IMG/VR virus record: IMGVR_UViG_3300028145_000047
Location: 1 to 25,090 of that record
Length of the DNA stretch: 25,090 nucleotides
Reading direction: 5' to 3' (one strand)
Origin: a virus
Lineage: Duplodnaviria > Caudoviricetes
Below, piece by piece: positions 1-25,090 of this stretch. The number at the start of each line of letters is the position of its first letter. Position 1 is the first letter of the stretch. Under the pieces are notes generated by a model. That model had not been told where the DNA came from, searched no databases, and was given only the letters and a program-made list of their open reading frames with translations. The position numbers were made by a program, and so were the translations under genes.

Positions 1-173
1 GCTGCCGGCGTGGCATATTGCGCCTGTGACTGCGGCTGGCCGTTCGGAACGACCTGCATCAGGTCTGTGGTCGGATGGATGACCGATACCGTCGGGACAC
101 CGATCGATTGCGCGAACGCAACCCCGGCCAGCGCAAGAACGCCGAGAGCCACAAACGTCAAAATCTTCTTCAT
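1..173 (-). CDS. Signal-peptide-bearing putative virion-associated protein (3' end outside window)
   Basis: Manually translated: ATG at 173 behind GGAGG; MKKILTFVALGVLALAGVAFA|QSIGVPTVSV... has a basic n-region, hydrophobic core and AFA cleavage motif; frame open to the window edge. Confidence 0.75.
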   Translation of the reverse strand, partial: MKKILTFVALGVLALAGVAFAQSIGVPTVSVIHPTTDLMQVVPNGQPQSQAQYATPA

Positions 174-211
174 GATTCGCCTCCGTTGGCCCTTCTTCGA
201 AGGGAGATATT

Positions 212-496
212 TCAAAGACTTCGGTACAGCAACGCCACGAAAGATGTTGGCGAAGGTCCAGCGAAACTCGCGTATTGTTGGATCTCATCATCAACCGAGA
301 TGATGGGCTCAAAATGCCCGTCGCCGACGACATTGGCATTCCGTGGTTGACTGGTGGTGATCATGGAGAGAATTGTATCTCCGGATTTCAGCCCAACAAC
401 GCTGATCGTTCCAGGGTCATTGAGCATCTGGAACGTAGCTTGGATAATCTGTCCAGCAGCAGCACCGGGGATTGAAGACAGAACAGATACGGTCAT
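212..496 (-). CDS. Hypothetical phage protein (94 aa)
   Basis: ORF packed between neighbouring minus-strand genes of the structural operon; no recognised motif. Confidence 0.6.
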   Translation of the reverse strand: MTVSVLSSIPGAAAGQIIQATFQMLNDPGTISVVGLKSGDTILSMITTSQPRNANVVGDGHFEPIISVDDEIQQYASFAGPSPTSFVALLYRSL

Positions 497-499
497 GAT

Positions 500-889
500 T
501 CACCCCAAGATCCAATAATTGTAGACTGATGCATCGCTGCCGAATGACTTGATCTGGAAACTGACCCCAGGAGTCACAGCGAACATGAACGGCCCACTTG
601 TGCTGACGCTACTGGCCGTCTTCAAGCCAAAAATCACCACCGAAGTTGCCGTGATGTTGGTGTCGGCGATCGTGACCGCAGTAGTCCCGTTCGCGGTGAA
701 TGTCCCGCCATGCGCCGAGATGACCGAAGCCTGCGGGCCGGCATTGAATGGAAGGAAACCGCCGACGCTCACCGGCGACGTGATGATCCCGCCGAGGCCG
801 CCGGTCTGCGCCAGTGCGTAGCCGACGCCGAAGACGAGGACGGATGCAATCGCGCCGAACTTGAACCGGCGCCAAGCGTACTTGAACAT
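500..889 (-). CDS. Signal-peptide-bearing beta-rich putative virion accessory/decoration protein
   Basis: RBS GAGGAGAG; MFKYAWRRFKFGAIASVLVFGVGYALA|Q leader; Thr/Gly/Ser-rich C-terminal domain ending YNYWILG. Confidence 0.7.
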   Translation of the reverse strand: MFKYAWRRFKFGAIASVLVFGVGYALAQTGGLGGIITSPVSVGGFLPFNAGPQASVISAHGGTFTANGTTAVTIADTNITATSVVIFGLKTASSVSTSGPFMFAVTPGVSFQIKSFGSDASVYNYWILG

Positions 890-917
890 TTCCGTCTCTC
901 CTCTTCCCTTTTTGGTC

Positions 918-1679
918 TCAGGCCGACTGCCGCGCGGCGGGCGCGATGGTGCCGAGAACGTTGATTTCGCGATATTGGCCGGGCACGTCCTTGTGACCGA
1001 TGCGCAGGCCCACGCCAGCCGGCGCGTCTTGTCCGGTGCTCGTCAGGTTTGAGCCGCGGCGCGCCGGGGCTCGCCCGTTGATGGTCAGGCCATTCGGCGT
1101 GACATATTGCGGGACCGGCGGAACGACTGACACCACACTTCCGATCGAATCGACATAGGCCGAGAAGATTTCCTTGGCGGTGTCATTCATCGGGATCATG
1201 GCCTCATTCGGCACGCCAGGCCATTCGATCTCGGTCTTTTCGACCGCCTTGCTGGCAGGATTGACCCAATTCGGGTCGACCATGACCTCGTCAAGGTAGA
1301 CCTTGTTCCGAAGCTGGTATTTCGCCACGCGGCCCTCCGCGCGCGCCTGAATGATTAGATTCTCCATCAGGGCCCGCGCCTCGGCACGCTTGCGGACGAC
1401 TTCGGGGGCGACCCGCTTGCGACTGGTCCCCTGGTCGGTGAGCTGCGCCAAGGCCATCGCGAGGCCCTCGGCAAACTGATTGTCGATCGAGGCCGCCGGT
1501 GCCGCCGCGGTACCGCTGGCCTCACGTCCGGCCGTAAGTGCGGCCATGATGCCCTGAACCGCCTCGGCCGCGGCCGCGGCGACCGCAGCCTTGAACTCGG
1601 GCGATTCGGTGATAACCCCAGCCGACGCCGAGTTGGCGGCGGCTTCGGCGGCGAGCTGTGCGGCGGACTTGCGACCCAT
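918..1679 (-). CDS. Hypothetical phage protein (253 aa) downstream of the cement gene
   Basis: Likely start MGRKSAAQ at 1679 with GAGGT RBS. The longer ORF call (to 2129) overlaps the cement gene. Ala-rich N-terminus. Confidence 0.7.
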   Translation of the reverse strand: MGRKSAAQLAAEAAANSASAGVITESPEFKAAVAAAAAEAVQGIMAALTAGREASGTAAAPAASIDNQFAEGLAMALAQLTDQGTSRKRVAPEVVRKRAEARALMENLIIQARAEGRVAKYQLRNKVYLDEVMVDPNWVNPASKAVEKTEIEWPGVPNEAMIPMNDTAKEIFSAYVDSIGSVVSVVPPVPQYVTPNGLTINGRAPARRGSNLTSTGQDAPAGVGLRIGHKDVPGQYREINVLGTIAPAARQSA

Positions 1680-1720
1680 GATCTTGACCTCGGTGCGTGG
1701 GGGAAGGGAAACCGTCGCGA

Positions 1721-2293
1721 TCAGGCGACGGTGTAGTTCTTCGATGCGAAACGATTCGCCTGGTCGTCGCGGACGAACGTCACCAGAGCAAACGCGATCG
1801 TGCCGGCCGTGAAGCTGCCCGACGGCAGGGTCGTCGTGGTCATCGGCGAGAATGCCAGCCGCATGAAGCGCGGACGCAGGCCCGGCGGCATGGTCGGAAT
1901 GAACGGCGTGCGGAACGGGACCGCGCCGGCCGTCAGGTTGGCCAAGCTGATGCCATCCTGCGAGTCGACGTCCTGCCACGTACCGGGCTGGAACGTGGGC
2001 GTGCCGAGATCCGGTGCCGCCTGCAATGCGATCTTGAGCTGTTGGCCGACCGCGCCGGTGAACGCCGTGCCGACCCCGATCATCAGTTCCGGGCGATTGC
2101 CGCCGCCGACACCCAAATCGGCACCCCACAGAGTGGCGTTGCCGATGATATTTCCGGCGTTGCCGGTCGGGGCGACGCCGACACCAAGGCCCAACAGGTC
2201 GATCACGTTGGAGGTGACCACCACGCCAGCGCCGGCGACCAGCGAAAGCGGGGCACCAGGCTGGACGAAAGCAATACTTGCATCAGAGCGCAT
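1721..2293 (-). CDS. Capsid cement/decoration protein (BPP-1 Bbp16-like)
   Basis: Immediately downstream of the major capsid gene; motifs SNVIDL, DLGVG, LKIALQ, RFMRL resemble this beta-sandwich family; AAGGA RBS. Confidence 0.7.
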   Translation of the reverse strand: MRSDASIAFVQPGAPLSLVAGAGVVVTSNVIDLLGLGVGVAPTGNAGNIIGNATLWGADLGVGGGNRPELMIGVGTAFTGAVGQQLKIALQAAPDLGTPTFQPGTWQDVDSQDGISLANLTAGAVPFRTPFIPTMPPGLRPRFMRLAFSPMTTTTLPSGSFTAGTIAFALVTFVRDDQANRFASKNYTVA

Positions 2294-2338
2294 GAGAATG
2301 GTCCTTTCTTGGCTTTCGCCGGTGGATGGGACGACCGA

Positions 2339-3385
2339 TCAGGTAACCTGAGATTCGGTATTCAGGAGCTGGTCGACGATCTTGATCGGGATGCCGCGGA
2401 ACACATCGCACGGCATGCCGGCATAGTCGGTCAGATGCAGCAACACGTTGCGGTCGCGCATGCCCTGGACGTCCATCCAGTGGCGCAGCGTTCGGTTGCA
2501 GTAGAAGACCGGGCGGATGCCGGGCGACGGATCGTTGACGGCGTCGGTCTTGGTGATGCCGGACGTTCCCTTACCGAGGTGCGGCGGCAGGAACATGACC
2601 TGCGCCATGGTGGCGAAGATGTCGAGCGCGTTCGGCCCGGCTAGGCCGGCGTTCGTGGTGTCGATGTTCGCGACACGCGCGCCGTACCGCCAATCCTGCG
2701 GGCACAGGCCCATCTGATGCCGGAACCACGAGGTATAGGCCTCGAACCGGTTGCCGAGCGAATCAAAGCCAGGCGTGGTGTCGGCCTTGTCTTCCATCGT
2801 GAGGCCCGCCTTGGAGCCGCGCGGATAGAGGCCGAAGATCGTTCGCTCGCCCCAGCAAATCAGCCACAGTGAGCAATTGGCCGAGGCCGTGCCGCCGCCG
2901 GAAATGACGTTCTGGGCGTTCTGGGCGTTGGCCTGCGTGATCGTATTGTAAAAGGGCGACATGCCCATGAACTCGATCGGCGTCACGGTCGTATTGCCGT
3001 AGAAAAGCGTCTGAGCCATCGTCTGGCTCATGCCCTCCAGGAACGCGACGTCCTCATTCTCGCGGAACTGGTCGATGTCGCCGGAATCCTCGGCGAGCAT
3101 GCGGTCGACCTGGGAATAGTCTTCCAGCGAGCCCAGACCGACCCGCGCCTTTGCGGTGGTCGACTTGCTGTAGGGGATGCCCATATTGTACTGGCGCCAA
3201 GCGCCGGCCGGGATCGAAGTCCGGAAGACGAACTCGTGGCCGCCGATCTCATTGGCCTCGAGGATCGGCATATCGTCCCAGATATCGTTTGCCTGGGACA
3301 GCATTTCCGAAATGTAGACCTGCTTCTGCGCGCCGTTGATGCGGCTTGAGAGATCGATAAGGGTGGGCCACTGACCGGTCGCCAT
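2339..3385 (-). CDS. Major capsid protein (HK97 fold, BPP-1 Bbp17-like)
   Basis: 348 aa; PTLIDL, RTSIPAGAWR, EDVAFLEGMSQ, LFYGN, DWRYGARVANID and FRGIPIKIVDQLLNTE motifs; AAGGAG RBS; follows the scaffold gene. Confidence 0.92.
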   Translation of the reverse strand: MATGQWPTLIDLSSRINGAQKQVYISEMLSQANDIWDDMPILEANEIGGHEFVFRTSIPAGAWRQYNMGIPYSKSTTAKARVGLGSLEDYSQVDRMLAEDSGDIDQFRENEDVAFLEGMSQTMAQTLFYGNTTVTPIEFMGMSPFYNTITQANAQNAQNVISGGGTASANCSLWLICWGERTIFGLYPRGSKAGLTMEDKADTTPGFDSLGNRFEAYTSWFRHQMGLCPQDWRYGARVANIDTTNAGLAGPNALDIFATMAQVMFLPPHLGKGTSGITKTDAVNDPSPGIRPVFYCNRTLRHWMDVQGMRDRNVLLHLTDYAGMPCDVFRGIPIKIVDQLLNTESQVT

Positions 3386-3397
3386 CGTAGTTCTCCT

Positions 3398-4270
3398 TTA
3401 TTGCCGATTTCCCGGCGAGCGAGGGTTGTCGTACATGACCGCACGCCGGTTCGGAGCGCGGCCGCCGTCTTTTCCGGTGGGCTGTGGGTTCGGTGGGGGC
3501 AGTCCGGGTTCATCGAAGAATCTGGCGAAATTGTGCATCATCTTCAGGAAGGCGGGATGGTCGCCCGCGCCGGTGACGCGCAAGAAGCTCTCGAAATCGC
3601 CGCGGTCGGCCTCGGGCACGGCCATGTCGCGCATCCGCGCAATTGCGCCCATCGATGTCTGATAGCCGGCGCCGCCGATCTGCTCATCGGCCATGACCTT
3701 GGTGCGCCAGTCCTTGCGGGTCTCATTGAAAACCCGAACCTGCTCTTGGCGCAGGTGCTGATCGTGCGCGAGCATCTGCTGATTGTGGAGGTCGATCAGC
3801 TTCTGCACGCCTTCGGCCGGGTTCGACCGGAAGCCGTCGAGCGCCTCATGGAGCGAGCCTTTCAAGGCGTCGTCCATCTTCAGCGTCTCTGGGAGGGTAT
3901 ACTTGTACTCTACCGGCTCGAGCTTGGCGGGTTCGGCGGGCGCGGCTTCCTTGGCTGGCTCAGTGACCTTTTCTTCCGGCTTTGCTTCCGGCTTGGCCTC
4001 GGTCTTCGCTTCCGGTTTCGCATCCTTCGCCTTGTCGGCTTCCTTCGCGGCGTCGAATGCCTCAAGCAGCGTCGGTTCCGCGGCGGGGGGCGCTTCGGCG
4101 GCCGGCGCGGCGGGGACAACCTCGGGCGCGGCAGGAGCAGCAACCGGCTCTACAGCCGGTGCCGCAACCGCCGGTTCCGGAGCGACAGGAGCCGGCGCTA
4201 TTGCCTCTACAACCGCAGGAGGTGTTGCTGCAGGGGTCTCGGCCGGCGCTTTGTCGTTCGGATCAGCCAT
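3398..4270 (-). CDS. Capsid scaffolding protein
   Basis: Pro/Ala/Glu-rich N-terminus, helical core, TGAGDHPAFLK motif and C-terminal AVMYD; directly upstream of the major capsid gene. Confidence 0.8.
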   Translation of the reverse strand: MADPNDKAPAETPAATPPAVVEAIAPAPVAPEPAVAAPAVEPVAAPAAPEVVPAAPAAEAPPAAEPTLLEAFDAAKEADKAKDAKPEAKTEAKPEAKPEEKVTEPAKEAAPAEPAKLEPVEYKYTLPETLKMDDALKGSLHEALDGFRSNPAEGVQKLIDLHNQQMLAHDQHLRQEQVRVFNETRKDWRTKVMADEQIGGAGYQTSMGAIARMRDMAVPEADRGDFESFLRVTGAGDHPAFLKMMHNFARFFDEPGLPPPNPQPTGKDGGRAPNRRAVMYDNPRSPGNRQ

Positions 4271-4664
4271 TTAAACGGTTCCGCTTCGGCTTTGGATTGA
4301 CGGCGAGAAAGTCAGGATCGCATTCGTCATGCATGAGAGCGATACCGGCGCGGTCGGCGAGCATGAGAGTGCGGTAAAATCGGAGGCCAAAGGATCGCTG
4401 GCCGTATGCGGCCCAGGTGCTCTCGGCGTTCGGAAAACCGTTCGGGCCGACCCCATATTTGTCCTCGAACGTGCCGAGGGCAGAGAGAAGATCCCATAGC
4501 GCTTTTCGACCCACCGGATCAGCGAGAGATCTCTTCCAGAAATTGCGCTCGTTTTCCTTGGCGAGCTTGGTGCGTTCGGTTTTGCGGGCAACCGACGCTG
4601 GATCGCCCGCGTCTTCCGTTTCTCGTGCCGATTCGGGCTGTTCGAGCTCGTATTCATCGCTCAT
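4263..4664 (-). CDS. Bbp19-like head-module protein
   Basis: DPVGRKALWDLL and AYGQRSFGL motifs; position just upstream of the scaffold as in BPP-1-like phages. Confidence 0.65.
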   Translation of the reverse strand: MSDEYELEQPESARETEDAGDPASVARKTERTKLAKENERNFWKRSLADPVGRKALWDLLSALGTFEDKYGVGPNGFPNAESTWAAYGQRSFGLRFYRTLMLADRAGIALMHDECDPDFLAVNPKPKRNRLNG

Positions 4665-5155
4665 GCCGCCCCCGCGCTGTCGGGGATCAGGATGCCGCTC
4701 GGCGTCTTGTTCCAGCCGGCGGGGCGCGTATCGCGCAGCGGTGGGGCTTGCGGCTTCGGCAGGATCGCGCCGACACGGTTGGTGCGCTTGGTCCGATATT
4801 CCTCGGCTACTCGGTGCGCCGCGCGAAGGTTCTCGGCGAGCTTGACGAACAACGGGTGCATCTGGCCGGGCACGATCGGCCGACGCGAGCCGTCGGGCAT
4901 CTTGACGCCGCGGAGCCAGTCACCGGCGCGGCGGTGCGCCTCCTCCATGTAAAGCCCGATCTGGAGCCAGCGCGCATCGACGCGCCAATGGCCAGCCTGG
5001 CGGCAGGCGCCCTCGATCAGTTTCAGCTCTTTCCGGAGTTGGATGTACCGAGGCCCCTTTTTCGGGGACCGGGCCAGATATTCACACGAATCGGCCGCCG
5101 ACTTCAGATTGTCGGACAGGCAGTCGAAGATTTCGGCTTCGGTGAGATCACCCAT
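4661..5155 (-). CDS. Hypothetical phage protein (164 aa)
   Basis: ATGA-coupled to the next gene; helical composition; C-terminal KTPSGILIPD. Confidence 0.7.
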   Translation of the reverse strand: MGDLTEAEIFDCLSDNLKSAADSCEYLARSPKKGPRYIQLRKELKLIEGACRQAGHWRVDARWLQIGLYMEEAHRRAGDWLRGVKMPDGSRRPIVPGQMHPLFVKLAENLRAAHRVAEEYRTKRTNRVGAILPKPQAPPLRDTRPAGWNKTPSGILIPDSAGAA

Positions 5156-5196
5156 GCACTGAGGATTGCGTCAGTTCCCGACACAACACAATCGGC

Positions 5197-5227
5197 CTTG
5201 CCCGAACACTGATAATCGGTGATTATT
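5197..5227 (+). promoter_or_regulatory. Putative promoter and palindromic operator for the plus-strand cassette
   Basis: TTGCCC (5198-5203), 17 bp spacer, GATTAT (5221-5226); inverted repeat ATAATC-ggt-GATTAT (5212-5226) in the divergent intergenic region. Confidence 0.45.
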
Positions 5228-5255
5228 AAGTAGCGAAGTGAACCGGAGGGATTCC

Positions 5256-5471
5256 ATGGCCGACGAAAAAGAGTGGCTAAATCGCAAAGATGCAGCGCGA
5301 TTCCTTACCTCGATCGGCTGTCCGATCTCTCCAGGGACGCTCGCAAACTACGCTTCGAACAACAACGCCGGCAAAGGCCCGCCGTTTACCCGCTTCCGGT
5401 GGAATCGGGTCTCCTATCACAAGCCCGAGTTGCGCCTTTGGGCCGCTCGGCAGAGCATAAAGGTGGCGTGA
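5256..5471 (+). CDS. Excisionase/AlpA-like helix-turn-helix DNA-binding protein
   Basis: GGAGG RBS; WLNRKDAARFL...SPGTLANYAS...GKGPPF...RVSY...LRLW pattern of MerR/Xis-like winged HTH proteins. Confidence 0.8.
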   Translation: MADEKEWLNRKDAARFLTSIGCPISPGTLANYASNNNAGKGPPFTRFRWNRVSYHKPELRLWAARQSIKVA

Positions 5472-5704
5472 TGATTCTCACGACGTTCAAGGGCATAGAT
5501 CCGTCGGCCTCGCGGCGCGGTTGCGAGGAATACGACATGGAGGACGGCACTACGTTCCTCTGGCCGCGATGCGAGATCAGCGGCTGCGCCAACGGCATCT
5601 GCGCAGGGATGAGCAAGAGCCTTTGCTACCCGCACGGGATTGAGTTCGGAGCGTTCACCGTGGCACAGTTTGAGGCCAACCGAAGGAAGAAGTTCGCCGA
5701 ATGA
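5471..5704 (+). CDS. Small Cys/His-rich hypothetical protein (77 aa)
   Basis: TGATG coupling to the HTH gene; CEISGC...C...CYPH suggests metal binding. Confidence 0.6.
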   Translation: MILTTFKGIDPSASRRGCEEYDMEDGTTFLWPRCEISGCANGICAGMSKSLCYPHGIEFGAFTVAQFEANRRKKFAE

Positions 5705-5970
5705 CCCTCCAGCCCTCCCGCCGCGGCTTCATCACCGGCCTCGTGTCGCTCGCGGTCACCGCCCCGGCCATCGTCAAATCTGCCAGCCTTATGCCCGTGA
5801 AGCTGATGCTGCCGAGCCGGCCGAGCCTGATCTACAGCAACCGCGTGATCCGCCGTTATGTGGACATTGAGGCTTTCCGAGATCGAAACATTTTGCTGCG
5901 GATTACCGAGGATGTGAATTATCTGGCAGTGCCGATCCGTGTGATCGACTTAGGTCCATCGCCATGGTGA
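5701..5970 (+). CDS. Tat-like leader fused to a major capsid protein C-terminal fragment
   Basis: SRRGFITG leader; residues 45-83 align to MCP residues 295-338, with 12/26 identical in the ungapped first block; ATGA coupling. Confidence 0.8.
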   Translation: MTLQPSRRGFITGLVSLAVTAPAIVKSASLMPVKLMLPSRPSLIYSNRVIRRYVDIEAFRDRNILLRITEDVNYLAVPIRVIDLGPSPW

Positions 5971-6290
5971 CTAGTCGCCGCTCGTTCATCACCGGCCTGA
6001 TCGCCTTCGCCGCCGCGCCTGCGATCGTCCGCGCGTCTAGTCTGATGCCGGTCAAGGCTATGGTGCCGGATCTGGAATGGCTTGAAGAGGATTTCGTTTT
6101 CCGGACTTCCATTCCCGCTGGAGATTGGCGGATGATCAATGCGCCATATGGGCGGTCGCCGGCCATGGACTGCCTGCTTGGGGCCAAGGAGGTGTGCGCC
6201 CATCTTGAACGGTTCCTGCGCCGAGCGCCGCCGATCATCGAGTTCGACAAGATCGACACCTCAGACCCGCTGTGGGCGATGCCGAAGTGA
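5964..6290 (+). CDS. Tat-like leader fused to major capsid and portal fragments (chimera)
   Basis: SRRSFITG leader; FVFRTSIPAGDWR matches MCP 52-64 at 12/13; NAPYGRSPAMDCLLGAK matches portal 315-331 at 11/17. Confidence 0.85.
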   Translation: MVTSRRSFITGLIAFAAAPAIVRASSLMPVKAMVPDLEWLEEDFVFRTSIPAGDWRMINAPYGRSPAMDCLLGAKEVCAHLERFLRRAPPIIEFDKIDTSDPLWAMPK

Positions 6291-6466
6291 GATACGCGCT
6301 GATCGCCATCGGCATCTGGCTCGTCCTGGCAATGACCGTTGGCCCGATCGTCGACTACGCCGAACACACCATTCGAACGGCGATTCACGTCGCTTACGAA
6401 TGCAAGGACCGAGGACGGTCAGAGCCCGAATGCCGTCATGATGTTAGGACGGAACTTACCCGTTGA
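6287..6466 (+). CDS. Small single-pass membrane protein
   Basis: GTGA overlap with the previous stop; N-terminal hydrophobic helix followed by a Cys pair (ECKDRGRSEPEC). Confidence 0.6.
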   Translation: MRYALIAIGIWLVLAMTVGPIVDYAEHTIRTAIHVAYECKDRGRSEPECRHDVRTELTR

Positions 6467-6824
6467 TAGTCACATTGAGGATCGCACGCGCACCGCCTTG
6501 TGCCGTAACGGCGTTACCTTCAATCAAAGACTTGATCGCGTCGAGGATCGTTTTTGCTTGTGTGAACTGCGTGGATGAAAGTGCCTGCGATAGGGCTACG
6601 CTGCTGATTGGATGGGCAGTGTTCGGAGCGCCATCAGCGGCACCCGGAGATCCATCGGCATTCACAGCCGTCGTCGCCATAGCGGCCAAAACCGTAGCCG
6701 CTCCCGTATCCGTCCAAGCTGCATCGAGAGCAACAATCTGCTGATACAGCACCATCATCTGCTGCGAGATCGAAACGATGTTGTTAGCGATCCTGATCGC
6801 CTGTGAATTTAGCGTTCCTGACAT
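6456..6824 (-). CDS. Hypothetical protein coupled to the fibre gene (possible chaperone or structural protein)
   Basis: TAATG overlap with the fibre gene stop; GGGAG RBS; helical, Ala/Gln-rich. Confidence 0.7.
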   Translation of the reverse strand: MSGTLNSQAIRIANNIVSISQQMMVLYQQIVALDAAWTDTGAATVLAAMATTAVNADGSPGAADGAPNTAHPISSVALSQALSSTQFTQAKTILDAIKSLIEGNAVTAQGGARAILNVTING

Positions 6825-8902
6825 TATAGTCTCCCATATATTCTGACAGTGCCGCTGGTGATATTCCCGCTATTGAACAGTACCTGAAAACCATCGATAG
6901 CGCCATTGCCGCCGTTCCAATATCCGCCGTAGGTAGCGACGAATGCGTTCGTCGCATTCGTCGAAACCATGACACCTGACCACATTTTCGGGGCCGTCGT
7001 CTGCGACGGCTTGTTGACCCGCACATATCCATTCAGGCCGGGAGCAGCATTCGAGACTGATGCTGCACTGGATATCGAAATGAACGTCGTCGTGTTGTTG
7101 ACCGCCGTTACTGTTGCTGCCGCTAAATTTGTTGCGATGTACGAAGTCGCAGGGAAGGTACCACCGCTATGAACCTGCAACTCGAACGTGGTGGCGTTGG
7201 TCGCCGGGATGATATCTTCGAACTCGATATTGTACTCGTCGAATGCTGCGGTCAGACTCGTCGTGTCAGACAATGTAGCCGAATTGCTGGCTGTGAGCGT
7301 GTTGAGCAGCACATATCCGCCATCAGCGCCAGGCTGATGCGGGCACAGATAATTCGTGCCATCTGATACGATTTTGAGAGTCTGCCCCGGATAGATCTTG
7401 ACCGAACTCCCACCGCAGATAGTTGACGTCGTCGGCGTGACCGTAACTATCGCTGCTGGCTGTGTTGTCGGCTGGATATTGCGAATTTCTGTGAACCAGC
7501 CGGCGAAGAATGCGCTCGCTGTGCTGGCTTGTGCGATCGTGTAGGCTTGAGCTGCCGTGTTGCTGGCGGTGACGAGCTTCCCTCGATCGCCGTCAGCGAT
7601 GGCATAGCTCGTTCCTACTTGCGCATTGACGCACTCTGCCGCCGATAGCGTCGTCTGGCCTGCGGTCTGGGAGCAGTTCGCGGTCGTGGACGAAACTAAT
7701 CCTGCGCCTGGCGTCGTGACCGTTCCAGAGCCTGCGGAAACCCATGAAGTGACGCCAGTGCCATCGGTTTGGAGAATGTTGGTATTCGACCCATTGGTGG
7801 CCGGCAGTTGAAAGATCGTGCTCGTACCGGCCGCAGCAGCCACACGCACCGCAGCACTGCCCGACGTCGATCCGTTGAGAGTGATCTGGCCGCCGGTGCC
7901 TCCGTTCGCTCCCAGCGTCGGCGTAGCGGTCGCCGCGATCGTATTAGCCGAAGCGGAGCCGAGCACGGTGCCTGCTGCCGTTGTCGCAGGATAAGTGGCC
8001 GTCGACCACGAAGGCGTCGTAGATGAGCCAGAAAGCGGAATCTGATTTGCCGTCGCGGTGCCAGCGAGGATCGCAAGTGCAGATGCGGTCGAATAGACCA
8101 GTCCGCCATTGCTTGCAGCGGCAGGGTATCCTACGGCCGCCCAAGATGGAGTTACCGAGGCGCCGGACAGAAGCGGCACGGACGCTGTCGCTGTCCCGGC
8201 AAGAATGTTCAACTTCGATGCGTCGGACCAAACGATGCCGCCAGCCGATGCCGTCAGGTTGGCGTTCGTGCCGCCATTCGCCAAGGGCACAAGACCGGAG
8301 AGGGTCGACAGAGTGAAACTGAGTGTGAACCCGGCTCCCGTGCCGCCGCCCGTAAGCGTCCCCACTGTCGTCAATGATGACGTGACAACGTTCGATGCCA
8401 GCGTCGTTCCTGTCACCGTACCGGCTGGAGCGATGACGACATTCGTCCCCGCCAGCGTAAGTTGGCCTTGCTGGTTGACCGTGAAATTCGGAATCGCTGT
8501 CGATGAACCGTAAGATGCCGGCGTTACCGCGGTGTTCGTGATGTTGAGATTGCCGGCGCCACTCGAAAGACCTGTCCCGATATTGAGCGGGAAGATCGTG
8601 CCAGGCGAAACGCTGTTGAGTTTCGTGCAAGTCAGGACGCCTAGATTTATGATCGTGCAATCACCCGAGATCGCAACTCCCGTAGCAACATTCAAGCTGT
8701 TGCCGACATAGACGAACTGATTCGTCAGCGGCAGGCCGGCGGCAATGCTGTTGCCAACAAATGCGGTCGATGCGCAGCGGTTCGAGCTATCGCCCGTCGG
8801 GGCGGTCGGGCAAATCGAATTTTGGGCATAGGTCGGCGCCCAGAGCAGCGCCAGAGCAAGGAGAGCGGCCTTAGCCGTAAAGAGACAGCGCAGTAAGCGC
8901 AT
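6824..8902 (-). CDS. Fibre/adhesin-like protein with Sec signal peptide (~692 aa)
   Basis: Start MRLLRCLFTAKAALLALALLWAPTYA|Q behind GGGGA; Thr/Ser/Gly/Ala-rich; fibre-type motifs (VPLANGGTNA, LQTDGTGVTSW, SDGTNY, SGNITSGTVRIYG); tandem ~45 aa internal repeat. Confidence 0.75.
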   Translation of the reverse strand: MRLLRCLFTAKAALLALALLWAPTYAQNSICPTAPTGDSSNRCASTAFVGNSIAAGLPLTNQFVYVGNSLNVATGVAISGDCTIINLGVLTCTKLNSVSPGTIFPLNIGTGLSSGAGNLNITNTAVTPASYGSSTAIPNFTVNQQGQLTLAGTNVVIAPAGTVTGTTLASNVVTSSLTTVGTLTGGGTGAGFTLSFTLSTLSGLVPLANGGTNANLTASAGGIVWSDASKLNILAGTATASVPLLSGASVTPSWAAVGYPAAASNGGLVYSTASALAILAGTATANQIPLSGSSTTPSWSTATYPATTAAGTVLGSASANTIAATATPTLGANGGTGGQITLNGSTSGSAAVRVAAAAGTSTIFQLPATNGSNTNILQTDGTGVTSWVSAGSGTVTTPGAGLVSSTTANCSQTAGQTTLSAAECVNAQVGTSYAIADGDRGKLVTASNTAAQAYTIAQASTASAFFAGWFTEIRNIQPTTQPAAIVTVTPTTSTICGGSSVKIYPGQTLKIVSDGTNYLCPHQPGADGGYVLLNTLTASNSATLSDTTSLTAAFDEYNIEFEDIIPATNATTFELQVHSGGTFPATSYIATNLAAATVTAVNNTTTFISISSAASVSNAAPGLNGYVRVNKPSQTTAPKMWSGVMVSTNATNAFVATYGGYWNGGNGAIDGFQVLFNSGNITSGTVRIYGRL

Positions 8903-9554
8903 TGGCATTCCCCGATTGAGCCGCGCCGTTCCATGCGCAATTGATCTTGACGTAGTCGTTCCCCAAGATGGTCTTGGTATCGCCCGGAAGCACGATGATC
9001 GAACCGGCCCCGATCGATGCCCCGAGGTTCGACGGGCAGACCCCGATCTGCACCGCCCCCGGATTATGGAATTGCACGCCCATCCGGTTCGGATCGGCCG
9101 CAAGGATCTGCTGCGATCCGGTCCCGAGCGTCAGCGTCTCCGCGGAAACAGGCGATGCGATCGAGTTCTGCATCAAGGTCCGGATCGTCTGCCGCACCTG
9201 GGGAGCGCCCGGCGTGTTCGGAGTGAACGAGAGCACGGTCAAGAGCCCGTCGGTGTTGTCGTCGGTCACCGCCTGCCAAGCCACATTGATGTTGAAGTGC
9301 GAGCCCTGATCCTGCAGCAACTTGTACTCGGATTGCGGGTAGATCACGATGCCGCCGGTGCCGCCGACCAGCGCCTGACCCACGGGAAGTATCCGCTTCG
9401 GCTTGCTGCCCGGGTTGTGGAAAATCACGCCTTTGCACGCCGGATCGGCCGCCAGCACGGTCTGGGCTACCGTCGTCAATCCGGTGACAGCGATCGAATA
9501 CGGCCCGAGGATCGGGTAATCACTCCATGAAATGCCAGAGGTGACGCCCATCAC
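8871..9554 (-). CDS. Two-repeat beta-domain putative virion decoration protein
   Basis: Internal duplication: VLAADPACKGVIFHNPG...GGIVIYP...INVAW versus ILAADPNRMGVQFHNPG...GSIIVLP...INCAW. Confidence 0.7.
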   Translation of the reverse strand: MMGVTSGISWSDYPILGPYSIAVTGLTTVAQTVLAADPACKGVIFHNPGSKPKRILPVGQALVGGTGGIVIYPQSEYKLLQDQGSHFNINVAWQAVTDDNTDGLLTVLSFTPNTPGAPQVRQTIRTLMQNSIASPVSAETLTLGTGSQQILAADPNRMGVQFHNPGAVQIGVCPSNLGASIGAGSIIVLPGDTKTILGNDYVKINCAWNGAAQSGNANALTALSLYG

Positions 9555-11383
9555 GCATTCCCTTGTGTCGGCATGCCGGTCAGCGCTCCCAGCGCGGTAC
9601 CCGGCGCAAGCTTGGTATCGGCGAGGGTCTTAGCCGCGCTCACCGCCGCCATCGCCTGCTGTGGCGCCTGGGCTTGCTGTGAGCCCTGCTCGCGCGCCTG
9701 ATCATGCTTGATGACTTCCTGCTCGGTGAAGAAGCATTCGGCCGGGAAGTTGGCAAGCTCGCCGTATTTGCGCGCCGCCTTGTCGAGATCGATGACCCGG
9801 ATCGGATCGGGCACACCGGCGGCCTTCGCCGCGCTGGAGAGTTCGCCCATCGTCCCGAACACATCCTTCATCGCCACCGTCTCGGCCGAACGCTGCGCCA
9901 ACTTCATGATCGACATATAGTTGATTTTGAGGGGCACATTCTGCAATGACCGCGGCTTGGGCTTGAGCATCCGGCGGTTTTCGAGGATCTCGAGCACGCG
10001 CTGGATCGCGGGGCCAGCAAACTCCGTCTCGAACAGCTCAATGAACGGTCCCAACGACTGAAGCCGCTCAAGGTCGCGCTTGGTCAGTTCGAGCTCGTTC
10101 CGAGGCTGGACACCCTCCATCCGCGAAATCGCCATGAACAGGTCGACGAACAGGCACTTCTCAATCCGCTGGGAGACTTCCTTGATGTCGGCGGCGAGCC
10201 CGGTCAACCAAGCCGGCGCGACCTCGAACAGCGGCCAGAAGCCCTTTTTCCCGCCGTCGGTCGACATATAGGTCGTATGCCCTGGTAGGATGGAATTTGG
10301 CTCATTCTTCAGTTCCGGGTTGGCACCCATCGGCGGCCGCACGCCCTTCTCAATGAACTCGGCCTTCCGCACCGTCTCGAGCTGGAGCTGCTTGTCGTCG
10401 CCCAGGGCATCCATGCACGGCGACCGGCCGTAGGGCTCGTTCGACACCATCGCCCAACGCGCGCACATAAACGGCTTCATCCGGAAGCCGCGGCGCGACA
10501 ACGGCTCAGGCGTCTTGATTCCCTTCAGCCAATAAACCTCGCGATAGGGGAAAATGCCGGGAACGACCGTGACCGTCGCTTTGCGCTGGCCCTTCTTCGC
10601 GATATCGAAATTCGGCTCAATCGCGTGGCAGACGACATACTCGGTATCGAGATTATTCGCCTGCCAATGGTCTTGAATCTGCTTCGGACATTTCTCCAAG
10701 GTGGCAAATTCAACGATCTGCTGCACCGTGAACGTAAACTCTCGATAAAGGGTATCGATCGACAGCCGCGCGCCGGCCGCCAGGAACGCCTCGCCAGCAC
10801 ACGGCAAGTAGCAGCGGATGACGTCCTCGAAATCCTCGTAGATGATGACCGGCGCCGTTCCGAACACGACCACGTCTTGAAACGCCTGAGCCATGATCGT
10901 GTAGAAATTCGACTGTCCGAGCACCGTGTAAACGCGCGCCTCGGTGTCCTCCAGCCATTCCTTGCCGTCGGCGTCGAGTTCAACCCACGGCAGCGCCTTG
11001 TCGAGCTTGAACCACGGCCGCGATGGGCTCGTGAGACCCGTCCACATTCCCGATGCGCAGGTCTGGACCGCGAGCGTGCCGGTCGAATCGATGATCCTGT
11101 CGTTGATGGGGTTGCCGCGGGCCATTCGATTGGCAACCACGAGCCAGTGATAACGGCGGGGAAGGAAGAACTCGGCCAGGCGGGACCAATGGGCCCACCA
11201 CGAATAGCGCCACGTCCGCAGCACGCCGAGCCGGGCCTCGAGGTATAGGTAGATTGTGATCCACCACTCGGCGTCGGGCTGGAGCTTCTCGGGCGACGTC
11301 GCCGGCTGCTGTGAAAGCAGAGAGGCGCTCATGTCCATGTATGGAGCGGTGGCGGCTTGGGCGACGGAGAGGGCTTCCGCCAT
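9551..11383 (-). CDS. Portal protein (T7-like head-tail connector family, Bbp21-like)
   Basis: 610 aa; IIDSTG, GLTSPSRPWFKL, VVFGTAP, PYGRSPCMDALGD and FVDLF motifs; Gln/Ala-rich C-terminus. Confidence 0.93.
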   Translation of the reverse strand: MAEALSVAQAATAPYMDMSASLLSQQPATSPEKLQPDAEWWITIYLYLEARLGVLRTWRYSWWAHWSRLAEFFLPRRYHWLVVANRMARGNPINDRIIDSTGTLAVQTCASGMWTGLTSPSRPWFKLDKALPWVELDADGKEWLEDTEARVYTVLGQSNFYTIMAQAFQDVVVFGTAPVIIYEDFEDVIRCYLPCAGEAFLAAGARLSIDTLYREFTFTVQQIVEFATLEKCPKQIQDHWQANNLDTEYVVCHAIEPNFDIAKKGQRKATVTVVPGIFPYREVYWLKGIKTPEPLSRRGFRMKPFMCARWAMVSNEPYGRSPCMDALGDDKQLQLETVRKAEFIEKGVRPPMGANPELKNEPNSILPGHTTYMSTDGGKKGFWPLFEVAPAWLTGLAADIKEVSQRIEKCLFVDLFMAISRMEGVQPRNELELTKRDLERLQSLGPFIELFETEFAGPAIQRVLEILENRRMLKPKPRSLQNVPLKINYMSIMKLAQRSAETVAMKDVFGTMGELSSAAKAAGVPDPIRVIDLDKAARKYGELANFPAECFFTEQEVIKHDQAREQGSQQAQAPQQAMAAVSAAKTLADTKLAPGTALGALTGMPTQGNA

Positions 11384-11386
11384 CGA

Positions 11387-11623
11387 CTAGCTCCCGAACA
11401 GGCTTTTCCCGCCCGACGTTGTCGATGGTTCCGGGGCGCCCTGGGGCGAACTCTTGACGGTCCCGCCCGAGGCTGCTGCGGCCGCGCGCGCCGCGGCGCC
11501 GGCGGCCTGTACCGATCCGCTGGCCATCAGGGGCGGGCTCGGAGGCGGCGGGGGTGGCGGTGGGGGAGCGGCGGCCGCGCCGGCTGGCGCAGAGACATTT
11601 ACAGACGGCGTCAGGAAGGACAT
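11387..11623 (-). CDS. Small Pro/Ala-rich virion protein upstream of portal
   Basis: MSFLTPSV...PPPPPPPPP...GKSLFGS; low-complexity proteins ending in K-S/T-L-L/F-G commonly precede the portal in podoviruses. Confidence 0.7.
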   Translation of the reverse strand: MSFLTPSVNVSAPAGAAAAPPPPPPPPPSPPLMASGSVQAAGAAARAAAAASGGTVKSSPQGAPEPSTTSGGKSLFGS

Positions 11624-11630
11624 GAGCGGC

Positions 11631-11999
11631 TCACGGGTTGGCGTGAACGGAGACGATCTGGCCAGCCACGACGCCGAAATATTCGATGGTCTTGGCCGGG
11701 AGGTAGGCGTTTGTCGCTGCGGCGGTCTGGGGGCTGGCGCCGAACAGGAGGGAGCAATCCGAATCACTCACCACGCGAATGTATTTGGTCGTGGCGGCAA
11801 AGGCTGCGGAGGAGGCCGCGCCTCCGCTGTAATCGACCACGGCTTGGTCGGTGCATGGCTGGGACGCGAAAACGGCTACCGTCGTGCCGATCTGGGGGAG
11901 ATTCTTGCACTCCGAGATGTAGAGTTTTGATGCGGCCTCGGCCGGCACCGCAAGGAAGAATGCCGCTATGATCGCGGCCGCACCCCAGATTTTGCGCAT
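11631..11999 (-). CDS. Signal-peptide-bearing putative virion accessory protein
   Basis: MRKIWGAAAIIAAFFLAVPAEA|A leader; beta-rich body (TKYIRVVSD, YLPAKTIEYFGV); GAGGG RBS. Confidence 0.75.
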   Translation of the reverse strand: MRKIWGAAAIIAAFFLAVPAEAASKLYISECKNLPQIGTTVAVFASQPCTDQAVVDYSGGAASSAAFAATTKYIRVVSDSDCSLLFGASPQTAAATNAYLPAKTIEYFGVVAGQIVSVHANP

Positions 12000-12031
12000 T
12001 TACCGCCCTCGTGTCCATATTTGCGCTGTAC

Positions 12032-12060
12032 GTTGTAGGGCCTCGGTGCGGAAATGTCTA
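12032..12060 (-). promoter_or_regulatory. Possible promoter of the portal operon
   Basis: TAGACA (12060-12055), 17 bp spacer, TACAAC (12037-12032), just downstream of a terminator. Confidence 0.3.
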
Positions 12061-12079
12061 GGGATTGGGGTTCCCTATC

Positions 12080-12114
12080 AAAACAGAACGCCGCCACCCT
12101 TGCGGATAGCGGCG
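12080..12114 (-). terminator. Intrinsic terminator
   Basis: CGCCGCTATCC-GCAA-GGGTGGCGGCG 11 bp stem (two G-U pairs that form only on the minus strand) followed by TTCTGTTTT. Confidence 0.7.
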
Positions 12115-12395
12115 AACCGGGCCCCGGCCTCCTCGCCGGCTATGCAACCTCTCGCGAGGGAGGGATTCGAACCCTATTGCTCACTTGATCTCGGCCAGCG
12201 AGCGGGAACTGCCCCCGCCACTCTCTGAATTTGTGGAGCCTAAATCTGCATCGCGACACATGGCAGTCTCGCTCGGTCGGAACCGATACCATTCAGTCGT
12301 CATGCAGTGGTGGGGAAAGGCCCCCTGTGAATCCACAGCCACCGTTTATCTGCCTACCCACGGGCGCAAGACGCCTCCCGCCTCTCAACAGCATG
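12080..12395 (-). ncRNA. Candidate structured ncRNA (~310 nt), family not recognised
   Basis: No minus-strand ORF of 60 aa or more; flanked by a promoter-like element and a terminator; nested stems, two 7 nt T-loop-like hairpins and GNRA tetraloops. Confidence 0.55.
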
Positions 12396-12400
12396 CGCGA

Positions 12401-12428
12401 ACTATAATCAAAAAAAATGCCGGGGCAA
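12401..12428 (-). promoter_or_regulatory. Putative sigma70 promoter overlapping the upstream terminator
   Basis: TTGCCC (12428-12423), 16 bp spacer, TATAGT (12406-12401). Confidence 0.45.
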
Positions 12429-12436
12429 GCCCGGCA
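12410..12436 (-). terminator. Intrinsic terminator of the terminase operon
   Basis: TGCCGGG-CTTGC-CCCGGCA followed by T8 on the minus strand. Confidence 0.85.
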
Positions 12437-12517
12437 GTTTGTCCCGAAAAGAGCAGGCGACGTATGCGGCAGCAGACAGCTTTATCCCATGGGGTAGGCC
12501 GCATCAACGAATCGACG

Positions 12518-12826
12518 CTATTCGATCAGCGTATAGCCGTCAAGGAACGCCTTGCGCGGCGAGAATGACTCGTAGCCGTCATCGTAGACGACATAGAAGC
12601 CGCCGACTTGCGGATTATGTTTGCGGCAGTAGTCTTCATCGACTCTGAATGGCGCATAGCCATGCTCGACTGGTGTGATAATGCACGATCCCGCAGCCCC
12701 GCGCGGCGCTGAACCATCCGGCTCGATAGCCTTGATCTCCAGTGCCCAGACCTTCTTGTGGCAGGCGTAACGCGGCATTTCCATCTGCGGCGCCGGCGCA
12801 CCGGCATCATCAATAGCGTCGTGCAT
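12518..12826 (-). CDS. Conserved phage protein (CHKKVWA...GGFYVVYDDGYESFSP family)
   Basis: Motifs MPRYACHKKVWAL and GGFYVVYDDGYESFSPRKAFLDGY recur in small phage proteins; GAGGAAAGG RBS. Confidence 0.8.
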   Translation of the reverse strand: MHDAIDDAGAPAPQMEMPRYACHKKVWALEIKAIEPDGSAPRGAAGSCIITPVEHGYAPFRVDEDYCRKHNPQVGGFYVVYDDGYESFSPRKAFLDGYTLIE

Positions 12827-12846
12827 AATTCAACCTTTCCTCATTG

Positions 12847-14328
12847 TTATCGATACGGATTGTAGGATTCGTCGACGGCCGCCGCAATGCTGTTCGGCTC
12901 CGCAAACGGGTTGTAGTCGGCCTGCCTTTGCATTGTGCGCCGCGGCTTGTTCTTCGGCATCACGGGCTCTGCGAAGGTCTGGACGAATGAATCAGCCTCG
13001 TCGAGCCCGCCGCTGGCCGCCGCGCCCTGGATCCGCGCCTTGATCATCTCTTTTGGCTCAAGCAGCAGCCGGTTGCCTTTGATCGTGTACGTGGTCTGCG
13101 TCAATGCAGCCAGCAGCCCTGGGCTTTCCGCGAGCGCGCCGCCGCGCTTGATCCAGTCGACCGCGTCGAAATACATCTCCGTGCGCTTATTGTAGTACCG
13201 ATCTTTCTCGTGGGCCTCGCCAGCGTACTGAACGCCGAACGGCGACTTGCCGAGCTGGATAAGCTGGTCGATCCAGCCCGCGCCGAACCCACCGGTGGCG
13301 TCAACGAAGCACGCATCTGCGCCCCAATCGTCCCAAATGCGCGCCACGCGGCCCGCGCCCTGCACGCTGTTCACGTTCCGCAGCAAATCGGGCTTGAACG
13401 CCTGCAGCCCTTGCCGGCGGAAGATCGAGCTCGCGTCGTCGCCGTACCGCGCCACGTCGATGCCGAGCACCCGCGGCGCGCCGCTGATGTCATATTCGGT
13501 ATAGACCCGCTTGAATGCGGCCTCGACCTCGTCGGGCCCGATCAGCGAGTTGATGTTGCTCGGCGGAAACTGCCCGAAGATCCTGACCAGCACCCACGGA
13601 TTGTCCCGGCCGTACTGCTTGATCTGCTCCTCGGCGACCTCGACCGACACGCGCGGTGTCCGGTTCGGGTCGGCCGGATCCGCCGTGATCGTGATCACCT
13701 TCCAGATGTCGCGGGCGATCGTGCATGCGCGGTAGAGCGGGCCGCCGAGCTTGGTCGGGTTACCAGCTTGGACGATATGCGCCTCCTCGGGTGCACCGGA
13801 GAATATGCCCTCGCAGACCGGCATGATCGATTCGGGGTAATCTCCGGTCTCATCGAGCAGCCACATGACATGCTTGGCGTGCAGCCCGGCCAGCGCGTTA
13901 CCGATCTGGGTGTTGTCCGCGTCCTTCGGCCAAGTGCGGCCCTCGAGCGACCACGTCTCTGGGAACTGCCGGCAGTAGATCAGGGATTTTGTGAACTCGA
14001 ACTGAGATCGAAGCAGGTCGCTCGTATGATACCAGCGCGCGAGCTCGGCCCAGAGATTGGACTTGAGGTTTGCCCCGCTGATAGATGTCGCGCCGATCTT
14101 CGGGTGAGGCCGCGTCAGCAGGAAGTTCCACCCCAGCCACGCGAGGACGGCTGTCTTGCCCGGGCCCGCGCACGCCTTCATCGCAATGCGGCGGCTCGTC
14201 GGGAACGATTCGAGCGCGTCCTCTTGCCACCGGTCGGGCTCGGTCTTGAACAACTCGCGGACCATGGTGGCGGGGGATGCCCGCCACCGTCGAATATTGT
14301 TGGCCGCTATGGTGTTGGGGTCGGTCAC
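12847..14328 (-). CDS. terL: Terminase large subunit
   Basis: Adenine-binding WQ, Walker A ACAGPGKT, Walker B WLLDE, coupling motif GNP, nuclease motifs LGIDVARYGDD and DEADS. Confidence 0.93.
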   Translation of the reverse strand: MTDPNTIAANNIRRWRASPATMVRELFKTEPDRWQEDALESFPTSRRIAMKACAGPGKTAVLAWLGWNFLLTRPHPKIGATSISGANLKSNLWAELARWYHTSDLLRSQFEFTKSLIYCRQFPETWSLEGRTWPKDADNTQIGNALAGLHAKHVMWLLDETGDYPESIMPVCEGIFSGAPEEAHIVQAGNPTKLGGPLYRACTIARDIWKVITITADPADPNRTPRVSVEVAEEQIKQYGRDNPWVLVRIFGQFPPSNINSLIGPDEVEAAFKRVYTEYDISGAPRVLGIDVARYGDDASSIFRRQGLQAFKPDLLRNVNSVQGAGRVARIWDDWGADACFVDATGGFGAGWIDQLIQLGKSPFGVQYAGEAHEKDRYYNKRTEMYFDAVDWIKRGGALAESPGLLAALTQTTYTIKGNRLLLEPKEMIKARIQGAAASGGLDEADSFVQTFAEPVMPKNKPRRTMQRQADYNPFAEPNSIAAAVDESYNPYR

Positions 14329-14718
14329 TCAGATCAACGGGCCACTGGCGCTGGCCATTTCGTAGCTCGCCGCGAAGATGTCAGGTTTGCAGGGAAATAT
14401 CATCCCGTTTCGATCATGAACAATCCAGTCCCCAGGCGTAGCGAGGGCTACGACGCCTGACATCGGCCCATTGAATCCAATGAACAGGACGTCTCCGTAT
14501 CGTCGGATCTGTCCAGGTTCAACGGCCTCTCGCGTCGCCGACTCCGTCTCAAGCGGTGGCATGCATTTCGGTAGCCATGGCGGGAACTCTAAATAGACAT
14601 TTGGATCTCTCGGCTGCGAAAGGTCCACGGGCAGGTTTGTCACGCCAATCGTGTGCCCATTCCAAACGACAGCCTCAACCACATCTTTAATAGTCGGCTT
14701 CTTTCGGAACTTCGGCAT
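14329..14718 (-). CDS. Conserved phage protein (RKKP...GDWI...PCKPDIF family)
   Basis: MPKFRKKP...VEAVVWNG and PGDWIV...IFPCKPDIFAASYE; AAGGAG RBS. Confidence 0.8.
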   Translation of the reverse strand: MPKFRKKPTIKDVVEAVVWNGHTIGVTNLPVDLSQPRDPNVYLEFPPWLPKCMPPLETESATREAVEPGQIRRYGDVLFIGFNGPMSGVVALATPGDWIVHDRNGMIFPCKPDIFAASYEMASASGPLI

Positions 14719-14757
14719 CTCATTCTCCTTGTGATGCGCCGAGCCGCGGCGCGCGGG

Positions 14758-15123
14758 TTAGATGTGCTCCCCGAGATTTTTCTTCAGCTCGCGCAATTCA
14801 GCGTTCGCTTTGTCAAGATCGCGCGGCAGTGAATACGCCCACGACACGCTAACACGGCATATTGGTGTGGGGATCGGGAATAGGCCATCGCGCCAGATCC
14901 AGAGGAAATACCTTCTGCTGTTGAACGGCCGGAATTTCTTTCCGCAAATGGAGCGCTCCTCGCCCGGCTTCGGGTGCCGCCACTGGATGCTCTGTAACTG
15001 AGCACCGAACCCTCCGATCCATGTGTAAAGGCGACCGCTAAGCCAATAGAATCGCCCATCGAAGTACGGCGTTCCAAGCCCGTGGCCATTGCCGAAGATA
15101 CGATGATCAAGCCAGAAGATCAT
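14758..15123 (-). CDS. Hypothetical protein (121 aa, Trp/Arg-rich)
   Basis: Start lies within a repeated junction motif; tightly packed in the operon. Confidence 0.6.
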   Translation of the reverse strand: MIFWLDHRIFGNGHGLGTPYFDGRFYWLSGRLYTWIGGFGAQLQSIQWRHPKPGEERSICGKKFRPFNSRRYFLWIWRDGLFPIPTPICRVSVSWAYSLPRDLDKANAELRELKKNLGEHI

Positions 15124-15132
15124 GCGCTGCCC

Positions 15133-15249
15133 CTATCGCCCTGTAATGAACGTGACGTGCCGCGGTGCCGGCCGCACCCATACGTCATTCGCAACCAGCA
15201 GCGCCACAACCATGAGGCCGACCGCGAATAGCCATAGGTCTGATCTCAT
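15133..15249 (-). CDS. Small membrane peptide (38 aa)
   Basis: Manually translated MRSDLWLFAVGLMVVALLVANDVWVRPAPRHVTFITGR; ATGA coupling. Confidence 0.55.
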   Translation of the reverse strand: MRSDLWLFAVGLMVVALLVANDVWVRPAPRHVTFITGR

Positions 15250-15470
15250 GCGCTGGTCCTATTCCACTTCAAATGATTTCGGCCGTATACAATCCAGAGC
15301 GCCGCATTCATAGGGAGCAGGCCCCACGCCCCAGCGGCATAGATCCAAACTAACCATAGAGCCTGATTACCGAGGCCGATAAGCCATGCACGCGGGTGCT
15401 TGTTGCCAGCCATGAGCGTCATCCAAATAGTGATCGCCGAGAGAAGCCACGGCAGATAATCCTTGATCAT
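15246..15470 (-). CDS. Three-helix membrane protein, half-size PnuC/SemiSWEET-like
   Basis: 74 aa with three hydrophobic segments; AWLIGLGNQALW and YGRNHLKW resemble PnuC repeat motifs. Confidence 0.55.
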   Translation of the reverse strand: MIKDYLPWLLSAITIWMTLMAGNKHPRAWLIGLGNQALWLVWIYAAGAWGLLPMNAALWIVYGRNHLKWNRTSA

Positions 15471-15679
15471 GCGCTGGTCCCTATCACCTTGCCGTCCCGC
15501 AACAGCATGCTCGGATGCCGCTGCGCCGCGCAGTAGGCCTCGATCGCTGCCTTACCGTCGGCCGCAATGGTTGGCACCAAGCGCACATGCTCGCAGCAGG
15601 CAACGCAAACAAACTTCGCGCCAGGCACGCTCGGGATATAACTGTCAAAATCGCCCACAGCGCTGAACTTGACGCTCAT
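15467..15679 (-). CDS. Small Cys-containing hypothetical protein
   Basis: ATGA coupling at both ends; GGAG RBS; CVACCEH motif. Confidence 0.55.
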   Translation of the reverse strand: MSVKFSAVGDFDSYIPSVPGAKFVCVACCEHVRLVPTIAADGKAAIEAYCAAQRHPSMLLRDGKVIGTSA

Positions 15680-15858
15680 GCTGCGTCTCCGTCCTCGATC
15701 GGAACGACCTTGTAGCCGCGCGCGGCCAACTCGAGCAGAAGCCAGTCCTCCCAGCAGGCAGGGCTCACATAGCCATGCGCCTTGATGTCGGCCAGCGCCT
15801 CACGCGCGCCGTTGCCCTCGCGCTCGGTCTTGCTCGGAAACGGGATCACGTCGCTCAC
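15676..15858 (-). CDS. Hypothetical protein (60 aa)
   Basis: GTGA-coupled start after GAGGAG; VIPFP N-terminus typical of alphaproteobacterial phage small proteins. Confidence 0.6.
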   Translation of the reverse strand: MSDVIPFPSKTEREGNGAREALADIKAHGYVSPACWEDWLLLELAARGYKVVPIEDGDAA

Positions 15859-16064
15859 GGCTCCTCTCCGTGCCTGATCTGGTAGAGAGTTAGGACAAAC
15901 ATCGCACAGAAATAGATCGCTAAGCAGAGGAGGTTCGTGCCGACGACGAACAGGACCACATAGGGGAAGAACCAAACCGCCGCTATGATCACGGCCCACA
16001 GCGCGGCGCCGAGCATCATGGCAAGCGGAAGGTTGGAGAACTCGGCCCTGGGCGCGTGCCTCAT
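15855..16064 (-). CDS. Two-helix membrane protein (69 aa)
   Basis: GGGGA RBS; two long hydrophobic segments. Confidence 0.55.
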   Translation of the reverse strand: MRHAPRAEFSNLPLAMMLGAALWAVIIAAVWFFPYVVLFVVGTNLLCLAIYFCAMFVLTLYQIRHGEEP

Positions 16065-16178
16065 TTCGATGTCCCCCAATCGTCGGGCCAGAAGAACGTC
16101 CACGGCTCCAGCATGACCCAAATCGCGAGCGGAAGCGATGGAGCGGCCGGCACCGATCTATCGAGAATCACCCGCCGC

Positions 16179-16478
16179 TTAGTTGTCGCGGCGCGGAGCC
16201 TCGGTCGATAGTCCTCCATCTCGATCACTTCGCCCATCGTCTTGCTCTCCCTGGATCAGTCTTACGACGTTGTCCGTCATTTCTTCCATCATTGCGCGGA
16301 TCTTGGCTTCGTCCAGATCGTGCGGGCCGCAGAGGACACACATCATGGCCTGCACCGAGCACAGCGCGCTCATGGCTTCGCTGGGCTTGGGCAGGGCGCG
16401 CAGCGTCGCGTAGATCATCTGCGCCGCCTGGTTGCCTCTGGCGATTCGGTCAGCGCGCTTGCCGCGATTCGTGGTCAT
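16179..16478 (-). CDS. Hypothetical protein (99 aa)
   Basis: ATGA coupling, GGAG RBS, helical composition. Confidence 0.6.
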   Translation of the reverse strand: MTTNRGKRADRIARGNQAAQMIYATLRALPKPSEAMSALCSVQAMMCVLCGPHDLDEAKIRAMMEEMTDNVVRLIQGEQDDGRSDRDGGLSTEAPRRDN

Positions 16479-16690
16479 GCGCCGTATTTCTCCGCCAGCC
16501 TCTTGCACATCATGCGCCATTCGTCCTTGGAAATGCGAGTATGAATGATCGTTCGATCGGAGCCGGGCCGCGCGGGGTCGACGCCGTAGATCGCTGCGCC
16601 CAGGCTTGGCTGCATCTTCTTCGGCTTCGGCTTGTCGTCGCCCAGCATCCGCGACCGGATGTTCGCGTAGTCGAATACGATCATGGTCAT
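16475..16690 (-). CDS. Mini-protein carrying a terminase-nuclease-like motif (71 aa)
   Basis: ATGA coupling, GGAG RBS; GVDPARPGSDRTII versus TerL GIDVARYGDDASSI. Confidence 0.65.
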   Translation of the reverse strand: MTMIVFDYANIRSRMLGDDKPKPKKMQPSLGAAIYGVDPARPGSDRTIIHTRISKDEWRMMCKRLAEKYGA

Positions 16691-17109
16691 TTCTGGCTCC
16701 GCTTCTCGGCCTGGCGCCCCTTGCGCCACTTCTTCTGCGCTGCAGCCCTGGCCATCCGGCGCGCGGCGCACACGGGGCAATCTGGCGCTGATTTGAGCTT
16801 GGTTGCGCGGGAGGGATTCGAACCCTCGACCTCCAGTTTATGAGACTGGCGAGCTAACCGCTGCTCCACCGGCGCAGAAAGGGTTGGCCCGGGCATTTCA
16901 CCGCCGGGCCTTTCGGTGGCGGGGGCCGATCTCCGCTTGCGGCCTCGTTCCAATTTCTCATGTGTCGGGTTCAATACAGGCGGGCTTACTTCCTCATGCT
17001 TGCCTCCCTTGTTGACCGGATCTCGACCGCGCGCAGCGTCCTCAAACTGGTTCGGCTTGCGCTGGAACCTCGCCTCTCGCATCGCGCGTAGTTGGTCGGA
17101 CTTGCTCAT
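16687..17109 (-). CDS. Hypothetical protein with C-terminal CPVC/basic tail and an embedded tRNA
   Basis: 140 aa open frame, coupled by ATGA to the next gene; apparent leaderless start behind a promoter; protein-like termini (MSKSDQLRAMREARF; CPVCAARR...KKWRK). Confidence 0.6.
   Translation of the reverse strand: MSKSDQLRAMREARFQRKPNQFEDAARGRDPVNKGGKHEEVSPPVLNPTHEKLERGRKRRSAPATERPGGEMPGPTLSAPVEQRLARQSHKLEVEGSNPSRATKLKSAPDCPVCAARRMARAAAQKKWRKGRQAEKRSQK
16800..16876 (-). tRNA. tRNA with CAT anticodon (Met-like; one extra C in the acceptor stem, possibly degenerate)
   Basis: D arm GAGC-AGCGGTTA-GCTC, anticodon arm CCAGT-CTCATAA-ACTGG, T arm GAGGG-TTCGAAT-CCCTC, encoded A-CCA end; acceptor TGCG(C)CGG/CCGCGCA. 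Confidence 0.8.
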
Positions 17110-17146
17110 CGGCGTAGATACTACACATCAGCAGCGTAGTGTCTAC
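17110..17146 (-). promoter_or_regulatory. Promoter with overlapping inverted-repeat operator
   Basis: TAGACA (17145-17140), 16 bp spacer, TAGTAT (17123-17118), ATG at 17109 with no RBS; 11 bp arms GTAGATACTAC (17114-17124) and GTAGTGTCTAC (17136-17146), one mismatch. Confidence 0.6.
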
Positions 17147-17148
17147 AA

Positions 17149-17301
17149 CTATTTCGGTAGATCCCACACGCCGTCCGGCCGCTGGCGCAGGTCGATCGGA
17201 GGCGGGATCATCTCTACCCTCGCGAATGGGGTCATATCCACCCCGAGCTCTTTCACGCGGTCATAGAGCCACGGGCCGATAAAGAGCCGCTGTGGCTGCA
17301 T
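17149..17301 (-). CDS. Hypothetical protein (50 aa)
   Basis: Manually translated MQPQRLFIGPWLYDRVKELGVDMTPFARVEMIPPPIDLRQRPDGVWDLPK; fills the gap after terS. Confidence 0.5.
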   Translation of the reverse strand: MQPQRLFIGPWLYDRVKELGVDMTPFARVEMIPPPIDLRQRPDGVWDLPK

Positions 17302-17314
17302 TTTCTCTTTGATA

Positions 17315-17836
17315 TCAATCATCTTCCACCACCTTGCCCTCGACCAGCTTCGGCTCTTCGTAGCTCTGGTTCACAAGGTCCGCCAGGCTCACCGTGATCT
17401 TCAAGTCTATGTTCTCCTTGAACATTCCTTTGTGCCGCGCCAGCGCGTCGAGCGCGGCGGTCTTGTTGTGCATCTTGATCACGATGCCGTCTTTCGTCTG
17501 CCGAACCTCAGAGATTGCCGCCGTTACATCGGGCCCGAGCTGCGCGCTGGGCCGGAGTTTCAGGCGCCGGCCGTCGAACTCCATGACGTCCGTGATGTCG
17601 CTATAGCCGATCCTTGCATACTCTTTGGCGAGCCGTTCGACGGCGATGGAGGCTCTTTCCTCCATTCTTTCAACGAGTTCCGAGAGGCGTTTCTTGACCG
17701 CTTCTTTTTGCGTCAACCGATAGGCGTTGCCTTCGTTCGGAGTATAGCCGGCAATCTCGAACGCCTCGCTCTGAGATTTTCCCTTGGCGAGTTCTAGGCA
17801 GAAGCGTTCGTGGCGGATATTCTTGAGTGGGGCCAT
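17315..17836 (-). CDS. terS: Terminase small subunit
   Basis: LKNIRHERFC...SQSEAFEIAGY...AYRL HTH; EYARIGYSDI and IKMHNKTAALDALARHKGMF motifs. Start inferred at MAPLKN. Confidence 0.88.
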   Translation of the reverse strand: MAPLKNIRHERFCLELAKGKSQSEAFEIAGYTPNEGNAYRLTQKEAVKKRLSELVERMEERASIAVERLAKEYARIGYSDITDVMEFDGRRLKLRPSAQLGPDVTAAISEVRQTKDGIVIKMHNKTAALDALARHKGMFKENIDLKITVSLADLVNQSYEEPKLVEGKVVEDD

Positions 17837-17840
17837 ATGC

Positions 17841-18026
17841 TTAGCGTGCATCTCTGGTAGGGGCTGATGGATAGGACCGGCCGTTGTTGGCACGACATGC
17901 GGCGTCGGCGGTTTCCCGTGTCTTCTTGGCCGGGGCGCACTTGGGGCACTCCCAGGGATACTCGCCCGAGGCGCGGAATGGTTGGCCGGTTTTGATCGTA
18001 CCGCACTTGCAGCGGAAAATCGCCAT
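17841..18026 (-). CDS. Small zinc-ribbon protein (61 aa)
   Basis: CKCG...WECPKC; TAATG coupling. Confidence 0.5.
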   Translation of the reverse strand: MAIFRCKCGTIKTGQPFRASGEYPWECPKCAPAKKTRETADAACRANNGRSYPSAPTRDAR

Positions 18027-18148
18027 TATGGCCACCATTCGGTGGGATTTTCCACTTCGTGGAAGTCCGGCATGTTTACGGCCCAGCACCAAACGTAGCC
18101 GGCAAAGAAACCGACGGCACCGACGACCACGAATAGAGCGTATATCAT
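18026..18148 (-). CDS. Small membrane peptide (40 aa)
   Basis: Manually translated MIYALFVVVGAVGFFAGYVWCWAVN...; ATGA and TAATG coupling; AAGGGGA RBS. Confidence 0.55.
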   Translation of the reverse strand: MIYALFVVVGAVGFFAGYVWCWAVNMPDFHEVENPTEWWP

Positions 18149-18345
18149 AGCGATTCCCCTTTGATGTGCGAGGTGCATGCCCTGATACCAAGCTTGCGCT
18201 GGTAGCAGTAGATGAACCGCGTACTGAGCCCGAGCTCGGCCGCGAGGATGGCCGGATCAATGCCGACATTGGCGCGCAAGAATGCGTCACGGTCTGGCGT
18301 GCGGTAGGCTGGCAATCGGCGCGGATAGAGTACGGTCTCAGTCAT
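18145..18345 (-). CDS. Small HTH-like protein
   Basis: PAILAAELGLSTRFIYCYQRKLGI resembles a helix-turn-helix. Confidence 0.6.
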   Translation of the reverse strand: MTETVLYPRRLPAYRTPDRDAFLRANVGIDPAILAAELGLSTRFIYCYQRKLGIRACTSHIKGESL

Positions 18346-18348
18346 CTG

Positions 18349-18450
18349 TCAGGGTCCAAACGGCAAATAGACCACGTAGCCGACGATCCGGAGCAGCACG
18401 TAAGCGATCAGTGCGGTGCTCAGATCCAGCGTCGTGTCTTCGGTCTCCAT
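18349..18450 (-). CDS. Possible small membrane peptide (33 aa)
   Basis: TGATG-coupled METEDTTLDLSTALIAYVLLRIVGYVVYLPFGP. Confidence 0.4.
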   Translation of the reverse strand: METEDTTLDLSTALIAYVLLRIVGYVVYLPFGP

Positions 18451-18818
18451 CAGCGGTACTCGTTGGCGGGCAGGCGGTTGACCATGTCGGTGCCTGCCGT
18501 TCCCTCCTGCTTGTGCCGGCGCACCTTGACGTGGCCAGCCTCAGCGACCGCCGATCGGCTTGCTTCGCGAATAACGCTGTCGACATTGTCCGAGATGATC
18601 TGCAGTCGCGTCGTCAGGCTCACCGCATAGGCCTGGAGCTTGTCCGCTTTCTCCATGGCCCGCTCGAGCTGCGCCTGGAGCCGCTCATTGTCTTTGGTCA
18701 GATCCCGCACCATCTCGTCGCGCTGGCGCAGGTCGGTCTTGGTGGCCTCTAGCTCGTCCTCAAGGAACTGAAGATCGTCGAGCTTGGATTTCAACTGGCT
18801 GGTTACGCTATGATTCAC
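18450..18818 (-). CDS. Coiled-coil hypothetical protein
   Basis: Heptad pattern; GAGGAG RBS with GTGA coupling. Confidence 0.7.
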   Translation of the reverse strand: MNHSVTSQLKSKLDDLQFLEDELEATKTDLRQRDEMVRDLTKDNERLQAQLERAMEKADKLQAYAVSLTTRLQIISDNVDSVIREASRSAVAEAGHVKVRRHKQEGTAGTDMVNRLPANEYR

Positions 18819-19024
18819 GAAACATCTCCTCGTTTGTACGGTCGGGAATTTTGGAACGCCGATCGATTCCGAATGACCAGCGCCTTGATGCCGTTCTCTC
18901 TCATGCCGGTGGCTTTGAGAGAGGCGGTGAACACTACCTCCGAGATCTCACCCAGGCGGTAGCGCTGGATCAATCCCTCGACCTTCTCTCGCTTTTGCTC
19001 GGGATCGTTCCATCCAACGGACAT
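18815..19024 (-). CDS. Hypothetical protein (69 aa)
   Basis: MSVGWNDPEQ...; overlaps the tail of the upstream ORF and is coupled to the downstream gene. Confidence 0.5.
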   Translation of the reverse strand: MSVGWNDPEQKREKVEGLIQRYRLGEISEVVFTASLKATGMRENGIKALVIRNRSAFQNSRPYKRGDVS

Positions 19025-19316
19025 TGCTCGCAATCTTCCTGTTCCGGTATTTGTCGCTCGCATGATAGCGAACGGTCGATTCGTCGCAATGGAGCATGTC
19101 GGCGATCAGCGGGGCGCCGGCGATCTTGGAGGCCATCCGAATAAACTCGGTGCGGGCTGCGCTGAGTCGCGGCGTATTTGTTGCCTTCAGCCTCATGTCG
19201 GCGATATCAACCGCGTACATCTTTGCGACGCTCACAAGGATGTCGGCTACCTTCGCCCGCCTGACCTCCATGCTCCGCGCGCGTCTTCCCGCGTTCGTGG
19301 TGGGGCGCTGGCTCAT
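18948..19316 (-). CDS. DnaA C-terminal-like HTH DNA-binding protein
   Basis: ILVSVAKMYAVDIADM...AR...IADMLHCDESTVRY resembles DnaA domain IV (DHTTV box); GGAGGT RBS. Confidence 0.65.
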   Translation of the reverse strand: MSQRPTTNAGRRARSMEVRRAKVADILVSVAKMYAVDIADMRLKATNTPRLSAARTEFIRMASKIAGAPLIADMLHCDESTVRYHASDKYRNRKIASNVRWMERSRAKAREGRGIDPALPPG

Positions 19317-19633
19317 CTCGTTACCTCCACGTTATGCCCGTGGACGTCGGCGATGGCCTGGCGGTAGCCGCACAGCACGCTTTCAAGTTTGGCGATTTTG
19401 GCTGTGGCTTGTTCGAGTTCTTCAGATAGTTCGTCAATTCGCGCCTGCCTGTGGTCAAGTTGATTGTCCGCTCCTCTGGCTTCGTCCCGCCATTCGTTCA
19501 CAGCGCGGTCGAGATCGATATTCCGCTTCGACAACTCGTCGATCCGAGCGGAGAGATTCTCGTTCTCCCGCTCAAGATTCGCGATTGTGACAGCGGGCTT
19601 TTCATTCTTCGGCGTGGGTGGACGCTGCATCAT
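19313..19633 (-). CDS. Coiled-coil hypothetical protein (106 aa)
   Basis: AAGGAG RBS, ATGA coupling, heptad repeats. Confidence 0.7.
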   Translation of the reverse strand: MMQRPPTPKNEKPAVTIANLERENENLSARIDELSKRNIDLDRAVNEWRDEARGADNQLDHRQARIDELSEELEQATAKIAKLESVLCGYRQAIADVHGHNVEVTR

Positions 19634-20079
19634 GGCTCCTTCGGTTCCAGCATTTTTTCGATTTCGGCCTTGAGTACGCCCTCTGGAACGCCAGGAAGGT
19701 ACTCGGTCACAGCCACGAAGTTTGCCCGACGCAGCAACCGGATCCACTCATCCGAGGACAGATTCGCCGTCGTCTTGGCTCGTATCTCCGTCTTTCCGCG
19801 GAGCTTGTCGTGGTGATAGGTCGCGTGCCGGCACTGCAGGAGCAATTGCTCCTTGGCGAAGTCCTTTGATCCGCCGAAGAAATCCACCGCCTCGGCGAGC
19901 TTACCGCACAGGGCATGAAAGAACTTACGGTACTTCTCGTTGACCGGCACAGTCAGTTTGGCGTCGACTTCCGAGCCTATTGCTATGCTGCTCCATTCCT
20001 CATCGAACACTGCACTCTCAAGGAAAAGGCCTATCTCCCCTTCCCTGGCGCGGCGCTTGCGGAGGAAAATCTCGGTCAC
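19630..20079 (-). CDS. NinB/DUF1367-like recombination accessory protein
   Basis: NEKYRKFFHAL, KTTANLSSDEW and YLPGV motifs; downstream of recT. Confidence 0.6.
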   Translation of the reverse strand: MTEIFLRKRRAREGEIGLFLESAVFDEEWSSIAIGSEVDAKLTVPVNEKYRKFFHALCGKLAEAVDFFGGSKDFAKEQLLLQCRHATYHHDKLRGKTEIRAKTTANLSSDEWIRLLRRANFVAVTEYLPGVPEGVLKAEIEKMLEPKEP

Positions 20080-20256
20080 TCAGATGAACCCCTTATCCTG
20101 TGCCAACCATTCCGGCATCGTGAATGTGCCGTCTGGATTCCGCTCGCACTGCGACTTAGGAATCCATTCCGTTGTCTTGCCGTCGTAGATGCGCCAAGCT
20201 TTGTCAGTCTCTCCACGCACCTCGGCAGCGATGTCGATCAGTTCACGCTTGCCCAT
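20080..20256 (-). CDS. Conserved small phage protein (ETDKA...WIPKSQ...MPEWLA family)
   Basis: Recurrent phage motif; GAGGA RBS before MGKRELIDI. Confidence 0.7.
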   Translation of the reverse strand: MGKRELIDIAAEVRGETDKAWRIYDGKTTEWIPKSQCERNPDGTFTMPEWLAQDKGFI

Positions 20257-20380
20257 TCCGTTCCTCACATGCCCTGCAATACATCCGGTGGGTCTGGCAC
20301 ACCGGCCGGCGATAGAACCAGCCGCATCCTATGCAAACGTCGGCTATGCTGCCGAACACCGGCTTGATAGGATCACTCAT
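20243..20380 (-). CDS. Small Cys-rich peptide (45 aa)
   Basis: Manually translated MSDPIKPVFGSIADVCIGCGWFYRRPVCQTHRMYCRACEERNGQA; two CxxC motifs. Confidence 0.5.
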   Translation of the reverse strand: MSDPIKPVFGSIADVCIGCGWFYRRPVCQTHRMYCRACEERNGQA

Positions 20381-21506
20381 CAGCTTTCAGCGCATTCTGC
20401 CGGCGATCATACGCCGCAATCACGTCGTCTTGGTCAGGAGGCATCAGGCTTTTGATCTGCGGCTCGATCTCCTGATTCCAGAACGTTTCAAGCTCGCCGC
20501 CGTCCATGTGCTCGTTGATCCGCTTGAACGCGAGCGTGATCCACTTCTCGTACCCGGTTTTGAGATCTGGCCACTTCAACTTCGGCTTGGCCGGCTCGGC
20601 CTTCGGAGGATCAATCGGCCCGCTGCTGATCGGATCCGACTTCTCGGCGGCCATGTCGACCACATCGCCAGGGCGATACTTGTCGGTGCCGTGGTCGCTT
20701 TCTGTGGGTTCGGTCGCTGCCTGCTCGATCTCAGACGGGCTCGGAACGCGCAAGCGTGGCTGCACCGGCAGCGTATCCATGTTCGGATGCTCGGCCTCAT
20801 CCTCGATCCGGAATGCAGCGGCCATCTCTGGCGATTGCTCTTGACGCTTCATGAGCCGGCGCAGCACGGTCTTCTTGCACATTTCGACTTCGTCAGTCGA
20901 CCACGGTGTCGACTTGATCTTTTCCTGAACGAATGCCTTCCATGCATCGGAGCGGTCGCGGATTGCAAGGCATTGCTCGCGCGACATCGGCTCGAAATCA
21001 AAGTTGCCGTCCTTGTATGCAACTACAGCGACATAGCCGACCAAATCGCCTCGATCGACGAACAATTTCGGCCGATGGTGGAACACCTTCGGGAAACCGA
21101 GATCGCACTCAACATCGTCCAATGCGTGAACCTCATGAGCGTAGAGGCCTGACACAGTGCCTGCCTGCCGTGCCAGTTTGCACATGCCCTTGTAGCCAAC
21201 GCGCAGCTGCGGCTCCGTGCTGCGTGTCTTATAGTTGTAGGCTGTGACGATGTAGGCTTCACCCAAGATCGGGTCGAGCAACAGGCCGAGGCCTGCAGCC
21301 TTCGACACCTCGCGGAAGATCAGGCGAGGGTCGAAATTCATCAGCGCCGGATTTGCCATCAGTGCATTGACGAGGTTGCGCTCAAACACTGCCGGCTTGA
21401 TATGCTGCGGTAGGGAGCGCCACAGATCGTGCGCGCGCTCTGGCGGCAGAACCTGGGTGCGATACTCATCAAGCTTTGATGGCTGGTGCGGAACGATTGC
21501 GTTCAT
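20373..21506 (-). CDS. recT: RecT-family single-strand annealing protein
   Basis: LGLLLDPILGEAYIV, QLRVGYKGMCKLA and PWSTDEVEMCKKTVLRRLMK motifs; GAGGA RBS before MNAIV. Confidence 0.9.
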   Translation of the reverse strand: MNAIVPHQPSKLDEYRTQVLPPERAHDLWRSLPQHIKPAVFERNLVNALMANPALMNFDPRLIFREVSKAAGLGLLLDPILGEAYIVTAYNYKTRSTEPQLRVGYKGMCKLARQAGTVSGLYAHEVHALDDVECDLGFPKVFHHRPKLFVDRGDLVGYVAVVAYKDGNFDFEPMSREQCLAIRDRSDAWKAFVQEKIKSTPWSTDEVEMCKKTVLRRLMKRQEQSPEMAAAFRIEDEAEHPNMDTLPVQPRLRVPSPSEIEQAATEPTESDHGTDKYRPGDVVDMAAEKSDPISSGPIDPPKAEPAKPKLKWPDLKTGYEKWITLAFKRINEHMDGGELETFWNQEIEPQIKSLMPPDQDDVIAAYDRRQNALKADE

Positions 21507-21528
21507 TTTCTTTTCCTCGGGACGTGTC

Positions 21529-21557
21529 ATTCTCAGTGCGCCGACTGGCGATGTCAA
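21529..21557 (-). promoter_or_regulatory. Sigma70-type promoter upstream of recT
   Basis: TTGACA (21557-21552), 17 bp spacer, GAGAAT (21534-21529), with AT-rich sequence upstream. Confidence 0.65.
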
Positions 21558-21566
21558 CCGTATAAT

Positions 21567-22610
21567 TTACCGGACGACGCTTCTCTCTTCGAACTTCGCG
21601 CCTGGCACATCAAGACCGGCGCGGATCGCCTTCTCGGCCAACTTGGTCAGGAGTTCGATAACGTCGGCATTCGTCTTGAATGATTCGAACACCTTCGCCG
21701 CGTCGATCTCGGTGACGAACTTCTCCAACTTGACCGAGGCCGCGCGGCCCGCACCGCCCCTGATCTGCGCCGACGGCGCGGGCGTGTTCGGCTTGACCTC
21801 GGCGGGCGGCGGCGGGGCGGGCTTGTTCGCCTCCTCGGCCTTCCGGACGGCCTCGGCATGCTCGCGCGCAGCCTTGTCCGCGGCCTCCTGGGCGAGCTTG
21901 GCAGCGGCGCGCTTGGCATCTTCCCACTTGCCCATGGCTGCAGCGAGTTCCTTCACGCCGGCATCGGCCTCGTCCCGGATCGGGAACCAGATTTCCCGCA
22001 ATGCCTTCTGCTGGTCGAGCAACGGCCGGTTCGCCGCGTCGTATGCCTTCCCCGCCGCGCCTCGGCTGTCGAGCAGCTTGTTCTGCAGGCTCCGCGCCTT
22101 GCTCGACATCTCGTCGCTGTCGATCGCCTTGTACTTGGCGATCAGGGCGATATCGGCCTTGACGGCGGCGGCGATCTTCTCGGCCGGGGATTGCTCGGCA
22201 GCGGGCTGCGGCTCATTCGGCAGCGCCGGTGCCGCGTCGTGGCTGTCGGGCCATCCCTCGCCGCGCTCGGCGACCGTTCTATACCACGCTTCGCTGATTG
22301 GGTTTGCGGCAACGTAGCTCCAAAGTTCGTTGATCTGGTCGCGGTCGGTCAGATGTTTGTCGGAACCAAACTGGCCAACACAAGCCACTATGGCCTTGTC
22401 GGGGCCAAGGAAGATCGCGACTGGCGTCCAGCCGACGCGCTTGCTGCGAACGTTGGGTTCCTTGACGTACACGCCCTTGCGGTAGAAACCCAATTCCGGA
22501 CAGTCGACGAACATCTTCGGCTTCTTGCCGGCGAGCGCCTCCCGCCAATACGTGTAGTTAGGAATCAAGGCGCTGTTGTCGGGGCTCACTTTGGTCTCGG
22601 CCATTGCCAT
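21567..22610 (-). CDS. Recombination-module hypothetical protein with coiled-coil C-terminus
   Basis: AGGAG RBS before MAMAET; PELGFYR and WSYVAANPISEAWY motifs; C-terminal IRAGLDVPGAKFEE resembles Gp157/Gam-like tails. Confidence 0.75.
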   Translation of the reverse strand: MAMAETKVSPDNSALIPNYTYWREALAGKKPKMFVDCPELGFYRKGVYVKEPNVRSKRVGWTPVAIFLGPDKAIVACVGQFGSDKHLTDRDQINELWSYVAANPISEAWYRTVAERGEGWPDSHDAAPALPNEPQPAAEQSPAEKIAAAVKADIALIAKYKAIDSDEMSSKARSLQNKLLDSRGAAGKAYDAANRPLLDQQKALREIWFPIRDEADAGVKELAAAMGKWEDAKRAAAKLAQEAADKAAREHAEAVRKAEEANKPAPPPPAEVKPNTPAPSAQIRGGAGRAASVKLEKFVTEIDAAKVFESFKTNADVIELLTKLAEKAIRAGLDVPGAKFEERSVVR

Positions 22611-22770
22611 TCGCTCCTGAGATGATTCTTGCTTCGATGATCCCGCCGCACGGGGGACCGAACTTGTTGCCGCCCGGCCATTGCCACAGCGGGCCATCAT
22701 GCGGGATGCCGTTCACGCGGGGATCGCCGAACCCGCAGCCGCAGCGCGAGCAGATCAGAACGGTCCTCAC
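22558..22770 (-). CDS. Small Cys-containing hypothetical protein
   Basis: GTGA-coupled start with GAGGA RBS; CSRCG...H...CGG. Confidence 0.45.
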   Translation of the reverse strand: MRTVLICSRCGCGFGDPRVNGIPHDGPLWQWPGGNKFGPPCGGIIEARIISGANGNGRDQSEPRQQRLDS

Positions 22771-23471
22771 TGCTTCGTCCTCTTGGCAACCCAATAGCGC
22801 GCCGTGAACTTGGTATCCTCGTCCATGTCGCTTTTGTCCCTGATCCATTCCAGATAGTCGATTGGGGCGGCTTCGAACGTGGTTCCCCTGTGCTTTCCGA
22901 AGTTCATGATCTTGAGCAGCGCGGGGAATTTCGAGATGTGCACCATTTCGTCGACCGACTTTTCATCAAGCAAGCGCACGAACAGATGGGCGGTGACGTA
23001 GGCATCCGGCAAAGCCCGGTGCGGCGGATAAGCCTGATCAGGATCAAGCTGAAGATCAAGCCAGTAACGCAGCACCTGATTTGAATGCGAAGGCGCATCA
23101 GGCCACACCACGCGGGCTACCTTGTACGTGTCGATCCACGGGCGCCCGCCGCCATCGCAGAAATGCTGCTCGAACTTCGCTCTATGGGCGACCAGAATAT
23201 CGGATGGTCCGCAGCCATCATAAAAAATGTCCCACAACTCGCTTACTGGCAGCGCATCGGCTACGTCGGCCTCAGTGATGTGGTGAACAGCTTTTGTCAC
23301 GGCCGGGATCGGCCCTTGCGGGCTAGCGAGGGACGTCCACGGCCTTTCGATTGATCGCGTAGCGAGCACCACGTCGACCGAACCTAGTTCGATGACTTCC
23401 GCGGCGCTATCTTCCGGGGTGCCTGTGGTCTCAAAGTCGATGACCCGGGCGATGATAGGCTGATCGCTCAC
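22767..23471 (-). CDS. DEDDh 3'-5' exonuclease (exonuclease X-like)
   Basis: DFETTG, VAHRAKFE, WIDT and HRALPDA motifs; C-terminal MNFGKHRG...PIDYLEW domain. Confidence 0.9.
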   Translation of the reverse strand: MSDQPIIARVIDFETTGTPEDSAAEVIELGSVDVVLATRSIERPWTSLASPQGPIPAVTKAVHHITEADVADALPVSELWDIFYDGCGPSDILVAHRAKFEQHFCDGGGRPWIDTYKVARVVWPDAPSHSNQVLRYWLDLQLDPDQAYPPHRALPDAYVTAHLFVRLLDEKSVDEMVHISKFPALLKIMNFGKHRGTTFEAAPIDYLEWIRDKSDMDEDTKFTARYWVAKRTKQ

Positions 23472-23683
23472 TGCTTCACGCCCTTGTAGCTGTCGCGGAT
23501 GTTCTTCAGGAAGTGGCTGCCGTGGCTCTTGGCGGCCATCAGCTCGTCATGGGCGCTCTGCGGCGCGTCGGCGTAGTGATACGTCCCGCTCGGCTTGCCG
23601 TCCTTACCCTTGAACTGGATCATCAGGCCGTGCTCAGCGGTCCAGCCGACCGCGTAAATGTTGCTGCTCTTGACTTCCTTCAT
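23468..23683 (-). CDS. KTSC-domain protein
   Basis: VKSSNIYAVGW...LMIQF...YHY...LMAAKSHGSHFLKNIR. Confidence 0.88.
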   Translation of the reverse strand: MKEVKSSNIYAVGWTAEHGLMIQFKGKDGKPSGTYHYADAPQSAHDELMAAKSHGSHFLKNIRDSYKGVKQ

Positions 23684-24072
23684 CGCTTGATCCTCTTCGG
23701 GAATGGTCTGCTTGGAATCGATTGCTTGCGCTGCGGCTTGTTCTTGCCTTCCAGCTTACGGAACTTCGCCGCAAGCCATGCGTCGCTGCCCTTCGTCGTC
23801 GCTGTCTTCTCCGCTCCGGGGAGTCGCCCGACCGTGCGCCGCAGATGGCAGGCCTTGTGCAAGGCGTCGATGTGCTCCGGATCGTTCTGCGGCGGATGAT
23901 AGTCGGTGCCTTCCACGTTCACGGCGCGCATAATGATCGCGGGCCGGTGATCGTATTCGATCTTGTCTCCGCCTTGGAATTTCCTCCCGCATCCGGCGCA
24001 GCACTCAATCTGGCGAAAGAGCACCTTGTCCTTGACCGAACGCGGAATGGCCTTGCGGGCGGGGCGCTTCAT
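23680..24072 (-). CDS. HNH-family nuclease
   Basis: CAGCG...IEYDH...NDPEHIDALHKACHLRRT; basic tail IPSRPFPK. Confidence 0.8.
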   Translation of the reverse strand: MKRPARKAIPRSVKDKVLFRQIECCAGCGRKFQGGDKIEYDHRPAIIMRAVNVEGTDYHPPQNDPEHIDALHKACHLRRTVGRLPGAEKTATTKGSDAWLAAKFRKLEGKNKPQRKQSIPSRPFPKRIKR

Positions 24073-24461
24073 CAGTCGAGGCTTCCCGCTGCGGTGCGCG
24101 GCTCGACAGGATATCCGTCCAAGTGCGCGTTGGCGAGCGCCAGCGTCTCATCCGGCGCGGCCTCGAGCTCCGGCAGCCGTTCGATAGATCCGAACGTTCG
24201 CGTACAGTAATTGCCACCGCCGTAATCAATCCATGCATGTTCGTTGTTGATCGCGATAATTTCTCCAGTGAGCATGGGTTGGCCCCATCCGACGCGGTCG
24301 CCGACTTCGAATGCGGACTGCACTAGCTTCACGGCGCTCTGCGCGGCCCACAATTCCGTGTGCGCTCCTTCGATCGTGACGAACACCCGCTCGCCCTTGT
24401 CCGGCGTGTACTTGACGGTCCCGGTTACCGAAACCTTGTCGCCCTTGCGCAATTCAGTCAT
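24072..24461 (-). CDS. Hypothetical protein with two SH3/KOW-like repeats
   Basis: LRKGDKVSV and FEVGDRVGW motifs; coupled at both ends. Confidence 0.65.
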   Translation of the reverse strand: MTELRKGDKVSVTGTVKYTPDKGERVFVTIEGAHTELWAAQSAVKLVQSAFEVGDRVGWGQPMLTGEIIAINNEHAWIDYGGGNYCTRTFGSIERLPELEAAPDETLALANAHLDGYPVEPRTAAGSLD

Positions 24462-24820
24462 GTCGCCTCTCCGTTTTTAATCATCACGCCAAAAAGCCGA
24501 TTGGGTGCCGCTGCCTTTTGCCGAATATGCTTGATCGCATAGCCGAATGTTTTCGACCTAGTTTGATTGCACTCATAACAGGCCAGAACCACATTGCTCC
24601 AGCTATCCGCTCCACCTTCGGCACGGTTGACTATATGATCCACCGTCGCCGTATTATGTTCCAGATGGGTAATGCCACTTTCCGCCCTGAACACTGGCTT
24701 CTTGCACCAATGGCATAAAGACCTTTTCTGGAGCAGACGATCCAATAGATTTTGCTGTTTGCGAGAGCTTGCCTTCTTGCGCGGTACAAAATCCTCGATT
24801 GGCGGAAAGTAGTAATCCAT
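24458..24820 (-). CDS. HNH endonuclease
   Basis: CHWC...ATVDHIVNRAEGGADSWSNVVLACYECN; TGATG-coupled start; visibly more AT-rich than its neighbours. Confidence 0.85.
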   Translation of the reverse strand: MDYYFPPIEDFVPRKKASSRKQQNLLDRLLQKRSLCHWCKKPVFRAESGITHLEHNTATVDHIVNRAEGGADSWSNVVLACYECNQTRSKTFGYAIKHIRQKAAAPNRLFGVMIKNGEAT

Positions 24821-24921
24821 CAGATAATTCCCACTGCGAGCCCGAGGCACAGCCCTACTGCCGCCACGAAGAACGACACCGCGAGGATCTCGCCGGATAG
24901 CTCCAACACAATCCGAAGCAT
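24820..24921 (-). CDS. Small membrane peptide (33 aa)
   Basis: AAGGAGG RBS; MLRIVLELSGEILAVSFFVAAVGLCLGLAVGII. Confidence 0.55.
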   Translation of the reverse strand: MLRIVLELSGEILAVSFFVAAVGLCLGLAVGII

Positions 24922-24922
24922 G

Positions 24923-25090
24923 TCAGCCCTCCTTGACCAGTTGCTTGACCAACTCGCGCGCCCAATACACCGCGGAGTTGTTCAGTTGCCGCTGCCACGC
25001 ACCCTCGCTCGGCGCCCACCGGAAACCGCTCGACTTCAACTTGGCGCGGACTTCGGCCGATGGCTTGCCCGGAAAGATCAATTGAACGCG
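24923..25090 (-). CDS. C-terminus of a mobile-element protein (DUF3560-associated-like), 5' end outside window
   Basis: RVQLIFPGKPSAEVRAKLKSSGFRWAPSEGAWQRQL motif. Confidence 0.65.
   Translation of the reverse strand, partial: RVQLIFPGKPSAEVRAKLKSSGFRWAPSEGAWQRQLNNSAVYWARELVKQLVKEG

What the first reader, a model, noticed from the sequence alone, without database searches (positions are those of the whole stretch)
5701..5970. Second Tat-leader gene whose payload is the C-terminal segment of a major capsid protein
Seen: YSNRVIRRYVDIEAFRDRNILLRITE aligns without gaps to MCP 295-320 YCNRTLRHWMDVQGMRDRNVLLHLTD (12/26 identical, most other positions conservative). VNYLAVPIRVID then matches DVFRGIPIKIVD after a short deletion. 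It is more diverged from the resident MCP than the neighbouring chimera is. Inference: either an older capture or a mimic of a related phage's capsid. As a fragment it cannot fold as a capsid subunit, so it could act as a decoy or an assembly poison.
Basis: partly seen in the sequence, partly recalled or inferred. Interest (0 to 1): 0.88.

Follow-up and report, generated by a model that had tools for sequence, protein, structure and literature searches.

The report
Tat-tagged capsid fragment, likely decoy
A small optional phage gene joins an export-type (twin-arginine) signal to a diverged 46-residue piece of the capsid protein, and it belongs to a large family in which unrelated phages do the same with pieces of their own kind of capsid or portal; the products likely serve as baits for host anti-phage sensors, which is untested.

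Summary
Observation confirmed. ORF 5701-5970 is a twin-arginine leader (aa 1-34) fused to a copy of major capsid protein (MCP) 288-338 (score 94; shuffles 26.8±4.1, 0 of 2000). It belongs to a large family: 3870 of 8000 scored candidates matched. Of 336 non-redundant payloads, 159 trace to six MCP and three portal families (reversed controls: 1), nearly always in the coding frame. Where the resident MCP family is known, payloads match it 27 times, mismatch 0, unassigned 22. Payloads are under purifying selection, are never recent copies of the resident MCP (13 of 13), and are often chimeric. The same MCP segment also sits behind 12 divergent twin-arginine leaders. The resident MCP is an average match (rank 151 of 197); no sampled MCP is close. 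Best reading (0.4): a bait for host capsid sensors that Tat would take out of the cytoplasm. Rivals: assembly poison for kin phages; an envelope role. No binding, export or expression was shown. My paper searches found no description. This scan noted the family before on other DNA (48 notes, at least 44 genomes).

The parts
5701..5970 (+). Gene A, 89 aa: twin-arginine leader plus MCP-derived payload
   Evidence: start overlaps the stop of the upstream ORF (ATGA)
5701..5802 (+). Leader of A (aa 1-34): S-R-R-x-F-I, hydrophobic stretch, A-P-A-I-V-K/R-x, then conserved S-L-M-P-V-K; predicted Tat signal
   Evidence: similar to signals of bacterial periplasmic binding proteins
5812..5949 (+). Payload of A (aa 38-83), homologous to MCP 288-338: strand, helix, shortened loop, final strand
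2372..2524 (-). Segment of the resident MCP gene (aa 288-338) homologous to the payload
2339..3385 (-). Resident major capsid protein, GP7 family (BPP-1 / epsilon15-like HK97 fold)
   Evidence: Pfam PF20911 E 1e-98; PDB 3J4U, 3J40, 8CJZ
5964..6290 (+). Gene B, 108 aa: same leader, MCP 48-78 piece fused to portal 312-334 piece; C-terminal tail shared with P0004 and P0012
9551..11383 (-). Resident portal (Head-tail_con), homologous to the second piece of B
5256..5471 (+). First gene of the + strand accessory operon; looks like a small DNA-binding (excisionase-like) protein by eye, no family hit; homologues in many relatives
   Evidence: the label is recalled
5198..5226 (+). Candidate sigma70-type promoter (TTGCCC-17 nt-GATTAT) for the accessory operon
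   Evidence: pattern in 9 of 30 related upstream regions against a shuffle mean of 0.6, devised after seeing the data; not called by the consensus scan
5468..5704 (+). Small Cys-rich ORF coupled to the start of A; no family hit
6287..6466 (+). Small ORF with a hydrophobic N-terminus coupled to the end of B; no reliable family hit

Best explanation
Gene A encodes a diverged piece of the major capsid protein behind a predicted Tat export signal, and the product likely acts as a bait that would occupy a host sensor of capsid protein and take it to the membrane or out of the cytoplasm, so that the phage's own capsid protein escapes detection. Shown: (1) the payload comes from a GP7-family MCP; (2) such pieces were captured repeatedly, in frame, behind twin-arginine leaders, and shuffled into chimeras with portal pieces; (3) leader and payload are kept by purifying selection; (4) the payload belongs to the carrier's own structural family. 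Inferred: (5) the operon is transcribed separately from the late genes by host polymerase; (6) the leader engages Tat; (7) the payload binds a host pattern-recognition protein without firing it; (8) the complex is parked at the translocase, exported as a hitchhiker or degraded. Divergence from the resident MCP would follow from the need not to trigger the sensor, poison the phage's own heads or recombine with the MCP gene.
For: Payload sources are MCPs and portals: 159 of 336, reversed 1; 49 coding-frame hits against 1 in any other frame among 127 genes. Resident family concordance 27 match, 0 mismatch, 22 unassigned of 49; for 7 genes in 6 records the family was assigned from other phages first and the resident MCP found later agreed. 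Payload dN/dS 0.07-0.36 in the pairs of 75-98% aa identity that have synonymous changes, up to 0.54 in distant pairs. Twin arginine in 333 of 334 leaders. The same MCP segment lies behind 12 divergent twin-arginine leaders, and behind both leader genes found in an MCP-first sample (2 of 47 loci). MCP and portal are documented triggers of several sensor families, and Avs7 engages the penton/hexon-forming A-domain face (PMC13581612, abstract and passages). One relative, P0217, carries an N-terminal gp23 piece, the part of T4 gp23 in which the 29-residue Gol peptide lies (PMC3014915, passages; exact overlap recalled). Carriers look mostly non-integrating: tyrosine integrase in 5 of 24 near-complete records, 1 provirus of 34, and no strong match in 401 genomes of one bacterial order. 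That suits a benefit during lytic infection.
Against: No binding, export or expression data. Avs sensors recognise whole folds over large interfaces (PMC13581612), so a 46-residue piece may bind poorly. Where a short capsid peptide is known to act (Gol), it triggers defence and does not block it. Tat rejects unstructured cargo with hydrophobic stretches (PMC6708511, passages), and this payload has some. Terminase is also a common sensor target (recalled), yet 0 of 334 payloads hit it here, although earlier unchecked scan notes report terminase pieces on other DNA. 177 of 336 payloads are unassigned. The sample is enriched for A-like payloads and for RR leaders by the way it was collected. MCP-fragment ORFs without this leader exist (5 loci), so Tat is not required for the habit. 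The integrase test had no non-carrier control and did not cover serine integrases.
Confidence: 0.4

Rival explanations
1. The fragment is a dominant-negative poison for related phages: it binds or caps their assembling MCP (B also portal) and the leader tethers or removes the complex. The carrier is spared by timing or by divergence.
For: Payloads always come from the carrier's own family, as a dominant negative needs. MCP and portal are both homo-oligomers (established). The resident MCP was not the best match in 6 of 7 GP7 cases and was at or below the median in 5 of 7. The operon is on the opposite strand with its own candidate promoter, like a moron. Assembly blocking by prophage genes is known (Tai, PMC11364771, abstract and outline only).
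Against: A is as similar to its own MCP as to the median relative (score 94 = median), so self-sparing is not evident. Most near-complete carriers show no tyrosine integrase (19 of 24) and the family was nearly absent from 401 bacterial genomes. A stoichiometric poison would face very abundant MCP (inference).
Confidence: 0.22
2. The protein works at the envelope: it is exported or stays as an uncleaved membrane anchor, and there blocks a membrane or periplasmic defence component, jams Tat, or tethers the phage's own head assembly.
For: The leader is far more conserved than the payload, including seven residues beyond the likely cleavage site. Payloads are short (median 63 aa), within the length Tat tolerates for unstructured cargo (PMC6708511). 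52 of 332 leaders have Val at the first candidate -1 position. The Atlas lists a Rieske Tat-anchor cluster as a weak lead (score 0.86).
Against: It does not explain why payloads are in-frame head-protein pieces of the carrier's family under purifying selection. The leader's end matches signals of soluble periplasmic binding proteins whose mature domain follows soon after, which favours cleavage. Close relatives lack the gene, so it is not needed for head assembly.
Confidence: 0.2
3. The payloads are relics of recombination between an accessory gene and head genes and have no function of their own.
For: L101 shows a leader gene joined in place to the 3' 145 codons of an MCP gene, consistent with recombination or an assembly switch at a 45-nt identical stretch; L094 has an interrupted copy. 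Most 90% clusters are singletons.
Against: dN/dS is well below 1 in payloads. MCP motifs persist while synonymous sites are near saturation against the resident MCP in 13 of 13 cases. Hits are in the coding frame 49 to 1. The same segment recurs behind different leaders.
Confidence: 0.08

Closest known systems
GP7-family major capsid proteins (PF20911; BPP-1 3J4U, epsilon15 3J40, Carin1 8CJZ)
   Same: The payload is homologous to their C-terminal strand-helix-loop-strand element.
   Different: Only 46 of 348 residues, loop shortened, behind a signal peptide; too short to form the HK97 fold; absent from close relatives.
Tat signal peptides of bacterial periplasmic binding proteins (PF10518; SBP_bac, Peripla_BP_6, DctP carriers)
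   Same: S/T-R-R-x-F-I/L, moderate hydrophobic region, basic residue before an A-x-A-like end; some bacterial signals end in the same A-P-A-I-V-R-A.
   Different: Cargo is a short capsid fragment and not a folded domain; a conserved xSLMPVK follows; A itself has no PF10518 hit and B scores 15 bits against a cut-off of 22.7.
DSAD1, inhibitor of DSR2
   Same: A phage protein that occupies the site where a structural trigger binds its sensor (PMC11087589, passages): the working model for what A would do.
   Different: The passages I read do not describe DSAD1 as a copied piece of the trigger (not checked further), nor a signal peptide or a swappable payload library.
Tai (and Tab, recalled) virion-assembly inhibitors
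   Same: Accessory genes of phages and satellites that act on virion assembly (PMC11364771, abstract).
   Different: They block tail assembly; A is made of capsid sequence, has a Tat-type leader, and has no PADLOC hit.
Gol peptide of T4 gp23 / Lit
   Same: Shows that a 29-residue capsid peptide can engage host machinery alone (PMC3014915).
   Different: Gol is part of the intact MCP and triggers defence; A is a separate gene.

Membership tests
GP7 major capsid protein | Sequence homology to the family | tested here: met
   local GP7 profile, positions 292-338, E 1.6e-8; score 94 against shuffles; Pfam GP7 itself gives no hit for A
GP7 major capsid protein | Full HK97 fold (about 330-350 aa) | tested here: not met
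   46 homologous residues only
Tat substrate | S/T-R-R-x-F-L-K-like motif | tested here: met
   SRRGFI in A; RR in 333 of 334 leaders, F or L three places on in 331; collection favours RR
Tat substrate | Moderately hydrophobic h-region with a basic residue before the cleavage region | tested here: met
   hydropathy peak 1.6; R/K in 330 of 332
Tat substrate | Score above the PF10518 cut-off | tested here: not met
   A no hit, B 15 bits, relatives up to 20.5 against 22.7
Tat substrate | Signal peptidase I site | tested here: inconclusive
   V-R-A common (Ala in 262 of 332), A has V-K-S-A-S; a second small-residue site lies two places on; no signal predictor on hand
Tat substrate | TatC-dependent export | not testable with these tools
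   needs fractionation in tat+ and tat- cells
Competitive anti-sensor protein (DSAD1-like) | Binds a host sensor at the trigger site and blocks activation | not testable with these tools
   no partner is known; the complex predictor was not available
Virion-assembly inhibitor (Tai-like) | Homology to known defence proteins | tested here: not met
   no PADLOC 2.0 hit for 7 of 7 cassette and flanking proteins
Virion-assembly inhibitor (Tai-like) | Carried by prophages or satellites | tested here: inconclusive
   integrase in 8 of 34 carriers, 1 provirus; two short family-like ORFs in 1 of 401 genomes
Moron-type accessory gene | Optional, between core genes, own promoter | tested here: inconclusive
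   optional and between portal and scaffold; promoter only a post hoc pattern

The most novel reading that the evidence does not exclude
Unrelated soil phages keep a modular epitope library: they repeatedly copy conserved surfaces of their own head proteins behind a Tat signal, shuffle them into multi-epitope strings, and use the host's Tat machine to tow pattern-recognition receptors out of the cytoplasm. The captured segments would then map which capsid and portal surfaces bacterial sensors see.
Probability: 0.3. Interest if true: 0.93.

Novelty: categorically new. Interest (0 to 1): 0.8.

Why it matters
Capsid and portal are among the best-documented triggers of bacterial immunity, and phages have little room to mutate them. 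A general design that turns pieces of those proteins into separate, selected, export-tagged genes would be a new counter-defence or phage-competition strategy. It recurs across six unrelated capsid families and supplies hundreds of natural baits for finding unknown sensors. It is also a clear case of gene birth by repeated fragment capture and shuffling.

Tried and rejected
First MCP model (12 sequences, pLDDT 40) discarded; the second (126 sequences, pLDDT 78.6) used for secondary structure only, with no exposure data. Atlas: nearest clusters are unnamed; its model of A has pLDDT 0.42 and the structure hits are uninformative. P0124 and P0129 in the phmmer list are long repeat proteins without the leader and were dropped. 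No match for A among 50,697 GenBank phage records; B gave only E of 2-3. The genome-contig scan gave only an unrelated Tat-signal protein. No RNA holder listed. Read laying gave no close allele of A; one depth-2.6 contig over B showed 5 synonymous and 3 non-synonymous codons among 9 listed of 16 differences, too thin to count. RNA-guide or antisense action on the resident MCP mRNA rejected: no DNA match for A, synonymous sites near saturation. Single origin of A-type payloads is not supported and not excluded: 4 label changes (bootstrap 3-5) on a 50-column tree whose bootstrap had not settled, using 14 payloads and 48 MCP rows. Uneven column conservation among payloads is confounded by selection through query A, so I did not count it.

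Full report
Setting. The window is a linear virus record of 25,090 bases, estimated 38% complete. Its head module lies on the minus strand: terminase, portal (PF12236), scaffold-like gene and a GP7-family MCP, related to BPP-1, epsilon15 and Carin1 capsids by sequence and by fold. Between portal and scaffold sits a plus-strand run of five small ORFs (5256-6466); the last four overlap at their stop and start codons. Gene A is the third and gene B the fourth.

The observation. A 45-70 matches MCP 295-320 at 12 of 26 without gaps, and the alignment extends over A 38-83 and MCP 288-338 with one short deletion. The score is 94 against shuffles of 26.8±4.1, 0 of 2000. On an AlphaFold model of the MCP (pLDDT 78.6) the segment is strand 291-296, helix 298-310, a loop and strand 332-337. 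That this element belongs to the axial (A) domain is recalled, not computed here. B shares the leader and carries MCP 48-78 fused to portal 312-334.

The family. A finds relatives that share the leader but differ after it. A profile matched 3870 of the 8000 candidates scored, mostly singleton clusters among the 120 listed. I kept proteins and loci with a full leader match above 25 bits and a payload of 20 aa or more, which dropped 14 of 245 proteins, and reduced 402 payloads to 334 at 85% identity. Of these, 96 hit other ORFs of the fetched loci at E<0.01, against 1 reversed and 1 shuffled control. The targets were MCPs of six families (GP7, P22 coat, PF13252, Gp23, phrog_9953, a Mu gpT-like family), portals, one tail collar domain and four small leftover clusters. 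With nine local profiles 159 of 336 payloads were assigned, reversed 1; among locus-derived genes 56 of 129. Against profiles of eleven window gene families, MCP took 61, portal 26, and terminase, scaffold and the rest 0; 14 payloads had two or more segments. A wider check against 2883 long ORFs, 39 of them terminase-like, added no terminase hit. Earlier unchecked scan notes report terminase pieces on other DNA, so I do not treat terminase as excluded. The protein sample is enriched for A-like payloads because A was the query.

Selection at the protein level. Translating payload DNA in six frames gave 49 hits in the gene's own frame and 1 in another frame among 127 genes; detection itself favours the coding frame. 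Between related genes, payload dN/dS was 0.07-0.36 for pairs of 75-98% identity that have synonymous changes and up to 0.54 for distant pairs; four near-identical comparisons had 1-2 non-synonymous changes and no synonymous one. Leaders gave median pS 0.66 and pN 0.23 against A. The pairs are not independent.

Whose capsid? In 49 leader genes whose resident MCP family is known, the payload matched it 27 times, mismatched 0 times and was unassigned 22 times. The profiles often include the resident MCP. However, for 7 genes in 6 records (L001, L026, L027 twice, L029, L032, L058) the family was first assigned from other phages or PHROGs and the resident found later agreed; one more record (L036, 61% complete) showed no MCP of the four families searched. 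Yet payloads are not fresh copies: against the resident MCP, identity was 38-75% and pS 0.55-0.89 in 13 of 13 cases. For A the resident ranks 151 of 197 on the 22-residue core, with the best MCP at 14 of 22, and at the median over the whole payload. The resident was the best match in 1 of 7 GP7 cases. Fresh captures exist: P0145 is 40 of 43 identical to the MCP of L238. L101 joins a leader gene to the last 145 codons of an MCP gene in place, which may be recombination or an assembly switch.

Recurrence. In an MCP-first sample of 80 loci, 47 had MCP and portal. None had a leader above my cut; two had weaker leaders at the same site and strand as A, and both carry the same MCP segment as A. L002 and L003 have A-type genes at that site, while the closest relatives lack them. 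Twelve of the 14 dropped proteins carry the same segment behind divergent twin-arginine leaders; they were found with A as query, which rewards some leader likeness. Five loci have MCP-fragment ORFs without this leader.

The leader. RR is present in 333 of 334, followed by x-F/L-I/L, a hydrophobic stretch and A-P-A-I-V-R/K-A/V-x-S-L/I-M-P-V-K. In 401 genomes of the order of G001, 8 gave weak matches only (best E 1.7e-5; at most 13 candidates scored per genome). I scanned 6 of the 9 loci: five are periplasmic binding proteins whose N-termini have the same form, three ending in A-P-A-I-V-R-A, and the sixth is a short family-like ORF. This fits the Tat signal anatomy in PMC6708511 (passages), but A has no PF10518 hit and export is not shown. 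A sigma70-like pattern lies upstream of the operon in 9 of 30 relatives (shuffle mean 0.6, max 4), a post hoc result; the consensus scan did not call it.

Mechanism. I favour a bait for host capsid sensors (0.4). MCP and portal trigger several sensor families, and Avs7 engages the penton/hexon-forming A-domain face (PMC13581612, abstract and passages). DSAD1 shows competitive blocking of a sensor (PMC11087589, passages). Carriers mostly lack a tyrosine integrase (8 of 34 have a match; 5 of 24 near-complete; no control set). Against it: Avs sensors read whole folds, the Gol peptide triggers defence (PMC3014915, passages), and hydrophobic unstructured cargo is a poor Tat substrate. Poisoning the assembly of kin phages (0.22; compare Tai, PMC11364771, abstract and outline) fits the family concordance equally but lacks evident self-sparing. 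An envelope role (0.2) fits the leader but not the payload pattern. A functionless relic (0.08) conflicts with the selection data. The complex predictor was not available, so no binding evidence exists either way.

Literature and novelty. Seven full-text searches aimed at such a family (terms combining phage, twin-arginine or Tat signal, capsid fragment or truncated capsid, decoy, mimic, dominant negative) listed no paper that describes it, judged from titles and abstract starts; three more searches were for background. I also read passages of PMC13728456, PMC12578639 and bioRxiv 10.64898/2026.06.04.730250 and found no such decoy in them. No supplements were read, and subscription papers are not covered. 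A has no Pfam, PHROGs or PADLOC family and no match among cultured phages. The scan's own notes hold 48 findings in at least 44 genomes for my search words, and the 8 shown describe the same design; these are unchecked and I do not count them as support.

Verdict. A real gene in a large, selected, apparently undescribed family. The anatomy and evolution are shown; the function is inferred. Interest 0.8.

Noticed in passing
window 5964-6290: Gene B's C-terminal tail is shared with P0004 and P0012, which carry different MCP pieces: evidence of module shuffling; the tail's source is unknown.
   Followed up: partly
L202:5271-5738 (+), L191:2-613 (-), L239:2-469 (-), L169:189-692 (+), L241:4837-5385 (+): MCP-fragment ORFs without the twin-arginine leader; L202 and L191 each join two separate MCP segments.
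   Followed up: partly
L101:1596-2148 and L094:3335-4082: L101 shares 1628 nt at 99.9% with L094 but lacks about 305 nt before the leader gene and continues into the MCP 3' end and the next late gene, facing away from a large minus-strand gene; L094's copy is interrupted by an insertion with a stop.
   Followed up: partly
L006:9950-11678, L030:9881-11724: In P22-coat phages the leader gene lies directly upstream of the MCP gene on the same strand and carries the MCP N-terminus.
   Followed up: no
L283 (G003:C1:7356-9497): The phrog_9953 MCP match is in three pieces separated by about 260 and 860 nt: a possible split or interrupted capsid gene.
   Followed up: no
L313:1303-1752 and L321:1300-1752 (G409): A bacterial genome holds two similar short ORFs with a variant leader and an unassigned payload; possibly prophage copies.
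   Followed up: no
window 5212-5226: A short inverted repeat (6-base arms, 3-base gap) overlaps the candidate promoter of the accessory operon; possible operator for the first gene.
   Followed up: no
L049:892-1284, L054:6047-6352, L055:5132-5425: A few payloads look tail-derived (collar domain, tail-fibre-like, hydrolase-like by eye) and not head-derived.
   Followed up: partly
window 11631-11999, 6824-9103, 8871-9554, 6456-6824: Several minus-strand genes sit between terminase, portal and scaffold where relatives differ; the portal-to-scaffold gap ranges from 0 to over 6 kb among 47 relatives.
   Followed up: no

Follow-up and report, generated by a model that had tools for sequence, protein, structure and literature searches.

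The window, the whole stretch of DNA analysed here, is an entire virus record of 25,090 nt (IMG/VR record IMGVR_UViG_3300028145_000047). Its minus strand encodes a terminase, a portal, a scaffold and a GP7-family major capsid protein (MCP). The MCP (348 aa; 2339–3385, minus strand; Pfam GP7, phrog_212) represents the donor family of the two chimeric products described below, and the portal (610 aa; 9551–11383, minus strand; Pfam PF12236, phrog_332) that of a YGRSP-containing piece in one of them. Solved structures related to the MCP are PDB entries 3J4U, 3J40 and 8CJZ, the first two of which we take to be BPP-1 and epsilon15, respectively; the portal is related to PDB entry 8CK0. As the nearest named MCP (84% identity) lies on a Rhizobium chromosome, the host is probably a rhizobial alphaproteobacterium.

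A five-gene accessory operon (5238–6466, plus strand), with ORFs that overlap stop to start, runs antisense to the head module. It opens with a small HTH/excisionase-like gene (5238–5471, plus strand; phrog_66, E = 0.099), homologues of which occur in loci L009, L043, L053, L153 and L162. This gene is followed by a stop/start-coupled ORF for a 77-aa Cys-rich protein (5471–5704, plus strand), matched by neither NCBIfam nor PADLOC, by the two genes that are the subject of this report (5701–5970 and 5964–6290) and by a last ORF of 59 aa with a hydrophobic N-terminus (6287–6466, plus strand). PADLOC defence profiles matched no family among nine proteins, and a promoter scan returned two sites, compared with 1.0 expected, and none on the plus strand. 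Between relatives, the HTH gene is kept and the genes behind it differ. Tail-like and unknown genes (6456–9554) separate the portal from the scaffold in the window, unlike in the relatives L009, L043 and L053, where the portal adjoins the accessory operon directly.

The gene at 5964–6290 (plus strand) encodes a 108-aa mini-protein composed of a leader, an MCP piece, a portal piece and a tail, with full-length homologues (P0002–P0004) of 72–86% identity. The leader comprises residues 1–31 (5964–6056). Residues 44–59 (6093–6140) correspond to MCP residues 52–67, presumably in the E-loop region of the HK97 fold, and residues 61–75 (6144–6188) to portal residues 317–331 with the YGRSP motif. Between residues 44–56 and MCP residues 52–64, 12 of 13 amino acids are identical, with one replacement and seven synonymous differences, six of which fall within FVFRTSIPAG. 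Residues 59–75 share 11 of 17 amino acids with portal residues 315–331, and at the common N, P, Y, G and D all differences are silent. The original prediction had read this ORF as a chimera of leader, MCP and portal; its coordinates and codon counts are reproduced, and neither the MCP score nor the portal score of the cargo is reached by any of 5,000 shuffles. No donor was found for the C-terminal tail (residues 76–108; 6189–6287), the last ~17 residues of which are common to P0002–P0007, including members bearing other MCP pieces. A candidate third MCP piece in residues 70–108 was discarded, with 31–51 of 60 shuffles scoring equally well. AlphaFold models of the MCP (pLDDT 30, five sequences) and the mini-protein (pLDDT 49) were both uninformative.

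The switch from one parent to the other had been placed at a shared tryptophan. W55, R56 and N59 align without gaps to MCP W63, R64 and N67, and N59 has the MCP codon. At the same position, P0002 and P0003 read WRQINQGAPYGRS, and P0004 reads WHQINQGVTYGRS. Because of the MCP codon at N59 and the occurrence of WRQINQGAPYGRS or a close variant in the homologues, the crossover is assigned by codon and homologue comparison to the PY common to the MCP (GIPY/GVPY) and the portal (EPY), with two residues gone from the window copy. The resulting junction, (A)PY, is common to both parents and occupies residues 60–62 (6141–6149).

The adjoining upstream ORF (5701–5970, plus strand; 89 aa; tblastn E = 5 × 10−9) is a second family member with the same leader and a C-terminal piece of the MCP, an architecture that the original prediction did not include. 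Residues 40–83 match MCP residues from about 291 to 338, and the match is equalled by none of 5,000 shuffles. A seemingly portal-derived piece in this ORF (PIRVIDL, 7/7 identical) was rejected: its score is reached by 368 of 5,000 shuffles, and it also aligns to the end of the MCP.

The leader has the anatomy of a twin-arginine (Tat) signal peptide. An RR pair at residues 5 and 6 (SRRSF) precedes a hydrophobic h-region with a mean Kyte–Doolittle value of 2.1, a predicted V-x-A cleavage site (V-R-A before S25) and a conserved SLMPVK. Its match to PF10518 (E = 0.025, 15 bits) falls under the cut-off of 22.7 bits, and no NCBIfam family matched it. When the family was scanned with a pattern that omitted the arginines, all 50 distinct matches contained RR, 48 in a fixed window and two shifted; RRxF occurs in 109 of 186 family ORFs. 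Given this recovery of RR by an RR-blind scan, together with leader codons that vary freely across the family, the leader is under peptide constraint of the Tat type as judged by comparative analysis, and the Tat-like character first ascribed to it stands. Conservation continues past the predicted cleavage site, an extent partly imposed by the search patterns. The same leader heads three proteins of ~350 aa (P0211, P0212 and P0214), which are possibly folded Tat passengers; P0214 has a weak β-helix match.

By sequence, both ORFs are members of a large family in which the leader is constant and the cargo can be swapped. A protein search returned 86 of 124 candidates including the query, nearly all of which share the leader alone. 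DNA scans for the leader returned 54 viral stretches, 93 of 119 in another scan, 333 of 589 metagenome stretches and 23 genome stretches, and at least 186 distinct family ORFs (median 97 aa) were extracted from the loci returned. A viral-contig search with the single mini-protein found no close relative, and an Atlas search gave unnamed clusters and Tat-signal clusters, taken as leads only. The leader had no match in cultured phage records and turned up in one of the 401 host-order genomes searched; an equally large search of that order gave GP7-type MCPs in 13 of 401. No description of such a family was found in the searchable full-text literature, from which subscription papers are mostly missing. 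This phage family appears to be undescribed, and the gene in the window is real, selected and chimeric, with a well-supported architecture.

Members also occur in other settings. On alphaproteobacterial chromosomes and metagenome-assembled genomes (L129–L133, L135–L138, L144–L146, L151 and P0209), the leader is joined to one conserved non-virion cargo, and in L151 (Bradyrhizobium) the neighbours of the leader gene are unlike prophage genes. Four leader genes are present in L030/G010 and three in L091/G029; in G010, two of them copy different parts of its P22-type coat protein. A Cys-rich cargo (PRCxxC...CxxTGGP) for which no donor was found recurs in L020, L045, L085, L221 and L105.

The origin of the cargos was traced at three scales. 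At a distance of up to 10 kb from the gene, a protein of the own locus is matched at 27 bits by 15 of 111 cargos, compared with 0 of 2,220 shuffles. Across 36 records, the window plus 35 others taken in full, 14 of 40 cargos match their own genome, compared with 39 of 1,400 foreign pairs and 3 of 800 shuffles; ten of these 14 were already known from the flanks, seven records having been picked for that reason, and the other 30 gave four new ones. Among 841 control small ORFs, none matches its own MCP. Against pooled proteins, 59 of 266 cargos reach 32 bits (shuffles, 17 of 2,660), and the protein matched is an MCP in 45 cases, another family member in nine, an unlabelled ORF in three, and a portal and a tail collar protein in one each. 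The MCP donors span phrogs 212, 283, 9953, 371, 334, 138 and 1357. The MCP is the source of 45 of the 59 traceable cargos, and 207 of 266 cargos have no traceable donor at 32 bits. No best match of the 59 was to homologues of the window's terminase or RecT, of which the pool held seven and three. Few matches came from a PHROG scan of 150 of the 185 cargos; those with a name were mostly to head, connector or tail proteins, and two were weak terminase matches.

YGxSP, the portal motif, is present in 12 of 266 cargos, compared with 0.2 expected, in seven unrelated contexts, joined to different MCP pieces and standing before or after them. From this recurrence in either order, capsid–portal chimeras are judged to have arisen or been reshuffled several times. 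The gene at L055:10001–10279 (G017) carries the portal and MCP motifs of the window gene in reversed order, and the MCP of its carrier belongs to another family. At L223:1612–2151 (L211:3674–3904 in the same genome), a leader continues in frame into the C-terminal ~145 aa of a GP7 MCP, and behind the fusion lies a homologue of the gene that usually comes after the MCP. This in-frame fusion indicates that DNA exchange happens; it is possibly an intermediate in gene birth, or the product of recombination between a mini-gene and an MCP gene.

The match of the 5964–6290 cargo is to the MCP family rather than to the allele of its own genome, and the donor looks like the MCP of a relative. In particular, 74 of 120 related MCPs outscore the window's own, and in the 14 own-match cases the own genome takes first rank nine times and a lower rank five times. 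The copied segment is the most conserved of the MCP among 121 relatives (99th percentile), and its single mismatch falls on the most variable position of that segment (61% conserved). Selection on the peptide had been argued from the silent differences to the window's own MCP. That argument alone is confounded, since the donor resembles the MCP of a relative and the changes could have arisen in the MCP lineage; the conclusion itself is supported by a related contig and by the family-wide dN/dS. The comparison specific to this gene consists of one 192-nt contig (depth 2.6) covering 6021–6205, with 9 of its 16 differences listed: codons 44–69 show five silent changes and one D-to-E change (binomial P = 0.005), and codons 32–34 show two replacements and one silent change. 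Over four pairs from different clusters, dN/dS is 0.32 for the cargo, below the value near 1 that would have spoken against selection, and 0.14 for the leader. The L211/L223 pair (0.94) was rejected as a divergent contig end of the same genome, and, where the same cluster supplied two pairs, one was left out; the cargo value is 0.37 with both pairs kept. At four-fold sites, 61 of 165 agree between cargos and their own donors. In view of the silent-biased changes, the dN/dS of 0.32 and these four-fold sites, the cargo is, by the measures of molecular evolution, kept as a peptide under purifying selection.

The genomic position of the family bears on its role. For the 30 genes with an identified MCP, the strand is that of the MCP in 22 cases and the opposite one in 8; a co-oriented gene lies 66 nt upstream of the open frame of its own MCP. 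The window genes are antisense to the late genes, within the head module, as are those of L009, L043 and L053 behind an HTH gene, and in L153, L161 and L171 the gene is in sense, near the terminase and portal. A tyrosine integrase, the one type tested, is present in 5 of 30 complete carriers. With 22 of 30 genes on the MCP strand and so few tyrosine integrases, these data fit self-protection during lytic growth.

We tentatively favour the reading that the mini-protein is an anti-defence decoy for sensors of short motifs, which would be removed through Tat. The cargo would bind host sensors specific for short motifs of head proteins, the leader would carry the sensor–cargo complex to the Tat translocase, and tethering to the membrane or export as a hitchhiker would take the sensor out of the cytoplasm. 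Since the phage cannot easily mutate such motifs in its real head proteins, a spare and disposable copy would provide a cheap escape, and several stitched motifs would cover several sensors. In this scheme we infer translation, Tat targeting, sensor binding and sensor removal. It fits best because of the constant export-type tag, the conserved motifs taken from the proteins most often sensed by bacteria, and the match to the carrier's own head family together with co-orientation. The cargos carry conserved linear motifs of the MCP and portal, with the MCP bias and the repeated YGxSP described above; part of this bias is ascertainment, as conserved donors are easier to detect. The heading of ~350-aa proteins by the same leader also agrees with this reading. 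Sensing of short MCP motifs is documented for Lit/Gol and CapRel in the available text of the sources (10.64898/2026.01.04.697583, PMC9712102), as is Tat export of complexes by hitchhiking (PMC4273604, in part), and Tat tolerates small unfolded substrates that expose no hydrophobic stretch (PMC13673990, in part).

The choice of sensor is narrowed by the size of the pieces. The best-known sensors of MCP and portal (Avs7, Avs8, Avs10 and the majority of the remaining Avs families) depend on broad folded surfaces, according to the accessible parts of the preprint and its journal version (10.64898/2026.01.04.697583, PMC13581612), and the CapRel–MCP model, as available, shows a folded P-domain surface of about 1,800 Å2 (PMC9712102). 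Pieces of 15–20 aa fail as a fold mimic, as the HK97 or portal core is not presented. Avs4, named at first as a target, is thereby made less likely: Avs sensors envelop folded cores, and a target would need to read short motifs, as Lit and CapRel are described to do in the text available. A mimic could also trigger a sensor instead of blocking it. Further points against the decoy are the cargo of G017, which derives from a head family not its own, the chromosomal subfamily with a non-virion cargo, the antisense placement of the window genes relative to the late genes, and the 207 untraced cargos.

That the cargo is often closer to relatives than to the own protein counts for a poison of rival assembly, a cargo that binds the capsid or portal of a related co-infecting or superinfecting phage at assembly interfaces, with Tat removing or tethering the product. 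The MCP of 84% identity on a Rhizobium chromosome also counts for it, and the antisense accessory operon within the head module (window, L009, L043 and L053) may resemble the place of Tai/Ati in the part of that account available (PMC11364771), with 8 of 30 genes overall antisense to their MCP. We regard this as unlikely, since with 22 of 30 genes co-oriented with their own MCP, one of them directly upstream, the product would poison its carrier; this also weakens the suggestion, made at the outset, that the head proteins of a competing phage are bound. Tyrosine integrases in 5 of 30 carriers, and a leader in 1 of 401 host-order genomes against 13 of 401 for GP7-type MCPs, speak against it as well.

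The difference in constraint between the two parts (0.14 for the leader, 0.32 for the cargo) and the conservation past the predicted cleavage site, partly search-imposed as noted, would suit a leader that is itself the active part, occupying or modulating Tat, signal peptidase or the membrane potential, with the cargo a tolerated soluble passenger taken from neighbouring head genes. Cargos do vary freely, non-virion ones occur, and a membrane-like stretch was found in 1 of 266. Such a reading leaves unexplained the repeated choice of the MCP, one portal motif in seven contexts and the retention of amino acids while silent sites are near-saturated, and we consider it improbable.

Self quality control, or cloaking, is rather less probable. 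The cargo would here bind and export stray capsid or portal monomers of its own phage and so lower what fold-reading sensors detect. Avs7, Avs8 and Avs10 bind the capsomer-forming surface of the MCP, as far as the available text of 10.64898/2026.01.04.697583 goes, and the own-family matching and co-orientation described above also count for it. The own allele is not favoured, however, and small fragments would, we infer, compete poorly with assembly.

A signal peptide that looks cleavable also allows for an exported peptide signal, whose targets would be neighbouring cells or incoming phages, with action in the periplasm or following lysis. No receptor gene adjoining the mini-gene was recognised with Pfam, PHROG or NCBIfam, and we know of no periplasmic reader of capsid or portal motifs, which makes this very improbable, even with the tolerance of Tat for small unfolded substrates. 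That the cargos are neutral scars, left when a mobile leader swaps DNA with nearby genes and its products decay, is largely refuted and most improbable of all: the L223 fusion does show DNA exchange, but dN/dS is below 1, the ORFs are intact and coupled, and full-length homologues exist.

Returning to the decoy, it is possible, though on the unlikely side, that phages of soil and freshwater Alphaproteobacteria share a modular counter-immunity platform, in which an export tag is combined with conserved epitopes of the phage's own virion and sensors are deported through Tat. In that case the collected cargos would amount to a naturally made map of sensed virion epitopes, such as the portal YGxSP and the MCP E-loop motif. 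If the cargos are decoys, they list the epitopes that bacteria sense and predict undiscovered sensors of short motifs; if they are poisons of rival assembly, evolution has supplied peptides that inhibit the building of capsids. Both readings are accessible to small synthetic genes. From the MCP–portal chimera it is evident that epitopes of two proteins are joined and reshuffled, and the window adds a two-donor chimera with a located junction, an adjoining second member, controls for donor bias and estimates of selection.

A constant export tag joined to copied pieces of the phage's own capsid and portal is an architecture that we did not find described, and it shares single features with several known systems. 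Avs4, Avs7, Avs8, Avs10 and Avs11, CapRel and Lit/Gol are triggered by the proteins that the cargos copy; these are host sensors, and a decoy that mimics the trigger is unmentioned in the available text of their descriptions (10.64898/2026.01.04.697583, PMC9712102). Anti-defence mimics and sponges, as far as covered by the accessible text (EVADES preprint 10.1101/2025.06.06.658234, PMC13728456), likewise disarm defence by mimicry, with DNA mimics and an antitoxin mimic as examples, but the object mimicked or captured is DNA, a nucleotide signal or an antitoxin rather than the phage's own head proteins; neither 'signal peptide' nor 'Tat' occurs in the text of PMC13728456 available. Tai/Ati likewise comprise small accessory genes of phages, in a non-contiguous operon, with an effect on virion assembly; they target the tail, not the head, and the accessible part of that account mentions neither an export leader nor virion-derived fragments (PMC11364771). 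Tat signal peptides (PF10518) share with the leader the RRxF motif, the hydrophobic stretch, the V-x-A site and the basic c-region, whereas here the leader is near-invariant across unrelated phages and carries a patchwork of virion fragments in place of a folded enzyme. A parallel to the proposed removal step is provided by the Tat hitchhiker carriers HybO/HybC and PaoA/PaoBC, in which a signal-bearing subunit exports partners lacking a signal, engineered complexes included; those carriers, in the portion of the source available, are folded cofactor subunits with a fixed partner, whereas the present family combines its leader with a swappable, putative binding part (PMC4273604).

Follow-up and report, generated by a model that had tools for sequence, protein, structure and literature searches.

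Terminase, portal and capsid are established triggers of Avs sensors (PMC13601566; bioRxiv 2026.08.25.746987; PMC13581612), and capsid sensing has been reported for Avs8 (PMC12236752). The preliminary description of the DNA analysed here stated that Avs3 recognises terminase active-site residues, and this is so for SeAvs3, which grips the natively folded nuclease domain over a large surface (PMC13601566) and whose activation is stated to require both terminase domains (bioRxiv 2026.08.25.746987). EcAvs2 and three Upx homologues fire on the ATPase domain alone; EcAvs2 holds an 11-residue helix of the unfolded nuclease domain, and Upx has been modelled as binding unfolded strands (PMC13601566). 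Going by the accessible part of that report, sensors that read short terminase segments thus exist, and broad shape-complementary interfaces are described in at least 12 of 14 Avs families (PMC13581612).

Among phage products that meet such sensors, T4 vs.8 and Ksap1/Ksap2 are, like the 71-aa mini-protein studied here, accessory proteins resembling a part of TerL (the large terminase subunit), and an anti-defence role for proteins of this type has been raised as a possibility (PMC13601566; PMC11564622). According to the accessible sections of these sources, however, they are folded ATPase-like domains that activate Avs2, whereas the motif in the mini-protein is linear, nuclease-side and mobile across unrelated proteins. 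Instead of an ATPase-like alpha/beta core of the vs.8/Ksap type, AlphaFold2 gives two helices and coil for the mini-protein, and it has no Walker motifs. The anti-Avs proteins DruSM1 ORF55 (a DNA ligase) and ORF83 (DprA/Smf-like) counter terminase-sensing type III Avs (bioRxiv 2025.06.06.658234), as is proposed here for the mini-protein, but their folds are those of enzymes or nucleotide-binding proteins, nothing in their sequence derives from terminase and, in the available portion of that source, no trigger mimicry is described. Neither Pfam nor PHROG indicated homology of the 71-aa protein to the anti-Avs ligase or to DprA/Smf; judged by its sequence, it is neither a terminase nor a homologue of the described anti-Avs proteins. 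Mimicry of host-protein ligands by short linear motifs is well known from eukaryotic viruses. DNA-mimic anti-defence proteins such as Ocr likewise use a small portable surface to mimic a ligand of a host protein (bioRxiv 2025.06.06.658234, in the part available). In contrast to both kinds of mimic, what is imitated in our case is an essential enzyme of the virus itself, and the motif is taken from the active site of that enzyme. The broad idea of viral mimicry as counter-defence is known, while for the motif itself no description was found in the literature searched (five spellings included; subscription papers lay mostly outside it).

The window, that is the whole stretch of DNA that was analysed, is 25,090 bases long and constitutes the entire virus record. 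Its gene content points to an alphaproteobacterial host. The features on which the following argument depends are:

17315..17893, minus strand: TerS, the small terminase subunit (Pfam Terminase_2, E 2e-17), the upstream limit of the interval that holds the mini-gene
16475..16690, minus strand: gene of the 71-aa mini-protein (open reading frame with Shine-Dalgarno sequence and ATGA overlaps), composed of a leader, the TerL-loop motif and a C-terminal helix
16628..16690, minus strand: N-terminal leader, residues 1-21, of the FDYxDIRSRMLGxDKP type, conserved, with a predicted helix at 8-15
16544..16585, minus strand: TerL nuclease first-strand/loop motif GVDPARPGSDRTII, with D38, P42 and D45
16484..16528, minus strand: predicted C-terminal helix, residues 55-69, which a few family members also have
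12847..14328, minus strand: TerL (PHROG 2, E 4e-20), with its motif at nt 13464-13423 including D291 and D298
11383-9551, minus strand: portal (Pfam Head-tail_con)
3385-2339, minus strand: major capsid protein (MCP), GP7-type
5701..5970, plus strand: mini-protein with a Tat-like leader and a diverged capsid C-terminal segment (MCP ~288-338; 0/2000 shuffles)
5964..6290, plus strand: mini-protein with a Tat-like leader, in which MCP ~51-97 overlaps portal ~310-357 (0/2000 shuffles each)

RecT and exonuclease genes also lie on the minus strand of the window. PHROG 2 is a poor probe for TerL, as it gave matches in 11 of 14 control genomes and its match in G001 is not a TerL. The interval between terS and terL contains 12 small open reading frames and a tRNA-Met. 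Soil metagenome runs hold near-identical or related DNA, and a related strain in run X3 joins directly across window positions 14756-15131 and 15244-15675; as this strain skips both stretches, turnover of the small genes in the terS-terL interval seems to be fast. The tRNA-Met(CAT), at 16800-16876 on the minus strand, is placed inside a same-strand open reading frame (16687-17109, minus strand) just upstream of the mini-gene, and a counterpart in L001 has a tRNA-Arg(TCT) at 2273-2350, at a like place inside a similar frame (2113-2490). Dual coding, or insertion of a tRNA into a tolerant linker, are possible explanations of this arrangement.

The mini-gene has a GGAG 6 nt ahead of its ATG and an ATGA overlap with each neighbour. 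In comparison to the related strain it shows 9 synonymous and 6 nonsynonymous differences, i.e. a pN/pS of 0.19 (binomial p 0.002), as counted on one contig of run X3 at a depth of 5.4, with 21 of the 29 differences listed and a misaligned linker (6) left out; a 24-nt insertion in that strain preserves the frame. The 71-aa gene is genuine and under purifying selection. Still, two of the six amino-acid changes in the X3 strain, which keeps the gene, are G43S and D45A within the motif, and a strict need for the motif is thereby weakened. The preliminary description, which placed an otherwise unrelated 71-aa protein between terS and terL, was borne out, as terS and terL flank the gene, the protein matched no Pfam or PHROG family, and it has no significant match to TerL beyond the motif. 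AlphaFold2 on 13 motif-bearing members gives helices at 8-15 and 55-69 at a mean pLDDT of 64, with the motif as coil (pLDDT ~52) and no hairpin. In the ESM Atlas the closest clusters are viral proteins without names, and terminase-named clusters (0.93 for the whole protein, a family present on 15% of members; 0.79-0.82 for the motif part) can be taken as leads only.

The resemblance to terminase was reported as 7 identities in 14 residues between GVDPARPGSDRTII (nt 16585-16544) and GIDVARYGDDASSI of the phage's own TerL (nt 13464-13423), both acidic residues included, and these coordinates and identities were confirmed (24/42 at the DNA level). D38 is the counterpart of the catalytic Asp of TerL and D45 that of the second Asp. 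The description had left chance open as an explanation. On one hand, this caution holds for the own TerL, since the score was equalled by 189 of 5000 whole-protein shuffles and 40 of 2000 tail shuffles, which is marginal, and a six-frame self-BLAST did not have the mini-gene/TerL pair among its 40 best pairs; the lack of a Pfam or PHROG match would also suit an ordinary hypothetical protein that happens to resemble TerL. On the other hand, it does not hold once outside TerLs are considered. GVDPARPGSDRT agrees at 11 of 12 positions with the motif that other TerLs have in the catalytic strand of their nuclease, two genuine TerLs carrying GVDPARFGSDRT, just one residue off the mini-protein. Moreover, a profile of five TerLs (from the window, L019, L020, L021 and L023, picked by homology to the own TerL and not by the motif, with L024 and L025 outside) gives the tail 7.1 bits at the same site, while the 4,500 pooled shuffles have a 99.9th percentile of 2.6 bits and reach 7.1 as their maximum, so that this non-circular score equals the best of them. 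Two scrambled patterns gave no loci at all, whereas the motif recurs in many contexts. It is thus the outside TerLs, through the profile and the 11/12 identity, and not the own TerL alone, that put the match beyond chance; a chance resemblance is largely refuted and highly improbable, and derivation of the motif from TerL is supported at the sequence level.

What the motif corresponds to in TerL can be told from a form lacking the proline. In an IMG/VR scan, the pattern G[VIM]D[PLSF]AxxGxD[RS]T matched an estimated ~1,100 stretches (extrapolated from 7 of 64 parts); each of the 120 sampled loci was TerL, and none had Pro at the seventh position, TerLs having mostly F, G or S where the other form has Pro. 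G289, D291, A293, G296 and D298 are invariant among 25 aligned TerLs, and a profile of these 25 matches the nuclease domain of Sf6 gp2 (E 3.5e-11). Following a 20-residue offset along this alignment, the first Asp of the motif falls on Sf6 gp2 D244, and D296, N441 and D444 are reproduced too. These four are named active-site residues of Sf6 gp2, D244 belonging to the metal-binding triad (PMC4678813). The second Asp of the motif lies outside the Sf6 triad, and the peptide holds one of the three triad aspartates. The motif profile had no meaningful match among PDB sequences. In comparison to the RNase H/RuvC-like nuclease of TerL (Sf6 gp2, PDB 4IDH/5C10; PDB 8DKR), the mini-protein thus shares the first catalytic strand and loop, the first catalytic Asp being part of a GxD strand that leads into an xAxxGxD loop. 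In contrast, the shared part is just 12-16 residues long, the second and third triad Asp, the sheet and the RNase H-like domain are missing, and so is the N-terminal P-loop ATPase. As the remaining catalytic Asp residues and the sheet are absent, the mini-protein cannot be a nuclease.

The motif had been presented as a copy of the phage's own TerL; this part was not upheld, as it is rather a variant with proline that is spread over many phages, including several with other TerL types. P42 is the diagnostic residue of this form. IMG/VR scans with Pro fixed gave, with the motif masked, non-TerL proteins at 10 of 12 and 23 of 26 loci (25 of 29 distinct contigs overall), while two scrambles of the same codons yielded 0 and 0 loci and only four TerL contigs share the Pro-Gly. 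The flanks left unspecified in the first scan were TerL-like at the non-TerL loci, with a hydrophobic residue before Gly in 9/10 and after Thr in 9/10. Motif codons vary synonymously among copies, hence conservation is at the level of protein and not of DNA; a DNA-level repeat element was ruled out on the same ground. In GTDB, a stricter pattern gave four matches, two in prophage-like regions and two off-frame in host genes, and hence no in-frame host protein. A word-indexed search with the motif profile gave 45 proteins, some through the leader only, and 60 matches were obtained among 1.84 billion representatives; none of the 60 fitted the TerL profile with the motif masked, though P0115 gives, on inspection by eye, the impression of a genuine but incomplete nuclease domain.

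Pooled, 84 carriers fall into 66 unrelated clusters with a median length of 109 aa. They include RecE-like exonuclease tails, an N-terminal extension of TerS (L174) and P2-like DUF2732 proteins. The carriers comprise early and late proteins with unrelated jobs, and the motif is placed in their low-complexity linkers or at their termini. Gly, Asp, Ala, Gly, Asp and Thr are almost fixed among them. Pro was present in 72 of 75 profile matches, a biased count because the query itself contained Pro, and in 9 of 12 members, read by eye and sharing descent, of a leader family found without the motif. A tblastn search of cultured phages with the 71-aa protein gave seven weak records; of the four matches opened, one had the real motif (Yersinia phage vB_YenM_201.16), one was unrelated and two were on the non-coding strand. 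That copy belongs to a DUF2732 protein (L039, 1468-1740), a further DUF2732 carrier is P0071, and one copy is eroded; the optional N-terminal extension that bears the motif is covered by 8 of 58 cultured-phage records. The carriers' own terminases were sought in ten records, five of them incomplete, with the TerL alignment: in G313 and G310 the own TerL motifs are proline-free, the TerL of G002 has no such motif, and the complete records G003, G311 and G312 had no TerL of this subfamily. With several carriers having a different own TerL motif or none of the subfamily, the motif is not debris of local duplication. Sliding-window profiles put other TerL segments above the 99th percentile in 1 of 38 carriers. 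Pieces resembling TerL Walker A/B, lid and N- or C-terminal parts, or capsid, were noted by eye in P0008, P0054, P0063, P0064, P0067, P0069 and P0104; shuffles reached the count in 57/300 cases for Walker A, 46/300 for Walker B and 300/300 for the N-terminal part, and although the lid and the C-terminal (HDD-like) part gave 0/300 each (one protein), these patterns are post hoc and were not counted as established. With a short conserved peptide in unrelated proteins, mostly in linkers and at termini, and scrambles giving nothing, the sequence comparisons mark the proline form as a short linear motif that derives from TerL and is mobile; the present gene is one of its carriers.

Looking for homologues through the N-terminus, as had been proposed, an alignment of seven sequences retrieved 45 proteins with a common N-terminal leader, of which 8 (strict motif) to 12 (by eye, with four eroded copies in P0003, P0010, P0011 and P0018) keep the motif; in the remaining 33-37 it is swapped for other tails. 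The prediction of the preliminary description, retention or swapping, was borne out in both directions. The alternative tails are a CxxC...CxxC zinc finger (20/45) or other; no member has both the zinc finger and the strict motif. Where context is available, family members adjoin terS or terL (L001-L004 and L028-L031) in phages of differing TerL types, while the leader gene of L037 had no terminase gene nearby. The L037 phage has, at 13689-13762 (+), an ARAGORN-predicted tRNA with a CTA anticodon, possibly an amber suppressor. Two leader genes with different tails, L003 3881-4048 and L004 3866-4045, stand ~5.7 kb apart on the same contig. Directly upstream of terL in L003 (6178-6390, minus strand), a different leader is followed by a shorter-spaced variant, VGVDIGSGPDWSAV, and then by a zinc finger; the TerL of that phage is of another type. 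This variant suggests independent captures of the same loop. In P0083, the motif follows a related but distinct leader of the FDFKDINQRM type.

The capsid and portal fragments named in the preliminary description proved real (0/2000 shuffles each), so that pieces of all three head-assembly proteins are indeed present in this phage: the terminase motif and the capsid and portal segments. No capsid, portal or TerL fragment was found in the other 11 small open reading frames between terS and terL or in the frame past terL (best 11/300). Both mini-genes with Tat-like leaders lie on the strand opposite to the structural operon, and the capsid and portal pieces of the 5964-6290 gene meet at one Trp that belongs to both. 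Carrier P0104 has the same Tat-like leader, followed by the identical terminase motif; the terminase, capsid and portal mimics are linked thereby, both kinds of cargo being found in at least one leader family.

We tentatively favour, at somewhat less than even confidence, the reading that the mini-protein may be a non-activating decoy for sensors of the terminase nuclease, of the Avs3/Avs1 type or other. In this scenario, the modular tail would display 12-16 residues copied from the TerL nuclease, namely from its first catalytic strand and loop; the ATGA coupling suggests that the gene would be co-expressed with TerL from the terS-terL transcript. Pro-Gly may favour a free-standing turn in the free peptide, although the AlphaFold2 model shows none. 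The peptide could then occupy the nuclease-reading site of a terminase-sensing receptor, which would be blocked and not triggered. Blocking without firing is conceivable because SeAvs3 is reported to need both domains and a nuclease-side peptide alone would be insufficient. A 12-mer decoy is made plausible but is not implied, since SeAvs3 recognises the nuclease in its folded state, and EcAvs2 and Upx respond to the ATPase. In favour of a decoy are the occurrence of the proline form in 66 unrelated contexts with synonymous codons, the tail-swapping leader, the link through the Tat-like leader and the existence of Avs3a homologues in Alphaproteobacteria. Against it stand the large folded surfaces that Avs sensors mostly grip, G43S and D45A in the X3 strain, the many leader relatives that lack the motif and the eroded P0003 and P0018, together with the single triad Asp, the predicted coil and the fact that Avs3a is uncommon in the sampled class: among 301 genomes of Alphaproteobacteria, Avs3a homologues were matched in 5 (4 as long open reading frames), and none passed the Avs3a family cut-off.

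Part of the evidence against a decoy would suit recombination debris, i.e. terminase pieces captured behind good translation starts, shuffled among accessory genes and tolerated under brief or weak selection, with the motif standing out merely as the most recognisable piece of TerL. Its loss in the close X3 strain, the eroded copies within the leader family, the quick gene turnover in the terS-terL interval (with 14756-15131 and 15244-15675 skipped) and the fact that the searches themselves were built on the motif all fit this idea. We regard it as rather unlikely, as the same boundaries and the Pro-Gly, shared by so few TerL contigs, recur in the 66 contexts with synonymous codons, the carriers' own TerL is often different, and other parts of TerL are not captured nearly as often. 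A further reading is a selected docking or metal-binding tag for a non-immune partner, such as a host protease, a chaperone or another factor that touches the loop, by which phages would tether a variety of proteins to this partner; the motif sits in linkers and termini of unrelated early and late proteins, as docking motifs do, and its Gly, Asp, Ala, Gly, Asp and Thr are almost fixed. Such a tag appears unlikely, however, given that we know of no non-immune partner touching this TerL loop and the literature searched offered none, that the strict pattern met no in-frame host protein among its four GTDB matches, and that leaders shared with capsid and portal fragments are a sign of virion-protein mimicry.

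The position of the gene between terS and terL, the leader relatives that adjoin these genes and the carrier that is TerS itself (L174) raise another idea, namely that the peptide interferes with packaging by binding TerL, TerS or portal, through strand exchange into the nuclease sheet or a docking surface, with the effect of adjusting packaging in the phage itself or of shutting out rival phages and satellites. In the RNase H fold, however, the copied strand is buried in the folded nuclease sheet. Many carriers also belong to replication and recombination regions, and their TerLs are often of another type; we thus find this explanation quite unlikely, even though prophage-encoded assembly inhibitors do exist (PMC10884400).

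Extending the decoy reading beyond this gene, we can propose, albeit as a doubtful generalisation, that tailed phages may have in common a portable set of peptide decoys taken from those parts of their own head-assembly proteins that cannot change. It would include the proline-locked loop and the capsid and portal pieces, set on interchangeable leaders and in linkers of abundant proteins, and would jam receptors of the terminase active site, possibly a sensor family yet to be found, with the peptide as its bait. Genes bearing the motif can be mislabelled as terminase fragments in annotation. Avs receptors are thought hard to escape, as the enzyme residues on which they rely are ones that a phage has to keep; if the decoy reading is true, a general and cheap answer would be to flood the sensor with the part of its target that is immutable, and the motif could serve as bait for terminase sensors yet to be found. 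Even without a decoy role, a mobile, phage-associated linear motif that comes from the active site of an enzyme needs explaining.
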